From Patescibacteria group bacterium (lineage in GTDB: Bacteria; Patescibacteriota; Minisyncoccia; Phycocordibacterales; PALSA-1337): a stretch of 64,000 bases of DNA. Location of the stretch: NCBI GenBank assembly GCA_040388415.1, contig JAZKBV010000001.1, positions 138,369 to 202,368 of the forward strand, in the 5' to 3' direction. Shown here piece by piece: positions 1-64,000 of this stretch. The notes under the pieces were generated by a model, which made no database searches, was not told the DNA's origin, and saw only the letters and a list, made by a program, of their open reading frames with translations. Every line of letters starts with the position of its first letter. The stretch's first letter is position 1. The translations under genes and the position numbers were made by a program.

Positions 1-951
1 CCTGTCGACATAAGCTCAGGCATCGATCCTTCTGTCCGTTTTATTGGTTCTCATATCAGCGTGTTGAAGCCGGAATTAATCGGTGGTTCGATTCCTGCTC
101 CTGGTGAATATATCGTTCAGGACTGTATGAGGGCAAAAAATTTAAAAGAATTATTTAATGACGCTTCTTCTCCTCAATGGGGGTCAACTTTCACGAGCAT
201 GGGCGCGCTTGTTCCTTATGAGCGTCTAGATGAACTTGTTTCTGAAACTTTGATCTTTTTTGAAAAGATACTTAATGTTAAAAATGAAGATATCAAGATA
301 TCTGTCTCATCTCAGGATCAAGATCTCGTGTCCGCTATCGCAAAAAGCCTTTCGTCGGAATCTTTGGAAGTCGATATGCAGCCGAATTCATACTACAGGC
401 ATCAGATTGGTGTAGAGGGCATCATTGGACGTAATTTTAATCTTGCAATAAGAAATAAAGTCGGCGGAGATTTTTCTGATGTAGGAAATATTATTGTGCT
501 GGAAGATACTGAGAAAAAGCTAGGTGCAGAGTTGGCCCTTGGATCATCAGTGATGCTAAAGCAGATGTATGGTCTAGAACATGTCAATGACTGTTATCCG
601 TTAACTGGGATAGATATTGAAAATAAAACAATAAAAAGGAAATTTGAGGACTGCATTATAGTGAGCATTTCTTTGTTCAATGAAGGGTTAGAGCCAAGAG
701 CAGCAGATAATAAAGGCAGAATCTTACGCTCGTATGTGAGAGCACTAAGTTATTTTAGGTCGAAAGAGAATATGTCATTAGAAAGCCTAGCTGAAATCAT
801 GGCTCGCTTTGAGTCAAAGCGTTATCCGGATAAAAAAGACAGCATCGTTCCGAGTATCGTAGAGTATCTTCGCTCATATGAAGAAATGCTCTTGAGTGAA
901 AAGATATCAACTGCTGAGGATAAAATAATTGCAGCTGTATTAAAGAAGTGA
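1..951 (+). CDS. hypothetical protein, 5'-partial (frame open to window start)
   Basis: ORF 61..951 (296 aa, GTG at 61) has no in-frame stop back to nt 1, so the protein probably continues upstream of the window. No motif recognised. Confidence 0.45.
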   Translation, partial: PVDISSGIDPSVRFIGSHISVLKPELIGGSIPAPGEYIVQDCMRAKNLKELFNDASSPQWGSTFTSMGALVPYERLDELVSETLIFFEKILNVKNEDIKISVSSQDQDLVSAIAKSLSSESLEVDMQPNSYYRHQIGVEGIIGRNFNLAIRNKVGGDFSDVGNIIVLEDTEKKLGAELALGSSVMLKQMYGLEHVNDCYPLTGIDIENKTIKRKFEDCIIVSISLFNEGLEPRAADNKGRILRSYVRALSYFRSKENMSLESLAEIMARFESKRYPDKKDSIVPSIVEYLRSYEEMLLSEKISTAEDKIIAAVLKK

Positions 952-963
952 TAGTCTAAAAAT

Positions 964-1944
964 ATGAAGATTCCTGCAAAACTAAAAAAAGGGTCACATA
1001 TCAGAATCATCGCACCATCAAGAAGCATGGGTCTTTTAAGTCCTGAGTCGAAGACTGAAGCTGTAAAAAGGCTTGAAGAATACGGGTTTGTTTTAAGCTA
1101 CGGAAAGCATGTGAATGAAATAGATGAATTTAGTTCCTCTTCTGTCGCTTCGCGAGTCGCAGATATCCATGAAGCATTTGCTGATAAATCAGTAGATGGT
1201 ATTTTAACTGTTATTGGCGGTTATAATTCGAACCAGCTTCTCGATCATCTTGATTATGATCTATTAGCAAAAAATCCAAAAATATTTTGTGGATTTTCAG
1301 ATATAACAGCGCTTAGCAATGCTATCACCGAAAAATCAAAATTTATCACTTATACAGGGCCGCACTTTTCCAGCTGGGCAATCAAGCATGGTTTTGAATA
1401 TTCTATGGAATATTTTGCCAAGTGTTGCATGTCTAGTGAACCGTATGAGCTTTTGCCTTCAGAAGTTTGGAGCGATGATCCTTGGTTCTTGGATCAAGAG
1501 AAAAGACAGTTCGTCAACAATGAGGGCTATTGGGTCATAAATGAGGGTAATGCAACTGGAAGAACTGTAGGTTCCCATGTTCGGTGCGTAAGTGCTCTTC
1601 AAGGGACCAAGTATTGGCCGTCTTTTAAAGGTGCCATCCTTCTTATGGAGGAAGATTCTGAGGTTAATCCGCAGATTTTTGATCGATTATTGCAGTCGTT
1701 TATACAACAACCAGATTTTTCTGGCGTGAAAGGCATTTTGATCGGCCGTTTTCAGCGGGACTCAAAGATGACAAAAGAGCTTTTGACTAAAATTATATCA
1801 ACTAAGCCAGAATTAAAGGGGGTACCTGTTATTGCAAATATCAATTTTGGCCATACGCTGCCGCTCTCCACGTTGCCGATCGGCGGAGAGATTCAAATGC
1901 TTGCTGAAAAGGGTAAGGCGCAGATCATTGTGACTATGCATTGA
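964..1944 (+). CDS. S66-family serine peptidase (LD-carboxypeptidase LdcA / microcin-C immunity MccF-like)
   Basis: 326 aa. Shows the S66 hallmarks: N-terminal 'IRIIAPS', nucleophile motif 'GFSDITAL', and a C-terminal His/Glu region. Confidence 0.8.
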   Translation: MKIPAKLKKGSHIRIIAPSRSMGLLSPESKTEAVKRLEEYGFVLSYGKHVNEIDEFSSSSVASRVADIHEAFADKSVDGILTVIGGYNSNQLLDHLDYDLLAKNPKIFCGFSDITALSNAITEKSKFITYTGPHFSSWAIKHGFEYSMEYFAKCCMSSEPYELLPSEVWSDDPWFLDQEKRQFVNNEGYWVINEGNATGRTVGSHVRCVSALQGTKYWPSFKGAILLMEEDSEVNPQIFDRLLQSFIQQPDFSGVKGILIGRFQRDSKMTKELLTKIISTKPELKGVPVIANINFGHTLPLSTLPIGGEIQMLAEKGKAQIIVTMH

Positions 1945-1994
1945 TCAATAAAAAAAGTGGGTTGGATAAATCCAACCCACTTGTGCATTTTTCT

Positions 1995-3395
1995 CTAAGC
2001 CTTTAGTTTCGCATCAATATATGCACCCAACTGATCGAGACTTACGCGCTCTTGGCGCATATCGTCTCGATTCCGGATAGTGACCTGCTTTTCCGAAAGG
2101 GTATCATAGTCAACCGTGATGCAATATGGCGTCCCGATTTCGTCTTGACGACGATAGCGTTTTCCGATGTTGCCGCTGTCATCAAACTCGCAGATGTGCC
2201 GCTCACGCAAGTCCTCGTATATTTTACGGGCAACCTGCACAAGCTCTGGACGATTTCTGACAAGAGGGAAGACGGCTACTTTGACAGGTGCCATTTTGGG
2301 GGTGAATTTTAGAACGGTCCGCGTCTCACCCTCAATTTCCTCTTCGTGATAGGCTTCACACAGTATCGCCAGGAATGTTCTGCCGACGCCAACTGACGAT
2401 TCGATAATGTGAGGCGTGTAGCGTTCCGTGGTGCGCTGATCAATGTAGCTCAAATCGGTTCCCGAATGGGTTGTGTGTTGTGTCAGGTCATAATCGCCAC
2501 GGGCGTGTATGCCTTCAAGTTCACTAAAACCAAACGGGAAACGATATTCAATGTCGTATGCTTCCTTTGCGTAGAACACAAGTTTTTCATGTTTGTGCCA
2601 CTGCAAGTTTGAGCTACTGATACCGATCGTCCGATAGTATTCCCAGCGCGCCTGCCGCAGTTTTTCGTATTCGACCATCTCCTGGTCAGGGTGAGTAAAA
2701 TACTGCATTTCCATCTGCTCGAATTCTCGAGTTCTGAAAATAAACTGCCGGGCGGTGATCTCGTTGCGGAACGCTTTTCCGATCTGAGCGATCCCGAAGG
2801 GGATTTTAACCCGATTTGCTGCCAAGACGTTCTTGTAGTTCACGTAGATTCCTTGGCATGTTTCTCCGCGGAGATACACCGGGTCCTTGTTGACGTCCCC
2901 AGTGAAATTTCCAAGGTTTGACTTGACCAAGAGGTTAAATTTCTTTACTTCCGTAAAGTTATTTTTGCCACAAGTAGGGCAGACAATCTTCGCTTTATTT
3001 TCTTGAAACAAAGCGTTGATTTCAGCCACATCCATCTTTTCATCGGCGATGACGCCGATAGTGGCAAGCAAATGGTCCACACGGATGCGTCCATTGCATT
3101 CCTTGCATTCAGCAACCGGATCGGCAAAACCTTTGACGTGTCCGCTCGCTTCCCAAATGCGCGGGCTCATGAAGATGCCTGAGTCCAAGCCGACAATATT
3201 GTCCTGCAGTTGAACCATAGCTCTCCACCACTCGCGCTTTACGGCATTTGCAAGCGCGACGCCGTAATGACCGTAGTCATACACAGCGGCAAATCCGCCG
3301 TATATCTCCGAAGACGGAAAGACGAACCCGCGACGCTTGCAAAACGATACGATCTTGCTGAGTGAAGTGGCTTCATCACTGTTTTTTTGAGTCAT
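1995..3395 (-). CDS. glyQS: glycine--tRNA ligase (dimeric class II, GlyQS type)
   Basis: 466 aa with full-length similarity pattern to GlyRS. The N-terminus 'FVFPSSEIYGG' and class II motifs are present. Confidence 0.9.
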   Translation of the reverse strand: MTQKNSDEATSLSKIVSFCKRRGFVFPSSEIYGGFAAVYDYGHYGVALANAVKREWWRAMVQLQDNIVGLDSGIFMSPRIWEASGHVKGFADPVAECKECNGRIRVDHLLATIGVIADEKMDVAEINALFQENKAKIVCPTCGKNNFTEVKKFNLLVKSNLGNFTGDVNKDPVYLRGETCQGIYVNYKNVLAANRVKIPFGIAQIGKAFRNEITARQFIFRTREFEQMEMQYFTHPDQEMVEYEKLRQARWEYYRTIGISSSNLQWHKHEKLVFYAKEAYDIEYRFPFGFSELEGIHARGDYDLTQHTTHSGTDLSYIDQRTTERYTPHIIESSVGVGRTFLAILCEAYHEEEIEGETRTVLKFTPKMAPVKVAVFPLVRNRPELVQVARKIYEDLRERHICEFDDSGNIGKRYRRQDEIGTPYCITVDYDTLSEKQVTIRNRDDMRQERVSLDQLGAYIDAKLKA

Positions 3396-3495
3396 AAACT
3401 ATCCTTTCATGTTTTGTGCATATGTTGTTTTAAATGTGCTGCACTTGATTTTTAAACTATCATAATAATGGTAACTAGTCAATGTACCTCTCGCT

Positions 3496-4284
3496 CTATT
3501 TTTTCTGGCTAATCACCAAAAAAAGAAACTTACGTTTAGTAAAAAACCGTTCAAAAAATATCGTGAATATTTGTATGAATATTTTAGGTGTCTCAACAAA
3601 TAAAGGGCTGCCGAGGTTATATACCTTAGCAGTGTGAAGCCCGGATCCTAATTGTTTTGCCGCGCTTGAAAGCATGTCTTCTATATCCTTGGGTCCGTAT
3701 ATTTTTTCAGTATCGAGCCTATATCCAGGGATGTGTTTCAGTATTTTTTTAAATCGAGGGCGAGCCAACAGCTCAGCCTTTTTTATGGGGAGAGAATTGA
3801 AATTAGGGATAGCGATTCCTATGTGTCCGCCGATTTTGGTTACGCGCAGCATTTCTTTTAGAATCTGAATAACAAGTTCTTTATCGTAGTGTTCAATTGT
3901 TCCTATGTTCCAAGTCAAATCAAAATTATTATCAGGAAAAGGCATCGAGAACATGTTTCCTTCAACATACGAGACTTTTTTACAACCATGTATCGTTGCT
4001 AATTTTTCTGCCAGTCTAAGTCCTTCAGTAGAAATATCCAGCAATGTTATATTTTTATTCGACAAAGATAATAAAGTCGCTTTTCCAGACCCGCAACCAG
4101 CTTCGAGGATCGATGCATTTGCAGGTATTGATATCGAGTTTACACAATCTCTGATTTGTTCGTAATAGTATCTCCACCAATAGGAAGAAAATTTTTCAGT
4201 AGATTCTCTTGCCAGCTCTTCGGAAAATATTTTATTCCAAGTCCGTTTTTCATGCTCTAAAGCCGCCTTAATTTTTTCCTGCAT
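3496..4284 (-). CDS. class I SAM-dependent methyltransferase
   Basis: Motif I 'ILEAGCGSGKATL' with an acidic post-I 'LLDIS'. The ORF track gives 3496..4395. An internal ATG at 4284 (MQEKIKAALE) removes a 100-bp overlap with the upstream gene and leaves an 11-bp gap, so the two genes look operonic. Confidence 0.75.
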   Translation of the reverse strand: MQEKIKAALEHEKRTWNKIFSEELARESTEKFSSYWWRYYYEQIRDCVNSISIPANASILEAGCGSGKATLLSLSNKNITLLDISTEGLRLAEKLATIHGCKKVSYVEGNMFSMPFPDNNFDLTWNIGTIEHYDKELVIQILKEMLRVTKIGGHIGIAIPNFNSLPIKKAELLARPRFKKILKHIPGYRLDTEKIYGPKDIEDMLSSAAKQLGSGLHTAKVYNLGSPLFVETPKIFIQIFTIFFERFFTKRKFLFLVISQKK

Positions 4285-4294
4285 ATTAATATCG

Positions 4295-5443
4295 TTATGG
4301 TTTCGGCAGATGTTCTCCTCGTGGAATATGCACGGCTTCCCATATATACGGCAGTTTAAGCAGCCACTGAACATAGCGTTGCCATCCCAACCCAAACCCC
4401 GCCGTCGCTTTGTAGTGTTTATAGTCTCTTGTTTTTAGGTAAGGCTCGTAATCCTCAAGCGGCAGATTGAACACTCGTGCTTTTTCAGCTAGCACAGCCG
4501 GTTCGCTGATTCGTACGCCTGACCCAATGACTTCACGGTAGCCCATAAGCACGATGTCAGCATTTTCAGCGATCGATATCCCATCCGTATTTTTTTTAAG
4601 CACATTATGATAAAAGGGGATCTGCAAAATGGGAAAATCTGTAACGGCAACATTTTTACCTAGTAATTCAGTAAGCCTAATCTCCTCCCATCCGCCAAAA
4701 TGCTTAAGTGAAAATTCTTTATAGCGCTCATCTTTTGTATCCGCATAGAGTATCTCCATTGCCTCTTTGAAAGGGATGGTAGATAGATTTTTCTTCTTGA
4801 AAGCATGCTTTAGCTCGCCTATGTCATTTGAGGTTAAAAAATATTCCAAATTCTCTATATTATTTTTTAGCAAATATAAAGTGATATAGTCTAGAATCCC
4901 GTAAGCAATATCAAGATTTTCTTTAAAATCCACCTTTCCTTCAAACTCAACATGCTGGAATTCTGATAAATGCGAGTAGTCGGCTTTTTCTTTCCTGAAA
5001 GAATTATAAATAGAAAAGACTCGATCTACTTTTTTAATGAGAAGTCTTAGTTCTAGATAGAATTGCGAGCTTTCAGATAGGAATGCTTTTTTTGAATTAT
5101 TGAACCATGATATGTCTACAGGCAGGGCGTCAGTGGTGTAATCGAGCGTTTTTCCGGCATATATTTCTCCTGGAGATGAAATCATCATGGTGGTTAGCGG
5201 AAGATTGCACCACTCGGTTTGATGTTTCTTAAAATATTCAGTTACGGCATAAAATATCGCAGTATCTATTTTATGTAAGTGAAAATAGTGCTTGCTAGAA
5301 ACTATCTCATCCATTCTTTTTTCGATGAGATCCAAGTCGAATTGCTTCGAGAGAACATTCTCGATTTTTTTATAGCGCTTGTTTCCTTTATATTCGATAA
5401 TGCGCTTGCCGTCTTTTATTTTTGCAGAATATGGTCCTAACAT
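4295..5443 (-). CDS. class IIb aminoacyl-tRNA-synthetase catalytic-core paralog without anticodon-binding domain (AsnA/AS-AR/EpmA-like amino-acid ligase)
   Basis: 382 aa. Motif 1-like region starts about 50 aa from the N-terminus. Motif 2 is 'FRKEKADYSHLSEFQHVEFE'. The class IIb C-terminal block is 'VTDFP..PFY...ADIVLMGYREVIGSGVRISEP..GFGLGWQRYVQWLL...HIPRGE'. There is no N-terminal OB-fold anticodon-binding domain. Confidence 0.7.
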   Translation of the reverse strand: MLGPYSAKIKDGKRIIEYKGNKRYKKIENVLSKQFDLDLIEKRMDEIVSSKHYFHLHKIDTAIFYAVTEYFKKHQTEWCNLPLTTMMISSPGEIYAGKTLDYTTDALPVDISWFNNSKKAFLSESSQFYLELRLLIKKVDRVFSIYNSFRKEKADYSHLSEFQHVEFEGKVDFKENLDIAYGILDYITLYLLKNNIENLEYFLTSNDIGELKHAFKKKNLSTIPFKEAMEILYADTKDERYKEFSLKHFGGWEEIRLTELLGKNVAVTDFPILQIPFYHNVLKKNTDGISIAENADIVLMGYREVIGSGVRISEPAVLAEKARVFNLPLEDYEPYLKTRDYKHYKATAGFGLGWQRYVQWLLKLPYIWEAVHIPRGEHLPKP

Positions 5444-5559
5444 TGTTTGTGTGCCTATAGACTAGCACAATCTGTTTTTTATACAACAATTGGTAATATG
5501 TCAATACCGGTCATATACAACACCAATTAATATAATGCTATCATCTAGCCATATGAACT
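5444..5559. promoter_or_regulatory. divergent promoter region with two ~20-nt direct repeats
   Basis: 'TTATACAACAATTGGTAATAT' (~5478-5498) and 'CATATACAACACCAATTAATAT' (~5512-5533). The region lies between divergently oriented operons. Confidence 0.4.
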
Positions 5560-6561
5560 GTGGATCACGATACGGCATATTTTCTTAACATGTTTTCATT
5601 ATCTGAGCTAAAGAATGAGTTCTTACTCATCAAAGAATCTTCCTACGAGGGAATAAAGGGAGTTATGGTATTTGATTCAGGTATACCAGGACCATGCCTC
5701 GGCATCACCATTAATACCCACGGCAATGAACCAAGCGGTTTAGCTGCTTTGGGATATTTTCGAAAAGATGATTTGGTCAAAAGCCTCATCAGTGGACGCG
5801 TTATGTTTGTTATAAATAATATTCAAGCGTGCGAGGCCTATTTTAAAGCTCTTGAAATAGAAAATGTATCTGAAAGAGAGACTGCAAAGCTTAAGTCTCG
5901 ATTTTGTGACGTAAATATGAATCGCTTACCAACGAACACGCTTGAACTTTCCGGTGACAAGCGTTACGAGATTCTTCGTGCACAAGAGTTGAGACAAGTG
6001 TGGGAACGGTTTGATATTGCATTTGATGTGCATAGCACTAGAAGCGAATCGGAACCAATGATCATTGCGTTGGGCAATGTGCAAAGCACTTTGTATGCCG
6101 GTTTCCCCATAGGTATAATTATTCGCAATATCGAGAATGTTCAATCAGGAAAACCTGCGTCTGCATTTTATGGTAGGGCAGGTGAAACACCTGTTTTCGC
6201 TATCGAGACCGGCTCTCATGAAAAAGAAACTTCATTTCAGACGGCGATGACATGCATATCTATTCTCTTGCAAAATCTCGGCATGCTTCCGAAAACTTCA
6301 CTGCTAGTGTCAAAAACTTATAAGGAATATTTGATCGTTGATTCAATGTTTTTTCCTGATAATTCGTACGAATTAACTAAAGCATTTAATATGTTTGAAT
6401 TGTGTGAAAAAGGGCAGATCATCGCTCAAGGCAATGGTCCTGCTATCGTAGCGCCTGAGACTGGTTGCCTGTTATTTGTCCCGCCTGGGAAGAAGCCGAC
6501 AGCTCCGCTTGATGAGGAGGTATTATTTTTTTCTGCCCCACCTCGAATAATCAAGGCATAG
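5560..6561 (+). CDS. succinylglutamate desuccinylase/aspartoacylase (AstE/AspA) family zinc deacylase
   Basis: 333 aa. Has the 'INTHGNEPSG' zinc-binding signature of the AstE_AspA family. Confidence 0.75.
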   Translation: MDHDTAYFLNMFSLSELKNEFLLIKESSYEGIKGVMVFDSGIPGPCLGITINTHGNEPSGLAALGYFRKDDLVKSLISGRVMFVINNIQACEAYFKALEIENVSERETAKLKSRFCDVNMNRLPTNTLELSGDKRYEILRAQELRQVWERFDIAFDVHSTRSESEPMIIALGNVQSTLYAGFPIGIIIRNIENVQSGKPASAFYGRAGETPVFAIETGSHEKETSFQTAMTCISILLQNLGMLPKTSLLVSKTYKEYLIVDSMFFPDNSYELTKAFNMFELCEKGQIIAQGNGPAIVAPETGCLLFVPPGKKPTAPLDEEVLFFSAPPRIIKA

Positions 6562-6564
6562 TTT

Positions 6565-7275
6565 ATGGTTAAATTTTTAATTTTACAAAAATGCTATAAT
6601 ACAGCCACCATGAAACTGTATTTCCTTTCGCCGTTCATCCTTCAAAAGATCATTTGGATACCGACTCGTTTCTCACTCTTTTTCTTTGGACACTGGAAGA
6701 TATCAGGCATGGACAACCTCAAAGGCATCCCTGCGCCAGTCATATTTGCATGCAACCATACGAGCGAGATCGATCCTTTTTTTGTACCGGCGTCGCTTCC
6801 ATTTTTATCGCGATTCGCACCTACTTTTTATACGTCTCGTGAAAGCAAGTTTTATACCAACTCGGGTTGGCGCCGCTATATCTATGGGGGATTTTTCTTC
6901 AAGATGTGGGGGTCATATCCAGTGCATGTTGGCTTGAATGATTATGCAAAATCAATGACGCACCATATCGAGATCATCCGAGATGGAGGCAGTCTCTGCA
7001 TGTTTCCTGAGGGGCGCATCACTCCCGATGGGACGATTCAAGCCGCCAAGGGCGGAGTAGCATACCTCTCGCAGGCAACTGGCGCGCTCATCGTTCCTGT
7101 CCGTTTTGAAGGAGCTTTCGGCGTATCTTTGAAAGACCTTTTCTTACGTCGTCGTCACATATCGATTGTATATGGCAAACCGATGAAGCCGACTGACTAT
7201 CTTGGATCTGACCCGATGATCGATGAGCTCAAAAATTATGCCGCCGTGGTGATGGCAGAAGTGGGGAAGTTGTAA
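6565..7275 (+). CDS. plsC: lysophospholipid acyltransferase family protein (PlsC-like)
   Basis: HX4D motif 'ACNHTSEIDPF' and 'FPEGRITPDG'. The start lies 4 nt after the preceding stop, consistent with an operon. Confidence 0.8.
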   Translation: MVKFLILQKCYNTATMKLYFLSPFILQKIIWIPTRFSLFFFGHWKISGMDNLKGIPAPVIFACNHTSEIDPFFVPASLPFLSRFAPTFYTSRESKFYTNSGWRRYIYGGFFFKMWGSYPVHVGLNDYAKSMTHHIEIIRDGGSLCMFPEGRITPDGTIQAAKGGVAYLSQATGALIVPVRFEGAFGVSLKDLFLRRRHISIVYGKPMKPTDYLGSDPMIDELKNYAAVVMAEVGKL

Positions 7276-7334
7276 ACGTTTCTCGTCGCGAACGTGATAT
7301 AATTACCGCGGTTGAAAAACTAATTTCTACTTTT

Positions 7335-8954
7335 ATGATCAGTCAAGAAGCAATACAAAAAATTTTGGGCATAGGTGAACAGGTTGATGTTGACCCGAAA
7401 GATATGGCACGTACGCTCACGATTACTTTTTTTCCTGAAAAAGGCCATATATATAGCAAGAAAGTAAAAGATTTCAGCGACTTGCTCCGCCAGGCGTTGA
7501 TAGATCTGGATGTTAAAGTCATTTCTTATGATGAGTCGTTAGAAACCGTGGCGATCTCTAAGATAGCCAAAAGATTTTTCAAGATATTAGGGAATAATAT
7601 CCTGTTCGCGCTCTATGAAGCTTTGCGGATCTCGCATAATTATCATTACATCAATCTTCTTGCCCTTCAGAACCTTTTGAAGCGTCGCAGGATAAAGAAA
7701 GGAATATCAGTGGTGGCTTTAGGAGAAGGGAAAGTCTATAACCTTCCGATCGACTATACTTCGAGCTTTACCCGAAGCTCAGTCATCACTCTTCTGGATA
7801 GGCCTGCTGATGTCGATGAGACATCGGGCTTCCAGAAGCATTTTGATACAGCGATGGATTCTTTTTCGTACCATATGACACAGATCGTTATACTCGTTGA
7901 TGAAAAGAAATGGATCCTCTATAACTTCAACGCTTCACATCCAGTGTATCCGATCGACTCTCATTTCAAAGAAAATATCCTGCACGCTCTCGTACCGAAA
8001 GTCGCCGCGCCCATCCGTCCGCATCGTATGCCTGATTTTATCATTGATCAAAAGACCTTTGATCCTGAAGCGCCGGAATATGCGACTGCTGTGCAAGATT
8101 TGATAGATGGAGGAATGGCTTTCGAAGGGACTAATCTTTATCCAAAAGGAAAGAAGATGGCTGATCTGCCATTTCGAAATAAATTCTATCGTTGGATAGG
8201 CAGTATCCATCTCGACCATAGAAATGGTATGAGCTATGGTTTTTTGGCGCGACAGCTTCCAACTGAGCTTCCTGCGCTCGAGCCATATAGCCAGGCTTAT
8301 GCAAGCGAAGGCGATTATTTTATCCGCGACGGACATATATATCTCAAACTCGATCTGGCACAAGGAAAGTTTATTCTGCAGGTCCCACCGATCTGGGTTA
8401 TGACGCAGCGATCTGGTGCTGACAAGACTCATATAGACATACATAAGGACCTCCTTATGCTGGGTTTGGTGGATGGCAAGATGCGCATGCGCACACCAGA
8501 TGGACTGAAGCTCACTGCCGATTATAAGCCTTCATTCGATACTAAAGTCATCCTCGCACATGCAGTCGGCAATGCGATCACAGCTGCGATCATGAATCAT
8601 TTCCAGTCTAACGCCGAGTATGTGAAAAATGTCCGCGAAAATGGCCTTGCGATCGCGCATTGGCACGGGTATTTCCATCCGCAACATATTCCAAAAGGCT
8701 GGTATCACCATGGCTATGGCAATCCGCATGTAGCATGTTCGACGCCGCAATCAGCGATTTTTGCTTTGGATGGAAAGCTCAACACATTTGAGAAGGCCAT
8801 GAAAGAAGGCGCAGATTATCATGGCGACATCCATATAGAGCCGCATCATGGTACAAACATCGTATTTCCTTCAGTCAAGGAGCTTGGTCGGCTGCTCATG
8901 GAAAATCCTGAAGCTTCTGTTCTTGGAAATAAGTATCTTGGGTATTATAATTAA
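7335..8954 (+). CDS. hypothetical protein, 539 aa, His-rich C-terminal region
   Basis: Long ORF with no recognised family. The C-terminus reads 'HWHGYFHPQHIPKGWYHHGYGNPH...HGDIHIEPHHG'. Only a 7-nt gap separates it from the downstream histidine kinase. Confidence 0.6.
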   Translation: MISQEAIQKILGIGEQVDVDPKDMARTLTITFFPEKGHIYSKKVKDFSDLLRQALIDLDVKVISYDESLETVAISKIAKRFFKILGNNILFALYEALRISHNYHYINLLALQNLLKRRRIKKGISVVALGEGKVYNLPIDYTSSFTRSSVITLLDRPADVDETSGFQKHFDTAMDSFSYHMTQIVILVDEKKWILYNFNASHPVYPIDSHFKENILHALVPKVAAPIRPHRMPDFIIDQKTFDPEAPEYATAVQDLIDGGMAFEGTNLYPKGKKMADLPFRNKFYRWIGSIHLDHRNGMSYGFLARQLPTELPALEPYSQAYASEGDYFIRDGHIYLKLDLAQGKFILQVPPIWVMTQRSGADKTHIDIHKDLLMLGLVDGKMRMRTPDGLKLTADYKPSFDTKVILAHAVGNAITAAIMNHFQSNAEYVKNVRENGLAIAHWHGYFHPQHIPKGWYHHGYGNPHVACSTPQSAIFALDGKLNTFEKAMKEGADYHGDIHIEPHHGTNIVFPSVKELGRLLMENPEASVLGNKYLGYYN

Positions 8955-8960
8955 GCAGTC

Positions 8961-10577
8961 ATGCTCTCTATCTTCAGTTACTACAGCCTCTCTCTGTTTT
9001 TGGGAGGAATCGTAGCTCTCTTCTCGGGCATATTTGTATTTCTCAATAACTCCAAGAAAATGGAAAGCATCGTTTGGTTGCTTTTGACCATTTCGACGGC
9101 GATCTGGAGCTTTGGATACTACATCATGATCATTACTCCGGACAAGCACGTTGCTTGGATCAGCGATGTCATTTTGCATATCGGCGCATCATTCATACCT
9201 TTCTTCTATCTTTTCTTTATAATAGCCATTACGAATGTCTTCGGGCAGTATAAGAAACTCATTTACTGCCTGTCTCCAATAGCGATCTTTTTTGTGCTTG
9301 TGACGCCAAGCTCATTATTTGTTACTGATGTATATCAAAAAGGACCATTCAGTTATGCTCCTAATGCTGGGATACTTTATACGCCATTCACGGCTTATTT
9401 CTTTATAGTAGTTATAATCGCTTTGGCCATATTGCTCATTCAGATCAAGAAATCTGAGCGCAAAGAGGCGCTTCGCCTAAAATTCATCTTCGGGTCGTCG
9501 ATCTTCGGTTTCATTGGCGGCAGCAGCGTTTTCTTTCTAACGTTCAATGTCTTCGTACCGCCATTTCCTGTCATACTATTCGCTTTTTATCCGATGATCA
9601 TCGCATATGCAGTGCTACGCTATAATCTTTTTGACGTAAGAATAATCACGGCAGAATTGCTCACTGCGACGATTTGGATCACTCTTTTGTTCCGTACAGT
9701 TCTTTCAAATAATGGCACCGACCAGGTCATTAGCGGTATCATTCTCGCGATTACAGTCTTGTTCGGTATCTGGCTTGTGCGAAATGTATACCACGAGATC
9801 ACTCAACGCGAAAAGATCGAGAAGCTCGCCAAAGACCTCGAATCTGCCAATGTCCGCCTGACTGAGCTCGATCGCCAAAAGTCAGAGTTCGTCTCATTTG
9901 CGACGCATCAGCTCCGCGCGCCACTCACCGCAATGAAAGGCTATGCCTCGATGATCCTCGATGGCGATATGGGTAAGCTGGCCGATGAGGCCAAGCTCGG
10001 CGTATCGCGCATATACGACTCAGCCCAGACGCTCACCAACATCGTCGACGATTATCTCAACATCACACGCATCGAGCTCGGTACGATGAAGTATGCTTTT
10101 GAGACGATCAACTGGCGCACCCTTATCGATGATATCCTCGCTGAGCTCAAGCCGAATATCGAAAAGTCGAAGCTCGCTTTCTCATTCAATGTTCAAGAAG
10201 AGAATATGGATTATCGCATCACTGCTGACCGCGACAAGTTCAAACAAGTCATCGCCAACCTCATCGACAACTCGATGAAATATACGCCGAAGGGTACAGT
10301 GGCGCTGTCGCTTTCGTTCGACCGCGCGCGTCGCAAGTACGTCTTTATGATCAAAGATACCGGCATCGGCATCGCTCCTGAAGTCTTGCCGCATCTCTTC
10401 GCTAAGTGGAGCCGTGCAGGTAATGCTAACAAGACGAATATCAAAGGCACTGGTCTCGGCCTTTTCGTGGCAAAAGAGATCATTACTGCGCATCATGGCG
10501 AAGTCCGTGCAGAATCTCCTGGCGAAGGGAAGGGCTCAACATTCATCGTGGAGATGGAGCCATTTGGGAAAATGTAA
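8961..10577 (+). CDS. sensor histidine kinase, multi-pass membrane
   Basis: About 6 N-terminal TM helices. HisKA H-box 'ATHQLRAPLTAM'. HATPase N/G boxes 'NLIDNSMKYT', 'DTGIGI' and 'GTGLGL'. Confidence 0.85.
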   Translation: MLSIFSYYSLSLFLGGIVALFSGIFVFLNNSKKMESIVWLLLTISTAIWSFGYYIMIITPDKHVAWISDVILHIGASFIPFFYLFFIIAITNVFGQYKKLIYCLSPIAIFFVLVTPSSLFVTDVYQKGPFSYAPNAGILYTPFTAYFFIVVIIALAILLIQIKKSERKEALRLKFIFGSSIFGFIGGSSVFFLTFNVFVPPFPVILFAFYPMIIAYAVLRYNLFDVRIITAELLTATIWITLLFRTVLSNNGTDQVISGIILAITVLFGIWLVRNVYHEITQREKIEKLAKDLESANVRLTELDRQKSEFVSFATHQLRAPLTAMKGYASMILDGDMGKLADEAKLGVSRIYDSAQTLTNIVDDYLNITRIELGTMKYAFETINWRTLIDDILAELKPNIEKSKLAFSFNVQEENMDYRITADRDKFKQVIANLIDNSMKYTPKGTVALSLSFDRARRKYVFMIKDTGIGIAPEVLPHLFAKWSRAGNANKTNIKGTGLGLFVAKEIITAHHGEVRAESPGEGKGSTFIVEMEPFGKM

Positions 10578-10579
10578 GC

Positions 10580-10612
10580 GTAACACGAATCTACGAATAA
10601 ACGCACGAATAC
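10580..10612. repeat. ACGAAT tandem-repeat element (copy 1)
   Basis: 'aCACGAATctACGAATaaacgcACGAATac'. Near-identical to 54771-54800 and related to 40245-40262. Confidence 0.5.
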
Positions 10613-10654
10613 GGTCGGCGCTCAAAGGACGTTGCGCCGACATGATTTCGCTAA
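10613..10654. repeat. 35-nt conserved intergenic element 'AAAGGACGTTGCGC.GACATGATT..C...AATCAAAAA' (copy 1)
   Basis: Matches 48825-48862 (after pepF) with few mismatches. In both places it is followed by a hairpin. Confidence 0.5.
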
Positions 10655-10682
10655 ATCAAAAAGCCCCGAACAGTGCGTTCGG
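10655..10682. terminator. intrinsic terminator hairpin (A-tract/hairpin, serves convergent genes)
   Basis: 'aaaaaGCCCCGAACagtgcGTTCGGGGtgtgtt'. Confidence 0.6.
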
Positions 10683-10688
10683 GGTGTG

Positions 10689-11207
10689 TTAGGTGCTCTC
10701 CAATGGAGGTTTGGTCGGACATATCTCGCGTCGGCTGCTCGTTTCAGCATAGTGAGGCGCACCTGGTGGCTCTTCAGACGTCTCTCTACAAGCTGGAGGA
10801 CAAGAGAATCCTTTCTGTCCACGCCTCCATCGTCGAGCTGAAGCAGGTGGCGGAGATGGCGGTTCAGTTTGAGCTGGAGGATTCAAGATGCTTTCCATGC
10901 CCAGCTGCCGACGAGCGATGGTTGCTTTAACAGATCGCTTATCAGACTCCTTTTTCTTCTTTTGCAAAAAGGCTGTCCGATAACGTGCTCGCCTTTCTGT
11001 CGGCGTCTCTAGCTTTTTTTCAGTCCGAGGAACGTCAAGCAAGTTTTCGCTCGGTTTGGCCGGCTGTTGAAACGGCGGCTGAGTAGGAATATTCCACACT
11101 ATCGGCTTTTGGGTGCGGTCGCGTCGGGCGGCCTTTCCGATAAAACTAAAAACTAACAGGGCTCCGATCACGATCACGAGCCCGCAGATATTTTTTACAA
11201 TATTCAT
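10689..11207 (-). CDS. hypothetical membrane-anchored, Pro/Lys-rich low-complexity protein
   Basis: N-terminal TM helix 'ICGLVIVIGALLVFSFIG', then a disordered Pro-rich tail. The stop codon abuts the hairpin at 10655-10682. The C-terminal third overlaps plus-strand ORF 10673..10930, so the true extent is uncertain. Confidence 0.45.
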   Translation of the reverse strand: MNIVKNICGLVIVIGALLVFSFIGKAARRDRTQKPIVWNIPTQPPFQQPAKPSENLLDVPRTEKKLETPTERRARYRTAFLQKKKKESDKRSVKATIARRQLGMESILNPPAQTEPPSPPPASARRWRRGQKGFSCPPACRETSEEPPGAPHYAETSSRREICPTKPPLEST

Positions 11208-11265
11208 GGCAAATGAGATAAAGTTTCAGGCGCCGATCCGAAGAAAGGCGCCTGGGTTGAATCAT

Positions 11266-11586
11266 TCAGCAGTCACGACGCGTGACCCATGGCCGGCGAT
11301 CGGAATCCAACGGACTCCGGCGCGGACGAATCTGGACTTCTTCAGCATCGTGCCGAGTGAAGGTGAAGGGGATCGGTGTCATCTTGCTGTGACCGAATTG
11401 TCCCCGACGAAACTGCTTGTGAACCATGACGACGGAGATCATTTGATCGAGAGTTTTTGGCTCCTTTACAAAATATTTTCCCGCCTCGATGGATATGATG
11501 CCTTCGTAATTGAGCCTGTTCAGCATCGCCCATTGCCGTTCACCGGCAGGGGTGATTATTTGTTGACGAATCAGATGTGCGGGCAT
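11266..11586 (-). CDS. hypothetical protein
   Basis: 106-aa ORF with no family recognised. Confidence 0.45.
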   Translation of the reverse strand: MPAHLIRQQIITPAGERQWAMLNRLNYEGIISIEAGKYFVKEPKTLDQMISVVMVHKQFRRGQFGHSKMTPIPFTFTRHDAEEVQIRPRRSPLDSDRRPWVTRRDC

Positions 11587-11669
11587 AAAGTTCCTTTCGG
11601 TTGATGGTTTAAAGGTTCAGGTTACTTGATACCATTATAGCACCTTTTAGCTATATTTGTCAAATGATT

Positions 11670-12137
11670 TTATGAGGTAGAAACCAGTTCATCTACAGCC
11701 TTTTTTACCATCATGCCGTCGGCCTTGCCTGCAAGCTCTTTTATGAGCATACCGACGATTTTGCCGGTCGCTTTCGGGTCAAATCCGCCTTGAGACTTGA
11801 GTGCATCGACGCGTGTACGAACGATTATTTTCACTTCATCATATGACATCATCGCAGGCATGAATGATTCGAGGATGATGAGCTCGGCTTTTTCTTTTGA
11901 TACGAGGTCTGTGCGTCCGCCTTTTTCGAATTGTTCAATAGAATCTCTGTGCTGTTTGACGCTTCTCTTGATGATGGCCATAACTTTGTCGTCTGCAAGG
12001 AAATCACCGGCAATGTTTCCAGACATCATTTCGTTCAAAGCGAGAGCGTTCAGGCCACGGAGCGTGTCGAGGCGTATAGTGTCTTTGGCGCGGAGAGCAT
12101 CCTTGATCTGTTCTTTGATTGTTTGGTGGAGGGTCAT
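11670..12137 (-). CDS. yqeY: GatB/YqeY domain protein
   Basis: 155 aa. The N-terminus 'IKEQIKDALRAKDTIRLDTLRGL' and overall pattern are typical of the YqeY family. Confidence 0.85.
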   Translation of the reverse strand: MTLHQTIKEQIKDALRAKDTIRLDTLRGLNALALNEMMSGNIAGDFLADDKVMAIIKRSVKQHRDSIEQFEKGGRTDLVSKEKAELIILESFMPAMMSYDEVKIIVRTRVDALKSQGGFDPKATGKIVGMLIKELAGKADGMMVKKAVDELVSTS

Positions 12138-12229
12138 AGAATTAGTTTATCACATTTTGAGAACTTTTTGAGCGTTTCTTTATCGCTTGTGTGTATGATT
12201 ATATAATTATAATATTAAGATATAAATTT

Positions 12230-12541
12230 ATGGCCTTAGATACACAAGATAAAAAATACATTGAAGAAGTCTTAGATAAGACGCGAGTCTCATTTAGAGG
12301 CGACATGGAGCACTATTTTGGTGTTCTCCGAGATGATTTCGATCATAAATTCTCAATTTTAGTTGAAATTTCAAAAGATAAACCAGGCAGAGAAGAAGTG
12401 AGAGAAATCGTAAGGGAAGAAGCGGAATACGTCGTGCAAAAAACAATGAAAGATATATTTGCGCCAGAAGTAAAAGAGATCAAGGCCATCCAGAACAAGC
12501 ATGAAAAAAGAATAAGTAAATTGGAAGCAGCTCATATTTAA
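12230..12541 (+). CDS. hypothetical small charged protein
   Basis: ORF track 12191..12541 starts on GTG inside an AT-rich promoter-like stretch. The ATG at 12230 (MALDTQDKK) is preferred. Confidence 0.45.
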   Translation: MALDTQDKKYIEEVLDKTRVSFRGDMEHYFGVLRDDFDHKFSILVEISKDKPGREEVREIVREEAEYVVQKTMKDIFAPEVKEIKAIQNKHEKRISKLEAAHI

Positions 12542-12556
12542 GGTACTATTACGTAC

Positions 12557-13669
12557 ATGACCACACTCCTCATCATTCTCATTGTCTTAGCGGTTTTGAT
12601 AATTGTCTTTTTGGGAGTGCTGTTGTTGCGCCAGAAAAACGCCGCTTTCGGCGGGGCGAACAATCAACAAAATACTCAGCAAAACGAAGGGCTCAACCTC
12701 ATCCTCCAGCAGATCAATGAAATGTCGCGCACAGTTGATGCTAAGATGGGCGATCTCAGCAAAACGGTGGATGCCAAGATCAATGATGGCAATCGCTCGA
12801 TGCAAGAGTCTATGCGCGGACAGCTTTCGGAGTCGTCAAAACTCATCAAGGAAGTCACTCAGGGTTTGACCAAGCTCGATGAGACCAACCGTCAGGTGGT
12901 TTCTTTTGCCGACCAGTTACAGAGTCTTCAGGATATCCTCAAAAATCCAAAACAACGCGGTATCCTCGGCGAGTATTATCTGGAAACATTGCTCAAGAAC
13001 GTCTTGGCACCAGGGCAGTATCAGATGCAATATGCGTTCAAGAATGGCGAGATCGTAGATGCGGCTGTCTTCGTAAAAGATAAGGTCATTCCTATAGATT
13101 CGAAGTTTTCATTGGAAAATTACAATAAACTCGTTGAAGAAAAGAATCCGGCGGAAAAAGAAAAATTGGAAAAAGCTTTTGTGAATGATTTGAAATTACG
13201 CATCCAGGAAACAGCGAAGTATGTCCGCCCTTCTGAAAATACGATGGATTTTGCCTTTATGTTCATTCCTCACGAGGCTATCTACTATGATCTCTTGGTT
13301 AATAAGATTGGCGCAGCAGTTGGGGAGACTGACAATTTGATCCAGCGCGCAGCAAGCAAGTATAAGGTCATCATTGTATCGCCAACTTCTTTCTTGGCGT
13401 ATTTACAGACGGTGTTGCAGGGCCTCAAGGCTATGCAGATCGAAGAGACCGCAAAGGACATCGTCAAGCATGTCGAACAGCTCGGTACACATCTCAAAAA
13501 GTATGAGGAGTATCATACAAAGCTTGGTACATCACTTGGCACAGTTATCAATCATTACAATAACTCCGGCAAGGAGCTCAAGAAGGTAGACAAAGATATT
13601 ATGCGCATTGCAGGTGAGGCGCCAGGCATAGAAGTGGCTGTTTTGGAGGGGCCAGAAAGCGATGAGTGA
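12557..13669 (+). CDS. rmuC: DNA recombination protein RmuC
   Basis: N-terminal TM, central coiled coil, and a C-terminal RmuC domain 'FMFIPHEAIYYDLL'. Confidence 0.8.
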   Translation: MTTLLIILIVLAVLIIVFLGVLLLRQKNAAFGGANNQQNTQQNEGLNLILQQINEMSRTVDAKMGDLSKTVDAKINDGNRSMQESMRGQLSESSKLIKEVTQGLTKLDETNRQVVSFADQLQSLQDILKNPKQRGILGEYYLETLLKNVLAPGQYQMQYAFKNGEIVDAAVFVKDKVIPIDSKFSLENYNKLVEEKNPAEKEKLEKAFVNDLKLRIQETAKYVRPSENTMDFAFMFIPHEAIYYDLLVNKIGAAVGETDNLIQRAASKYKVIIVSPTSFLAYLQTVLQGLKAMQIEETAKDIVKHVEQLGTHLKKYEEYHTKLGTSLGTVINHYNNSGKELKKVDKDIMRIAGEAPGIEVAVLEGPESDE

Positions 13670-13709
13670 TGCTATTGAGTCACGAGTAGTAGGGTGTTAT
13701 CATAGTGTA

Positions 13710-16700
13710 ATGAAACGTAACTGCATGTATAGGTATCTATTTTTACTCATTACGTCACTCTCGATTGTTTTGCTCACCGGAAAAAATGCTTTTGCTGATG
13801 TTTTGTCACCAGGCACGATATACAGTTGTGGTGAAATAGCGAGTGCGGGCGTGTACACACTTAGTTCTACCAGTACATTTTCTGTAGCTCCCGGCAACGA
13901 TTGCATCAGAGTTACGTCAGGGGGAACAGTGGATGATACTGTTATTGATGGCAACGGGGCAACTATTACTGGTAATGTGAATGGTGATGGTGTAAACCCT
14001 GGTGATAGTGGTTTTAATTTTACGTTGGAGAATGCCACAGTCATTGGAACTACGAGTACAAGTGGAATTGATTTGGCAGATTGTAGTACCTATGGTGGTT
14101 TAGGTGGCATTGTAAAAATATTAAACTCCACAACCACTGCACTTGTCGCCAATGGTGGAAAAATTGAGACAGTGACGGCGTGTAGTCCAACACCAAGTCA
14201 GTATTATGGTGGAGATGGAGGTTTTTTTACTATCTCAACATCTACGTTCACGACAATAAGCACTGTCGGTGCTGATGGTGGAACAGGGGGGTATGGAGGA
14301 CGTATAGTTATTTTCAATTCAGACAGCTCTCTTGCAAGTAGCACAATCTCACTCGGGGGTGGACACGGGACTGATCTTTCGGTGGCTGGCTATCTTGAGG
14401 TTCACTATACTGTATTTGATTATGTGAATTACCTTTTTTCTGCGCTCAATTGGCTCTATCTATATGGTCCCGATAATCTTCCTGGTGAAATTTTCAATAA
14501 TACCCCATTCGCTGGAGGCTATCTCTACACTCCACCAGGTGACACCACTTGTTCGAGTAGTTTAATAACCGCAGGAATCTATACCCTCACCGGTGATGTA
14601 ACAGGAGATTGCACTATTGCTGGTAACGGCGTGATCCTCAATGGTCAGGGTCACACCATAAATGGGAATGTGCATGGTGACGGATCAGGTTTTGATACTT
14701 CAGGTTACACTTTTACTTTAGAAAATGTAACCGTCACAGGAACAACTTCGGCAACTCTTGGCGCTGGAAATATTACCGTCAACAACTCCACAACCTCTGT
14801 TATAACCGTGAATAATGAAGGAGATCGTTTTGCGGGAAATGTTGGGGAGATACATTTGATAAATTCAACTTCGACTTCACTGTATGCGAGTGCTTCCAGA
14901 TACGGAGCGACGTGTGGTCTCTGTACTGTGCAAAGCGGTCATGCGGGAGTTATTGATGTCACGAACTCGGTATTCACGCATATATATGCCGATAGTATTA
15001 TCGGTGCGAGCAGTACCGGGGGGACGATAACCATCACCGGCACAAATGTCGATGTTTCGAGTACGACTGTGTCAGCGACAGGTTTGGTAAATGGTATTCT
15101 GACTATCAATTATGCGACTTTGGTAAATGACAATTTTACCCTCTCTGCACTGAGCGATCTTATCCTTAATGGGCCGAGTAATTTACCAGGTGATCTGGGT
15201 TCATTTGGCGGCGGAGTGCTTTCTCTTGATAACACGATTTATAATGCATCACAATGTAGTAATCTCGGCATCTCACAGACGTATTTTCTAGCCAATAATA
15301 TTACGGGAAATTGTGTGATCAAGGCGAATAATGTGGTAATCGATGGTGCAGGGCAATGGACCGTCAATGGAAGCATTACTGGTGACGCTACAGTTGTAGG
15401 TAATAATGGTTATAATTTTACGTTACAAAATATTACCGTAACTGGACCAGTTACCTCAAATGGTTCTATCGTCTATCTTTCTCAAGTAAGTCAGACAGCT
15501 GGAGCGGGGGGTTCTATCACTATCGATCATGCCACGACGAGCGATATAACTTCGCTGGGTGCAGCTCCATGTGCTCATTTCAAGATTGGTAATCCGTGTG
15601 GTACTGGCGGTAATGTGATTGTGAGAGATTCTTATGTGGGAAATATTAATGTTGATGGTGGCAGTAGCCAGAGTTCTCAGCTTTCAGGACAGGGCGGAAC
15701 GATCGTTATTTCGACTTCAACCACAGCCTCGCTCAGTGCCAATGGTGGAAACGGTGATACGCAAGGTGGTAATGGGGGGTCTGTAACTGTTACAAATTCT
15801 CTCGAAAATATCGCTAGTAGTACAATAAGTGCTCGTGGAGGAAACTCTCTCCTATGTGGAAGTGGAGGAAATGGCGGTTCGATCAATTTATTGAATTCAA
15901 CATATACAGGTTCGATAATCAACACTGCCGGAAATGATGCTTCAGATTGTAGCTATTCATATTCCGGTTCATCAGGACATAGTGGGTCAATACAGGTGCT
16001 TGGCCAGTATAGCCAAGTTGTAAGCACGGTTGCTCCAACCGAACCAGCCCCCGCTCTCATACCAACACCTGTCGTAGTTCCAAAAACCCCAGCCGTGTCA
16101 GGTTCGAGCGGTTCATTCATCACACCACCTATCAGTGATTCAGTACCAGTTGAAACCATCCCAACATCACCAATACCTCCACGCACATTTGGATCAGTTG
16201 CTGCTCAAGCCATCCAACAAGTAACCAAAGTTGCAACCGCCGTCGCCAACTCTCCAGCCGCTAAAACAGTCCAAACCGTCGGCTTCTTCGGTGGCTTGGC
16301 AGCATCAGTCGCCTTCTACACTGATAGTGCCTTTGCGACACCAGTTGCCGCATCGGAAGTCCTCCTTATCCCGGTGCGCCTCTGGGGACTCCTCCTTGCA
16401 GGCTTAGGTATACGTAAGCGTTCACGTCCGTGGGGCACCGTCTATGACAGCGTGACCAAACAACCGATCGACCCTGCTTTTGTCACAGCACGTGATGCCT
16501 CAGGCAAGGTAGTGGCTGAATCATTCACTGATATCGATGGTAGATACGGCTTCCTCCTTCCTGACGGCGTATACTACATCTCTGCACAAAAGACGAACTA
16601 TGAATTCCCATCGAAGAAGATGGTGGGCAAGCAGAATGACGAGCTCTACAGTGATCTCTACTTTGGCGAGTCTGTCATCATTCACAGCGGTCAGGTCCTC

Positions 16701-17204
16701 GACAAGAATATCCCCATGGATCAAAAGAACTTCGACTGGAATGAATATGCCAAGAAGAAGCGTAATGCACTCTTGTTCCATTCAAAATATGAAAAGCCGT
16801 GGGCTGTCGTGAGTAACTATGTCTATGGCATCGGCCTTGCCATCTCCGTCATCGCGACTGTTATCCATCCCACAACCTACAATATTGTCATTCTCGTTTC
16901 GTATGCGGTAGTCCTCATCTCATTCAATTTCACCAGTCGAAAGAAAAAGCTGGGATCGATCATCGACAAGGAGACTCATGACCCGTTGTCCTATGCGATT
17001 TTCCGTGTGACTGGATCTGACCATCAAACTGTTCTTCGTTCAGGCGCCTGTGATGTCCTTGGCCGATTCTACTGTATCGTGCCAAAAGGCGAGTGTTATA
17101 TTGATATCGAGAAAAAGAACGTTGACGGCACCTATGTGAAAGTCTATGAATCAGCGCTACTCAACAACAAGACGGGCTTCATTAACAGCGATTTGGTGGT
17201 CTAG
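13710..17204 (+). CDS. giant surface protein with three ~230-aa tandem modules, Gly-rich and Pro/Thr-rich stalk, TM helices and two CarboxypepD_reg-like domains
   Basis: Signal peptide 'MYRYLFLLITSLSIVLLTGKNAFA'. Three repeated modules recognisable by '...NGQGHTINGNVHGDG...FTLENVTVTGTTS'. C-terminal TM segments. 'DASGKVVAESFTDIDGRYGF' and 'IFRVTGSDHQTVLRSGACDVLGRFY' are Ig-like carboxypeptidase-regulatory-type folds. Confidence 0.75.
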   Translation: MKRNCMYRYLFLLITSLSIVLLTGKNAFADVLSPGTIYSCGEIASAGVYTLSSTSTFSVAPGNDCIRVTSGGTVDDTVIDGNGATITGNVNGDGVNPGDSGFNFTLENATVIGTTSTSGIDLADCSTYGGLGGIVKILNSTTTALVANGGKIETVTACSPTPSQYYGGDGGFFTISTSTFTTISTVGADGGTGGYGGRIVIFNSDSSLASSTISLGGGHGTDLSVAGYLEVHYTVFDYVNYLFSALNWLYLYGPDNLPGEIFNNTPFAGGYLYTPPGDTTCSSSLITAGIYTLTGDVTGDCTIAGNGVILNGQGHTINGNVHGDGSGFDTSGYTFTLENVTVTGTTSATLGAGNITVNNSTTSVITVNNEGDRFAGNVGEIHLINSTSTSLYASASRYGATCGLCTVQSGHAGVIDVTNSVFTHIYADSIIGASSTGGTITITGTNVDVSSTTVSATGLVNGILTINYATLVNDNFTLSALSDLILNGPSNLPGDLGSFGGGVLSLDNTIYNASQCSNLGISQTYFLANNITGNCVIKANNVVIDGAGQWTVNGSITGDATVVGNNGYNFTLQNITVTGPVTSNGSIVYLSQVSQTAGAGGSITIDHATTSDITSLGAAPCAHFKIGNPCGTGGNVIVRDSYVGNINVDGGSSQSSQLSGQGGTIVISTSTTASLSANGGNGDTQGGNGGSVTVTNSLENIASSTISARGGNSLLCGSGGNGGSINLLNSTYTGSIINTAGNDASDCSYSYSGSSGHSGSIQVLGQYSQVVSTVAPTEPAPALIPTPVVVPKTPAVSGSSGSFITPPISDSVPVETIPTSPIPPRTFGSVAAQAIQQVTKVATAVANSPAAKTVQTVGFFGGLAASVAFYTDSAFATPVAASEVLLIPVRLWGLLLAGLGIRKRSRPWGTVYDSVTKQPIDPAFVTARDASGKVVAESFTDIDGRYGFLLPDGVYYISAQKTNYEFPSKKMVGKQNDELYSDLYFGESVIIHSGQVLDKNIPMDQKNFDWNEYAKKKRNALLFHSKYEKPWAVVSNYVYGIGLAISVIATVIHPTTYNIVILVSYAVVLISFNFTSRKKKLGSIIDKETHDPLSYAIFRVTGSDHQTVLRSGACDVLGRFYCIVPKGECYIDIEKKNVDGTYVKVYESALLNNKTGFINSDLVV

Positions 17205-17243
17205 GTATTGCGTTTATTATGCCTTCGTGTATAATGTTCTTCT

Positions 17244-17564
17244 ATGGAATTTGCAGTTATACAGACAGGCGGAAAGCAATATACAGTCTCAAAAGGAGAT
17301 CTTATTTTGATTGAGAAGATTATTGGCGAATACAAAGAGGGCGACAAAATCGTCTTCGACCACGTCCTTCTCGTTGATAACGGCAAAGACACTACTATCG
17401 GCACACCTTACATCCCAAACGCATCAGTCAAAGGCACTATCACAAAGATCGGTCGCTCAGCAAAGGTTCTTGTAGTGAAATATAAGCAAAAGAGCCGTTC
17501 AGGTTGGACACGCAACGGACATCGTCAGCCTTACTTCCAGGTTAAGATTGATTCTCTCAAATAG
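17244..17564 (+). CDS. rplU: 50S ribosomal protein bL21
   Basis: 'MEFAVIQTGGKQYTVSKGDLILIEKI' is the canonical L21 N-terminus. Confidence 0.95.
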   Translation: MEFAVIQTGGKQYTVSKGDLILIEKIIGEYKEGDKIVFDHVLLVDNGKDTTIGTPYIPNASVKGTITKIGRSAKVLVVKYKQKSRSGWTRNGHRQPYFQVKIDSLK

Positions 17565-17572
17565 TTAAAAAG

Positions 17573-17597
17573 CCTCCAGTTGGAGGTTTTTTGTTAA
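17573..17597 (+). terminator. intrinsic terminator after rplU
   Basis: 'aaaaaGCCTCCagttGGAGGtttttt'. Confidence 0.7.
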
Positions 17598-17617
17598 GAA
17601 AGTAATTCATGAAAGTT

Positions 17618-17643
17618 TGACAAATTCTTATTTTTGTATAATG
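17618..17643 (+). promoter_or_regulatory. sigma70-like promoter with extended -10 (TTGACA-N14-TGTATAAT)
   Basis: 'TTGACAaattcttattttTGTATAAT', with an SD 'AGGAG' 8 nt before the ATG at 17702. Confidence 0.4.
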
Positions 17644-17701
17644 CTACTTACAAATACACGTCAACGCTCGTTGATATAACAATGTAACTTAGGAGTCTAA
17701 A

Positions 17702-18361
17702 ATGAATGACTTACTTGAATTAACTTCTAAACAGAGAGAGTTTCTTCGTTTAAGAATTGCAAAATGGTATGGGCTCGTCAGAGTTTTTGTTCATCCAATG
17801 TTTGAAAGATGGCATTTCCCTCCGGGCGAATATAGTAAACACCCTGATCATAAACGGTTAGTGGAAATTGAAAAAGCACTTTCTCGATTGGTCACGCTAC
17901 CCGAAAGAAAAACGCCACCGATTATAATCATGGAGGAAGATTATCGGTTGGAGAATCTGAAGAACTGGCTCGCTCAAAATCCTTTTGGTCAGTCACAACG
18001 TAATGTTTACTATGTCAGGACCTGGAAAAACACCTCTCATCCACTCGTTGATCCTCACTCGTATTATCCTCCTCAGTGGGAACCATTGGTTAAAAGATTG
18101 GGCTCAGTTGGGGTTAAAAAAATCTTGATGGGCGGGATGCAATTCACGGCTTCGGCTTTTGGAAGTGACTGGACAGGTAAAAGGCCGCGAGTTGATTATT
18201 GTGTTGGTATTGCTCTGTCATATTTATCAAATGATAAGGCAGGTAAATTTAACGTCGATCTCTCCGCTCTTGTTGATTGCTCACGCTCGAGAGAATTTTA
18301 TATTCAATGCGTAAATGAAACCCGCTTGAAAAAACAAATTCAGATAGCCGCATGCCCCTAA
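17702..18361 (+). CDS. hypothetical protein (AT-rich gene)
   Basis: 219 aa, no family recognised. Has its own promoter and terminator. Confidence 0.5.
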   Translation: MNDLLELTSKQREFLRLRIAKWYGLVRVFVHPMFERWHFPPGEYSKHPDHKRLVEIEKALSRLVTLPERKTPPIIIMEEDYRLENLKNWLAQNPFGQSQRNVYYVRTWKNTSHPLVDPHSYYPPQWEPLVKRLGSVGVKKILMGGMQFTASAFGSDWTGKRPRVDYCVGIALSYLSNDKAGKFNVDLSALVDCSRSREFYIQCVNETRLKKQIQIAACP

Positions 18362-18380
18362 AAAGGGATGCGGCTTTTTT
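18343..18380. terminator. bidirectional intrinsic terminator (hyp 17702 / recR)
   Basis: 'AGCCGCATgCCCCtaaaaaGGGATGCGGCTttttttt'. Confidence 0.6.
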
Positions 18381-18386
18381 TATTAC

Positions 18387-19034
18387 CTATTTTCTATTGC
18401 TCAACGCATTCCTTATCGTCTCACTATCTGCATATTCGAGTTCAGCGCCTGTCGAAAGGCCACGACCAAGGATGGTCACTTTGGTTGATGAGAGCATTGA
18501 ATTGCTTGCGGTAACATTTTTGAGTGCATCTCTGACGATAGTCGCCGTGTGCTCGCCGTCAGGTGTCGTATTCAATGAAAGAATAATTTCCTTGATTACC
18601 TGCCTGCCGTCAGGCATGGTTGTTTCTTGGTTTTTGGTTATTCTTTCTAGTAACGTCTTTAATCTGATACGTTTTTCGGGTTCCTTATCGAGTATCGGCA
18701 CGGTACCACCAAGGATAAAATATAACCCCTTATAAGTTCCACTCTTTTCTATACTTTCAAAATCTGAGTCTCGAGCAACGATCATGAGGGTCGAGGCGTC
18801 GCGAGAAGGATCTGCACAGACTGAACAGACAACCTGCTTGGTCGAATTGATGAATAGGCGATGGCACTGCGGACATTCTGAGGTGGCTTTACGAACTTCT
18901 TCAATCAGCTTGATGAACTCAGCGATAGAGGCTGGGGATTTGCCGAGGAGGTAGTATACAAAACGTCGGGCCTGACGTGGGCCGATGCCAGGGAAATGGG
19001 CGAAGAGTTCTTCGAGGCGGTGTAAGCTGTCCAT
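18387..19034 (-). CDS. recR: recombination protein RecR
   Basis: 'MDSLHRLEELFAHFPGIGPRQARRFVYYLL' HhH, a C4 zinc finger 'CPQCHRL..CSVC', and a Toprim domain. The start was moved to the MDSL methionine. Confidence 0.9.
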   Translation of the reverse strand: MDSLHRLEELFAHFPGIGPRQARRFVYYLLGKSPASIAEFIKLIEEVRKATSECPQCHRLFINSTKQVVCSVCADPSRDASTLMIVARDSDFESIEKSGTYKGLYFILGGTVPILDKEPEKRIRLKTLLERITKNQETTMPDGRQVIKEIILSLNTTPDGEHTATIVRDALKNVTASNSMLSSTKVTILGRGLSTGAELEYADSETIRNALSNRK

Positions 19035-19100
19035 GGGTATATAGTAAACAGTAAACAGCAATTAGTAAACAGTTGAAAATTTGTATGCTATGATTTTACG

Positions 19101-19580
19101 ATGAACGACTACTATAAAAATCTCCCTAAAAAACGAATGGGCTCCGGCGCACTATTTTTTAATTCTGAGGGCAAGGTGCTCATCGTAAAACCAACCTACA
19201 AAGATTATTGGGAGATACCAGGAGGCGTAACCGAAAATGATGAATCACCTTGGAACACCTGTGTTCGAGAGGTTAAAGAAGAACTTGGCCTGAGTGTTTC
19301 TGGTACAAAACTACTTTCAATTGATTACATTTCAAATAGTGACGGCAAAGGCGAGCGTTTGATGTTTATCTTTGATGGCGGAGAGCTGTCAGATTCGGAT
19401 ATTAAAAATATTTCCTTACAAGAAAAAGAATTGAGCGAATATCGCTTTGTCACTTCAGAGGAAGCTGTTAGTTTGCTCGGTGATAAATTGAAGAGAAGAG
19501 TGGCGAATAGTATTCTGGTAAGAAAAGAAGATAAAGCTCTATATTTGGAGAATGGCGAACCGGCAGATTATTTTAAATAA
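19101..19580 (+). CDS. Nudix hydrolase
   Basis: Nudix box 'GGVTENDESPWNTCVREVKEELGL'. Confidence 0.85.
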   Translation: MNDYYKNLPKKRMGSGALFFNSEGKVLIVKPTYKDYWEIPGGVTENDESPWNTCVREVKEELGLSVSGTKLLSIDYISNSDGKGERLMFIFDGGELSDSDIKNISLQEKELSEYRFVTSEEAVSLLGDKLKRRVANSILVRKEDKALYLENGEPADYFK

Positions 19581-19581
19581 T

Positions 19582-20214
19582 CTAGTTATGATTATTTAAT
19601 AATTCTCTTACATCTTCATCTTTGAGACAATCAAGCACATTTTGCCAGAGTTCAATATTAGTTTCAGCCCACTTTAAGTAGTTTTGCTTGGCAAAATCTG
19701 TGTAAAAATAAATATCTTCATTTAATAATGGAACCTGCTCATTAACAATTTTTTGTGCCAATTTTGATATATCAATTTCGTTTTCAGTAATATATTTTCC
19801 AGCAAAAATAATTGGAGTAATAGGTAGTGCTTTAAACAAAGTGTCAGCGTCACTTAAAACTCTTCCTTCATCTGAAATACTTAGTCCTCGTGTTTTGGTA
19901 TGTGATTCATTAATAATTTTCTCAATCCAGACAATTTCCTGCTCATCATATCCTGATTCAATCAAGTATCTGTTACGTAAAGTTTTACCTTCTTCAGGTT
20001 CTGAATTAGTTTTGACAATATAATTTAGATCATGAACAAGAATCGCAGATTCAATGATTAACGAGTTGATATTAAGTGAACCTGCAATATTTATAGCTTT
20101 ACTTCTAACAAAAACAATATGGTGCCAACCATGAAAAGGTAATTTATTTTTATTTTCAACGTAAAGTGGTTTGAGTATTTGTTCGAGCTTAACTAATTTT
20201 TCAGATAAAGTCAT
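19582..20214 (-). CDS. HD-domain metal-dependent phosphohydrolase
   Basis: 'HGWHH' H..H pair followed by the 'LVHDL' HD motif. AT-rich gene, convergent with the Nudix gene at 1 bp. Confidence 0.7.
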   Translation of the reverse strand: MTLSEKLVKLEQILKPLYVENKNKLPFHGWHHIVFVRSKAINIAGSLNINSLIIESAILVHDLNYIVKTNSEPEEGKTLRNRYLIESGYDEQEIVWIEKIINESHTKTRGLSISDEGRVLSDADTLFKALPITPIIFAGKYITENEIDISKLAQKIVNEQVPLLNEDIYFYTDFAKQNYLKWAETNIELWQNVLDCLKDEDVRELLNNHN

Positions 20215-20262
20215 GTCTACATTGTATCATGTTAATATTTTTTGGCTTTAGACTACACCTAA

Positions 20263-21663
20263 TCAAAACCCACCAAAATCCGCCTTCTCCATAGACATGA
20301 ATGTCGTCTTCTTACTATCGAAGAAGAGCTTGGCGATACCTGTCGGACCGTTACGATGCTTTTCGATGAGGATCTCGGCTTCTTCTTTGCGACCGCCTTG
20401 GTCGGCATCAGACTCGCGGTGAATGAACATGACGACGTCGGCATCTTGCTCGATAGAACCAGAATCACGCAAGTCGGAGAGGCGTGGCTTACCACCACGT
20501 TGTTCCACAGCACGAGAGAGCTGTGAGAGGGCGAGGACGGGCACTTCGAGCTCACGGGCGAGGTTCTTCAAAGCATGCGAAATCTCAGTGATCTGCTGAA
20601 CAAGGTTATCGTTGGCATTTTTTTGAGGGATTATGAGCTGGAGATAGTCGACGATGATGAGGCCGAGCTTGCCTTCGTTCTTGAGGCGACGAGCGACGGC
20701 GCGCATCTTGAGGATATTGTTGCCTGGCTGGTCGTCGATATAGATAGGCGCTTCTGAAAGGCGCGAGATAGCTTCACCGATGGCTTTGAAGTCTTGATCG
20801 ACTGAAAGGTTGTGACCGGTGCGAATCTTCCATGAGTCGACTTGCGACTCAGCAGCGAGCATACGGTCGACGAGCTGCTGTGAGCTCATTTCGAGAGAGA
20901 AGATAGCGACGGGTACTTTGTGATTGATGGCAGCTTTGCGAGCAATGTCGAGAGCAAGAGAGGTCTTACCCATACTTGGGCGAGCAGCGAGAATGATGAG
21001 GTCGGACTTCTGGAAACCCGCAAGCTTGTTGTCGAGTTCGACGAAACCAGTAGGTACGCCACGAAGCTCGTCGCGCGTCTTGTGGAGATGATCGAGGCGT
21101 TCCCACGCTTCGTCGAGAGTGTCTTTGAGGGCGACGAATTTGTTGGAGCCACTTTTGTTGGTGACAGCATAAAGGGCTTTCTCGGCTTTTTCGAGGATCT
21201 CATGGAGATCAGCCTCTTCGTCATAGCCGAGACCAGTGATCTCTTCGGCAGCCTTGAGGAGCTCACGCATGATGTGCTTGTTGGCGACCATTTCGGCATA
21301 GTGGTGGGCGTTGGTTGATGAGGGAACTGAGTTGATGAGCTCAGAGAGGTATGCCATACCACCAACGTTCTCGAGAGCATTCTTTTCTTTGAGGCGTGCT
21401 GAGACGGAGAGGAGATCGATCGGCGTGCTTTTGCTATGAAGTTCAAAGAGAGTCGTCCACACATGGCGGTGTTGGTTGCTGTAAAATGCGCGGTCAGTGA
21501 CGAGGTCGAGGATATCATGCATGACTTCAGGACGGATCATGATCGAGCCGAGGAGGGCTTTTTCAGCTTCGAGCGAGTGCGGTGGGATCTTGAGATCTTT
21601 TGCTTTGAGGTAAGGGGAAGTGGTGGCCATGGAAGTATTTTTTGTAATTGGTTTTGTGAGCAC
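20263..21663 (-). CDS. dnaB: replicative DNA helicase DnaB
   Basis: N-terminal 'PHSLEAEKALLGSIM'. Walker A 'ARPSMGKTSLALDIA'. RecA-fold motifs throughout. Confidence 0.9.
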   Translation of the reverse strand: MLTKPITKNTSMATTSPYLKAKDLKIPPHSLEAEKALLGSIMIRPEVMHDILDLVTDRAFYSNQHRHVWTTLFELHSKSTPIDLLSVSARLKEKNALENVGGMAYLSELINSVPSSTNAHHYAEMVANKHIMRELLKAAEEITGLGYDEEADLHEILEKAEKALYAVTNKSGSNKFVALKDTLDEAWERLDHLHKTRDELRGVPTGFVELDNKLAGFQKSDLIILAARPSMGKTSLALDIARKAAINHKVPVAIFSLEMSSQQLVDRMLAAESQVDSWKIRTGHNLSVDQDFKAIGEAISRLSEAPIYIDDQPGNNILKMRAVARRLKNEGKLGLIIVDYLQLIIPQKNANDNLVQQITEISHALKNLARELEVPVLALSQLSRAVEQRGGKPRLSDLRDSGSIEQDADVVMFIHRESDADQGGRKEEAEILIEKHRNGPTGIAKLFFDSKKTTFMSMEKADFGGF

Positions 21664-21817
21664 ATTTTAGCATGAGTGCCGGTGGGAAATTTTCAAAATG
21701 GGAGGTCAAAAAGGGGAAAGGTTGTGGATAAATACTTTATTGAAATTTGAGTGCAACTTTACCGTTTCTTGAGAACTTTTTGAGAGGAATTTTATCTTGA
21801 ATTGGTAGGGTTATTTA

Positions 21818-22189
21818 GTGTCATTTGAATCACGGGCCCATTTTATAAAAGATGCAAGGAATACGTATAAACGGATAAAGAGCGTTTCTTGTCCGGCGTT
21901 TAACTATGAACTTATTTATTTTAATAAACACGGATTTAATCATCTTATTTCAAAACAGAGGTTGCTCAGAAGTAAGAATGAACAAGCAAGAAGAATCAAT
22001 TTGTTACCACATGCAGTAATTCTTATTGAATCCGTGCATAAAATATGTGGATATAAGAAAACTGTTGTTGATTCTTCAATAGGACACTTCTGGACATTAA
22101 AAGGGAATATCGAAGGTAAAAATATTCGCGTTATCATTCGACAGCTAAACCAGGGTAATAAGCACTTTTTCAGTGTGATGGATGAATAG
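21818..22189 (+). CDS. hypothetical protein (AT-rich islet gene 1)
   Basis: 123 aa with a GTG start. No family recognised. Confidence 0.45.
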   Translation: MSFESRAHFIKDARNTYKRIKSVSCPAFNYELIYFNKHGFNHLISKQRLLRSKNEQARRINLLPHAVILIESVHKICGYKKTVVDSSIGHFWTLKGNIEGKNIRVIIRQLNQGNKHFFSVMDE

Positions 22190-22368
22190 CACAAAACCTC
22201 CCGGAGGAGGCTTGTGACGCTTGCTATCAACAATTGTGCCGATCGAATCATCTTGGTTTTGAAGCCAATGACTCGCAAACGTATGGAAGCATTTTAGTAT
22301 TTCTTGGATAAGGAAGTCAAGTAAATTATGTAAAGAAAAACCACATGATTTTTCAAACATATTTATCA

Positions 22369-22394
22369 TTGACAAATATAGTATTTTGTAATTA
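22369..22394 (+). promoter_or_regulatory. sigma70-like promoter (TTGACA-N14-TGTAATTAA)
   Basis: 'TTGACAaatatagtatttTGTAATTA'. Closely resembles the promoter at 17618. Confidence 0.35.
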
Positions 22395-22426
22395 AATAGA
22401 GAAAAACAAAAAGCACTTTTTAAATT

Positions 22427-22993
22427 ATGAATACTGAGTTACTCACGCAGGGTAATTATGCTCATGGACTGTCTCTCTATGGCCAATTTAACATGGAGAT
22501 AGGTTTTCGTGAGCTTGAAACTTATAAAAAACCAACGCCGCAATCATCACACTGTTACGAGCATTATTACCATCCCTTTGGTCTTGAGCGCCCAGAGAGC
22601 ACTCGGTTTGTCGGCATTCAGGATCAACCGGAGTTGTCTTATAATCTCTTCATGATCCATCTGCATTCTTACTTTAGGAACTATGCAGAAGGATGCAAAG
22701 ATACGCGTCTGCTGCGAGTGATTACCTTTAAAGATGATGTAAATTCGATCTCGCTCAGTCCCTCCGTTTTCTTTGAAATTAGAATGGGAACAAAATATCG
22801 TGATCGTGGACATCTCTTCGGTGCCTATGCTAATGAAACAGGGGCTTATCGGTTCATTCGGGAAAAGACTGATGTCTTTGCTTTTATTGCCAAGATTACA
22901 GATTTGAAAGTCGAGTTTCATGAAGTCCGTCGTATCGAAGTTCCTGATTTATATCTTGAAACTAGTCCCGTGGAAATTCTACAGGCAAGTTAA
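22427..22993 (+). CDS. hypothetical protein (AT-rich islet gene 2)
   Basis: 188 aa. No family recognised. Confidence 0.45.
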   Translation: MNTELLTQGNYAHGLSLYGQFNMEIGFRELETYKKPTPQSSHCYEHYYHPFGLERPESTRFVGIQDQPELSYNLFMIHLHSYFRNYAEGCKDTRLLRVITFKDDVNSISLSPSVFFEIRMGTKYRDRGHLFGAYANETGAYRFIREKTDVFAFIAKITDLKVEFHEVRRIEVPDLYLETSPVEILQAS

Positions 22994-22997
22994 TTTC

Positions 22998-23034
22998 ACA
23001 GCGCGCCAGCATTAGTTGGCGCGCTTTTTATATA
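22998..23034 (+). terminator. intrinsic terminator
   Basis: 'cAGCGCGCCAgcattagtTGGCGCGCTtttttat', a perfect 9-bp GC stem with a T tract. Confidence 0.75.
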
Positions 23035-23093
23035 CTAAATTATTCATACTGATGTTGCCATTTCCCCAAAAACGTGCTATCTTCGGTCTACTT

Positions 23094-25754
23094 ATGTCAG
23101 CTGCTCACTCTCACAATTCGCGCCCAGAAAAGTCTGATAAAATCGTGCGCAGAAACTCATCTATCCACGGCGAAGACCGCCTGATCGTCAAAGGGGCGCG
23201 TACCCATAACCTCAAGAACATCACGGTTGAGATGCCGCGCAACACCATGATCGCTATCACTGGTCTTTCTGGCTCAGGGAAATCATCGCTTGCGTTCGAT
23301 ACTATCTTTGCTGAAGGTCAGCGCCGCTACGTCGAGTCGCTCTCAGCCTATGCTCGTCAGTTCCTCCACAAGATGCAGAAGCCTGACGTTGACGAGATCA
23401 TCGGTCTCTCGCCAGCGATCTCTATCGACCAGAAGTCTCGCTCGAACAACCCGCGCTCAACAGTCGCGACTATCACCGAGATCTACGACTATATGCGTAT
23501 CTTGTTTGCGCGCGTGGGCAAGCCGCATTGTTTAACCTGCGGACGCCTCATTCACCGCATCTCAAAAGAAGAAATCCTTCAGACTATCCTCAAAACCATC
23601 ACTGAGAAATCTCTTCGCGACAAAAAAGTCTTTGGCGTCGAGTTCAGCGCAGCTAAAGTCGGCATCTACGCGCCAGTCGTTGTCGGTCGCAAAGGCGAGT
23701 ACTATCAGCTCCTCTATGATCTCCTCGGCAAAGGCTATGAGCGCGTGCGCATCGACGGCGTGCCTCATAAACTCCGCGACCAGATCATTCTTGAGAAAAA
23801 CAAAAAGCACGATATCGATGTGCTTGTCGATGAGCTGTTCCTGAGCGAATTCAAAGACAAGAAAAATGCTGACAATGCCAAAGAACGTCTCTCAGAAGCC
23901 CTCGAACGCGCAGTCCAAGAAGCAGACGGTCTGATCAAGATCCAGTACCCGGGACAGGTAGATGGTAGTGAAGTCCTCATGTCGGTCAAGTTCATGTGTC
24001 CATACGACGGCTTTTCATATCCTGAGATCGAGCCAAGACTTTTCTCATTCAACTCACCATACGGCGCCTGTTCAGCATGTAACGGTCTTGGCACAGAAAC
24101 TATTTTCTCTGATGATCCCTGTAAGGTCTGTATGGGCGCACGTCTCCGCCCAGAAGCACTATTCGTAAAGATCGGCGAGCAGAACATCGTCGATGTCGTC
24201 AACATGTCTATCGAAAAAGCGGTAAAGTATTTTGAAGAGATCAAACTAACTGACTCAGAAAAGGAAATTGCCAAAGTTGTCCTCAAAGAAATTGATGCGC
24301 GTCTTTCATTTATGATAAACGTGGGTATCGAATATCTCACCCTCAATCGTCGTGCACACACATTGTCCGGCGGTGAAGCTCAGCGTATTCGTTTGGCGTC
24401 ACAACTTGGCTCTGGCCTCGTCGGCGCTTTATACGTCTTGGACGAACCAACTATTGGTCTTCATCAAAGAGATAATGATAAACTCATAAAAACTCTTTTA
24501 CATTTGCGCGACATCGGCAATACCATTATCGTCGTCGAACACGATGAGGATACAATGTATGCCTCTGACTATATCGTTGATATTGGTCCCGGTGCTGGCG
24601 TACATGGTGGTGAAGTTGTCGTGGCAGGATATCTCGATGAGCTTCTCACTGCAAAAACTTTGCCGAAGGGTGGTGGCAAAGAGTCGCTCACTCTCGCATA
24701 CCTCCGTGGTGAAGCGAAGATCGCTGTGCCGCATACACGCCGCGAACCAAAAGGGAAGATCATCATCCGCAATGGCCACGCTTTCAATATTAAAGATATG
24801 AATGTTGATCTACCTCTCGGCGTCCTCAACGTCATCACCGGTGTCTCTGGTTCAGGCAAGTCATCGCTCATGTATGAGATCATCCACAAGAACCTTGCAC
24901 GCAGACTTGAAGCCCGTGTTCGTTCAAACGAAGTAGTTAACGCTTCAGAATTTAAAGGATCAGAGTACCTCGGTCGCGTCATCCTCATCGACCAATCACC
25001 AATCGGTCGTACACCTCGCTCGAACCCTGCGACATATACCGGCGCATGGACTCATGTTCGTGATCTCTTTGCATCAGAGCCTGAAGCTCGTGCACGTGGT
25101 TGGACTGCCAGCCGTTTCTCATTCAACCGTCCCGGTGGACGCTGTGAAGCATGTGAAGGTAATGGTGAGATCGCTGTTGAGATGCACTTCCTCCCAACGG
25201 TCTATGTGACCTGTGAAGTCTGTGGTGGCAAGCGCTTTACCAAAGAAACATTGGAGATAAAATTCCGCAAGAAGAATATTCATGAAGTGCTTGAACTTAC
25301 TATCGAAGAGGCGCTCGAATATTTCAAAGATATCCCGGCAGTTGAAGATCGCCTGAGTACGCTCATGGAAGTGGGTCTGGGCTATGTAAAGCTCGGTCAG
25401 TCAGCAACGACGCTCTCCGGCGGTGAAGCTCAGCGCGTCAAGATCTCATCTGAACTCTATCGTGCGCATATGCAAAAGACGATCTATCTTCTCGATGAAC
25501 CAACCGTTGGTTTGCACTATGAAGACGTCAAGAAGCTCATTGAGATTCTTCAGAGACTCGTCGAGAAGGGAAATACGGTTGTAGTTATCGAGCATAACCT
25601 CGATCTCATCAAGTGTGCAGACTATGTCATCGACATCGGTCCCGAAGGTGGTGAACGTGGGGGTACTATTGTTGCCAAAGGAACTCCTGAGGATGTGGCT
25701 AAGAGTGAAAAGTCATATACGGGTAAATATTTGAAGAAGGTGTTGAAGAAATAG
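23094..25754 (+). CDS. uvrA: excinuclease ABC subunit A
   Basis: Two ABC modules with Walker A '[14 protein letters not shown]' and '[10 protein letters not shown]'. Zinc-finger Cys clusters. Signature 'LSGGEAQR' twice. The start was moved downstream of the terminator that overlaps the ORF-track start at 23016. Confidence 0.9.
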
Positions 25755-25804
25755 CAATACGAATTTGCCAATAAAACGAATGGTACGAAAAATACAAATA
25801 AAAA

Positions 25805-25840
25805 ACCGAGCGGATGAGCCGTTCGGTTTGTGTTTGTGCC
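25805..25840. terminator. bidirectional intrinsic terminator
   Basis: 'aaaaaaCCGAGCGGatgagCCGTTCGGtttgtgtttg' (one G.U pair), flanked by an A tract and a T tract. Confidence 0.6.
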
Positions 25841-25843
25841 ATG

Positions 25844-25978
25844 TCAGTGAAACAAATGGACAAGGAAATAGATGCCTCCGACGATGATCGCCAATACAAT
25901 AGAAATAGAAAGCGGTATGCCCCATTTATACGATTGATTACCACCAAATTTCTCTTGCAGATCACGTATCAGTCTCAT
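25844..25978 (-). CDS. putative 44-aa tail-anchored membrane micro-protein
   Basis: MRLIRDLQEKFGGNQSYKWGIPLSISIVLAIIVGGIYFLVHLFH. Its ATG overlaps the TGA of the upstream gene as an ATGA overlap. Below the 60-aa ORF-track cutoff. Confidence 0.3.
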   Translation of the reverse strand: MRLIRDLQEKFGGNQSYKWGIPLSISIVLAIIVGGIYFLVHLFH

Positions 25979-26427
25979 GCATACCTCCGTTCCGCATCAG
26001 AGCCGCCATATTTCCAACCCAGATTTTCCTCATGTTCAGGTGTCCAAGTAATGGTGATTTCTTCAGTGCATGTGCGCACGACGCCGACGATGCTACTGAT
26101 CACGATCACCACCAGATAACTGCCAAAGATAATCCCTAGTGGAATCAAGATTACTCCAATCCCAAGGGCGATTTTTCGTATAGTTTCCCGAGGTGATTCC
26201 TTCGTATCTGGAGTTTTGAAAAGCTCGATGACAAGGACTGATATCATAAAGATAACGGTAACCGTGACCATCCAGTCATATTTCACGAGCATGTAGATAT
26301 ACAAGCACATCAGGCCGAGCACTGCGATGGCCATGCAACAGGCTAAAGTGAACCAAACCATGGTTGCACTTGATGTGCTCCATTCTTTCGTCGGGCGAAG
26401 GTCGTTGAGGGGAGTGTCTTGTTCCAT
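25975..26427 (-). CDS. hypothetical integral membrane protein (3 TM)
   Basis: ORF track 25975..26790. The start was moved to ATG 26427 (MEQDTPLNDL) because the longer version overlaps the divergent uvrC. Hydrophobic helices 'MVWFTLACCMAIAVLGLMCLYIY', 'VTVIFMISVLVIELF' and 'IALGIGVILIPLGIIFGSYLVVIVISSIVGV'. Confidence 0.55.
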   Translation of the reverse strand: MEQDTPLNDLRPTKEWSTSSATMVWFTLACCMAIAVLGLMCLYIYMLVKYDWMVTVTVIFMISVLVIELFKTPDTKESPRETIRKIALGIGVILIPLGIIFGSYLVVIVISSIVGVVRTCTEEITITWTPEHEENLGWKYGGSDAERRYA

Positions 26428-26517
26428 ATAGGATCCTTTCTCGTTGTGGTTTTTTGTTTGAAGCGTTTGTGTGAATGAAACTTGCGAACCGTCCGTCAAT
26501 ACCATACTCTTAGCATC

Positions 26518-27789
26518 ATGATCAGTCAACAGGTCAAAAAACTCGATATCCCTGAGCTTCCTGGCGTCTATATCTTCAGGGATTATCAGAAGCGCCCGCT
26601 CTATATCGGTCGCGCCACTTCGCTTAAGGATCGCACCAGGAGCTATTTTAGTAATGATCTCATCGAGACTCGAGGACCACGCATCGTCGATATGGTCACC
26701 AAAGCAAAGACGCTGACATGGGAAACGACCGACTCCGTTCTTGAAGCTATCATCCTTGAAAGTGCCCTTATCAAAAAATATCAGCCCCACTACAATGTCG
26801 ATGAGCGTGATGATAAGAGCTCATACTATGTCGTCATAACCAAAGAAGAATGGCCACGGGTATTCCTTGCACGCGCCCGTGATTTTGATGCTAAAAGATC
26901 CGGCGATGTATTCGATGATGGGAAGACGAGTTACAAAGTAAAAGCTGTCTTTGGCCCGTATGTGCATTCAGGTCTGATCAAAGAGGCTCTTAAAATCCTC
27001 CGTAAAATGTTTCCATTCAAGGACGTGAAGTCATTTGATGCGCGGCACAACTCTTTCTATGAAGCGCTTGGTCGGTCACCAAAGGGAACTGATGACAATT
27101 CAAAACGTCGCTATCAACGCACCATCGCCAACCTCATTCTTTTCTTTGAGGGAAAAAAGAAGCTCCTGCAAGCAAAGCTCCAGAGAGATATGAATATGTA
27201 TGCCAAGAAGATGGAATTTGAAGAAGCGCAAAAGGCGAAGAGGCTTATCTATGCGCTTGACCACGTGAATGATATGGCGTTAATAAAAGAAGAAAAAAAC
27301 ACCATGAGGCCTGCCGGCGGCGGACAAGGATCACAGGAAGCAACGCACAGAGATTTCCGTATGGAGGCCTATGACGTTGCACATCTCTCTGGCACCAATG
27401 TTGTCGGTGCATTTGCCGTGATGGTTGACGGGGAGTTTGATAAGAGCCAGTACCGAAAATTTATTTTATCTTCGCAAGAGAATAATGATGTGAAAAATTT
27501 GAGAGAGATTTTGACTCGCAGGCTTAATCATACAGAGTGGGCTTTCCCTGATCTAATTGTCGTAGATGGAGGTGAAGCTCAGTTGAATGCAGCGAAAGAA
27601 ATTTTATCTGCACGGCGCATCTCAATTCCTATTGTAGGTCTTGTTAAAGATGAGCGTCATAAGGCTCGAATGATTATCGGTGACTTTGAAGCATTTAAGG
27701 AAAAGGCGCGCGACATAGTTCGGCTCAATGAAGAGACGCATCGATATACGATCGCATTTCATAAAAAGAGGAGAGGGAAGTTGGTGTAA
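26518..27789 (+). CDS. uvrC: excinuclease ABC subunit C, short form lacking C-terminal (HhH)2 domain
   Basis: GIY-YIG 'LPGVYIFRD...PLYIGRATSLKDRTRSYF'. UVR motif 'MEFEEAQKAKRLIYAL'. RNase H-like endonuclease domain 'YDVAHLSGTNVVGAFAV'. The protein ends right after the endonuclease domain. Confidence 0.8.
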   Translation: MISQQVKKLDIPELPGVYIFRDYQKRPLYIGRATSLKDRTRSYFSNDLIETRGPRIVDMVTKAKTLTWETTDSVLEAIILESALIKKYQPHYNVDERDDKSSYYVVITKEEWPRVFLARARDFDAKRSGDVFDDGKTSYKVKAVFGPYVHSGLIKEALKILRKMFPFKDVKSFDARHNSFYEALGRSPKGTDDNSKRRYQRTIANLILFFEGKKKLLQAKLQRDMNMYAKKMEFEEAQKAKRLIYALDHVNDMALIKEEKNTMRPAGGGQGSQEATHRDFRMEAYDVAHLSGTNVVGAFAVMVDGEFDKSQYRKFILSSQENNDVKNLREILTRRLNHTEWAFPDLIVVDGGEAQLNAAKEILSARRISIPIVGLVKDERHKARMIIGDFEAFKEKARDIVRLNEETHRYTIAFHKKRRGKLV

Positions 27790-27858
27790 AAGAAAAGGCG
27801 CCCAAAATAGGGATCTTTTCAACTTTCAACTTTGAGCATTTCACGCTAAAATGAGCGC

Positions 27859-28848
27859 ATGAATCATCTCATCCGAGTCGGGGTGCTCCGCGGAGGACCA
27901 AGCAGCGAGTATGACATCTCGCTCCAAACTGGCGGTAATGTCCTCAAATCGCTTCGTGAAAAGCTTTCTGATAAGTATCATGCATATGACATTTTGATTG
28001 ATAAGAAAGGTGGCTGGCATATTGATGGCATGCCTGTCATGCCAGTCGATCTCGCCACGCGCCTCGATGTTGCATTCAATGCGCTTCATGGTGCATACGG
28101 CGAGGATGGCACCGTCCAGCACCTCCTCGAAGTCTATGGAATCCCATTTACTGGCTCGAAGGCTTTGCCCTCAGCAGTTGGCATGAATAAAGTGCTATCA
28201 CGAAAGACATTCGAGGACCACGGCATCAAAGTGCCTGTCGGTAGACAGATCCTTTCAAATGATATTCGTGATGATGCGCCAGCAGTTGCCCAAGAGCTAT
28301 TCCACTCATTCCCGATACCAGCATTTGTTAAGCCGGTTTCCGGAGGTTCGTCAGTTGGCATGTCAGTCGTGCGCAACCAGTCTGAGTTGATCGATGCATT
28401 AAGAAAAGCTGCTGATCATGATGTTGCTGTTCTTATTGAGGAATATATATCAGGCACTGAAACAACAGTCGGTGTTATCGAAGGATTCAGAAATGAACTC
28501 ATGTATACGCTGCCAGCCGTGGAGATCCGCCCGTACTCCACCTTCTTTGATTATAAGGCGAAATATGAAGGTCTATCAGAAGAGATCGTGCCGGCGCGGC
28601 TACCGCATAAAGTAAAAGAGCAGCTGGCCATTCTTGCGCAAAAAGCTCATCAAGCGCTCGGGCTGAGACATTACTCCCGATCTGATTTTATCATCCACCC
28701 TCGTCGTGGCATCTACATGCTCGAGACCAATACCTTGCCTGGTTTGACTGATGAGTCATTGATCCCCAAAGCACTGCGCTCGGTCGGTAGTGATACGCAT
28801 GAGCTGGTCGATCATTTGATACGACGGGCGCTGAACGATTTAAAATAA
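27859..28848 (+). CDS. ddl: D-alanine--D-alanine ligase
   Basis: N-terminal 'RVGVLRGGPSSEYDISLQTG' and an ATP-grasp C-terminal 'SRSDFI....YMLETNTLPGLT'. Confidence 0.9.
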   Translation: MNHLIRVGVLRGGPSSEYDISLQTGGNVLKSLREKLSDKYHAYDILIDKKGGWHIDGMPVMPVDLATRLDVAFNALHGAYGEDGTVQHLLEVYGIPFTGSKALPSAVGMNKVLSRKTFEDHGIKVPVGRQILSNDIRDDAPAVAQELFHSFPIPAFVKPVSGGSSVGMSVVRNQSELIDALRKAADHDVAVLIEEYISGTETTVGVIEGFRNELMYTLPAVEIRPYSTFFDYKAKYEGLSEEIVPARLPHKVKEQLAILAQKAHQALGLRHYSRSDFIIHPRRGIYMLETNTLPGLTDESLIPKALRSVGSDTHELVDHLIRRALNDLK

Positions 28849-28872
28849 ACCGCCATATCGGCGGTTTATTTT
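28847..28872. terminator. intrinsic terminator after ddl
   Basis: 'AAACCGCCatatcGGCGGTTTatttt'. Confidence 0.7.
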
Positions 28873-28877
28873 ATTAT

Positions 28878-28964
28878 CTATTTTTCAGCGCACCCGCAAT
28901 CGCAGGTGCCGTCAGGTTTCTTGTGTTCGTGTCCGCATGCAGAACAAACTTTTGCTTCAGTCAT
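28878..28964 (-). CDS. putative 28-aa Cys-rich micro-ORF (MTEAKVCSACGHEHKKPDGTCDCGCAEK)
   Basis: Found by manual translation of the minus strand between ddl and tRNA-Ala. Cysteine pattern C-x2-C-x11-C-x-C-x-C. No clear SD. Confidence 0.2.
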   Translation of the reverse strand: MTEAKVCSACGHEHKKPDGTCDCGCAEK

Positions 28965-29035
28965 AATTATTTGTAAATAAATTAATGCTGATAAAACCGA
29001 CCAGACATCTATTATATCATTTTCCTATTTTTCTG

Positions 29036-29108
29036 TGGACCCGAGAGGAATCGAACCTCCGACCTTTGCTTTGCAAAAGCACTGCTCTACCAACTGAGCT
29101 ACGGGCCC
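29036..29108 (-). tRNA. tRNA-Ala(UGC)
   Basis: The reverse complement folds as a cloverleaf: acceptor GGGCCCG/CGGGTCC with a G3:U70 pair, D-arm 'TAGCTCAGTTGGTAGAGC', anticodon loop 'TTTGCAA', T-arm 'GGAGGTTCGATTCCTCC'. CCA is not encoded. Confidence 0.9.
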
Positions 29109-29168
29109 ATATAACGTCTTTATGGTGACGACCAATACTTTATCATAATTTGAAAAATATACAATACG

Positions 29169-29387
29169 ATGCTATTCTTACTCTCCCAATCTTTACATTT
29201 CATTATGTCATTTATCTTTTCTACGCTATTTGAAGCATTCAAGGAGATCGTCTCTGCTTTTTTTGAGTTTATCCCTAAAGTGCTCCATGTCTGCCTTTGG
29301 GCTATCACTGGAGTAATCATCTTGCCATGCGTCTTTGTAGCAAATCACTTTTTTCCTAAATGGGTCAAGTGGGGAGAGGATTTTTAA
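29169..29387 (+). CDS. putative small hydrophobic protein (72 aa)
   Basis: ORF-track entry. Hydrophobic composition. Weak evidence. Confidence 0.25.
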   Translation: MLFLLSQSLHFIMSFIFSTLFEAFKEIVSAFFEFIPKVLHVCLWAITGVIILPCVFVANHFFPKWVKWGEDF

Positions 29388-29417
29388 AATTAGGTAAATG
29401 AGGCTATAATAGTCCGC

Positions 29418-30872
29418 ATGAATGCTAAATCAGTCGAACTTGACGGCCTGCCACTCCAGCCAACCATTTTCATAATCTTCGGTATTACGGGTGATCTTGC
29501 ATCACGCAAGCTCCTTCCTGCGCTGCTTGGTCTGTATACCAAAAAAATGTTGCCAAAGCGCTTCGCTATCATCGGGATCACTCGCCGTACTTTTTCTCGT
29601 GAAGAGTTTCGTGAATCGATTCGTTCACACATGCATATCAAGCAGGGTCAATTCAAAGAAGAAGACGTAAAGCATTTTCTTGATCATTTTTCATACGAAC
29701 AAGGTATGTTCGATGATCCGCTCTTGTACTCAAATCTCGGCAAGTCCATAAAAGCAATCGATGATCGTTGGGGCCAGTGTAGTAACAAACTTTTCCATCT
29801 CTCCGTTCCACCGACTCTCTATGAAGGCATTTTGACCAATGTCGCCGATTCTGCTCTCAACAAGCCGTGTGATGATGGTACCGGTTGGACACGCATACTC
29901 ATTGAAAAACCTTTTGGTAATGATACGCACACTGCTCAGTCACTCGATAAGCTTCTCGGCAAGCTCTTTGATGAAGAGCAGATATTCCGCATCGACCATT
30001 ATCTCGCCAAGGAATCATTGCAAAATATCACCGCCTTCCGCTTTGCCAATGCAATGTTCGAGCCCTTGTGGCATCGTGAATATATCGACAAGGTTCATAT
30101 CAAGCTTTTTGAAAAAGTAAGCGTCGAAGGCCGTGGCCAGTTCTATGACAATGTTGGCGCACTCAAAGACGTCGGTCAAAACCACATGCTCGCCATGCTG
30201 GCTCTCATCGCCATGGATGAGCCAAAGTCATTTGAAGTAGACATGATCCGTAAAGAGCGCGCGCGCGTATTGAACAGCCTCGTACCAATCACTTCTCGCT
30301 CGCTTGAAAAGTTCGTAGTTCGCGGTCAATACGAAGGGTATACAGCTGAGCCGGGCGTCGCGGCAGACTCTGATACAGAGACGTATTTCCGCATCGAGTC
30401 GCGCATCAAGTCGCCTCGCTGGAAAGGCGTGCCATTCTATATGGAATCAGGCAAAGCCTTTGCCGATGCGCGCACTGAGATCGATATCTATTTCAAAGCA
30501 TCTTCATGCAAACTACAAAATGCACGTGCATTCCATGGCGATGAGCCGAAGTGCATCGAAAAGCAAAATGTGCTGACATTCAGGATACAGCCTGATGAAG
30601 GCATCAAAGTGCGTTTTTTCGTCAAGACACCGGGGTATTCTATGGCGACTGAGCCAAAGATGCTCAAATTCAAGTATGCAGATACGCTGGCACATCCCGA
30701 TGCGCTCGGCGACTATGAGCGTTTGATACATGATGCGTTCGTCGGAGATCAGACTTTGTTCGCTTCGACTGATGAGATCATGGCCTCATGGAAGTATGTC
30801 ATGCCGATATTGGATAAGTGGGGCGAGTTGCCGTTGAAGACTTATAAGAAAGGGGTAAATGAAGTTGAATAA
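29418..30872 (+). CDS. zwf: glucose-6-phosphate 1-dehydrogenase
   Basis: NADP-binding 'IFGITGDLASRKLLPAL' and active-site 'RIDHYLAKE'. A TATAAT sits about 8 nt upstream of the ATG, so the mRNA may be leaderless. Confidence 0.9.
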   Translation: MNAKSVELDGLPLQPTIFIIFGITGDLASRKLLPALLGLYTKKMLPKRFAIIGITRRTFSREEFRESIRSHMHIKQGQFKEEDVKHFLDHFSYEQGMFDDPLLYSNLGKSIKAIDDRWGQCSNKLFHLSVPPTLYEGILTNVADSALNKPCDDGTGWTRILIEKPFGNDTHTAQSLDKLLGKLFDEEQIFRIDHYLAKESLQNITAFRFANAMFEPLWHREYIDKVHIKLFEKVSVEGRGQFYDNVGALKDVGQNHMLAMLALIAMDEPKSFEVDMIRKERARVLNSLVPITSRSLEKFVVRGQYEGYTAEPGVAADSDTETYFRIESRIKSPRWKGVPFYMESGKAFADARTEIDIYFKASSCKLQNARAFHGDEPKCIEKQNVLTFRIQPDEGIKVRFFVKTPGYSMATEPKMLKFKYADTLAHPDALGDYERLIHDAFVGDQTLFASTDEIMASWKYVMPILDKWGELPLKTYKKGVNEVE

Positions 30873-30884
30873 TAATTTTAAACG

Positions 30885-31106
30885 ATGAATTTTTTCATGA
30901 AAGCGCTGCTCAAGAAGCAGTTGAAAGGGGTGCCGGAAGCGGAGATCGAGAAGTTTGTGGCTATGGTTGAGCAGAATCCTGATTTCTTCAAGCAGATCGC
31001 CGAAGAGGCGCAGGTCAAGATCAAGGCTGGTATGGGTCAGCAAGAAGCGGTTATGGCGGTATTGCAGGATAAGCAGGAGGAGCTTGCGAAGGTTGTGGGG
31101 AAGTAG
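30885..31106 (+). CDS. hypothetical small helical protein (73 aa)
   Basis: ORF immediately downstream of zwf, followed by a strong terminator. Confidence 0.45.
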   Translation: MNFFMKALLKKQLKGVPEAEIEKFVAMVEQNPDFFKQIAEEAQVKIKAGMGQQEAVMAVLQDKQEELAKVVGK

Positions 31107-31118
31107 GGTAATAAAACA

Positions 31119-31148
31119 CCCGCGCTTCTTTCGAAGCGCGGGTTTGTT
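31119..31148. terminator. bidirectional intrinsic terminator
   Basis: 'CCCGCGCTTCtttcGAAGCGCGGGtttgtt', a perfect 10-bp stem. Confidence 0.8.
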
Positions 31149-31159
31149 GTTGACTGAAA

Positions 31160-31738
31160 TTACTTGGTGAACTTGGTATGGGGCAAGTCGTTGTATTGTT
31201 CACTGAAATCAACGTCCGGAATCGCCAGAACTTCGGCTTGAAATCCAGCGTAGTATGCTGATAAACGAGCTCGCTCAAAAACAGCTTGCACGTCGCATAC
31301 ATACCAGAGTGAATAATGTAGCGATTCTTGTGCTGAGACGTATCTCATGACCTCATCTGTGGTCCCTCGTGGCATCGCTTCGATCTTGACCTTTTCTTTC
31401 TGATAGTTGGCTATTTTTTCTTCAGCCCGTTTTTTCCGATAGAGAAGGGCCTCTACGATTTTGGGGCGAAGTTCGATTCTCGCTCCCAATTTGTCCGGCA
31501 TGCTGTATCCGTATAAAACACGGAAATCGTGATAGAAGGTGAATGTGCGGTAGCTGCTCCATATAAGTCCAGGGAGATTGCACGCAAAACCCAGGCAGAT
31601 AAGGATCAACACGAGGTTTCGTATGAATCCATTTTTGTATCTCAGTGCAATGAATGCTCCACAGACAATGAGTAAGAACATGGCTGCGCATGATAGCACC
31701 AGGAGCAGTTTGACCGTCTCGACAGTTTGAAGTTGCAT
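31160..31738 (-). CDS. hypothetical membrane protein (2 TM + cytoplasmic domain)
   Basis: 192-aa ORF with two N-terminal hydrophobic helices. Confidence 0.55.
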   Translation of the reverse strand: MQLQTVETVKLLLVLSCAAMFLLIVCGAFIALRYKNGFIRNLVLILICLGFACNLPGLIWSSYRTFTFYHDFRVLYGYSMPDKLGARIELRPKIVEALLYRKKRAEEKIANYQKEKVKIEAMPRGTTDEVMRYVSAQESLHYSLWYVCDVQAVFERARLSAYYAGFQAEVLAIPDVDFSEQYNDLPHTKFTK

Positions 31739-31960
31739 ATTCCTCCGTATGTATGTTGGTTAGACGTTGTTGTACAGACTCTGGCACCACACCAAAATCA
31801 GTTCTAGTATTTGTCCAACTATACGTATGTGTGCGTATCGTGTCAATAATGTCCTATAGTCAGTCTCTTTAAATGCGTAAATTGAGTTAAATTAAGTTAT
31901 TTTGACTAACTTCTACATTAGTGGTAACGTGTTTTTAGCTGTTCTACAAAAGGATTCCTT

Positions 31961-32800
31961 ATGTTCTATTATTCCTGCACCAGGCGAAATGGCATCGCCT
32001 ATCTGCTTTGGAGATGGCTTCTAAAAAACAACGGAGCTTTCCAAGCTGATCTCGATGCCTGGTATTTCGGTCCAAGTCGCGGCATGAATGACTACGAGTC
32101 GCTTGCCAAGAACTACAAAAAGTCCGACGTAAAGCCGGACAAGCAGTATTCGATACTGCCCACGGTCCTCGATATGGTCGGGGATTGCACGGGGAAGAGA
32201 ATTATCGACGTAGGCTGTGGCTCAGGTTTCTTTACTGTGCCGCTCGCCGAACAAGGTGCGTTACGCGTCTATGGAATTGATAACTCCGAAGCTCAGCTCA
32301 AACTGGCTTCAGAAGTATCTAATCGTCCAGCGGTTACGTATGCCTTGCGTGATATTTTTACTACCTCGATCGCTCCTCAGTTTGACGTCATTGTCGTTCC
32401 ATTCGTCGCCAACTACGCGCGCTCAACTCCGATCCTGCAGCATTTGTTTCAACGATTGCACGGTGGTTTGAGCGACGGAGGTAAAGTCGTGTTTGTCTTC
32501 GATCTGCCAAACGGCAAAAGCTTGCAGAAGTTTGGAGCGACCAAGATGTTTCTCGGTCCACGTGCTGATGAGACGCCAATCGAGATTAATCTGTTTAAGG
32601 AGAACAAGAATATCTGCACTCTCACATGCATGTATTACACTCCTGAAACAATCGAACGATTGCTCCGAACTGCCGGCTTTACGAATATCAATTGGCACAA
32701 GCCAATCGTCTCTCTGGAGGGAATATCTGCTATGGGTGCTGAATTCTGGGACGGCTACACAGACGATCCAGAGCTCGGCTACCTTACGGCGGAGAAGTAA
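31961..32800 (+). CDS. class I SAM-dependent methyltransferase
   Basis: Motif I 'IIDVGCGSGFFTVPLA' and post-I 'VYGIDNS'. The start may instead be an internal Met. Confidence 0.7.
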   Translation: MFYYSCTRRNGIAYLLWRWLLKNNGAFQADLDAWYFGPSRGMNDYESLAKNYKKSDVKPDKQYSILPTVLDMVGDCTGKRIIDVGCGSGFFTVPLAEQGALRVYGIDNSEAQLKLASEVSNRPAVTYALRDIFTTSIAPQFDVIVVPFVANYARSTPILQHLFQRLHGGLSDGGKVVFVFDLPNGKSLQKFGATKMFLGPRADETPIEINLFKENKNICTLTCMYYTPETIERLLRTAGFTNINWHKPIVSLEGISAMGAEFWDGYTDDPELGYLTAEK

Positions 32801-32876
32801 CTCTAGTTTGATTCACAATCGCAGCGCTTCGGTGCCGCGATTTTTTTATTGCAAATATTAGTGATATAGTAAATCA

Positions 32877-33407
32877 ATGATTGAATCAGAAAAAAATTTC
32901 ATAGCAAAACCAGAAAAGCCACCTGTCTTATTTCATGCAAGTAGAAGTCCAGACATTAAAGTTTTTGAGCCACGAGCGGAAAAAGTAAGAAATAGTAACG
33001 AAGGTCCAAAAGTGTTTGCTACTCCGAGTCGAGCAATGGCCAGTATTTTTCTAGTTGAAAATGATGATAGTTGGACACAGTCTGGAACAATAGAAGATGT
33101 TCCGTACATTGTTATTTCAGATAAAGAAAGATTCCTGAATCTGGATAAAGGCGGTCTCGTCTATTCTTTACCAAGTGATACTTTTGAAAATAATCCCGAA
33201 GAGGGTTTGGGTGATCTTGAATGGACGAGTGATAAGAAAGTCGTGCCAATTGGGCAGGAATTTGTTCCGTCTGCTCTGATTGATATGATTAAAAATGGAG
33301 TGAAAGTATATTTTGTGAATGAATCACAGTTCCATGAAATTCAAAATGCTTCTGATCAAGGCAGATCAATTATTGATAGTCTTACGCCAGAGCAATTCGC
33401 TTCCTAA
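32877..33407 (+). CDS. hypothetical protein (AT-rich)
   Basis: 176 aa. No family recognised. Confidence 0.45.
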   Translation: MIESEKNFIAKPEKPPVLFHASRSPDIKVFEPRAEKVRNSNEGPKVFATPSRAMASIFLVENDDSWTQSGTIEDVPYIVISDKERFLNLDKGGLVYSLPSDTFENNPEEGLGDLEWTSDKKVVPIGQEFVPSALIDMIKNGVKVYFVNESQFHEIQNASDQGRSIIDSLTPEQFAS

Positions 33408-33437
33408 AATCCCTCAAGTAAGCTATATTTCTATTCT

Positions 33438-34553
33438 ATGTCACTATCCATCGGCATCGTCGGCTTACCAAACGTCGGCAAATCAACTCTATTCAACGCT
33501 CTCACCAAAAAGAGCGTCCTTGTCGCTAACTATCCTTTTGCGACGATCGACCCTTCTGTGGGCGTCGTGGCGGTTCCTGATGAGCGCCTCTACAAGCTCG
33601 CTGAGTTTTCAAAGACCCAAAAGACAGTTCCTGCCATCGTTGAGTTCGTAGACATCGCTGGTCTGGTCAAAGGTGCATCAGCTGGCGAAGGTCTCGGCAA
33701 CCAGTTCCTCACCAACATCCGCGAAACTGACGCTATCGCTGAAGTCGTGCGCATATTCGAAGACGACAATATCATCCACGTTGACGGTAAGATCAACCCA
33801 CTCAAAGATATCGAAGTCATCAACCTCGAGCTCATCCTCGCTGATATGCAAACAGTCTCAAAGCGCCTCGCCAATCTCAACAGGGAAGTGAAGTCAGGAA
33901 AAAAGGAAGCTATCATCGAAGCGGGCATTCTCGCCAAAGTTCAGGTTGCTCTCGAAGCGGGCAAGCTTGCAGGTACTGTTCCTGCAGATGAATTCGAAGC
34001 ACCTTTCCTCAAAGGCATGCATCTCCTCACGGTCAAGAAGTTTTTGTATGTATTAAATAAAAAGACGGGTGGTACGAACCTCGATGAAATGAAAGATGCC
34101 AGTGGCAATCCCGATCCTCGCTGGACAGCGCTATTGAATTTCTTTAAAGAAGTCGGTGCAGGCTATGTCGTCGTCGATGCAGGCACTGAGCATGATCTCA
34201 AAGATATGACTGATGAAGAAAAAGCAGAGATGCGCACCGGTCTTGGTGGCCTCGACAACGGCATCGATACGCTCATCAAGAAAGGATATCAGTTGCTTGA
34301 TCTCATTACCTATTTTACGACAGGAGAAAAAGAGACTCGCGCCTGGACCATCGGTCGCGGTTGGACCGCACCTCTCGCCGGCACTGCTATCCATACCGAT
34401 TTCAAAGATAAGTTCATCCGCGCTGAAGTGATCGAATGGGACAAGCTCATCGAGTCAGGCTCATTTGGCGTCGCTCGCGAAAAGGGCTTGCTTCGCACTG
34501 AGGGGAAGGAGTATGTGGTCAAGGACGGTGACGTGATGGAGTTTAAGATTTAG
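33438..34553 (+). CDS. ychF: ribosome-binding ATPase YchF (Obg-family GTPase)
   Basis: G1 'GIVGLPNVGKSTLFNALT', and a TGS-domain C-terminus 'GKEYVVKDGDVMEFKI'. Confidence 0.9.
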   Translation: MSLSIGIVGLPNVGKSTLFNALTKKSVLVANYPFATIDPSVGVVAVPDERLYKLAEFSKTQKTVPAIVEFVDIAGLVKGASAGEGLGNQFLTNIRETDAIAEVVRIFEDDNIIHVDGKINPLKDIEVINLELILADMQTVSKRLANLNREVKSGKKEAIIEAGILAKVQVALEAGKLAGTVPADEFEAPFLKGMHLLTVKKFLYVLNKKTGGTNLDEMKDASGNPDPRWTALLNFFKEVGAGYVVVDAGTEHDLKDMTDEEKAEMRTGLGGLDNGIDTLIKKGYQLLDLITYFTTGEKETRAWTIGRGWTAPLAGTAIHTDFKDKFIRAEVIEWDKLIESGSFGVAREKGLLRTEGKEYVVKDGDVMEFKI

Positions 34554-34613
34554 GTAAAAGAAAAGCGGCCAGGTTATGGTCGCTTTTGCGTTTGGTGTGA
34601 CGTGCGCAGTCAT

Positions 34614-34829
34614 TCAGGCGAGCATGGCATTTTTCTCTGCCAACAACTTGACGTTGTCGCCGACCAATGTTGTATCATGAATGTTTCCTGTAGGGGACTC
34701 GAAGATGACCTGTTTTTCCTCTGGACGTGAGGTCGGACGCGTATAGAGCACGTGCCAACGACCGATTCCGTCTTCGGCTTGAACGAGATCACCCTTTCCT
34801 AATCCGAAGTATTCTTCTTTAGAGATCAT
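34614..34829 (-). CDS. hypothetical small protein
   Basis: Internal Met of ORF 34614..34865. No family recognised. Confidence 0.3.
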   Translation of the reverse strand: MISKEEYFGLGKGDLVQAEDGIGRWHVLYTRPTSRPEEKQVIFESPTGNIHDTTLVGDNVKLLAEKNAMLA

Positions 34830-34915
34830 AGAGCTAGGTTCCTTTCGAGTTAAAATATGCCACAAGACACCTTTTGGGTCAAACTTTTGACATGTACTTT
34901 GATGTATTATCTAAA

Positions 34916-34944
34916 TTGACATTGGTAACAAATTGTGGTAGTAT
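34916..34944 (+). promoter_or_regulatory. sigma70-like promoter TTGACA-N17-TAGTAT
   Basis: 'TTGACAttggtaacaaattgtggTAGTAT', upstream of the 48-codon ORF and leuS. Confidence 0.4.
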
Positions 34945-34973
34945 GAATATTAAAACTGCCCCTTCCAAAATCT

Positions 34974-35120
34974 ATGAAAAGACTATTCGATCATGCCGAA
35001 GTTCAGGAACTCCTTGTATATGAGACCAAAAAATTTAGTTGGGCTCACTGGACTATGCTCTTCCCAATCCTCGGACCCATCGTCATCATTGTTTACTATA
35101 TGTTGACTGGTCCAAAGTAA
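34974..35120 (+). CDS. putative 48-aa leader/micro-membrane protein upstream of leuS
   Basis: MKRLFDHAEVQELLVYETKKFSWAHWTMLFPILGPIVIIVYYMLTGPK. A hairpin terminator follows. Confidence 0.3.
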   Translation: MKRLFDHAEVQELLVYETKKFSWAHWTMLFPILGPIVIIVYYMLTGPK

Positions 35121-35132
35121 GTGTCTTTCACC

Positions 35133-35165
35133 AAGCCGTCTCTACCAAGAGACGGCTTTTTTTAT
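35133..35165 (+). terminator. intrinsic terminator/attenuator 15 nt upstream of leuS start
   Basis: 'AAGCCGTCTCTaccaAGAGACGGCTTttttttat'. Confidence 0.7.
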
Positions 35166-35180
35166 ACAGACTTTTGAGCT

Positions 35181-38100
35181 ATGATTATCCCCATGAATAA
35201 AGACGCGAAATACGATCCGGCCAAGATAGAAAAGAAATGGCAGAAGAAGTGGACCAAGGATAAGCTCTATCAGTCAAAAGAAGACCCAAAGAAAGAAAAA
35301 TTCTTTGTGCTCGACATGTTTCCATATCCGTCTGGTGAAGGACTGCACGTCGGCCACCCAAAGGGTTATATCGCCACCGATATCATCTCTCGTTTTCAGC
35401 GCATGCACGGCAAGTCTGTCTTGCACCCGATGGGCTTTGATGCCTTCGGTTTGCCTGCTGAGAACTATGCCATCAAGATGAAAAAGAATCCGATGGATTT
35501 GACTGAGGTGAATGTGAATAGGTTTAAAGAACAATTAGAGATCATTGGTCTTGACTATGATTGGTCACGTGAGGTCAATACAACTGATCCTGCATATTAC
35601 ACGTGGACGCAGTGGATCTTTTTGCAGTTGTATAAAAAAGGTTTGGCATACGAATCATTTGAGCCGATCAACTGGTGTCCTGTCGACAAGACCGGTTTGG
35701 CAAACGAGGATGTCGTCGATGGTCGTTGTGAACGTTGTGGAACGCTCGTGGAGAAGAGGCCGATGCGCCAGTGGGTCCTCAAGATTACTGATTATGCAGA
35801 TCGATTGTTGCAGGACTTGGATATGGTACGTGCGCCAGTGTTTACCAACACTGTTGGTTCAGATGCATTTCGTAAAGATATGCCAGTGAGCGAGCGTCAC
35901 GTTGTTCACTGTCTCATCAAGCATTGGAGCGAAGACAAATATTTGTGCATGAAGTGGAAGAAAAATGATTGGCGTGGTTTTGTCATCGGTGGTATCGAAG
36001 ATGGTGAGTCTGCCGAGACGACTGCTATCCGCGAAGTGATGGAAGAGACTGGGTATAAAAATGTTGTTTTCAAGAAAATCGTCGGCACGATGACTGCAGA
36101 GTTCTATCAGCAGATCAAAAAGGAAAATCGCCGTGCGTTCATTACAACTGTATATCTTGAACTTCAGAATGGCGAGCAAAGTGACGTGCCTCAACATGAA
36201 AAAGATATTCAAGATATGGAATGGGTGCCTGCTGCTCAGGTCCGTGATTTTGTGAACAGAGATGATCTCAAATATGAATGGGATGTCTTTACGGGTGCAG
36301 TAAAGCAGGCCCCGTTATTGGATTGGCCCGCATCTATCAAAGAAGCTCAGCGAAATTGGATCGGCAAATCAGAGGGTGCAGAAATAGAATTTACATTGAA
36401 GTTGGCAAATAATAAGCCTCGCTTTGTGCTGATTCATGGATATAAAGAAAGTCCACAAGAGGGATATCTCCCTTGGCTCAAAAAAGAACTCGAGAAGCGT
36501 GGTCATGAAGTGCAGGTTCCTGAATTGCCAAATCCTGCGAATCCAAAAGAGTCTGAGCAAGTAGACTATGTCATCAATAACTGCACTATCGATGAGAATA
36601 CGGTCATCGTTGCACATAGTCTCGGCGGTGTAGTTGCTCAAAAAGTTATTATGAAATTGAACAAGCAGATTTCAGGACTTGTTCTCGTTGGCAACGCAAT
36701 CACCCCAGGTTTTTCAAAAGATACAAAGTCGCGTCCATTCCACAAAAACTTCACCTGGGATTTTGACTATGCGCGCATCAACAAGCTCGCACAAGGAAGA
36801 GTCGCAGTTCTCTCTGATACAAAAGAGATTCATCGCAGTGCTTTTTTGAAAGATCTAGCGACAAAATTGTCAGCAGCTTTCATTGAAGTAGATGCAGTCA
36901 AAGAGCACTTCAATGGTTCAGAGGAGCCTGCAGTTTTGAAGTGTGTCACGCCGACAGTCAGTGTGTTCACCACACGTCCCGATACGATCTTTGGTGTTAC
37001 GTACATCGTCCTTGCTCCTGAACATCCATGGGTAAGTGAATTATTGCCACAGTTGGAGAATGGATCAGAAGTCGAAGCATACGTTGCGCAAGCTAAGCTT
37101 GCCACCGAGATCGAGCGCACTGATGCAAAGAAGGAAAAGACTGGTGTTGAGCTCAAGGGTATCAAGGCAACCAATCCAGCCAATGGCGAAGAAGTACCCG
37201 TATGGATCGCTGACTATGTTCTCGCAGACTACGGTACTGGCGTTGTCATGGCTGTGCCTGCGCATGATGAAAGAGACTTTGCTTTTGCAAAGAAGTTTGG
37301 GTTGGGAGTGAAGCAAGTTGTTGCTCCGCTTATTACTCGTACAGGCGATGAAGATGCATGGAGAGCACATGAACCAGAAGCTAAAAGACCGACTGTTGTG
37401 TGTATTGTTAAACATTGGTCAGATGATAAGTATCTTTTTATAAAGAAAAAAATTCTTGATAAAGCGGTTGTTGCGATTGCTGGCGGTATCGACGGGGAGG
37501 ACACTGTTCAGGCGGGTCAACGTGAGATTCGTGAAGAATCTGGGTATCTCAATACAAAGTTTGTGAGAGATTTGGGCACCCCCGTTTATTATCGATTTTA
37601 TTCAATTACCGGCAAACAGAATCGCATCTCTGAATTGAGGCCGCTTTATTTTGAATTGGTTGATGGTGAAAGAGAAGAGATGTCGGAAAATGAGAAGCAA
37701 CAGCATGAAGAACTATGGCTTTCAAAAGAGGAAATTGATCAATATCTGAAAGGAAGACTATTCAATCCTATTTTTTGGAATCGTCTCAATAATTCTCAGG
37801 AGGCATTTACTGAAGCTGGTATTGTCATCAATTCAGGAAAATTTGACGGTAAAGCATCTGATTCAGTCAAAAAAGACATCACCCTCTCAGTCGGCGGACA
37901 ATGGGTTTCAAAATATAAACTGCGCGACTGGGTTTTCTCACGCCAGCGCTATTGGGGAGAACCAATACCGCTCATTCATTGTAAGAAGTGCGGGGTAGTT
38001 GCTGTACCTGAAAAAGATCTGCCGGTGAAGCTACCAAAGGTGAAGTCATATGAGCCAACAGGCACGGGCGAATCTCCGCTCGCTGATATCCATAAATGGG

Positions 38101-39095
38101 TCAATGTGAAATGTCCAAAGTGTAAGTCGCCTGCAAAGCGCGAGACGAACACTATGCCTCAGTGGGCAGGTTCATCATGGTACTACCTCCGTTACATGGA
38201 TCCAAAGAACAAGAATACTCTCGTCGATCCAAAGAAAGAAAAATATTGGGCACCAGTTGACATGTATGTCGGCGGTGCAGAGCATGCCACTCGCCATCTC
38301 ATCTATGCACGCTTCTGGCATAAGTTCTTGTATGACATCGGCACGGTCTCTACCACTGAGCCATTCATCAAGCTCCAGCATGTCGGTCTCATCATGGGTG
38401 AAGATGGTCGCAAGATGTCCAAGCGCTTTGGTAACGTCGTCAATCCCGATGATATCGTCAAAGCATATGGTGCCGATACGCTCCGTCTCTATGAGATGTT
38501 CATGGGTCCTTTTGATCAGCAGATAGCATGGAGCACATCGAGCATGGTTGGTCCAAGGAGATTTATCGAGAAGGTGTGGCGCCTCAGAGAAAAAGTTATT
38601 GATTTGAAAATGAAGAGTGCAAGTTCGTCACCAGAAGCTGATCGCGTTCTCCATAAAACGATAAAAAAAGTGACGGTAGATATCAATGCGCTTTCATTCA
38701 ACACCGCAGTAAGCACGCTCATGATCTCCGTCAACGAACTTGAGAAAGCCACGTCGCTCACTCGTGACCAATTCGAGATTTTACTGAAATTGCTTGCACC
38801 GTTTGCGCCTCATGTCGCTGAAGAGCTCTGGTATTCAGTTGGCAACAAAACATCAGTTCATATATCTAGTTGGCCTGTCTATAATGAAGCGTTGGTAGTT
38901 GATTCAGAAGTACAGATCATCGTTCAAGTAAATGGTAAAGTGCGTGCATCCTTCAAGGCTGAAACGGGCTCAACTGAAGCTCAATTGGAGGCACATGCAA
39001 AAGAAATCCCTGAAGTAAAAAAGTGGATTGAAGGGAAGGGGATAAAGAAAGTTATCGTGGTAAAAGGAAAGCTCGTCAGCATCGTGGTCGCCTAA
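35181..39095 (+). CDS. leuS: leucine--tRNA ligase with three inserted domains (2x Nudix, 1x Ser-hydrolase)
   Basis: HIGH 'PYPSGEGLHVGHP', ZN-1 'GRCERCGT', CP1 'VFTTRPDT' ... 'GTGVVMAVPAHDERDF', 'KLRDWVFSRQRYWGEPIP', and KMSKS 'KMSKRFGN'. Insert 1 (aa ~215-378) carries a Nudix box 'GGIEDGESAETTAIREVMEETGY'. Insert 2 (aa ~405-590) reads 'FVLIHGY...LPWLKKEL...VIVAHSLGGVVA...VLSDTKE', the RBBP9/YdeN Ser-hydrolase pattern. Insert 3 (aa ~725-870) carries a Nudix box 'GGIDGEDTVQAGQREIREESGY'. Confidence 0.9.
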   Translation: MIIPMNKDAKYDPAKIEKKWQKKWTKDKLYQSKEDPKKEKFFVLDMFPYPSGEGLHVGHPKGYIATDIISRFQRMHGKSVLHPMGFDAFGLPAENYAIKMKKNPMDLTEVNVNRFKEQLEIIGLDYDWSREVNTTDPAYYTWTQWIFLQLYKKGLAYESFEPINWCPVDKTGLANEDVVDGRCERCGTLVEKRPMRQWVLKITDYADRLLQDLDMVRAPVFTNTVGSDAFRKDMPVSERHVVHCLIKHWSEDKYLCMKWKKNDWRGFVIGGIEDGESAETTAIREVMEETGYKNVVFKKIVGTMTAEFYQQIKKENRRAFITTVYLELQNGEQSDVPQHEKDIQDMEWVPAAQVRDFVNRDDLKYEWDVFTGAVKQAPLLDWPASIKEAQRNWIGKSEGAEIEFTLKLANNKPRFVLIHGYKESPQEGYLPWLKKELEKRGHEVQVPELPNPANPKESEQVDYVINNCTIDENTVIVAHSLGGVVAQKVIMKLNKQISGLVLVGNAITPGFSKDTKSRPFHKNFTWDFDYARINKLAQGRVAVLSDTKEIHRSAFLKDLATKLSAAFIEVDAVKEHFNGSEEPAVLKCVTPTVSVFTTRPDTIFGVTYIVLAPEHPWVSELLPQLENGSEVEAYVAQAKLATEIERTDAKKEKTGVELKGIKATNPANGEEVPVWIADYVLADYGTGVVMAVPAHDERDFAFAKKFGLGVKQVVAPLITRTGDEDAWRAHEPEAKRPTVVCIVKHWSDDKYLFIKKKILDKAVVAIAGGIDGEDTVQAGQREIREESGYLNTKFVRDLGTPVYYRFYSITGKQNRISELRPLYFELVDGEREEMSENEKQQHEELWLSKEEIDQYLKGRLFNPIFWNRLNNSQEAFTEAGIVINSGKFDGKASDSVKKDITLSVGGQWVSKYKLRDWVFSRQRYWGEPIPLIHCKKCGVVAVPEKDLPVKLPKVKSYEPTGTGESPLADIHKWVNVKCPKCKSPAKRETNTMPQWAGSSWYYLRYMDPKNKNTLVDPKKEKYWAPVDMYVGGAEHATRHLIYARFWHKFLYDIGTVSTTEPFIKLQHVGLIMGEDGRKMSKRFGNVVNPDDIVKAYGADTLRLYEMFMGPFDQQIAWSTSSMVGPRRFIEKVWRLREKVIDLKMKSASSSPEADRVLHKTIKKVTVDINALSFNTAVSTLMISVNELEKATSLTRDQFEILLKLLAPFAPHVAEELWYSVGNKTSVHISSWPVYNEALVVDSEVQIIVQVNGKVRASFKAETGSTEAQLEAHAKEIPEVKKWIEGKGIKKVIVVKGKLVSIVVA

Positions 39096-39200
39096 ATTAG
39101 ACCACGTCAAGCTACTCATTACACCACATTCCTTGACTTATTTGCCCAGAGGTGATAAAACTAATCCATTAAATAAAACAATATTATATAGTCTATTATC

Positions 39201-40238
39201 ATGGCAACGCCACACATATCATTCAAGCCAAAAGTGATCGTCAAAAAGCTCCTTACGTCGCTTCCCGACCGCGCGCGTGAAGTACTCATGTACCGCTATG
39301 GTCTCGGCAAGGACGAGAAGCGTTTGACTCTCGACGCTATCGGCAAGAAGTATGGCATTACCCGTGAGCGCGTACGCCAGATAGAGAACTACGGTATCGC
39401 CAATATCCGCAAGTCAGAAGAGTACAAGCAGGAAAAGGCAGTTTTCATTGAAGTTGAGAATCTCCTCCACTCACTCGGTGGTATCGTTGTTGAAGATGAT
39501 TTCCTCGGTCATATCTCAAAAGACATCAGTCTTCAGAACCACATGTACTTCCTCCTCGTCGTTGGTGAGCCTTTTAAGAAAATAAAAGAAGATGATGATT
39601 TCCGTCATCGTTGGCATGTCAATGAAGAGCTTGCAAAGAAAGTTGAAGAAGCTCTCCGCAAGCTCTATGGTAACTTGAACAATCAAGATCTCCTCCCTGA
39701 GTCAGAGATGGTCAACAAGTTCCTCCAGCATCTCGAAGATGTTTCAGAGAAGTACAAGAACCAAGAAGTCGTCCGTCGCTGGTTGCAGCTCTCAAAGGCT
39801 ATCGGCAAGAACGCGCTTGGCGATTGGGGTATTTCACAGTCTGCCAATATCAAGACAAAGGGTGTTCGCGACTACGCATTCCTCGTCATTCGCAAGCATG
39901 GTTCACCTATCCATTTCCGCGACGTTGCAAAGCAGATCACCGTTATGTTCAACAAGAAGGCTCATGTCGCTACGACTCACAATGAGTTGATCAAAGATAA
40001 GCGTTTCGTCCTCGTCGGTCGCGGTCTCTATGCTCTCGCAGAATGGGGATATGTCCCTGGTGTCGTCCGTGACGTCATCAAGACCGTCCTTGCAAAGAAT
40101 GGTCCAATGACAAAGGAAGAGATCATCGACAAGGTTATGAAGGAACGTTACGTCAAAGAGAACACGATCCTCGTCAACCTCCAGAATCCAAAGTATTTCA
40201 AGAGAGATAAAGACGGCAAGTATACGCCAGCAGCATAG
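39201..40238 (+). CDS. sigma-70 region-4-like HTH protein with C-terminal HARE-HTH-like winged helix
   Basis: N-terminal 'LTLDAIGKKYGITRERVRQIENYGIANIRK' matches the sigma70 r4.2 pattern. C-terminal 'FVLVGRGLYALAEWGY' resembles the HARE-HTH signature. The middle region is unknown. Confidence 0.55.
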   Translation: MATPHISFKPKVIVKKLLTSLPDRAREVLMYRYGLGKDEKRLTLDAIGKKYGITRERVRQIENYGIANIRKSEEYKQEKAVFIEVENLLHSLGGIVVEDDFLGHISKDISLQNHMYFLLVVGEPFKKIKEDDDFRHRWHVNEELAKKVEEALRKLYGNLNNQDLLPESEMVNKFLQHLEDVSEKYKNQEVVRRWLQLSKAIGKNALGDWGISQSANIKTKGVRDYAFLVIRKHGSPIHFRDVAKQITVMFNKKAHVATTHNELIKDKRFVLVGRGLYALAEWGYVPGVVRDVIKTVLAKNGPMTKEEIIDKVMKERYVKENTILVNLQNPKYFKRDKDGKYTPAA

Positions 40239-40263
40239 GTTAGTACGAATATCGAATAAGATC

Positions 40264-40319
40264 AAAAAGAACAGGAGCGGTACGAATGCAGAAGCATTCT
40301 CACCGCTCCTGTTCTTTTT
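40264..40319 (+). terminator. long nested hairpin / terminator
   Basis: 'AAAAAGAACAGGAGCGGTacGAATGCagaaGCATTCtcACCGCTCCTGTTCTTTTT': an 18-bp outer stem with a perfect 6-bp inner hairpin. An ACGAAT unit sits in the loop. Confidence 0.7.
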
Positions 40320-40372
40320 GGCGCCACTCAAATTAACTTTCATAAATCCTCGCTTGGCGCTATAATATTCGC

Positions 40373-41647
40373 ATGTTCCAGTCGCTCATCACGCAACTTC
40401 AAACAGGCATCCTCCCGCAAGTCATCCAGTACACGATCTATCTGTCGCCGGTGCTTCTCGCTATCCTCCTCGGGCATATTTTTTGGCCACTCTGGCTTCG
40501 TTATGTTCGCGCAAAGTTTTCATATGGTCTCAAGTACACACTTCTTGAATTAAAATTGCCAAAAGACGTCTTCAAGTCGCCGCTGGCTATGGAAGTGGTT
40601 TTACAAGTCATCCACAATCCTGCAAATGGAAGTCCGTATGCGCAATACTGGAAAGGCGAGTACCGTCCGTTCTATTCGCTTGAGATTGTCTCGATTGAAG
40701 GGCAGATCAAATTTTACATTTGGACCGAGGACCGTCGCAAAGCCGGCATCATGTCAGGTCTATACTCGCAGTATCCCGGCATAGAGATCACCGAAGCTTC
40801 TGACTATGCTCAGGCGACTCATTTTGATCCTGAAACGATGAAGCTCTGGGCAGCTGATTATAAATTCGTTAAAGATGCAAGCAAAGGCGAACACTATCCA
40901 CTGCGCACCTATGTTGATTATGGTCTGCTCGATGACCCAAAGGAGGAATTGAAAGTCGATCCGCTGGTGCCTATTTTGGAATTTTTGGGCAGTGTTGGAC
41001 CAAACCAACAGATATGGATCCAGTACATCGTGCAGGCGCATATCAAAAATGATCCCAAACCCGGCCATTTGTTCAAGAAAACAGATCTCTGGCGCGATGA
41101 ATCGATCAAGCTCGTGGACAAGCTTATGATGCGTGACCCAAAAACAAAAGTTGCGGGTATGAAAGATGAGGCGACTGGTTTTACCAAATTGCCGTCACTT
41201 TCGAAGGGTGAGACCGACATCGTCACGGCGATCGAGAGACGTATGTCAAAACAAACATTCGATGTGGGTATGAGAGTAGTGTATGTAGCTCAAAAAGATT
41301 CTTTCAATACGGTATTTGGCCAAGGCGGCATTATTGGCATGGTCAAGCACTTTAGCTCAGAGCATATGAATGGTCTCAAGCATGACGGCGATACCTGGAT
41401 CGCTCAGTTTGGCGGCGTACCGTGGGAAGACTACAACAACACTCGCCGCAACTACTATTCAAAAGCAGCTCTCAAGGCATACCGCCGCAGATCGTTCTTT
41501 TATCCGCCCTATCAGGGCACGCCAATGGTTATGAATACCGAGGAGTTGGCGACGCTGTATCATCTTCCTGGCGCTGTCGCTGGCACGCCTACGCTCGCTC
41601 GTGTACCTTCAAAGAAGGGTGAGGCTCCTACGAATCTTCCTATTTAA
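40373..41647 (+). CDS. hypothetical membrane-anchored protein (424 aa)
   Basis: N-terminal TM 'IYLSPVLLAILLGHIFWPLWL'. No family recognised. Confidence 0.5.
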   Translation: MFQSLITQLQTGILPQVIQYTIYLSPVLLAILLGHIFWPLWLRYVRAKFSYGLKYTLLELKLPKDVFKSPLAMEVVLQVIHNPANGSPYAQYWKGEYRPFYSLEIVSIEGQIKFYIWTEDRRKAGIMSGLYSQYPGIEITEASDYAQATHFDPETMKLWAADYKFVKDASKGEHYPLRTYVDYGLLDDPKEELKVDPLVPILEFLGSVGPNQQIWIQYIVQAHIKNDPKPGHLFKKTDLWRDESIKLVDKLMMRDPKTKVAGMKDEATGFTKLPSLSKGETDIVTAIERRMSKQTFDVGMRVVYVAQKDSFNTVFGQGGIIGMVKHFSSEHMNGLKHDGDTWIAQFGGVPWEDYNNTRRNYYSKAALKAYRRRSFFYPPYQGTPMVMNTEELATLYHLPGAVAGTPTLARVPSKKGEAPTNLPI

Positions 41648-41649
41648 TA

Positions 41650-42702
41650 ATGCCGCCATTTCCTCCTGACCGCCAACCTGTTTCTGAAATGAAGGTATAT
41701 CAACCATTGAATATCAAGCAATTTCCGCCTGCGCGAAAAAAGAGATATTTCGTCAGATTCAGTATTGTTCTGTTGATCGCGCTGCTTGCAGTGACAGCTT
41801 TTGTCGTTCAGTATTCGCGTTCCCCAAATCCATTTCCATCAAATATCATCGTGACCATTCCTGCTGGCTCGACTGTATCACAAGCAGGAGATATTTTGAC
41901 TCATGCAGGCATTGTACGATCAAGTTTTGCATACAAAGTCTATGCTGTGCTCATCCATGATGGCGCTGGCATACAAGCGGGGCAGTATCTTTTCGATCAG
42001 CCACAGTCAGTGGTACGTGTGGCGTATAGAACTGCATATGGCATAGAAGGATTGACTAAAATCAAAGTCACTATACCTGAAGGTTCAAACTCAAAAGACC
42101 TTACAAGCATCATCGGCAAGGCGGTGCCGCTTATTGATAGGAAATCATTGCTGAGCATGGCAAAGGCCGAAGAGGGATATCTTTTTCCTGATACCTATTT
42201 CTTTTATCAAAATACTGTTCCTGAGCAGGTCATAACTGCGATGAAATTAAACTTCAGCGCCCAGCTGCAATATATAGCTCCGACTATGCAGGCATATATA
42301 AAGAAAAATCATGTCACCACTGACGGCGTAGTCACGATGGCGTCTATTGTGGAGAAGGAGGCAACATCGACCATTGATCGCCAGATCATCGCCGGTATTC
42401 TTTGGAAGCGCCTAGCTGATAAATATCCGCTTCAAGTTGATCCGCCATTTTTCTATATTCTCGGTAAAGATTCTTCACAGCTCACTACGGCTGACCTTGC
42501 GACTGATTCTCCGTATAATTTGTATAAGAATAAAGGTCTGCCGCCAACGCCGATAGATAATCCAGGGCTTGATGCGCTCTTCGCGACTGTGTCTCCGACT
42601 GCCACAAAGTACTGGTACTATCTCTCAGATAAAAAAGGGAATATGCACTACGCGGTGACCTATGAGCAACATCTTGCAAATAAGGCGAAGTATGTCGATT
42701 AA
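41650..42702 (+). CDS. mltG: endolytic murein transglycosylase MltG (YceG-like)
   Basis: N-terminal TM, a LysM-like/YceG domain, and the conserved 'GLPPTPIDNPGLDAL' block. Confidence 0.85.
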   Translation: MPPFPPDRQPVSEMKVYQPLNIKQFPPARKKRYFVRFSIVLLIALLAVTAFVVQYSRSPNPFPSNIIVTIPAGSTVSQAGDILTHAGIVRSSFAYKVYAVLIHDGAGIQAGQYLFDQPQSVVRVAYRTAYGIEGLTKIKVTIPEGSNSKDLTSIIGKAVPLIDRKSLLSMAKAEEGYLFPDTYFFYQNTVPEQVITAMKLNFSAQLQYIAPTMQAYIKKNHVTTDGVVTMASIVEKEATSTIDRQIIAGILWKRLADKYPLQVDPPFFYILGKDSSQLTTADLATDSPYNLYKNKGLPPTPIDNPGLDALFATVSPTATKYWYYLSDKKGNMHYAVTYEQHLANKAKYVD

Positions 42703-42716
42703 CACATGTAATAAAA

Positions 42717-42745
42717 AAGCCGCGAGGTAAGTCGCGGCTTTGGTG
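42717..42745. terminator. bidirectional intrinsic terminator
   Basis: 'aaaaAAGCCGCGAggtaagTCGCGGCTTtggtg'. Confidence 0.75.
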
Positions 42746-42759
42746 TGAACAGTTCAGGG

Positions 42760-43149
42760 TCATTTTTTCTTGATAAGCTTGAGCTCCTCAAGCCTTGATA
42801 TCAGGCTTTGCTCTGATTTATAGATCACTCCAGTCGCACCGAACTCCAGCGCCTGTTCAGCGACCGCTCGAGAAGGCTCCGAACAGTGCAGAACTATTTT
42901 TGTATGCGCCAGAACACCTTTGCATCGAAGGAGGTCGATCAAGTCGAGCCCTTCGTTGGCGTGGGGCATATTGAGATCAGTGATGATGAGGTCAAAGGGA
43001 CTGCCTTTGGCCGCTGCTCTGAGACTGGTAAATTGAGCCCCTTCCAGACCTGCAGCTTCTTCGATCTCAAACTCGGGACAGTATGCCCGTAGCACGCGTT
43101 GGCTTGCTTTGCGAAAATCAGCATCGTCATCGACAATAAGTATTTTCAT
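42760..43149 (-). CDS. single-domain response regulator (CheY-like receiver)
   Basis: 'MKILIVDDDADFRK...DLIITDLNMPHANEGLDLIDLL...KIVLHCSEPS'. The start was moved to MKIL, whose ATG forms an ATGA overlap with the upstream stop. Confidence 0.8.
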   Translation of the reverse strand: MKILIVDDDADFRKASQRVLRAYCPEFEIEEAAGLEGAQFTSLRAAAKGSPFDLIITDLNMPHANEGLDLIDLLRCKGVLAHTKIVLHCSEPSRAVAEQALEFGATGVIYKSEQSLISRLEELKLIKKK

Positions 43150-43622
43150 TGGTTTCCTTTTTGTTGTGGTCCTCCTGTAAAAGGATAATAGACCGATATG
43201 TTTTTCGTTCCTTCTTTCGTGATGTTCACTTCGAGCAAGCCAGTAAAGATGGTCGGCGTGCTTGAACGAACAGTTTGTCCGGGAAAGCTCGTGTGGCGTG
43301 GCAGCGTGATGGGAATCCATCTGCCGTCAACTTCGACAGTCGAGAGCTGGTGGCGTGCCACATCTTTGCCAGTAATGTTGACCTGCATGACGACGGTCAT
43401 CAGATCATCGTGGTATCCGTCAGCGGATCCAAATGACCAGACATCGTAATATTGGTATATGCCGACTGGAAGGTCTTCATAGCCGTGGATGCGTTGATGA
43501 GTGAAGGTGCCCGCATGTTTAGGAGCAATATTCTCGCTGCGAACATTGTAGAAAATTGCCAGACCAAGAATGAGGCCAATAGATCCCAAGATAGATACAA
43601 GCGTTCGATAGTTCATAATCAA
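43146..43622 (-). CDS. hypothetical membrane-anchored extracytoplasmic protein
   Basis: N-terminal TM 'LVSILGSIGLILGLAIFY'. Translationally coupled (ATGA) to the response regulator. Confidence 0.5.
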   Translation of the reverse strand: MIMNYRTLVSILGSIGLILGLAIFYNVRSENIAPKHAGTFTHQRIHGYEDLPVGIYQYYDVWSFGSADGYHDDLMTVVMQVNITGKDVARHQLSTVEVDGRWIPITLPRHTSFPGQTVRSSTPTIFTGLLEVNITKEGTKNISVYYPFTGGPQQKGNQ

Positions 43623-43705
43623 TTTTATTTCAAGGAGTGATGAGCAAATGCTGATAAACAGCCGTAAATTTGCTCGAAGTTCTGTGATACAGTATAATCG
43701 AATTC

Positions 43706-44848
43706 ATGAAAAGTCAAGTGTCTCGCACAGCAAAAAAAGTCTTCGTCGGCATGTCAGGCGGCGTCGATAGCTCAGTTTCAGCTGCTTTACTCAAACAAGC
43801 CGGCCATGATGTCACGGGCGTCTTTATCAAGGTCTGGCAACCTGACTGGATAGAGTGTACCTGGCGCGATGAGCGTCGTGAGGCTATGCGCGCAGCAGCA
43901 CACCTCGGTATACCATTTGTCACGCTCGATCTTGAAAAAGAATACAAGGAAGGTGTGATCGACTATATGATCGCTGAGTACTCGGCTGGGCGCACGCCGA
44001 ACCCTGACGTCATGTGTAACCGCGAAGTAAAGTTCGGGGCATTTTGGCGTTGGGCGAAGGAGCAGGGGGCAGAGTTTGTAGCGACGGGACATTATGCGAG
44101 AGTACAGAAGAATGAAGAAAGGAGAAGGGAGAAGGGAGAGTCAGGAATTTTCAAAATGCTTGCCGGCACTGACAAAAATAAAGACCAGTCATATTTCCTG
44201 TGGACACTGAATCAAGATGATCTGAAGCACGTTCTTTTTCCTGTCGGCCATTTGGAAAAGCCTGCGGTGCGCACTCTGGCAAAGAAGTTCAAGTTGCCGA
44301 ATGCGGAGAAGAAAGACAGCCAAGGCTTGTGCTTTATTGGCAAAATCGATGTGAAGGATTTTCTCGCGCATTATATCAAGACAGAAACGGGGGATGTGTT
44401 AAATGAAAAAGAAGAAGTCATTGGCTCACATAATGGCGCTTTGCTTATCACCATCGGCGAGCGTCACGGCTTTACTATCGATGCAAAGCATAAGACACCG
44501 CATGATGAGAGGTATTATGTTGTCTCGAAAGATGTTAAGGCTAATACGATTACAGTAAGCAAAAAGGGAAATGATCAATTACCAATAACCAATGATCAAA
44601 AAGGGCTACAACAAGTGATTATTAACAAGGTTAATTGGACGAGTTCAATTCCTGTCGGGGGCACCTTACTGCAAGCACGTACGCGATATCGCCAGCCATT
44701 GCAAGATATTGAAATAATCTCAGTTGACAAAGATTCTGCTGTTGTCGAATTTAAAATGCATCAAGATACTATAACTCCTGGGCAGTCCTTGGTTGTGTAT
44801 AAAGGGGAGGAATGCGTAGGGGGTGGCGTTATATCTGATATGGTATAA
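43706..44848 (+). CDS. mnmA: tRNA-specific 2-thiouridylase MnmA
   Basis: PP-loop 'VGMSGGVDSSVSA', and 'GRTPNPDVMCNREVKFGAF'. Confidence 0.9.
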   Translation: MKSQVSRTAKKVFVGMSGGVDSSVSAALLKQAGHDVTGVFIKVWQPDWIECTWRDERREAMRAAAHLGIPFVTLDLEKEYKEGVIDYMIAEYSAGRTPNPDVMCNREVKFGAFWRWAKEQGAEFVATGHYARVQKNEERRREKGESGIFKMLAGTDKNKDQSYFLWTLNQDDLKHVLFPVGHLEKPAVRTLAKKFKLPNAEKKDSQGLCFIGKIDVKDFLAHYIKTETGDVLNEKEEVIGSHNGALLITIGERHGFTIDAKHKTPHDERYYVVSKDVKANTITVSKKGNDQLPITNDQKGLQQVIINKVNWTSSIPVGGTLLQARTRYRQPLQDIEIISVDKDSAVVEFKMHQDTITPGQSLVVYKGEECVGGGVISDMV

Positions 44849-44855
44849 TTTATCT

Positions 44856-45500
44856 ATGAATAAAGTTACGTGCGCTCTCGGCAGAGGATTCACGCTTATC
44901 GAATTACTTGTTGTAGTTTCTATAATTTCTCTTTTATCATCTCTTGTTCTGTCTGCATTATCGAGCGCTCGACTCAAAGCGTATGATGGACGCAAGATAG
45001 CCGACTTTCGGAGCATTTCGACGGCTCTCACTCTATTTCATGAACAGTTTAATAGGTATCCTTATAATTATTTGAAATGGGACCATATAAGCGGTCATTA
45101 TGGCGCATATGATCCAACACCGGACAATATTAACAGCGATTCGGGTGCATGTGATGCACCAGCCCCAGGAGCTCCAGGGGCAGACCCATCACAAGGTGCA
45201 GTTAATAATCTCGAACCGAATAGTGCTTCCCAAGCATACAATGCCAGCATGAAAGAACTTGTGGATGCGGGGTTTCTCGGTGCGATCCCTCATAGTATTC
45301 CAGGTTCTTCGGGCTACTGCTATTACAATTGGTCTGCAGATTATCCTACTCAAACTCAAGGTGCAGTATTGATGACCACGCTTCAAACGGGCGCGCCAAC
45401 ACAAACTGGTCCATATAATTCATGTCGTTTTAGCGGGGTAGGGTGGTGTAGTCCAGATTCAGCATCACGCGCGTATTGTTTGTGCCACTCGCCACAATAG
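44856..45500 (+). CDS. type IV pilin / pseudopilin (prepilin-type N-terminal cleavage/methylation domain)
   Basis: 'GRGFTLIELLVVVSIISLLSSLVLSAL' is a class III signal peptide with G|FTLIE. The start was moved to ATG 44856 to avoid the overlap with mnmA. Confidence 0.8.
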   Translation: MNKVTCALGRGFTLIELLVVVSIISLLSSLVLSALSSARLKAYDGRKIADFRSISTALTLFHEQFNRYPYNYLKWDHISGHYGAYDPTPDNINSDSGACDAPAPGAPGADPSQGAVNNLEPNSASQAYNASMKELVDAGFLGAIPHSIPGSSGYCYYNWSADYPTQTQGAVLMTTLQTGAPTQTGPYNSCRFSGVGWCSPDSASRAYCLCHSPQ

Positions 45501-45534
45501 CTCTCATTTGTATTTCAAATGGTATACTAGTGCC

Positions 45535-46380
45535 ATGAACCACCTGATCTCCATCACAAAATCCGACGGTACGCGCCAGCTTTTCGAAGAAGAAAAGCTC
45601 AAGAGCTCGCTCAAGCGCGTTGGTGCGTCAGATGAAGTGATCGAGGAAATTCTTGAGGAAATAGGAAAGACGATGCACGACGGTATGACAACCAACGAAA
45701 TCTACGGTCATGCATTCGTCTTGCTCAAAAAACATTCACATCATGTTGCTGTGAAGTATTCTATTCGCCGTGCGCTCATCGAGCTCGGTCCTGATGGTTT
45801 TCCTTTTGAAAAGTTTGTCTCGCGTGTGTTTCAGTCATGGGGCTATCAAACGGTTACTGATCAGACGGTCCTTGGTAAATGTATTTCTCATGAAGTAGAC
45901 GTCGTCGGCTGGAACAAAGAGAAACTCGTTATGGCAGAAGCAAAATTTCACAATGAGTTCGGATTGCGGTCGGATTCAAAAGTTGCTCTCTATATCAATG
46001 CACGCCGTGAAGACCTCGCCGAAACATTTTTTGATTATGGTGGTATCAAGAGGAAGATCAGCGAGTTTTGGTTGGTCACCAATACCAAGTTTACCGATCA
46101 GGCTATCATCTATGGCGAGTGCAATCATCTTCACATGCTCGGCTGGAACTATCCGAAGGTAGGCGGTCTCCATGAGATCATTGAAAAAAACTCTTTGCAG
46201 CCAGTGACATGTATCACTGCGCTCAGTCACCAGCAGAAAAAAGATCTCGTGGGCAGAAATATCGTGACATGTTCTGACCTCATCCGTCAGCCACAAATAC
46301 TCGAATCGATTGGTGTCAAAGCGGTTGATGCTGAAAAGATAGTGAATGAGGCGAAACTGATCATCAAGGTGGCGAAGTAG
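45535..46380 (+). CDS. ATP-cone domain protein fused to Mrr-like restriction-endonuclease (PD-(D/E)xK) domain
   Basis: N-terminal 'ISITKSDGTRQLFEEEKLKSSLKRVGASDEVIEEILEEI' is an ATP-cone-like region. The central 'HEVDVVGW...MAEAKF' resembles the Mrr_cat catalytic pattern. Confidence 0.6.
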   Translation: MNHLISITKSDGTRQLFEEEKLKSSLKRVGASDEVIEEILEEIGKTMHDGMTTNEIYGHAFVLLKKHSHHVAVKYSIRRALIELGPDGFPFEKFVSRVFQSWGYQTVTDQTVLGKCISHEVDVVGWNKEKLVMAEAKFHNEFGLRSDSKVALYINARREDLAETFFDYGGIKRKISEFWLVTNTKFTDQAIIYGECNHLHMLGWNYPKVGGLHEIIEKNSLQPVTCITALSHQQKKDLVGRNIVTCSDLIRQPQILESIGVKAVDAEKIVNEAKLIIKVAK

Positions 46381-46405
46381 AGATTGTTAGCGGTACAATA
46401 ACGCC

Positions 46406-47002
46406 ATGACTAAAACCGACCTCATGAAAGCGATAAGAGATGAGATCCTTGTCCTCAAGGAGTCTCCACTCTATGAGTATCGAACTGGTAAGGGATATTT
46501 TCCGGTCATTGGCGAGGGAAGCCATGATGCGACAATCATGTTCGTTGGTGAAGCTCCTGGTCAAAATGAAGCAAAGACAGGCAGGCCGTTCTGCGGCGCA
46601 GCAGGTAAAGTGTTGGATGAATTGCTGACGCATGTCGGCATCGATCGAAAATCTATTTACATAACTAATATCGTCAAAGATCGTCCACCGGAGAACCGCG
46701 ATCCGACGCCAAGAGAGATCGAAGTCTATGGACCATTTCTCGATAGACAGATAGAGATCATCAAACCACGCGTTATCGTCGCCCTCGGCCGGTATGCCAT
46801 GGGGTATATTATGAAAAGATTTGACCTTGACGCGCAACTAGAATCGATCGGCAAGGCTCATGGCAAAGCATATGTCACCAAAACATCATATGGAAACCTC
46901 GACATCGTTACCCTGTACCATCCCTGCGTAGCCGTGTATAATCCCAACAATCTTCCCAATTTAAAAAAGGATATGGAGATATTAAAGAAGTACCGAGATT
47001 AA
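46406..47002 (+). CDS. uracil-DNA glycosylase, family 4
   Basis: 'FVGEAPGQNEAKTGRPFCGAAGKVLDELL' is the family-4 UDG motif. Confidence 0.85.
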   Translation: MTKTDLMKAIRDEILVLKESPLYEYRTGKGYFPVIGEGSHDATIMFVGEAPGQNEAKTGRPFCGAAGKVLDELLTHVGIDRKSIYITNIVKDRPPENRDPTPREIEVYGPFLDRQIEIIKPRVIVALGRYAMGYIMKRFDLDAQLESIGKAHGKAYVTKTSYGNLDIVTLYHPCVAVYNPNNLPNLKKDMEILKKYRD

Positions 47003-47006
47003 ATAT

Positions 47007-48824
47007 TTGAATATGAAAAAAATACCCAAAAATAATAAAAAAGCTGAATCTAGAATCTGGAATCTTGGTTTGCTGTATTCTTCAGCAACTGATCCTCAGA
47101 TAGAAAAAGATGTTGTTGCCTTTGAGGGTATAGTTGAATCATTTGCTCAGCAATTTGAACCAAAAGAAGGGAGCGTGAAATCTTTTTTAAGTGATAACTC
47201 AACTCTACTCGAAGCGCTGAAACAATACGAAAAAATTGCAGCCAATTCCGCTATACGTGCGATGCGTTATTTTCATTTCATTAAAGATACTAACGCAAGC
47301 AGTACATTCGCATCCGCGCAATATGATTTGCTTGAAAATCGTTTAACAAGTGCTTCTAATAAGATTACTTTTTTTGGAGTATTACTCGGTAAAGTATCAA
47401 ATAGCAGACAAAAAGAAATACTTTCAAATGATGTATTTTCTCACTTTAAAGTTTTTCTCGAAAGATTGTTCGATGATGCAAAACATACTCTGACAGTCTC
47501 GGAAGAAAAAATCCTTAATCTTAAATCATTGCCAGGGCACAGTATGTGGGTCTCAGCAACTAGCCGTATTCTGAATGTTAAAAGTGTTAAATGGCAAAAT
47601 AAGGAACTACCACTTGCTGCTGCCATGCAGAAAATAGCTACTTTACCTACGACCTCGCAAAGGAAAAAATTGGCCGGTTTGGTGAATGAAGCATGGAAGA
47701 CAGTTGCACCTGTCGCAGAGGCTGAGATCAATGCTATTTTTACTAACAAAAAAATTGACGATGAGCTCCGTGGATTTCCTGAACCATATTCGGGAACAGT
47801 GCTTAGTTATCGCAATGATCCAAAAGTCGTCGATCAATTAAGAAAAGTTGTGACTGATCATGTTCATATTTCTCATGATTTTCATAGACTTAAAGCGCGC
47901 TTATTGAAGCAAAAGAAGCTCGGCTACTATGATCGTGCCGCAAAAATCGGGGCAACCAAGTCGACGTATCCATTTGATGAAACAATATCAAAACTTAAAA
48001 ATATTTTTGGTAAGCTTAATCCAAAATTCAGTGACATCCTCGATAGTTACATTAAGAATGGTCAGATGGACGTCTTCCCTCGAGCTGGAAAACGTAGTGG
48101 TGCTTACTGTGCAAGTGCATTTGGTAATCCTACTTTTGTTCTGCTCAATCATACAGACAACTTGTACTCGTTCATGACCTGCGCGCATGAGCTCGGCCAT
48201 GCGATACATGGTGAACTATCTGAAGGTCAAGGTGCATTGTATTGCGATTATTCATATTCAACAGCCGAGACCGCGAGCACACTTTTTGAAGCTATTGGCT
48301 TTGAGGGTATCTATGATTCGCTATCAGATAAGGAAAAGATTATCGCACTGCACGATCGCATAAATGATGACGTTGCAACAATATTTCGTCAAATCGCAGG
48401 ATTTAATTTTGAGTTAGAGCTTCACAAGACAATACGTGCAAAAGGGTATATCTCAAAAGAGGAAATCGTCGATATTCATAACAAGAATATGTCTGCCTAT
48501 TTGGGTCCAGTATTTGATCTTACAAAAGATGATGGATATTTCTTTGTCACGTGGGAGCATATTCGCTATTTCTTCTATATGTATACCTATGCCTATGGGA
48601 CGCTCGTATCCAAGGCGCTCTTACGCAAATATCGCAAGGATCCGAGCTTCTGGAAAAATATAGAGAAATTCCTTTTGGCTGGAGGTAAAGATTCACCAGA
48701 AAATATATTTAAGGAGATCGGCATCGATGTTTCTTCTCCTGAATTCTTCAAAGAAGGTCTCATGGAAATCGCTGATGATATCAAAGAGCTCGATCGTTTG
48801 ACGAAGAAACATGTCCGCGCTTAA
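47007..48824 (+). CDS. pepF: M3-family oligoendopeptidase F
   Basis: 605 aa. Zinc motif 'HELGHAIHG' with a downstream Glu. The overall length and pattern match PepF. Confidence 0.8.
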   Translation: MNMKKIPKNNKKAESRIWNLGLLYSSATDPQIEKDVVAFEGIVESFAQQFEPKEGSVKSFLSDNSTLLEALKQYEKIAANSAIRAMRYFHFIKDTNASSTFASAQYDLLENRLTSASNKITFFGVLLGKVSNSRQKEILSNDVFSHFKVFLERLFDDAKHTLTVSEEKILNLKSLPGHSMWVSATSRILNVKSVKWQNKELPLAAAMQKIATLPTTSQRKKLAGLVNEAWKTVAPVAEAEINAIFTNKKIDDELRGFPEPYSGTVLSYRNDPKVVDQLRKVVTDHVHISHDFHRLKARLLKQKKLGYYDRAAKIGATKSTYPFDETISKLKNIFGKLNPKFSDILDSYIKNGQMDVFPRAGKRSGAYCASAFGNPTFVLLNHTDNLYSFMTCAHELGHAIHGELSEGQGALYCDYSYSTAETASTLFEAIGFEGIYDSLSDKEKIIALHDRINDDVATIFRQIAGFNFELELHKTIRAKGYISKEEIVDIHNKNMSAYLGPVFDLTKDDGYFFVTWEHIRYFFYMYTYAYGTLVSKALLRKYRKDPSFWKNIEKFLLAGGKDSPENIFKEIGIDVSSPEFFKEGLMEIADDIKELDRLTKKHVRA

Positions 48825-48862
48825 AGGACGTTGCGCAGACATGATTCCACAGAATCAAAAAT
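48825..48862. repeat. 35-nt conserved intergenic element (copy 2)
   Basis: 'AAAGGACGTTGCGCAGACATGATTCCACAGAATCAAAAA'. Compare 10613-10654. Confidence 0.5.
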
Positions 48863-48888
48863 GACAGCCTCTTGTATGTGAGGCTGTC
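48863..48888. terminator. terminator hairpin between convergent genes
   Basis: 'GACAGCCTcttgtatgtgAGGCTGTC' with an A tract on the plus side. It overlaps the stop of the minus-strand gene. Confidence 0.55.
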
Positions 48889-49318
48889 AGTGGGCTAGCT
48901 TAAGACGTCTAGTTTCTTTTCGGTAAATGATGAAGAGGGTATTTTTGAGATCACGGAGCTTCAAGCTGGGGTAAGCAACAACGACATGGATATCTCTGCC
49001 ATTCTCAGTGATGAATTGTTCAGCTGCTTTCGGTGAGCTTTTGACTTGAATGGGGATCGAAAACTCGGTGATTAACCAATTTTCCGTTCTTGCTGTTGCC
49101 CGTATTCTGAAGTCGATTTTCTTGAGGAGATCCTCTTGGGCAGTTGCCCGCGAGATGCCGTGAGCCCACCTGAGCATGTAGTTCTCAATGAGATATCGCA
49201 TCTTTGCTTCAAAGATGACCTCAGACTCATCGCCCCGCTTTTCACCTTGATTCTGTTCTTTACCGATAAACCAGTTTTTAACGTCTTCCGCATGCTGTCG
49301 CTCTGCAGCTTTTGACAT
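48887..49318 (-). CDS. hypothetical protein
   Basis: 143 aa. No family recognised. Confidence 0.45.
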   Translation of the reverse strand: MSKAAERQHAEDVKNWFIGKEQNQGEKRGDESEVIFEAKMRYLIENYMLRWAHGISRATAQEDLLKKIDFRIRATARTENWLITEFSIPIQVKSSPKAAEQFITENGRDIHVVVAYPSLKLRDLKNTLFIIYRKETRRLKLAH

Positions 49319-49435
49319 AGGGAATCCTTTCAGTTGTTCAAAATAAATATAGATTACTTTTTATATTTTGTCAAACTTCATTTTTTGAGTGAAAATCATT
49401 TTGAAAAAACGGCATATTTTGCTACACTTGCACAC

Positions 49436-51352
49436 ATGCAAAAGAGTTTAACCTCATCAGAAATTCGCTCGCGATTCCTCGCTTTCTTTGAAAAGCGCGG
49501 ACATACTATCATCCCATCCGCATCTCTTGTGACGAGTGATGAGAAAGGCGTGACCAATCCGACCCTCTTCAACACAGCAGGTATGCAACCGCTCATACCG
49601 TATCTCTTGGGTGAGCCGTATATGAAAGACGGCAAGACAGTCATTCGACTTGTTGATGCCCAAAAATGCGTACGCACCGTCGACATCGACGATATTGGCG
49701 ACAAAACACATGCGACATTTTTTGAAATGCTCGGTAACTGGTCTCTCGGTGATTATTTTAAGAAAGAAGCGATTGAGTGGAGCTTTGAATTTTTGACGAA
49801 CCCTATCGATGCTCCTATTGGTGATCAAGGTCTCGGTCTTGATCCGAATCGACTTTATGTATCAGTTTTTGAAGGAGATGCTGTGGCGCCACGCGATGAA
49901 GAAGCTGCAAATATTTGGCGCGATATTTTCAAGAAAAATAGAATCGATGGTGGTGGCGATACGTCTGCTGGTGAAGCGGGTCGTATATTTTATTTACCCG
50001 CCAAAAACAACTGGTGGGAAGCAGGTGAGAATGGTCCCTGTGGTCCAGATACAGAGATGTTCTATGACGTTGAGAATAAATTTAGTGGCAAACTTTTGAC
50101 TCATGTTGAATATGTCGCTGCGGATGATGTCCGCGATGTTCTCGAAGTGTGGAATGACGTTTTCATGCAGTATGAGAAGAAAGATGGAAAGATTATCGGC
50201 AAATTGCCAAAGCCTTCTGTTGATACTGGTGCTGGCCTCGAGCGTCTCACAATGACATTACAGGGAGTCGACAATATCTATGATACGGATCTATTGAAAC
50301 CAGTGATGGATAAGATACAAGAGCTTTCGAAGAATTGGGAAATTAAATCAGCGCGAATTGTGGCTGATCATATCAAGGCGGCAGTTCACCTAATTGCGGA
50401 TGGGGTTGTTCCATCAAATACAGATAGAGGATATGTTCTGCGCAAGCTTATTCGTAGAGCGGTCAGGCATTCAGATATTTTGAAGATGAACGGAAACTTG
50501 ATTGAGATTGCTCAATTGATTCAAGTGCAGTATTCAGAGATATATATAAATACTATTAGTACCGACAGTGGTTTGAATATACAGAATGTCATTCAAGCTG
50601 AAGTCGGTAAATTTAACGAAACCCTCAAGCATGGCCTCAAAGAGTTTGAGAAAATAGCCGTGAAAGATATTTCAGCTCACGATGCCTTTTCATTGTTTTC
50701 AAGCTACGGTTTTCCGATCGAGCTTACAGTTGAATTAGCGAAAGAAAAGGGGATTAAAGTTGATACGGAAGGATTTGAAATTGAATTCAAAAAACACCAA
50801 GACCTCTCACGCTCCGGCGCAGAACAGAAATTCAAAGGAGGTCTCGCTGATGCGAATGACCCTATGGTGCTCCGCTATCACACCGCGACGCACTTGCTTC
50901 ATCAAGCTCTTCACGATGTTCTCGGCGAAGGCACGGGCGACCAGAAAGGTTCAAATATCACTGCTGAGCGCCTCCGCTTCGACTTTACTGGCGTAAAGCT
51001 CACTGATGAGCAGAAAAAGAAGGTAGAAGATATCGTCAATGAAAAGATCGTCGCTAAACTACCGATGAGCCAGATCATCATGCCAAAAGCAGAAGCTGAA
51101 CAGACAGGTGCGCGCCATTTTTTCAGCGAAAAGTATGGTGATGAGATCTCTATCTATTTTATCGGTCCAATCGCAGGTTCAACACCAACAAAAACTGATC
51201 TCGCCAATGCGTACTCAAAAGAATTTTGTGGCGGCCCGCATGTGACAAATACTGCTGAGCTCGCAGGTCCAGAAGGTAAGTGGAAGTTCAAAATACAAAA
51301 AGAAGAAGCAAGCTCGCAAGGTGTACGACGTATCAAGGCAGTACTCGCATAG
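49436..51352 (+). CDS. alaS: alanine--tRNA ligase, short form lacking C-Ala domain
   Basis: 'FNTAGMQPL', 'FFEMLGNWSLGDYFK', editing-domain 'HTATHLLHQALHDVLG', and 'CGGPHV'. The start was moved to MQKSLTSSEIR. The protein ends about 40 aa after the editing zinc site. Confidence 0.9.
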   Translation: MQKSLTSSEIRSRFLAFFEKRGHTIIPSASLVTSDEKGVTNPTLFNTAGMQPLIPYLLGEPYMKDGKTVIRLVDAQKCVRTVDIDDIGDKTHATFFEMLGNWSLGDYFKKEAIEWSFEFLTNPIDAPIGDQGLGLDPNRLYVSVFEGDAVAPRDEEAANIWRDIFKKNRIDGGGDTSAGEAGRIFYLPAKNNWWEAGENGPCGPDTEMFYDVENKFSGKLLTHVEYVAADDVRDVLEVWNDVFMQYEKKDGKIIGKLPKPSVDTGAGLERLTMTLQGVDNIYDTDLLKPVMDKIQELSKNWEIKSARIVADHIKAAVHLIADGVVPSNTDRGYVLRKLIRRAVRHSDILKMNGNLIEIAQLIQVQYSEIYINTISTDSGLNIQNVIQAEVGKFNETLKHGLKEFEKIAVKDISAHDAFSLFSSYGFPIELTVELAKEKGIKVDTEGFEIEFKKHQDLSRSGAEQKFKGGLADANDPMVLRYHTATHLLHQALHDVLGEGTGDQKGSNITAERLRFDFTGVKLTDEQKKKVEDIVNEKIVAKLPMSQIIMPKAEAEQTGARHFFSEKYGDEISIYFIGPIAGSTPTKTDLANAYSKEFCGGPHVTNTAELAGPEGKWKFKIQKEEASSQGVRRIKAVLA

Positions 51353-51370
51353 AATCACCTATGATATAAT

Positions 51371-52531
51371 TTGCGGGTGAATCTCTTTTCTCATACATCA
51401 AAGGATCAGCTCAACCTTATCATCGACATTCAAAGCTCAGTCGTACGCGGATCTCTCGTTTTGTTGCGCGCTGGACAGTTGCCGTACATCGTGTGGACTG
51501 AAAGCGTTGATATTACCTACCGCACCAATACCCGTAGCGCATTTCTCGTCGATACAACAGTAAAGGGAGTCAAAATAGTTGCTACATCAGCCCATACCTA
51601 TGTTCGCAATGCTACAGCTCATCCTGGTTTGCCGAGCCATATCTTCAAAGTGCACTGCGTCCTTTCTTCTCCCTGGATCGTTTCGCAAGCGCGCACAATC
51701 AATCAGCAGTTTGAAAGAGAAACCAAGATCACTCGCGCGCATGTCAACGATATCATCAAAGGCGAGCGTGCTGAGCTCGCAAAGCAAAGCGAAGATAGTC
51801 TTATCGGCATTGAGGAAAAGATATTCGATGTGCGCCTCAACGGCTACTCTATCGCGCAATGGGAAGGTGCGCTCAGTCATACTCTCGAAGTCTCTTTTGC
51901 AGTCAGTCTCGCAGGCAAGCATATTATCGAGCGTTTTACCGATGCCAGCAAGCATGCCGGCGTTTCCGGTTCCCATGTAGATTTTCATTCATCACTACTT
52001 TTGCAGCATATTGGGCTGAGCGACCATTTCGCTTCAAGCATACCGCATGTACTCGTTCATGTTCATGGCGAATTGACTGATATTGTCGTTGCATCTGGAC
52101 AGACCTGTATTTTGTTCGGGTCGCACCCGATCGGCGTGCGCAGCATCATCCGCAAACTATCGCATCAGCTCAAGATCACTGACTCGACTGCTGATTCACT
52201 ATTGAAGATGTATGAAGATGGCCATATAGATCCGATACACGGTGCGAGCGATATCGAGATCATTCATAAAATATTGGCTACATGGACTGATAACTGCCAC
52301 AAAGTCACTGATCTTGTGCCAGTGAACCATGTAGCAAATCTTGCAATGATCTCCGCGCGCTTTCATGAAGTAATCTTCAAAAATACATTCGCAGCAGGGT
52401 ATCCTTCGTTCAAGATCGAAACTTTGCCTGAAGAAAATATATTTGCGCTCGCTGCTTTTGATCCGGGTATTGAACGATTGCGCCTCACTGTCCTCTATAC
52501 AGTTGCTATTCACAGCCTCGAAACTCTTTGA
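51371..52531 (+). CDS. hypothetical protein (possibly divergent actin/FtsA/PilM-like fold)
   Basis: 386 aa. Weak resemblance to phosphate-1 ('LIIDIQSS') and phosphate-2 ('VHVHGELTDIVVASG') motifs. Not verified. Confidence 0.4.
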   Translation: MRVNLFSHTSKDQLNLIIDIQSSVVRGSLVLLRAGQLPYIVWTESVDITYRTNTRSAFLVDTTVKGVKIVATSAHTYVRNATAHPGLPSHIFKVHCVLSSPWIVSQARTINQQFERETKITRAHVNDIIKGERAELAKQSEDSLIGIEEKIFDVRLNGYSIAQWEGALSHTLEVSFAVSLAGKHIIERFTDASKHAGVSGSHVDFHSSLLLQHIGLSDHFASSIPHVLVHVHGELTDIVVASGQTCILFGSHPIGVRSIIRKLSHQLKITDSTADSLLKMYEDGHIDPIHGASDIEIIHKILATWTDNCHKVTDLVPVNHVANLAMISARFHEVIFKNTFAAGYPSFKIETLPEENIFALAAFDPGIERLRLTVLYTVAIHSLETL

Positions 52532-52573
52532 TAGAAAGGCGAGTGTGGTATAATCTACCCATACCATCTTTAT

Positions 52574-53929
52574 ATGCCACGTAGAGTCCAAGACATCATA
52601 CCGGCTAACCGTCGGTCCATACGTGATATCCCTGCCAGTCAATCCTCAGCATACGAGGCCTCTCTTCGTACTCCTTCAAAAGACCAAAAAATCACTATCC
52701 ATCGCCAACACATTGCGCCTCCTGAACCGGTCGAGCCTCCAGTTGTACAGAAAAAGCCGCGCAAGCGTAAAAAGTTCCCATGGGCACTCAGCATCATCGG
52801 TGTCGTCGTGGTCTGCGCAGGTATTGGCTTCTTCATATCAAGCCATTTCGCTTCGGCCACATTCACGCTGACACCAAAAGTTTTACCAGTTGCAGTCAAT
52901 GGCACGTATATTATACCTGCAACATCGGCGACGACCTTCGGTTATGAAGTTACCACTCTTGCTGGCACTGCAAGCACCACTATCCCTGCGACACTTGGTA
53001 CATATACTGAAAGTAAAGCTCAAGGAAAGATTACTGTTTACAATGCATATAGCGCCCAGTCGCAACGCCTCGTCGCTGGCACGCGTTTGGCGGGCGAATC
53101 CGGACTCGTATATCGATTGACCAGTTCGATCGTTATCCCTGGCTACACCAAATCAGGCTCGACTATTCTCCCTGGTAGCATAGTGACGACAATAATCGCA
53201 GAAAAGGCTGGCGCAGATTATAATATTTCACGAGCTGATTCGATCAGTGATCTCAAAGTCATTGCATACAAAGGCACGATCAAATATGCCGGATTCTATG
53301 CACGTCTTGCGGGAGATGTTGTTGGAGGTTTTGCTGGCACAAAGACGATCGTCTCGCCTACGCTCCTCGCTTCGACAACCGCTCTCGTTCAAAATGATCT
53401 CATCTCGGATCTGCAGCGTCGTTTGATGAATACGATTCCTGAAGGTTATGTCATGTATCCGGGCGTGTACGCAAAAACAGTTACTGCACCTATGGTCACT
53501 TCAGTAGATGCAAAAAATGCGCGCATTGCAGTTGGTGCCACTGTATATGCGGTCATGTTTAAAAAAGTGGATTTTGCTCGATTCCTCGCAGGAGCTTCAT
53601 CGACCTCAATGTTCGGTGCCGCTGGATATACGACTCCTGATATCGATAGCATCTCATTTACTCTGGCAAATGCCAAAGACTTTGCTCCGCTCAAGAAAAC
53701 CAATATCGCTGCCCGTATCAATGGAGCTTTTAAGCTTGTTGGTTCTATCCCAACTGACACTATCAAGCACGGCGTAGCTGGTATTTCTCTCAGTAAAACG
53801 CGTGATATATTGAAAAAATACGCATCAGTTATCGATCTGACCAATAGCGCAGGAGAAATCAATCCTCCATGGGTCAGTACGGTGCCAACTGATGAAAGTC
53901 ACATATCGATCGTGGTCAAAACCCCCTAA
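52574..53929 (+). CDS. hypothetical bitopic membrane protein (cytoplasmic N-term, 1 TM, large Thr/Ala-rich exo-domain)
   Basis: 'KKPRKRKKFPWALSIIGVVVVCAGIGFFI' TM. No family recognised. Confidence 0.5.
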   Translation: MPRRVQDIIPANRRSIRDIPASQSSAYEASLRTPSKDQKITIHRQHIAPPEPVEPPVVQKKPRKRKKFPWALSIIGVVVVCAGIGFFISSHFASATFTLTPKVLPVAVNGTYIIPATSATTFGYEVTTLAGTASTTIPATLGTYTESKAQGKITVYNAYSAQSQRLVAGTRLAGESGLVYRLTSSIVIPGYTKSGSTILPGSIVTTIIAEKAGADYNISRADSISDLKVIAYKGTIKYAGFYARLAGDVVGGFAGTKTIVSPTLLASTTALVQNDLISDLQRRLMNTIPEGYVMYPGVYAKTVTAPMVTSVDAKNARIAVGATVYAVMFKKVDFARFLAGASSTSMFGAAGYTTPDIDSISFTLANAKDFAPLKKTNIAARINGAFKLVGSIPTDTIKHGVAGISLSKTRDILKKYASVIDLTNSAGEINPPWVSTVPTDESHISIVVKTP

Positions 53930-53993
53930 AAGGCCATATAAGGCTTGACACTTTTTCGTCGCTCTGCTAAGCTACCGAGACGTGCTCATTCGC

Positions 53994-54215
53994 ATGAATA
54001 CTACGAACCAAGCAAAGAAAATTCTTAAAGGCATAATAGTTGAAGCGTTGCCTGATACACTCTTCCGAGTTCAACTCGAGGATAGTGAAGAGATTATTCT
54101 TGCATATCTCGCCGGTAAGATGAGAATGAATCGTATCCGTGTCCTCGTCGGCGATAAAGTCGAGCTCGAACAGGATCAGTATGGAGGCAAGGCACGCATT
54201 ACGAGACGCTTTTAG
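53994..54215 (+). CDS. infA: translation initiation factor IF-1
   Basis: S1-like 'GIIVEALPDTLFRVQLEDSEEIILAYLAGKMRMNRIRVLVGDKVELE'. Confidence 0.85.
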   Translation: MNTTNQAKKILKGIIVEALPDTLFRVQLEDSEEIILAYLAGKMRMNRIRVLVGDKVELEQDQYGGKARITRRF

Positions 54216-54239
54216 AATATTTAGTAATACATACATCAC

Positions 54240-54356
54240 ATGCGCGTAAAAGCATCAGTCAAAAAAATATGTGCCAAGTGTAACGTAGTTCGCCGTGGTG
54301 GCTACGTCTATGTTGCATGTAAGTCGAACCCTCGTCACAAGCAACGTCAGGGATAA
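54240..54356 (+). CDS. rpmJ: 50S ribosomal protein bL36
   Basis: Manual translation gives [38 protein letters not shown] (38 aa). It falls below the ORF-track cutoff. Confidence 0.85.
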
Positions 54357-54385
54357 TCAAATAAATTTTTCAATATAACATTACT

Positions 54386-54766
54386 ATGAGAATCCTCGGT
54401 ATTACACTCCCAGAAAATAAGAGAATGGAAATCGCATTGACGGTTGTCTACGGTATTGGACGACCTCGTGCTCTCCATATTTTGAAGACAGTCGAAGTTG
54501 ATCCATCAGTCAAGCCAAAGGATCTCACTGTTGATCAGGAAAATGCGATTCGTAAGCTCATTGAAGGCTTCAAGATTGAAGGTGACCTCAAGCGTGAAGT
54601 TGCCGGTAACATCAAGCGTCTCAAGGATATCAAGACGTACCGTGGCAATCGTCACGCCCGTCATCTACCAGCTCGCGGTCAGCGCACCAAGACCAACTCT
54701 CGTACCGTCCGCGGTAACGTAAGAAAGACCATGGGATCTGGTCGCCGTAAGGAAGAGAAGACGTAG
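54386..54766 (+). CDS. rpsM: 30S ribosomal protein uS13
   Basis: 'MRILGITLPENKRMEIALTVVYGIGRPRA'. Confidence 0.95.
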   Translation: MRILGITLPENKRMEIALTVVYGIGRPRALHILKTVEVDPSVKPKDLTVDQENAIRKLIEGFKIEGDLKREVAGNIKRLKDIKTYRGNRHARHLPARGQRTKTNSRTVRGNVRKTMGSGRRKEEKT

Positions 54767-54815
54767 GCATGACACGAATCTACGAATCAAGCACGAATAC
54801 TACGAATCACGAATA
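54767..54815. repeat. ACGAAT tandem-repeat element (copy 2, five units)
   Basis: 'aCACGAATctACGAATcaagcACGAATactACGAATcACGAATacc'. Confidence 0.5.
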
Positions 54816-54844
54816 CCACAAATAATTAAACAAATAACAAACAC

Positions 54845-55285
54845 ATGGGAAAGAATAAAATCGCAACTGAAGACAAGACAACAAAAGCGCCAGCAACAGA
54901 TGCTGCGCCAAAGGTTGTTTCTGCTAGTTCAAAGAAGCGTGTCGAGTCAGGCATTCTCCATGTTCAGTCTACGTATAACAATACAAAGGTTATGTTGACT
55001 GATACAAAGGGTAACGCTCTCATGTGGGGTTCAAGTGGTGGTGCAGGTTTCCGTGGCGCAAAGAAAGGAACACCATTCGCAGCTGCAAAGGTTGGCGAAA
55101 CTCTCGCTCTCAAAGCGCAAGTTATCGGTCTCAAAGAGGTCGCTGTTGTTGTCAAAGGTGTCGGATCTGGCCGTGAATCAGCTATCCGCGGTTTCATCAG
55201 CAAGGGTGTTCTCATTACTTCTATCAAGGATGAGACTCCTGTGCCTTTCAATGGTCCAAAGCCAAAGAAGCCACGTCGTGTTTAG
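54845..55285 (+). CDS. rpsK: 30S ribosomal protein uS11
   Basis: 'GILHVQSTYNNTKVMLTDTKGNAL'. Confidence 0.95.
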   Translation: MGKNKIATEDKTTKAPATDAAPKVVSASSKKRVESGILHVQSTYNNTKVMLTDTKGNALMWGSSGGAGFRGAKKGTPFAAAKVGETLALKAQVIGLKEVAVVVKGVGSGRESAIRGFISKGVLITSIKDETPVPFNGPKPKKPRRV

Positions 55286-55321
55286 TCTTTATTTTAATTC
55301 ATAATTATTTAATTTACTCAT

Positions 55322-55927
55322 ATGCAAATTGGTCCACGATACAAAAAAGCTCGCTATCTCGGTGCCCCAGTCTTTCGCAAGACTCAGACACAGAAGTTTG
55401 CGTTGCGTTCTGAGGCAAAAACCAAGAACACAAAGCGTCGTGGCAACAAGAGTGAATTCGGCCGCCAGATGCTCGAAAAGCAAAAGGCTCGTTACAGTTA
55501 CGGTGTATCGGCTGGCCAGTTTAGCAAGTATGTTAAGCAGGCTCTCCAAACAACAGGTGACAACTCAAAGAACCTTCTCGGTATTCTTGAAGGTCGTCTC
55601 GATAACGTTGTTTTGCGCGCAGGTTTCGCTCTCAGTCGTTCAGCTGCTCGTCAGATGGTTTCTCACGGACATATCACCGTCAACGGCGTAAAGATCACTA
55701 TTCCTTCATACGAAGTTTCAGTCGGCGATACCATCACGATCCGCGAAGGCAGTAAGAACAAGGCCCTTTTTGCAAAATTGGACGAGGAGCTCAAGGCAGT
55801 CAAAGCTCCTGCATGGCTTGCGGTCAACCCAGAGACGAAAGTCATCAAGGTTGAAGGCATACCTGCGATTGACACGACTGAGCTTTTGTTCGATGTAAAG
55901 TCAGTGCTCGAGTTCTTCACACGCTAG
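55322..55927 (+). CDS. rpsD: 30S ribosomal protein uS4
   Basis: 'GPRYKKARYLG' N-terminus, plus an S4 domain. Confidence 0.95.
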   Translation: MQIGPRYKKARYLGAPVFRKTQTQKFALRSEAKTKNTKRRGNKSEFGRQMLEKQKARYSYGVSAGQFSKYVKQALQTTGDNSKNLLGILEGRLDNVVLRAGFALSRSAARQMVSHGHITVNGVKITIPSYEVSVGDTITIREGSKNKALFAKLDEELKAVKAPAWLAVNPETKVIKVEGIPAIDTTELLFDVKSVLEFFTR

Positions 55928-55983
55928 ACATTAGTAATTTTTAGTGTATAATTAATCGTCTATTTATTTTAATATAAAAAACC

Positions 55984-56949
55984 ATGACATACGACGTCAT
56001 TCTCCCATCAAAACCAAAGATCGTTCGTGAGGAAGGCATGAACGGTGTCTACGAAATCGACGGACTTTATCCGGGTTACGGTCACACGCTCGGCAACTCG
56101 CTCCGCCGTATTATTTTGTCGTCTTTGCCAGGTGCAGCTATCACAAAGGTCAAGATCGCTGGTGTCGAACACGAATTCTCAGCTATCAATGGCGTCAAAG
56201 AAGATGTCATCACTCTTTTGCTCAATATCAAGAAGCTCCGTATCCGTCTCACAGGCGACGAAGCAGTTGTTCTCAATCTCAAAGCTAAAGGTGTCTCAGA
56301 AGTTTCAGCAAAGGATATCGAAGTCCCTGGACAGGCTGAGATTTTGAACCCAGATCTCCATATCGCTTCACTTACCGACAAGTCATCAGCACTCGACATT
56401 GAACTCACGGTCGAGAAGGGTCTCGGCTATGTTCCAAAGGAAGTTCTACAAAAGGATCGCGTTGATATAGGCTCAATCACTCTCGATGCAGCGTTTACAC
56501 CTATTCGTAAGGCAAACTACGAAGTAGAGAACATGCGCGTCGGCGACCGTACAGACTTCAATCGTATCCGCTTGTCAATCGAGACAGATGGTACCATCAC
56601 TCCACGCGAAGCTCTCGAGCAGTCGATCACTCTCATGATCCACCAGCTCAAAGCTATTGTTGGTTTCAAGGAAGAGGAGGTTGTTGTCGAAGCAGTTGAT
56701 GCAGGCGACAAGGGTGAAGCTAAGTCAGACAAGATCGAGATGGACTCAGAACTCATGAAGACTCGTGTTGATTCTCTTGGTCTCTCTGGTCGTACCACAA
56801 AGGCTCTTGCAGCAGCGAACATCCGTACTCTTGGAGGCCTTGCACGCAAGAAGGAGTCAGATATCATGGATATCGATGGTCTCGGTGCAAAGGGCATTCA
56901 GGAGATCAAAAAGCTCCTTGCTGGCCATGGTATAACGATGAAGCAATAA
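55984..56949 (+). CDS. rpoA: DNA-directed RNA polymerase subunit alpha
   Basis: 'GYGHTLGNSLRRIILSSLPG' and a C-terminal alpha-CTD. Confidence 0.95.
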   Translation: MTYDVILPSKPKIVREEGMNGVYEIDGLYPGYGHTLGNSLRRIILSSLPGAAITKVKIAGVEHEFSAINGVKEDVITLLLNIKKLRIRLTGDEAVVLNLKAKGVSEVSAKDIEVPGQAEILNPDLHIASLTDKSSALDIELTVEKGLGYVPKEVLQKDRVDIGSITLDAAFTPIRKANYEVENMRVGDRTDFNRIRLSIETDGTITPREALEQSITLMIHQLKAIVGFKEEEVVVEAVDAGDKGEAKSDKIEMDSELMKTRVDSLGLSGRTTKALAAANIRTLGGLARKKESDIMDIDGLGAKGIQEIKKLLAGHGITMKQ

Positions 56950-56970
56950 TTTACGATTTAATTTACTACA

Positions 56971-57321
56971 ATGAGACACCATTCAAATGTGAGAAAATTC
57001 GGCCGAGAAAAGACACAGCGTCACGCTTTGATGCGTTCTCTTGCACGTAACTTGATCCGCGACGGTCGTATCCAGACTACTCTCGCAAAGGCAAAGGAAA
57101 CACGCCCTTTTGTCGAGAAGCTTGTCACCACAGCCAAGTCAGCTACTGTTGCTTCACGCCGTCTCCTCAGCACTCGTCTTCAGGGTGCTCCAGAGGTCAA
57201 GAAGCTTGTTGACGTCATCGCGCCAAAGTATGCTGATCGCAAGGGCGGTTACACTCGCATCGTTCGCATGCCAGATCGCGATTTGGACAACAGTCCGATG
57301 GCTTTGATCGAATTTGTATAA
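56971..57321 (+). CDS. rplQ: 50S ribosomal protein bL17
   Basis: 'MRHHSNVRKFGREKTQRHALMRSL'. Confidence 0.95.
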   Translation: MRHHSNVRKFGREKTQRHALMRSLARNLIRDGRIQTTLAKAKETRPFVEKLVTTAKSATVASRRLLSTRLQGAPEVKKLVDVIAPKYADRKGGYTRIVRMPDRDLDNSPMALIEFV

Positions 57322-57340
57322 TTATATTATTACCACCACC

Positions 57341-57694
57341 ATGAAATACACCATTGACGCAGCAGATAAAAAGATAGGACGTATCGCAAGTGAGGCAGCA
57401 GCTATCCTCATGGGCAAAAAGAGCACCTCGTTCGCAAAGAACACAGTCTCAGATGCTCAAGTTGAGATCATCAATGCAAAGCGTGCTTATATCACTGCAA
57501 AGAAAAAGGCTGGTGGTGTTGGTGATGATTATGTCCGCTACACCGGTTTCCGTGGTGGTATCAAGTCTCAGACACTCGGTGAAGTCATCGAGATCGGTGG
57601 TATGAAGCGCGTCTTCGAGCTCGCTGTCTACAGTATGCTCCCAAAGAACAAGCTCCGCGCGCCTCGCTTGAAGAATTTGACGATCAAAGAATAA
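57341..57694 (+). CDS. rplM: 50S ribosomal protein uL13
   Basis: 'KKIGRIASEAAAILMGK...YTGFRGG' and '...AVYSMLPKNKL'. Confidence 0.9.
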   Translation: MKYTIDAADKKIGRIASEAAAILMGKKSTSFAKNTVSDAQVEIINAKRAYITAKKKAGGVGDDYVRYTGFRGGIKSQTLGEVIEIGGMKRVFELAVYSMLPKNKLRAPRLKNLTIKE

Positions 57695-57703
57695 TACATT
57701 TAT

Positions 57704-58114
57704 ATGACTACAAAAATTCCTACAGGTAAATATTTTGAAGCAGTCGGTCGTCGCAAGACTGCTATCGCTCGCGTACGCCTTTTCATTGATTCAAAGAATC
57801 ACTATGTCGTTAATGATAAATCTCTCGAAGAGTACTTCCCAGTAAAGGAATACGCCACTGCAGTTTCTGATGCTATCGCAAAGGGCAAGCCAGCAGAGAA
57901 GTTTTTCGTTTCTATCAAGCTCGTCGGCGGCGGTATGTCAGCTCAGGCTGAAGCAGCTCGTCACGGCATCGCTCGTGCGCTCCTCGTCTATGATATAACT
58001 CTCCGTGGTCCTATCAAGAAGCTCGGTTTCCTCAAGCGTGACCCACGTGCAAAGGAGCGTCGTAAGTTCGGTTTCAAGAAGGCCCGCAAGTCTCCACAGT
58101 GGAGTAAGCGTTAG
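57704..58114 (+). CDS. rpsI: 30S ribosomal protein uS9
   Basis: 'AVGRRKTAIARVRL' and a C-terminal 'KKARKSPQWSKR'. Confidence 0.95.
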   Translation: MTTKIPTGKYFEAVGRRKTAIARVRLFIDSKNHYVVNDKSLEEYFPVKEYATAVSDAIAKGKPAEKFFVSIKLVGGGMSAQAEAARHGIARALLVYDITLRGPIKKLGFLKRDPRAKERRKFGFKKARKSPQWSKR

Positions 58115-58120
58115 TTTCAA

Positions 58121-58147
58121 AAACCGCCTGTTTGGCGGTTTTTTTGT
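58121..58147 (+). terminator. intrinsic terminator after rpsI
   Basis: 'aAACCGCCtgtttGGCGGTTttttttgtt'. Confidence 0.75.
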
Positions 58148-58263
58148 TGCAACAAATTATACTTATCCACTGCTTATCAACTTTTTACCATAAATCCGAG
58201 ATATACTTACCACCAGCACTTACTGGTCTTCTTTGTTTTATTACATTATTCACTCACACATAT

Positions 58264-58737
58264 ATGTTTTTCAATACTCTCCACAGCACTTTAGCAGAAT
58301 CAAATCCTGCCTACGCTTCTTGGCATAAGCATCCGCTCCACGCTATCACCCATTGGTCTGCTTTTTTTGCTCTGTCACTCATCGTTGCTGCGGGCCTTCT
58401 CCAACAGATCAGTATTACCATCGCAGAGAGCGGGGTTATCTCAACTTCTTCAGCCCAAGCTTTGAGTGCGCTTCGTGCCAACCGCACTACTTACATCGAT
58501 CCCAATCAACAACAGATCCTCTTCATTTGGAAGAGCGGTGTCAGTAAAGCAACACAGACCCAAGTCTTAAAGCGTGAGGGTATCACTCTTGTCCAGGGAA
58601 CCAATCCGCTCGGGGTTAATGTTGGCCTTATCACTGACTCAGATACACCAGAAGAAGCTGTTCAACGTTTGAGCGATATAGAAAGCGCCTATGTAAGTGC
58701 TGCCATGGTTGATTATATAGGCGTCAAATCACGTTAA
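58264..58737 (+). CDS. hypothetical membrane-anchored small protein
   Basis: Internal Met of ORF 58132..58737. The longer form would overlap the terminator. Has a TM 'AFFALSLIVAAGLL'. Confidence 0.4.
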   Translation: MFFNTLHSTLAESNPAYASWHKHPLHAITHWSAFFALSLIVAAGLLQQISITIAESGVISTSSAQALSALRANRTTYIDPNQQQILFIWKSGVSKATQTQVLKREGITLVQGTNPLGVNVGLITDSDTPEEAVQRLSDIESAYVSAAMVDYIGVKSR

Positions 58738-58756
58738 TCTTTTTCATTTCAATCCT

Positions 58757-61540
58757 ATGAACAAAACAACCAATGCATCTCTCATCTTCGGTGGACTCGC
58801 ACTCATCGCTTTTGTCGTCGTCTCCACTGCAGCGTATCAGTCGCTCGCTTTCATTTTCAATCCTGCGACTCAAGTTGCCCAGGTAACAGGAGCAGGAGGA
58901 TTGCAGTTTAGTGTAGATGAACTCGGGGTTCAGAATCTATCCTATAACAACTATAAGTTAATATCTGCATCAAATGCGGGTGGCTACGGCGCGTTTTATG
59001 GAGATAAAATCCGATATCACGTACCAGTTTTTCAGACACCAGGGGGTGCAACGATAACTCCTGATTCGTCGGAGGCTTCAACGACACTCGCAAATCCGCT
59101 TCCTTGGGCAAGCACTGGAGCAGCGACATGTCCTGTAACAAAAACAAACGAACAGTGTTACAAACAGATATTTCGTCAAGGATTGAAGGACAGCTATACG
59201 ATCAATGTTGAATTGAGTTCGTTCGATAGCAACACGATGTTGGCTGATGTTTATTTAACGAACAATGATACAACTGATACGATTGTTTCATTTAATTATA
59301 ATGATTGGCTCGGAACAGGTATGTATATTCCTGATCTTGCGTTAAATCAGTGGTTTGGTAATTTCACGGTAAATCCAGTAGCGTTCATACCTGGGGCGAC
59401 ATGGGGCAATCTAGCAGTATTTTCAACTGATTATGGTAAAAAGGCCCAACTAACCACAAGAAATGATTATGCCACTGTTGGCGTGACTACACCGCCAACA
59501 AACGTAAATCTATTGTGGGATTTTTCTGTCACTGAACACATCGGTCCAGGACAAACATTCCACTATCCACTCTACTTCCGTTTTAGCGGCTTGAGTAGTA
59601 CGGCTATGTCGCTTGCATCAGAAGCGTATGCCTCATATGCATCATCGCATCCACTCTTAAATGACTGGACAGATCGCAGACCTATCACTCGTTGGTTCAT
59701 GGCAGAAGGAACTGCACACACAAGCAAGCTCAATCCACGCGGATATCTCTGGGATGCAAATTTGGATGTGTCGAATCAAACAAATTTCAACACTCAAATT
59801 TTGAATAAGACAGATGAGATCGTCACCCGCATGAATGGCATGGATCCAAAACCACAAGGTATCGTTGTGTGGGATTTGGAAGGTGAAGAGTTCTCTCAAT
59901 ATTTCACGTATGTTGGATATCCAAACAAGCTCCATGATATGGCGCCTGAGATGGACGCTGTTGCCGATCAGATGTTCCAAAAATTCCGCACTGCTGGATA
60001 CAAGATCGGTATTACACTACGACCAGGAGATTTCCAGACGGGGACATTAGCTAACAGACCAACTACATGTCACGGCGGGGATTATAACTATGATACGGAC
60101 GATATTTATATAGCGACTGATGTAGCGTACCCGAATCGTGCGTATGATTGCGTGGCACCAAATACCTGGCAGCAACGAGACCGTACGGGTATCTTCCATC
60201 AGCATTCACCAGCAGATGACGCTACACTTTTGGCTAATTTGAAGAGCAAGGTTACGTATGCGTACAACCGTTGGGGCGTGACGATGTTCTATGTTGACAG
60301 TACCGTATATAGCGACCGTGGCGGAGGTAATCCATTCAATAGTCAGATATTTACCGACCTTATGACGTATTTGAAAACTACTGCACCTTATAGTAGTACC
60401 AAATTTGTATTTTTCCCAGAAAATGAAAACCGTGATTTCTTCTCGTCAACAGCGCCCTACAATCAAGTGGACAATGGCATATTTACCACTAGTCAGGATG
60501 CAAAAAATATCTGGCCTAAGGCTTTCTCGATTTTGGCCCATGTAAATGTGGATGGAAACCTACAGCATCCAGAATGGAAAGCTAACTATGTCCAGAGTAT
60601 CAAAGATGGAAACATTTTCTTCGAAGAAGGTATTTGGTATGCGCCAGATGAGATCGTGTCACAGTTGTATCATGATGCAGGTATCACTAACGCCACATTA
60701 GGAATTGGTTCAACTACTCCACCAACCCCTCCTGCTACCACTTACACCCTTAGCTATACTGCTGGCGCAAACGGCAGTATCACCGGCTCACTTACCCAGA
60801 CAGTCAACGCTGGAGCGAATGGTAGCACTGTCATTGCAGTTGCTAACACGGGGTATCACCTCGTTGATTGGTCAGACGGATCTACTGCTAACCCACGAAC
60901 AGATACGAGTGTCGGAGCTAACCTTAGCGTTATCGCAAACTTCGTGCAGGATACGGTCGTCATCATTCCTGATACCACCGCACCAACTGCGCCTTCTAAC
61001 CTCAAGGCAACTGCGCCAAACTCAAGTTCAGTCAACCTCAATTGGACTGCCTCTGTCGACAATGTTGGCATCACGGGCTATGCCATCACCAGGAATGGTC
61101 AAGTCATCGCTACAACTCCAACTGCCTCATACACTGACAGTGCTGTTGTCTCTGGTACTACGTATACCTATTCTGTCGTCGCATCTGACGCTGCCGGCAA
61201 TCTCTCAGCTCCGAGTAATGGGGCAACAGTGACCGTACCAGTGGTGAGCGGTCCAACACCTGTAGCGATCGTCTCATTCTCTGTCTCACAAAAGACAGCT
61301 ACAACAGCAACCATTAAATGGACGACGAGCGTCGCATCAACCGGTAGTATCTCGTATGGCCTTACTAACAAGGCTACTGGTTCTATCGTTAACGATACCA
61401 ATCTGACGACGTTGCACGTGCTGACCATCTCTGGCTTAACAAAGGCAACAAAATATTATTTCAAGATTACGGCTACTAATCCTGTTAATGGAACGCAGAC
61501 AGTATCAACAGTTTCTAACTTTAGGACGCAGGCGAAGTAG
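58757..61540 (+). CDS. large secreted/surface protein: N-terminal putative glycoside-hydrolase-like domain + Flg_new (InlB B-repeat) + FN3 + Ig-like repeats
   Basis: Signal/TM 'LIFGGLALIAFVVVSTAAY'. Flg_new repeat 'YTLSYTAGANGSITGS...GYHLVDWSDGSTANPRTDTSVGANLSVIANF'. FN3 'PSNLKATAPNSSSVNLNWTASVDNVGITGYAITRNGQ'. A second FN3-like module sits at the C-terminus. Confidence 0.75.
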   Translation: MNKTTNASLIFGGLALIAFVVVSTAAYQSLAFIFNPATQVAQVTGAGGLQFSVDELGVQNLSYNNYKLISASNAGGYGAFYGDKIRYHVPVFQTPGGATITPDSSEASTTLANPLPWASTGAATCPVTKTNEQCYKQIFRQGLKDSYTINVELSSFDSNTMLADVYLTNNDTTDTIVSFNYNDWLGTGMYIPDLALNQWFGNFTVNPVAFIPGATWGNLAVFSTDYGKKAQLTTRNDYATVGVTTPPTNVNLLWDFSVTEHIGPGQTFHYPLYFRFSGLSSTAMSLASEAYASYASSHPLLNDWTDRRPITRWFMAEGTAHTSKLNPRGYLWDANLDVSNQTNFNTQILNKTDEIVTRMNGMDPKPQGIVVWDLEGEEFSQYFTYVGYPNKLHDMAPEMDAVADQMFQKFRTAGYKIGITLRPGDFQTGTLANRPTTCHGGDYNYDTDDIYIATDVAYPNRAYDCVAPNTWQQRDRTGIFHQHSPADDATLLANLKSKVTYAYNRWGVTMFYVDSTVYSDRGGGNPFNSQIFTDLMTYLKTTAPYSSTKFVFFPENENRDFFSSTAPYNQVDNGIFTTSQDAKNIWPKAFSILAHVNVDGNLQHPEWKANYVQSIKDGNIFFEEGIWYAPDEIVSQLYHDAGITNATLGIGSTTPPTPPATTYTLSYTAGANGSITGSLTQTVNAGANGSTVIAVANTGYHLVDWSDGSTANPRTDTSVGANLSVIANFVQDTVVIIPDTTAPTAPSNLKATAPNSSSVNLNWTASVDNVGITGYAITRNGQVIATTPTASYTDSAVVSGTTYTYSVVASDAAGNLSAPSNGATVTVPVVSGPTPVAIVSFSVSQKTATTATIKWTTSVASTGSISYGLTNKATGSIVNDTNLTTLHVLTISGLTKATKYYFKITATNPVNGTQTVSTVSNFRTQAK

Positions 61541-61632
61541 CGCGCATAAGCTATTGCCGATAAGCTGATAATGTTGTATATTAGTGTAAACTGTTTTTTC
61601 CAAAATCAAAACAAACAACCAATTCGCTGCTT

Positions 61633-62007
61633 ATGAAAATCAAAAGATTGTGGACGTTGTTGCTGAATATTATCGCAACTCCATTTAACCGTATCCGTGA
61701 CATCCTTGTCGAGTTGAAGCGTGACAAGGCGCAACTCCGCGGGTTCAGGTTGGTGACCGCTCTTAATCATGAAGATGGTTATAGCCATCACGTTCTTCAT
61801 TATGTGCGTAAAGAGATCGAGCACGTTCGTGAACATTATCGTTTCGCGTATGTTCAACTCGGCCTCATTGACTGGGCTGATCTAAACAATCGGATCGCTA
61901 TGGCTGAGGCGCGTTGGGAGCTGAAGTATAAAAAAGAAGAATCTTCGTCCGTGACCGGTTCCTCGACACCGCTGCTTCAGCCACCACCGACGGTCAGGAT
62001 TTGCTAA
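61633..62007 (+). CDS. hypothetical protein
   Basis: 124-aa ORF. Confidence 0.4.
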   Translation: MKIKRLWTLLLNIIATPFNRIRDILVELKRDKAQLRGFRLVTALNHEDGYSHHVLHYVRKEIEHVREHYRFAYVQLGLIDWADLNNRIAMAEARWELKYKKEESSSVTGSSTPLLQPPPTVRIC

Positions 62008-62133
62008 ATTGTCCATCATCACTCGCCACTGCCTCAAAAACGGTGGTGTTTTTATTGTATTTATATGCTATGTACGTTACATTTACACAGGAGTAATTTT
62101 GCAGTTAAAATTCAATCAAACGAAAGGCATTTC

Positions 62134-62529
62134 ATGTTAACAATGCTGCTCAGGCTTATTCTCAGGTTTATTCACTGGGTTCAATCAATCTATTACCACA
62201 AGTATCCAAATAGATGGCGCTCCCGGCGTCGCGCAAAAGCCGAGGTGTACGGATATCTTCGTCGCTTGAGGGACGGTCACATTGATCCACTTAATCTTGT
62301 TCTTGAAATAACTCAGCGCATGAAGGAGTTTAATCTGGCGCCGATTGAGTTTGGTTTAAAGTCAAAAAAAGATCTTGGACATCTCGCCCTCCGCTCGTTG
62401 GAAGCATGTGCTGAGAAAAAAATATTGGCAAAGAAACTTGATCAACAAACTGCTGACAAGGAGTGGGGTGCACTGTATGATGCGCTCAAAAAACTGGACA
62501 TCCTTCATCGTGGCGGCAAGATGGTTTGA
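62134..62529 (+). CDS. hypothetical protein (131 aa)
   Basis: Internal ATG with a 'GAAAGG' SD 6 nt upstream. Precedes grpE. Confidence 0.4.
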   Translation: MLTMLLRLILRFIHWVQSIYYHKYPNRWRSRRRAKAEVYGYLRRLRDGHIDPLNLVLEITQRMKEFNLAPIEFGLKSKKDLGHLALRSLEACAEKKILAKKLDQQTADKEWGALYDALKKLDILHRGGKMV

Positions 62530-62590
62530 TCATAGCGGTCACAACTGGTTCTCTTTGCAGAGGACCGGTTTTTTATATATACTTCTCTCT

Positions 62591-63199
62591 ATGAATACAG
62601 ATGAAAACAAAGATATGGATGAACAAAAGCTTGATGCAGATGTCCAGGTTGATGATGTGGTTATAGAGTCCGACGATACGCTTGACGACAGCGTCATTGC
62701 TGAAGAAAATATGTCTGAGACTATCAAGAAGCTTCGCACTAAGCTCAAGAAATCCCAAGCTGATGCTCAGGAGTATCTGACGGGTTGGCAGAGAGCAAAA
62801 GCCGACTTTGTGAATGCGCGTAAGCGCGATGAAGAGGAACGTAAAGAGTTTATCAAGTTTTCAAATGAGCGTCTCATCGAAAGCCTTATTCCTGTTCTTG
62901 AGAGTTTCGACCTTGCCATGGCTAACAAAGAAGCGTGGGAAAAAGTAGATAAGAATTGGCGCATAGGTGTCGAGTACATCTATTCTCAACTGAAGAAAAC
63001 TCTCAGTGAAAGTGGTCTCGAGGAGATCAGTCCCGTCGGTCTCAAGTTTGATCCAGCTCGCGACGAAGCTGCGGAGTATGTGCCCGTGACCGAAGAAAGT
63101 CAGGATCACATCATCACGCAAGTTATTCAAAAAGGGTATTCATTGAATAAAAAGGCCATGCGTCCACCAAAGGTCAAGGTAGGTGAATTTAAAAAATAA
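62591..63199 (+). CDS. grpE: nucleotide exchange factor GrpE
   Basis: 'LTGWQRAKADFVNARKRDEEE' and 'LIPVLESFDLA'. The start was moved to MNTDENKD. Confidence 0.85.
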   Translation: MNTDENKDMDEQKLDADVQVDDVVIESDDTLDDSVIAEENMSETIKKLRTKLKKSQADAQEYLTGWQRAKADFVNARKRDEEERKEFIKFSNERLIESLIPVLESFDLAMANKEAWEKVDKNWRIGVEYIYSQLKKTLSESGLEEISPVGLKFDPARDEAAEYVPVTEESQDHIITQVIQKGYSLNKKAMRPPKVKVGEFKK

Positions 63200-63204
63200 A
63201 AGAA

Positions 63205-63232
63205 AACCGCTCCTTATGGGGCGGTTTTTTTG
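63205..63232. terminator. bidirectional intrinsic terminator
   Basis: 'AACCGCTCCttatGGGGCGGTTttttttg'. Confidence 0.7.
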
Positions 63233-63241
63233 AAGTGATTT

Positions 63242-63649
63242 TTACAGTTGGGTGAGGGAGCCATCTTTTCCCGCGGCTCTGATTTCAGCACGAATGGACT
63301 GGTATAAAGCTGATCCTTTTGTTTTCGGTTCAGTCCGTTTTTTGCGTTCAGTTCCTGGAACTACCGAATAGATGGCTACCGGAGTTCCTGATTGGAAAAA
63401 TTTCCGCATCTCCACTTTACGTTTCCCGTCGAGCTTAAATTCGACAAGTTCACCAGTGCTCGACTTGGCGATAATTGTCGGATATACGGCAAACGCTTCT
63501 TCGGGAACAAATTCAATCGGACATATCCGCTGGTCTACTTCCTCAGTGCTGATTTTGAGTTCTGGTCTCGTAATGAGTATTTGTTTTATATCCGATCCGT
63601 TGAACATGTTCCTGGCGAAGGGGATTCTAAAGTATTCAATTTCTTTCAT
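63242..63649 (-). CDS. hypothetical protein
   Basis: 135-aa ORF. Confidence 0.45.
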   Translation of the reverse strand: MKEIEYFRIPFARNMFNGSDIKQILITRPELKISTEEVDQRICPIEFVPEEAFAVYPTIIAKSSTGELVEFKLDGKRKVEMRKFFQSGTPVAIYSVVPGTERKKRTEPKTKGSALYQSIRAEIRAAGKDGSLTQL

Positions 63650-63714
63650 GATAAAGATCTCCTTTCTTTATTATTAAATTACATTGTTTTATACTTTTTG
63701 TCAAAAACAAAATC

Positions 63715-63742
63715 TTGACTAAGAGTTTCCCGTTGCTATAAT
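63715..63742 (+). promoter_or_regulatory. sigma70-like promoter TTGACT-N16-TATAAT
   Basis: 'TTGACTaagagtttcccgttgcTATAAT'. Confidence 0.45.
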
Positions 63743-63769
63743 ATGAGTCCAATAGTCCCTGCGAATCCT

Positions 63770-64000
63770 ATGCTAAAACCTACCATTCCCTCAAAATTTG
63801 TAGAGAGAATCATTACCTCACAGACTGGTGAGCAGTATCGTGTTGTGTTTCTGGTCACTCTCGTCAATGGGGAAGTGAAGGCACGAGTTGTTGGCGCACA
63901 ATTGATATCAAAAGTTCAGCTACTAGAAGATAAGAGCTATGAGCTAAGAGCTAAGAGATATGAAAGAAATACAGCTGTGCTTTGTTTACCTGGCGCCTCT
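63770..64000 (+). CDS. hypothetical protein, 3'-partial
   Basis: ATG at 63770. The frame stays open to the window end (77 codons). Confidence 0.35.
   Translation, partial: MLKPTIPSKFVERIITSQTGEQYRVVFLVTLVNGEVKARVVGAQLISKVQLLEDKSYELRAKRYERNTAVLCLPGAS

Follow-up and report, generated by a model that had tools for sequence, protein, structure and literature searches.

ACGAAT arrays at four intergenic sites

The sequence examined for the source genome is a 64-kb window of a Patescibacteria MAG, and all window counts given below refer to these 64 kb. In its rpsM-rpsK-rpsD-rpoA operon, the stop codon TAG of rpsM (54764-54766) is directly followed on the + strand by a 7-nt leader, GCATGAC (54767-54773), and then by the main array, in which five perfect ACGAAT units (54774-54814, + strand) start at 54774, 54782, 54793, 54802 and 54809, that is with periods of 8, 11, 9 and 7 nt. 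The end of this array stands 31 nt from the ATG of rpsK. Two degenerate units of the form ACAAAT (54818-54835, + strand) bring the array to seven units and overlap the ancestral A-rich leader of rpsK. RNA folding predicts no structure for the rpsM array (-7.4 kcal/mol, z = -1.2). An 18-codon reading frame, MTRIYESSTNTTNHEYHK, also passes through it (54770-54826); its ATG comes 3 nt behind the stop of rpsM and its end precedes the rpsK start by 18 nt, near the native spacing of the closest relative (L001); this frame is probably there by chance, and it could preserve translational coupling.

A second array lies directly after the stop codon of a 7TM histidine kinase, in a convergent intergenic region, and is composed of the leader GCGTAAC, the counterpart of GCATGAC, and three perfect units (10578-10610, + strand; unit starts at 10585, 10593 and 10605, periods of 8 and 12 nt). 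RNA folding gave weak local pairing only. The histidine-kinase and rpsM sites share 34 nt at 82% identity, a segment that takes in the last codons of both genes as well as the 7-nt leaders behind their stop codons (family D8), and their longest exact match, ACACGAATCTACGAAT, measures 16 nt and not the 15 nt first reported. The histidine-kinase site is identical in two independent assemblies (L322 and L323), and a histidine kinase of 100% identity is carried by contig JAWVHA010005490.1 of GCA_040384245.1, while no exact match was obtained for the rpsM protein. No array was found after the orthologous gene of another genome (L321, 71% identity), nor anywhere in the 21.6 kb available around it.

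Immediately 3' of this array, a hairpin, GGTCGGCGC...GCGCCGAC (10612-10643, + strand), begins a separate repeat of 49 nt (family D2). This second dispersed intergenic repeat occurs at 10614-10662 and 48813-48861 with 86% identity between the copies, and its layout is that of a hairpin, GTCGGCGC...GCGCCGAC, followed by ATGATTYC...AATCAAAAA and finally by the terminator of the gene that converges on it from the minus strand. The genes that flank the two copies are unrelated (BLASTP E = 1.6), and the copy at 48813-48861 overlaps the last codons of an M3 peptidase. A Logan contig of the same genome stops 79 nt past the histidine-kinase stop codon, inside the D2 repeat.

After uvrA, a degenerate array (25759-25799, + strand), absent from the list of the earlier note, reads ACGAAT, CCAAT, ACGAAT, ACGAAA and ACAAAT and is followed by a terminator-like hairpin (25803-25829, + strand; -20 kcal/mol, z = -4.3). 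The remaining site, located 6 nt 3' of the stop codon of a Sigma70_r4/HARE-HTH protein, is a marginal copy, ACGAAT-at-CGAAT (40245-40257, + strand), ahead of a strong terminator hairpin of 19+6 bp (40263-40320, + strand; -42 kcal/mol, z = -9.1) with a further ACGAAT in its apical part (40282-40287). Since the apical 6 bp of this terminator consist of GAATGC paired with GCATTC, the unit at 40282 is partly paired rather than free in a loop; of the description given earlier for 40245-40300, the sequence itself thus stands, while the array proves marginal and the placement in the loop only partly correct. All three sequences quoted in the earlier note, after rpsM, the histidine kinase and the sigma-r4 protein, are present where it had placed them.

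The hexamer is not abundant in the window. Both strands together hold 38 ACGAAT, slightly below the expectation from shuffled sequences (45.4 +/- 6.6), whereas clusters of at least three units were seen twice and never appeared in 1000 dinucleotide-preserving shuffles. Twelve of the 38 copies are intergenic, in the 8% of the window left between genes by a simple non-overlapping ORF map (binomial P = 2.6e-5). A chain test that tolerates a single mismatch in each unit and accepts periods of 6-13 nt recovers three arrays (10585-10610, 25776-25799 and 54774-54835), all on the + strand and intergenic, where 0.23 were expected; it does not recover the site at 40245-40257. As the total is not enriched, the signal lies in the arrangement of the units, their clustering and position, and not in their abundance, so that an excess over base composition holds in this 64-kb window for arrays of three or more units and fails for the hexamer count.

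All four sites are on the + strand, in sense orientation and 4-7 nt 3' of a stop codon; three of them are then followed by a terminator hairpin, and the fourth is the one within the rpsM-rpsK-rpsD-rpoA operon. The genes flanking them are unrelated to each other (7TM histidine kinase; UvrA; Sigma70_r4/HARE-HTH protein; ribosomal protein S13 followed by S11). In the approximately 5 kb recovered beyond the window, no further ACGAAT array was found.

Other features of the window were noted. Near its end, at 63934-63953, a small tandem array of another sequence, GAGCTatGAGCTaaGAGCTaag, is apparently intergenic. The genes of the window have no Shine-Dalgarno sequences and several start codons (gene starts at 29405, 40361, 51363 and 52550 are examples of the pattern) have a TATAAT box 6-8 nt upstream; because of this combination, frequent leaderless mRNAs are suggested for the source organism. 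The leucyl-tRNA synthetase (35181-39095; 1304 aa) carries an inserted NUDIX domain (residues about 260-356) as well as a serine-hydrolase / alpha-beta-hydrolase domain (about 415-578), both within the catalytic core and ahead of the editing domain.

The rpsM-rpsK spacer in related genomes

A search with S13, keeping one genome per species, provided 80 rpsM-centred loci, mostly from Patescibacteria, with a best identity of 93%; these loci were not selected for repeats and consist of about 89% coding DNA. The four nearest relatives by S13 (L001-L004, 93-80% identity) have an rpsM-rpsK spacer of 8-48 nt, compared with 78 nt in the window, and the ACGAAT block is absent from this spacer in all four. 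Because these nearest relatives do not have it, the block is an insertion or expansion specific to the lineage of the window; it separates the rpsM stop codon from the A-rich leader of rpsK, which is conserved. Its absence from the orthologous spacers fits the dispersed repeat that the earlier note had proposed. No target-site duplication was detected when the filled rpsM-rpsK site was compared with the empty one. In two other loci of the set the same spacer holds long unrelated MITE-like inverted repeats (L007, about 3664-3800; L011, about 10376-10560), and small insertions seem to have landed there repeatedly in CPR genomes.

Arrays in other Patescibacteria

RCGAAT/ATTCGY arrays were found in 8 of the 80 loci (L013, L024, L029, L051, L058, L060 and L075 among them). 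Arrays of at least three units number 12 in the whole set, against about 0.2 in block shuffles, and nearly all of them are intergenic. Some loci carry several copies: L060 has four arrays within 12.8 kb and L024 has three, and in both of these the rpsM-rpsK spacer is also occupied by an array. Many copies are two-armed and form ladder hairpins of 6-bp ACGAAU/AUUCGU helices, with folding z-scores of -7.1 in L024 and -4.1 in L029.

In this 80-locus CPR sample, CGAAT is the top CG-containing 5-mer that forms arrays, and arrays based on TAACT, AACTT and AACTA are about as frequent as those of CGAAT in CPR spacers and often abut start codons. Arrays of TAACT, AACTT, AAGTT or AACTA occupy spacers of ribosomal-protein operons in nine loci (L005, L007, L019, L024, L025, L040, L043, L064 and L071), for example at 1465-1483 and 2067-2085 of L043 and at 5525-5546 and 6057-6093 of L025. 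In many cases only a few bases separate them from the start codon that follows, some are two-armed, and they resemble the published TAACTGA repeats (PMC4679880).

Metagenome and viral contigs

A metagenome pattern scan with ACGAATCTACGAATN{1,8}ACGAAT returned at least 120 contigs, and the polarity and period statistics that follow rest on loci chosen by this ACGAAT pattern. The matches listed range from 35 to 69% G+C and come from clusters whose names include Acidobacteria and Anaerolineae. In their common form, 3-8 units of 8 nt stand in tandem and are followed, after a centre of about 24-28 nt, by 2-5 inverted units; the usual unit among the matches listed is the 8-mer YK-ACGAAT, with a spacer that is mostly CT, TT or TG. 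Among the same matches, 107 of about 185 left-arm intervals have the 8-nt period, the arms of two-armed elements converge in 78 cases and diverge in 7, and 16 of 52 pairs of mirrored spacers are complementary, which is not above chance (13.3 expected).

Pairs of nearly identical contigs also differ in their arrays. L244 and L289, 98% identical overall, differ there by exactly 8 nt, and L239 and L292, also 98% identical, by exactly 16 nt, which shows that whole units were gained or lost. The metagenome neighbours among the matches listed are unrelated housekeeping genes (rplK, fusA, secDF, guaB, rplB, nusG) and no recurrent neighbour gene family appears among them; neither was a transposase found between paired arrays in these matches, the genes present there being rplB, nusG, xerC-like, cas2 and similar. 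In seven contigs of 36-42% G+C (L208, L229, L248, L267, L284, L294 and L314), a composite unit of about 60 nt, gtaACGAATtACGAATcccttcgggtACGAATctACGAATttACGAATg, is repeated in tandem up to five times.

The position of the arrays relative to genes was compared outside the window for one-armed arrays lying between co-directional genes (n = 25): 14 are sense and 11 antisense, and several of the antisense ones abut start codons. This distribution argues against a strand-specific 3'-UTR RNA motif. The bias toward gene 3' ends put forward in the earlier note is accordingly complete in the window, where all four sites are in sense orientation after stop codons, and does not hold as a general rule elsewhere.

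In viral contigs the ACGAATCTACGAAT pattern is rare and no commoner than its controls, with 2 matches against 1, 3 and 12 for permuted hexamers; these permuted controls cover viral contigs only. As a first viral scan had mixed coding 9-nt repeats, microsatellites and phage promoter-proximal arrays, no enrichment is claimed from that scan. Several phage contigs (among them L118, L143, L176 and L191) hold three or four CACGAAT units with a period of 9-10 nt, with TTGAAC or GTAACC upstream and a ribosome-binding site and ATG within about 10-20 nt downstream. The motif precedes several genes per contig (positions 1020, 5849 and 6642 of L118; five sites in L191), and this phage CACGAAT array may be regulatory.

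Searches for a mobiliser, an RNA family or an earlier description

Among the ORFs of the 64-kb window scanned with Pfam, neither a transposase nor a Y1/HUH protein was found; a RAYT gene was likewise not found among these ORFs or in the surroundings of the arrays in the metagenome loci (at least 120). More generally, the window and the loci examined yielded no full-length parent element, mobilising enzyme or binding protein. Rfam at the gathering threshold returned only a tRNA in the window, and gathering and permissive scans of the window together with 19 array-bearing loci returned only tRNA, rRNA and meaningless matches to microRNA hairpins. A complete element used as query had no match in a plasmid database, for which masking of low complexity is a possible cause. 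No description of ACGAAT arrays was found in the open-access literature, and we know of no convincing match of ACGAAT to rRNA or tRNA T-loop complementarity, promoter-like readings, Rho sites or known transcription-factor boxes.

Comparison with known repeats

The closest published analogue is provided by the TAACTGA and cyanobacterial STRR heptamers, which like ACGAAT are short non-coding intergenic units present in 2-6 or more copies. Direct repeats of the heptamer TAACTGA are known from Beggiatoaceae, Cyanobacteria and Bacteroidetes (MacGregor 2015, PMC4679880), with no known transfer mechanism and a function that is not known (PMC4679880). Both TAACTGA and ACGAAT are enriched as arrays and not as a single word, both stand next to unrelated genes, including ribosomal-protein operons, in spacers or genomes without Shine-Dalgarno sequences, and both have a patchy occurrence across phyla. 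The ACGAAT arrays share the features that define short intergenic tandem repeats (units of 6-9 nt, direct arrays of at least two units, enrichment of arrays) and depart from the TAACTGA/STRR type, in which contiguous units abut a downstream start codon, by having, in the window, spacers of 1-6 nt and a position after stop codons. TAACTGA units are contiguous 7-mers, mostly directed toward a start codon and ending 1 nt before it, with inverted sets almost absent (PMC4679880), whereas ACGAAT is a hexamer core with variable spacers which lies after stop codons in the window and elsewhere usually has an inverted second arm.

REP units are imperfect palindromes of 20-40 bp that can form a stem-loop, carry a terminal GTAG or CGTC tag, are mobilised by RAYT transposases (Y1 HUH), whose gene they often flank, and are usually species-specific (PMC3733652, PMC3116915). 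Like REP, BIME and REPIN sequences, the ACGAAT arrays are extragenic and transcribed, sit between genes that are co-directional or convergent, are multi-copy and patchy between relatives, and exist in single, paired and clustered forms; an extragenic, multi-copy location that varies between related genomes was thus observed for them as for REP. Their two-armed copies form hairpins of about 80-100 nt, as in REPINs, and the word CTAC, which is the REP tag GTAG read on the opposite strand, is present in many units. This word is not constant, since it occurs in CT-spaced units and is absent from the equally common TT and TG units, and it is not at the foot of a stem. In contrast with REP, each ACGAAT arm is an internal tandem array of 8-mers and the window copies are not palindromic: the rpsM site is unstructured (z = -1.2), and in the two-armed relatives the arms are tandem arrays.

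MITEs, whose ends carry repeated transposase-binding words, share with two-armed ACGAAT copies convergent arms around a short centre, a similar size and insertion polymorphism, but the ACGAAT copies show no target-site duplication and no autonomous parent, and the number of units per arm varies by slippage. Terminal inverted repeats flanked by a target-site duplication, together with a related autonomous element, define MITEs and were not observed here: the window copies have no inverted arm, no duplication distinguishes the filled from the empty site, and no transposase lies between paired arrays. The blocks may be remnants of a miniature mobile element, one of the readings offered in the earlier note.

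Among ribbon-helix-helix operators, the 8-bp met boxes of MetJ and the 7-bp heptads of the omega protein are tandem direct or inverted repeats with a minimum of two units, and such arrays are strictly contiguous and sit at specific promoters of a small regulon. The ACGAAT arrays have tandem units of 7-8 bp, direct and inverted arrangements and the minimum of two units in common with them, but are dispersed at gene ends and irregularly spaced in the window.

TIGR arrays are common in CPR and have a 36-nt period, two spacers of 8-12 nt per unit and an adjacent tas gene with a Nop domain (PMC12045711). Like the ACGAAT arrays, they are short, poorly conserved tandem arrays in CPR that CRISPR finders miss. 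A TIGR-Tas array was rejected here, the period being 7-12 nt, with no edge and loop repeats alternating with 8-12 nt spacers and with rpsM, rpsK, the histidine kinase and uvrA as flanking genes. A CRISPR array, with repeats of 23-50 nt and unique spacers of similar length, was rejected as well for units of 6 nt separated by gaps of 1-6 nt, and the view that the blocks are non-coding and not CRISPR is upheld by this period of 7-12 nt without real spacers. Nor are the arrays intrinsic terminators, in which a T run comes after a G+C-rich hairpin, as they are themselves unpaired and separate hairpins follow at three sites.

Interpretation

The explanation that we consider best, and hold at roughly even confidence, is that the ACGAAT blocks represent a small REP-like or short-tandem-repeat extragenic element, and no gene, CRISPR-like array or structured RNA, and that this element lengthens by slippage and spreads from spacer to spacer through copying. 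The small dispersed REP-like family first suggested for these sites is borne out by the 34-nt segment shared by the histidine-kinase and rpsM sites, by the absence of the block in four relatives and by the patchy, multi-copy occurrence elsewhere. The building block of such an element would be the ACGAAT core with a spacer of 1-6 nt, taking the strict 8-mer form YK-ACGAAT in many other bacteria. Changes of array length by whole units, as observed between near-identical contigs, fit slipped-strand mispairing, and the recurrence of blocks at unrelated spacers within a genome, together with their absence from the same spacer in close relatives, would point to copying between spacers by recombination or by some mobilising activity. 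Blocks would then persist only where they are harmless, which in this packed genome may mean a few bases after a stop codon, upstream of a terminator or of the unstructured leader of the next gene. If the stretch after the stop codon is the only tolerated landing place, this would explain the 3' bias of the window without any 3'-UTR function. Complete elements elsewhere would have an inverted second arm and could fold into a ladder hairpin of 6-bp helices, whereas the window copies are one-armed and would be transcribed as unstructured, A/C-rich and G-poor 3'-UTR or intercistronic RNA. Being one-armed and unstructured, they are unlikely to have the mRNA-stabilising role of REP, and any sequence-specific function of their own is probably slight or lacking.

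It is possible, with clearly lower confidence, that the arrays are multi-site platforms for a sequence-specific protein which recognises ACGAAT, either a DNA binder multimerising head to tail (ribbon-helix-helix or Xis/BldC-type) or a single-strand binder, and that they serve as operators, titration sites or nucleoid landmarks. A platform of this kind would account for the conserved core with variable spacers, for the fixed 8-nt period in most of the metagenome copies listed, for the strong polarity of the arms (78 to 7 in the matches listed) and for the presence of the same core in several phyla; the non-complementarity of mirrored spacers makes the units rather than the hairpin look constrained, and the lack of strand bias in one-armed arrays fits recognition of double-stranded DNA. 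However, no candidate protein and no recurrent neighbour gene was found, the histidine-kinase and uvrA sites are flanked by convergent genes and would not be expected to contain a promoter, the irregular 7-12 nt spacing of the window is poor for cooperative duplex binding, and close relatives keep the same genes without the block, so that there is no conserved regulon. The polarity and period statistics moreover come from pattern-selected loci, and the binding platform was rated below the repeat element because its support is mostly of this origin and the permuted controls are viral only. An action at the RNA level appears unlikely, be it as a 3'-UTR or intercistronic element that protects from exonucleases, adjusts expression ratios within an operon, as E. 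coli REP does when it sets relative expression within operons, or binds an RNA-binding protein or a small RNA. The sense orientation of all four window copies 4-7 nt after a stop codon, the three copies upstream of a terminator, which are almost certainly transcribed, the stable hairpins predicted for two-armed relatives and the frequency of arrays in ribosomal-protein operon spacers would agree with it, but no structure is predicted for the main window array (z = -1.2), orientation to transcription is random elsewhere, the spacers show no compensatory pairing and Rfam has no match in the window or in the array-bearing loci.

Two further readings were judged very improbable. In one, the rpsM-rpsK block would be tolerated or useful through its 18-codon frame (ATG at 54770, TAA at 54824-54826), which would relay ribosomes from rpsM to rpsK without a Shine-Dalgarno sequence, in the manner of the mycobacterial MIRU repeats. 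The position of the ATG 3 nt after the rpsM stop, a TAA 18 nt before the rpsK ATG at a distance near the 18-nt native spacer of L001, and the lack of Shine-Dalgarno sequences in the window genes speak for such a relay; it is contradicted by the histidine-kinase copy, which has neither an ATG (GCGTAAC) nor a downstream gene, by periods of 7-12 nt that are not multiples of 3 and so cannot preserve a frame, and by the likelihood of an 18-codon frame arising by chance in a T-poor sequence. In the other, the sites would be unrelated simple repeats of independent chance origin that form no family, in line with a total hexamer count that is not enriched, with the 0.5-1 chance 16-mer repeats that we estimate for 64 kb and with viral contigs in which the pattern is no commoner than permuted controls. 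This chance origin is equally disfavoured, as not one of 1000 shuffles contained even a single 3-unit cluster where two were observed, the arrays are all intergenic and on the same strand, the histidine-kinase and rpsM sites are similar beyond their units, and arrays recur in independently sampled CPR loci.

Some properties of the wider set go beyond what the repeat element would explain by slippage. A perfectly kept core with spacers that vary in sequence, and in CPR also in length, suggests selection on the core or its recognition, because pure slippage and random decay would not give this combination. Hairpin formation alone would explain neither the polarity of the arms nor the non-complementary spacers, and descent of a selfish element would hardly account for the same core in Patescibacteria, Acidobacteria and Anaerolineae unless they share a factor that recognises it. 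A bolder and rather speculative proposal is that YK-ACGAAT arrays form a distinct, undescribed extragenic class of Patescibacteria, Acidobacteria, Chloroflexi and others, recognised by a widely conserved nucleic-acid-binding protein or by a mobiliser distinct from RAYT and from the classical transposases, in which case the window copies would be half-sites. The layout that bears on this proposal is that of two tandem arms converging on a centre of about 25 nt, with a conserved core, a fixed polarity and spacers that are not complementary.

Taken together, the ACGAAT blocks belong to a kind of intergenic repeat that is widespread yet has been little described, and of which the window holds ordinary, lineage-specific examples. 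Since CPR genomes are very compact, non-coding DNA that spreads between their spacers is informative on how repeats are generated and tolerated. If the blocks are only slippage-prone selfish DNA, their main use would be as strain markers, and they would call for caution in assembly and annotation. The more interesting lead is the wider family of polar 8-nt arrays found across phyla: if a binding factor common to these phyla does exist, it would represent an unrecognised protein-nucleic acid system that could be approached in cultivable Acidobacteria or Chloroflexi.
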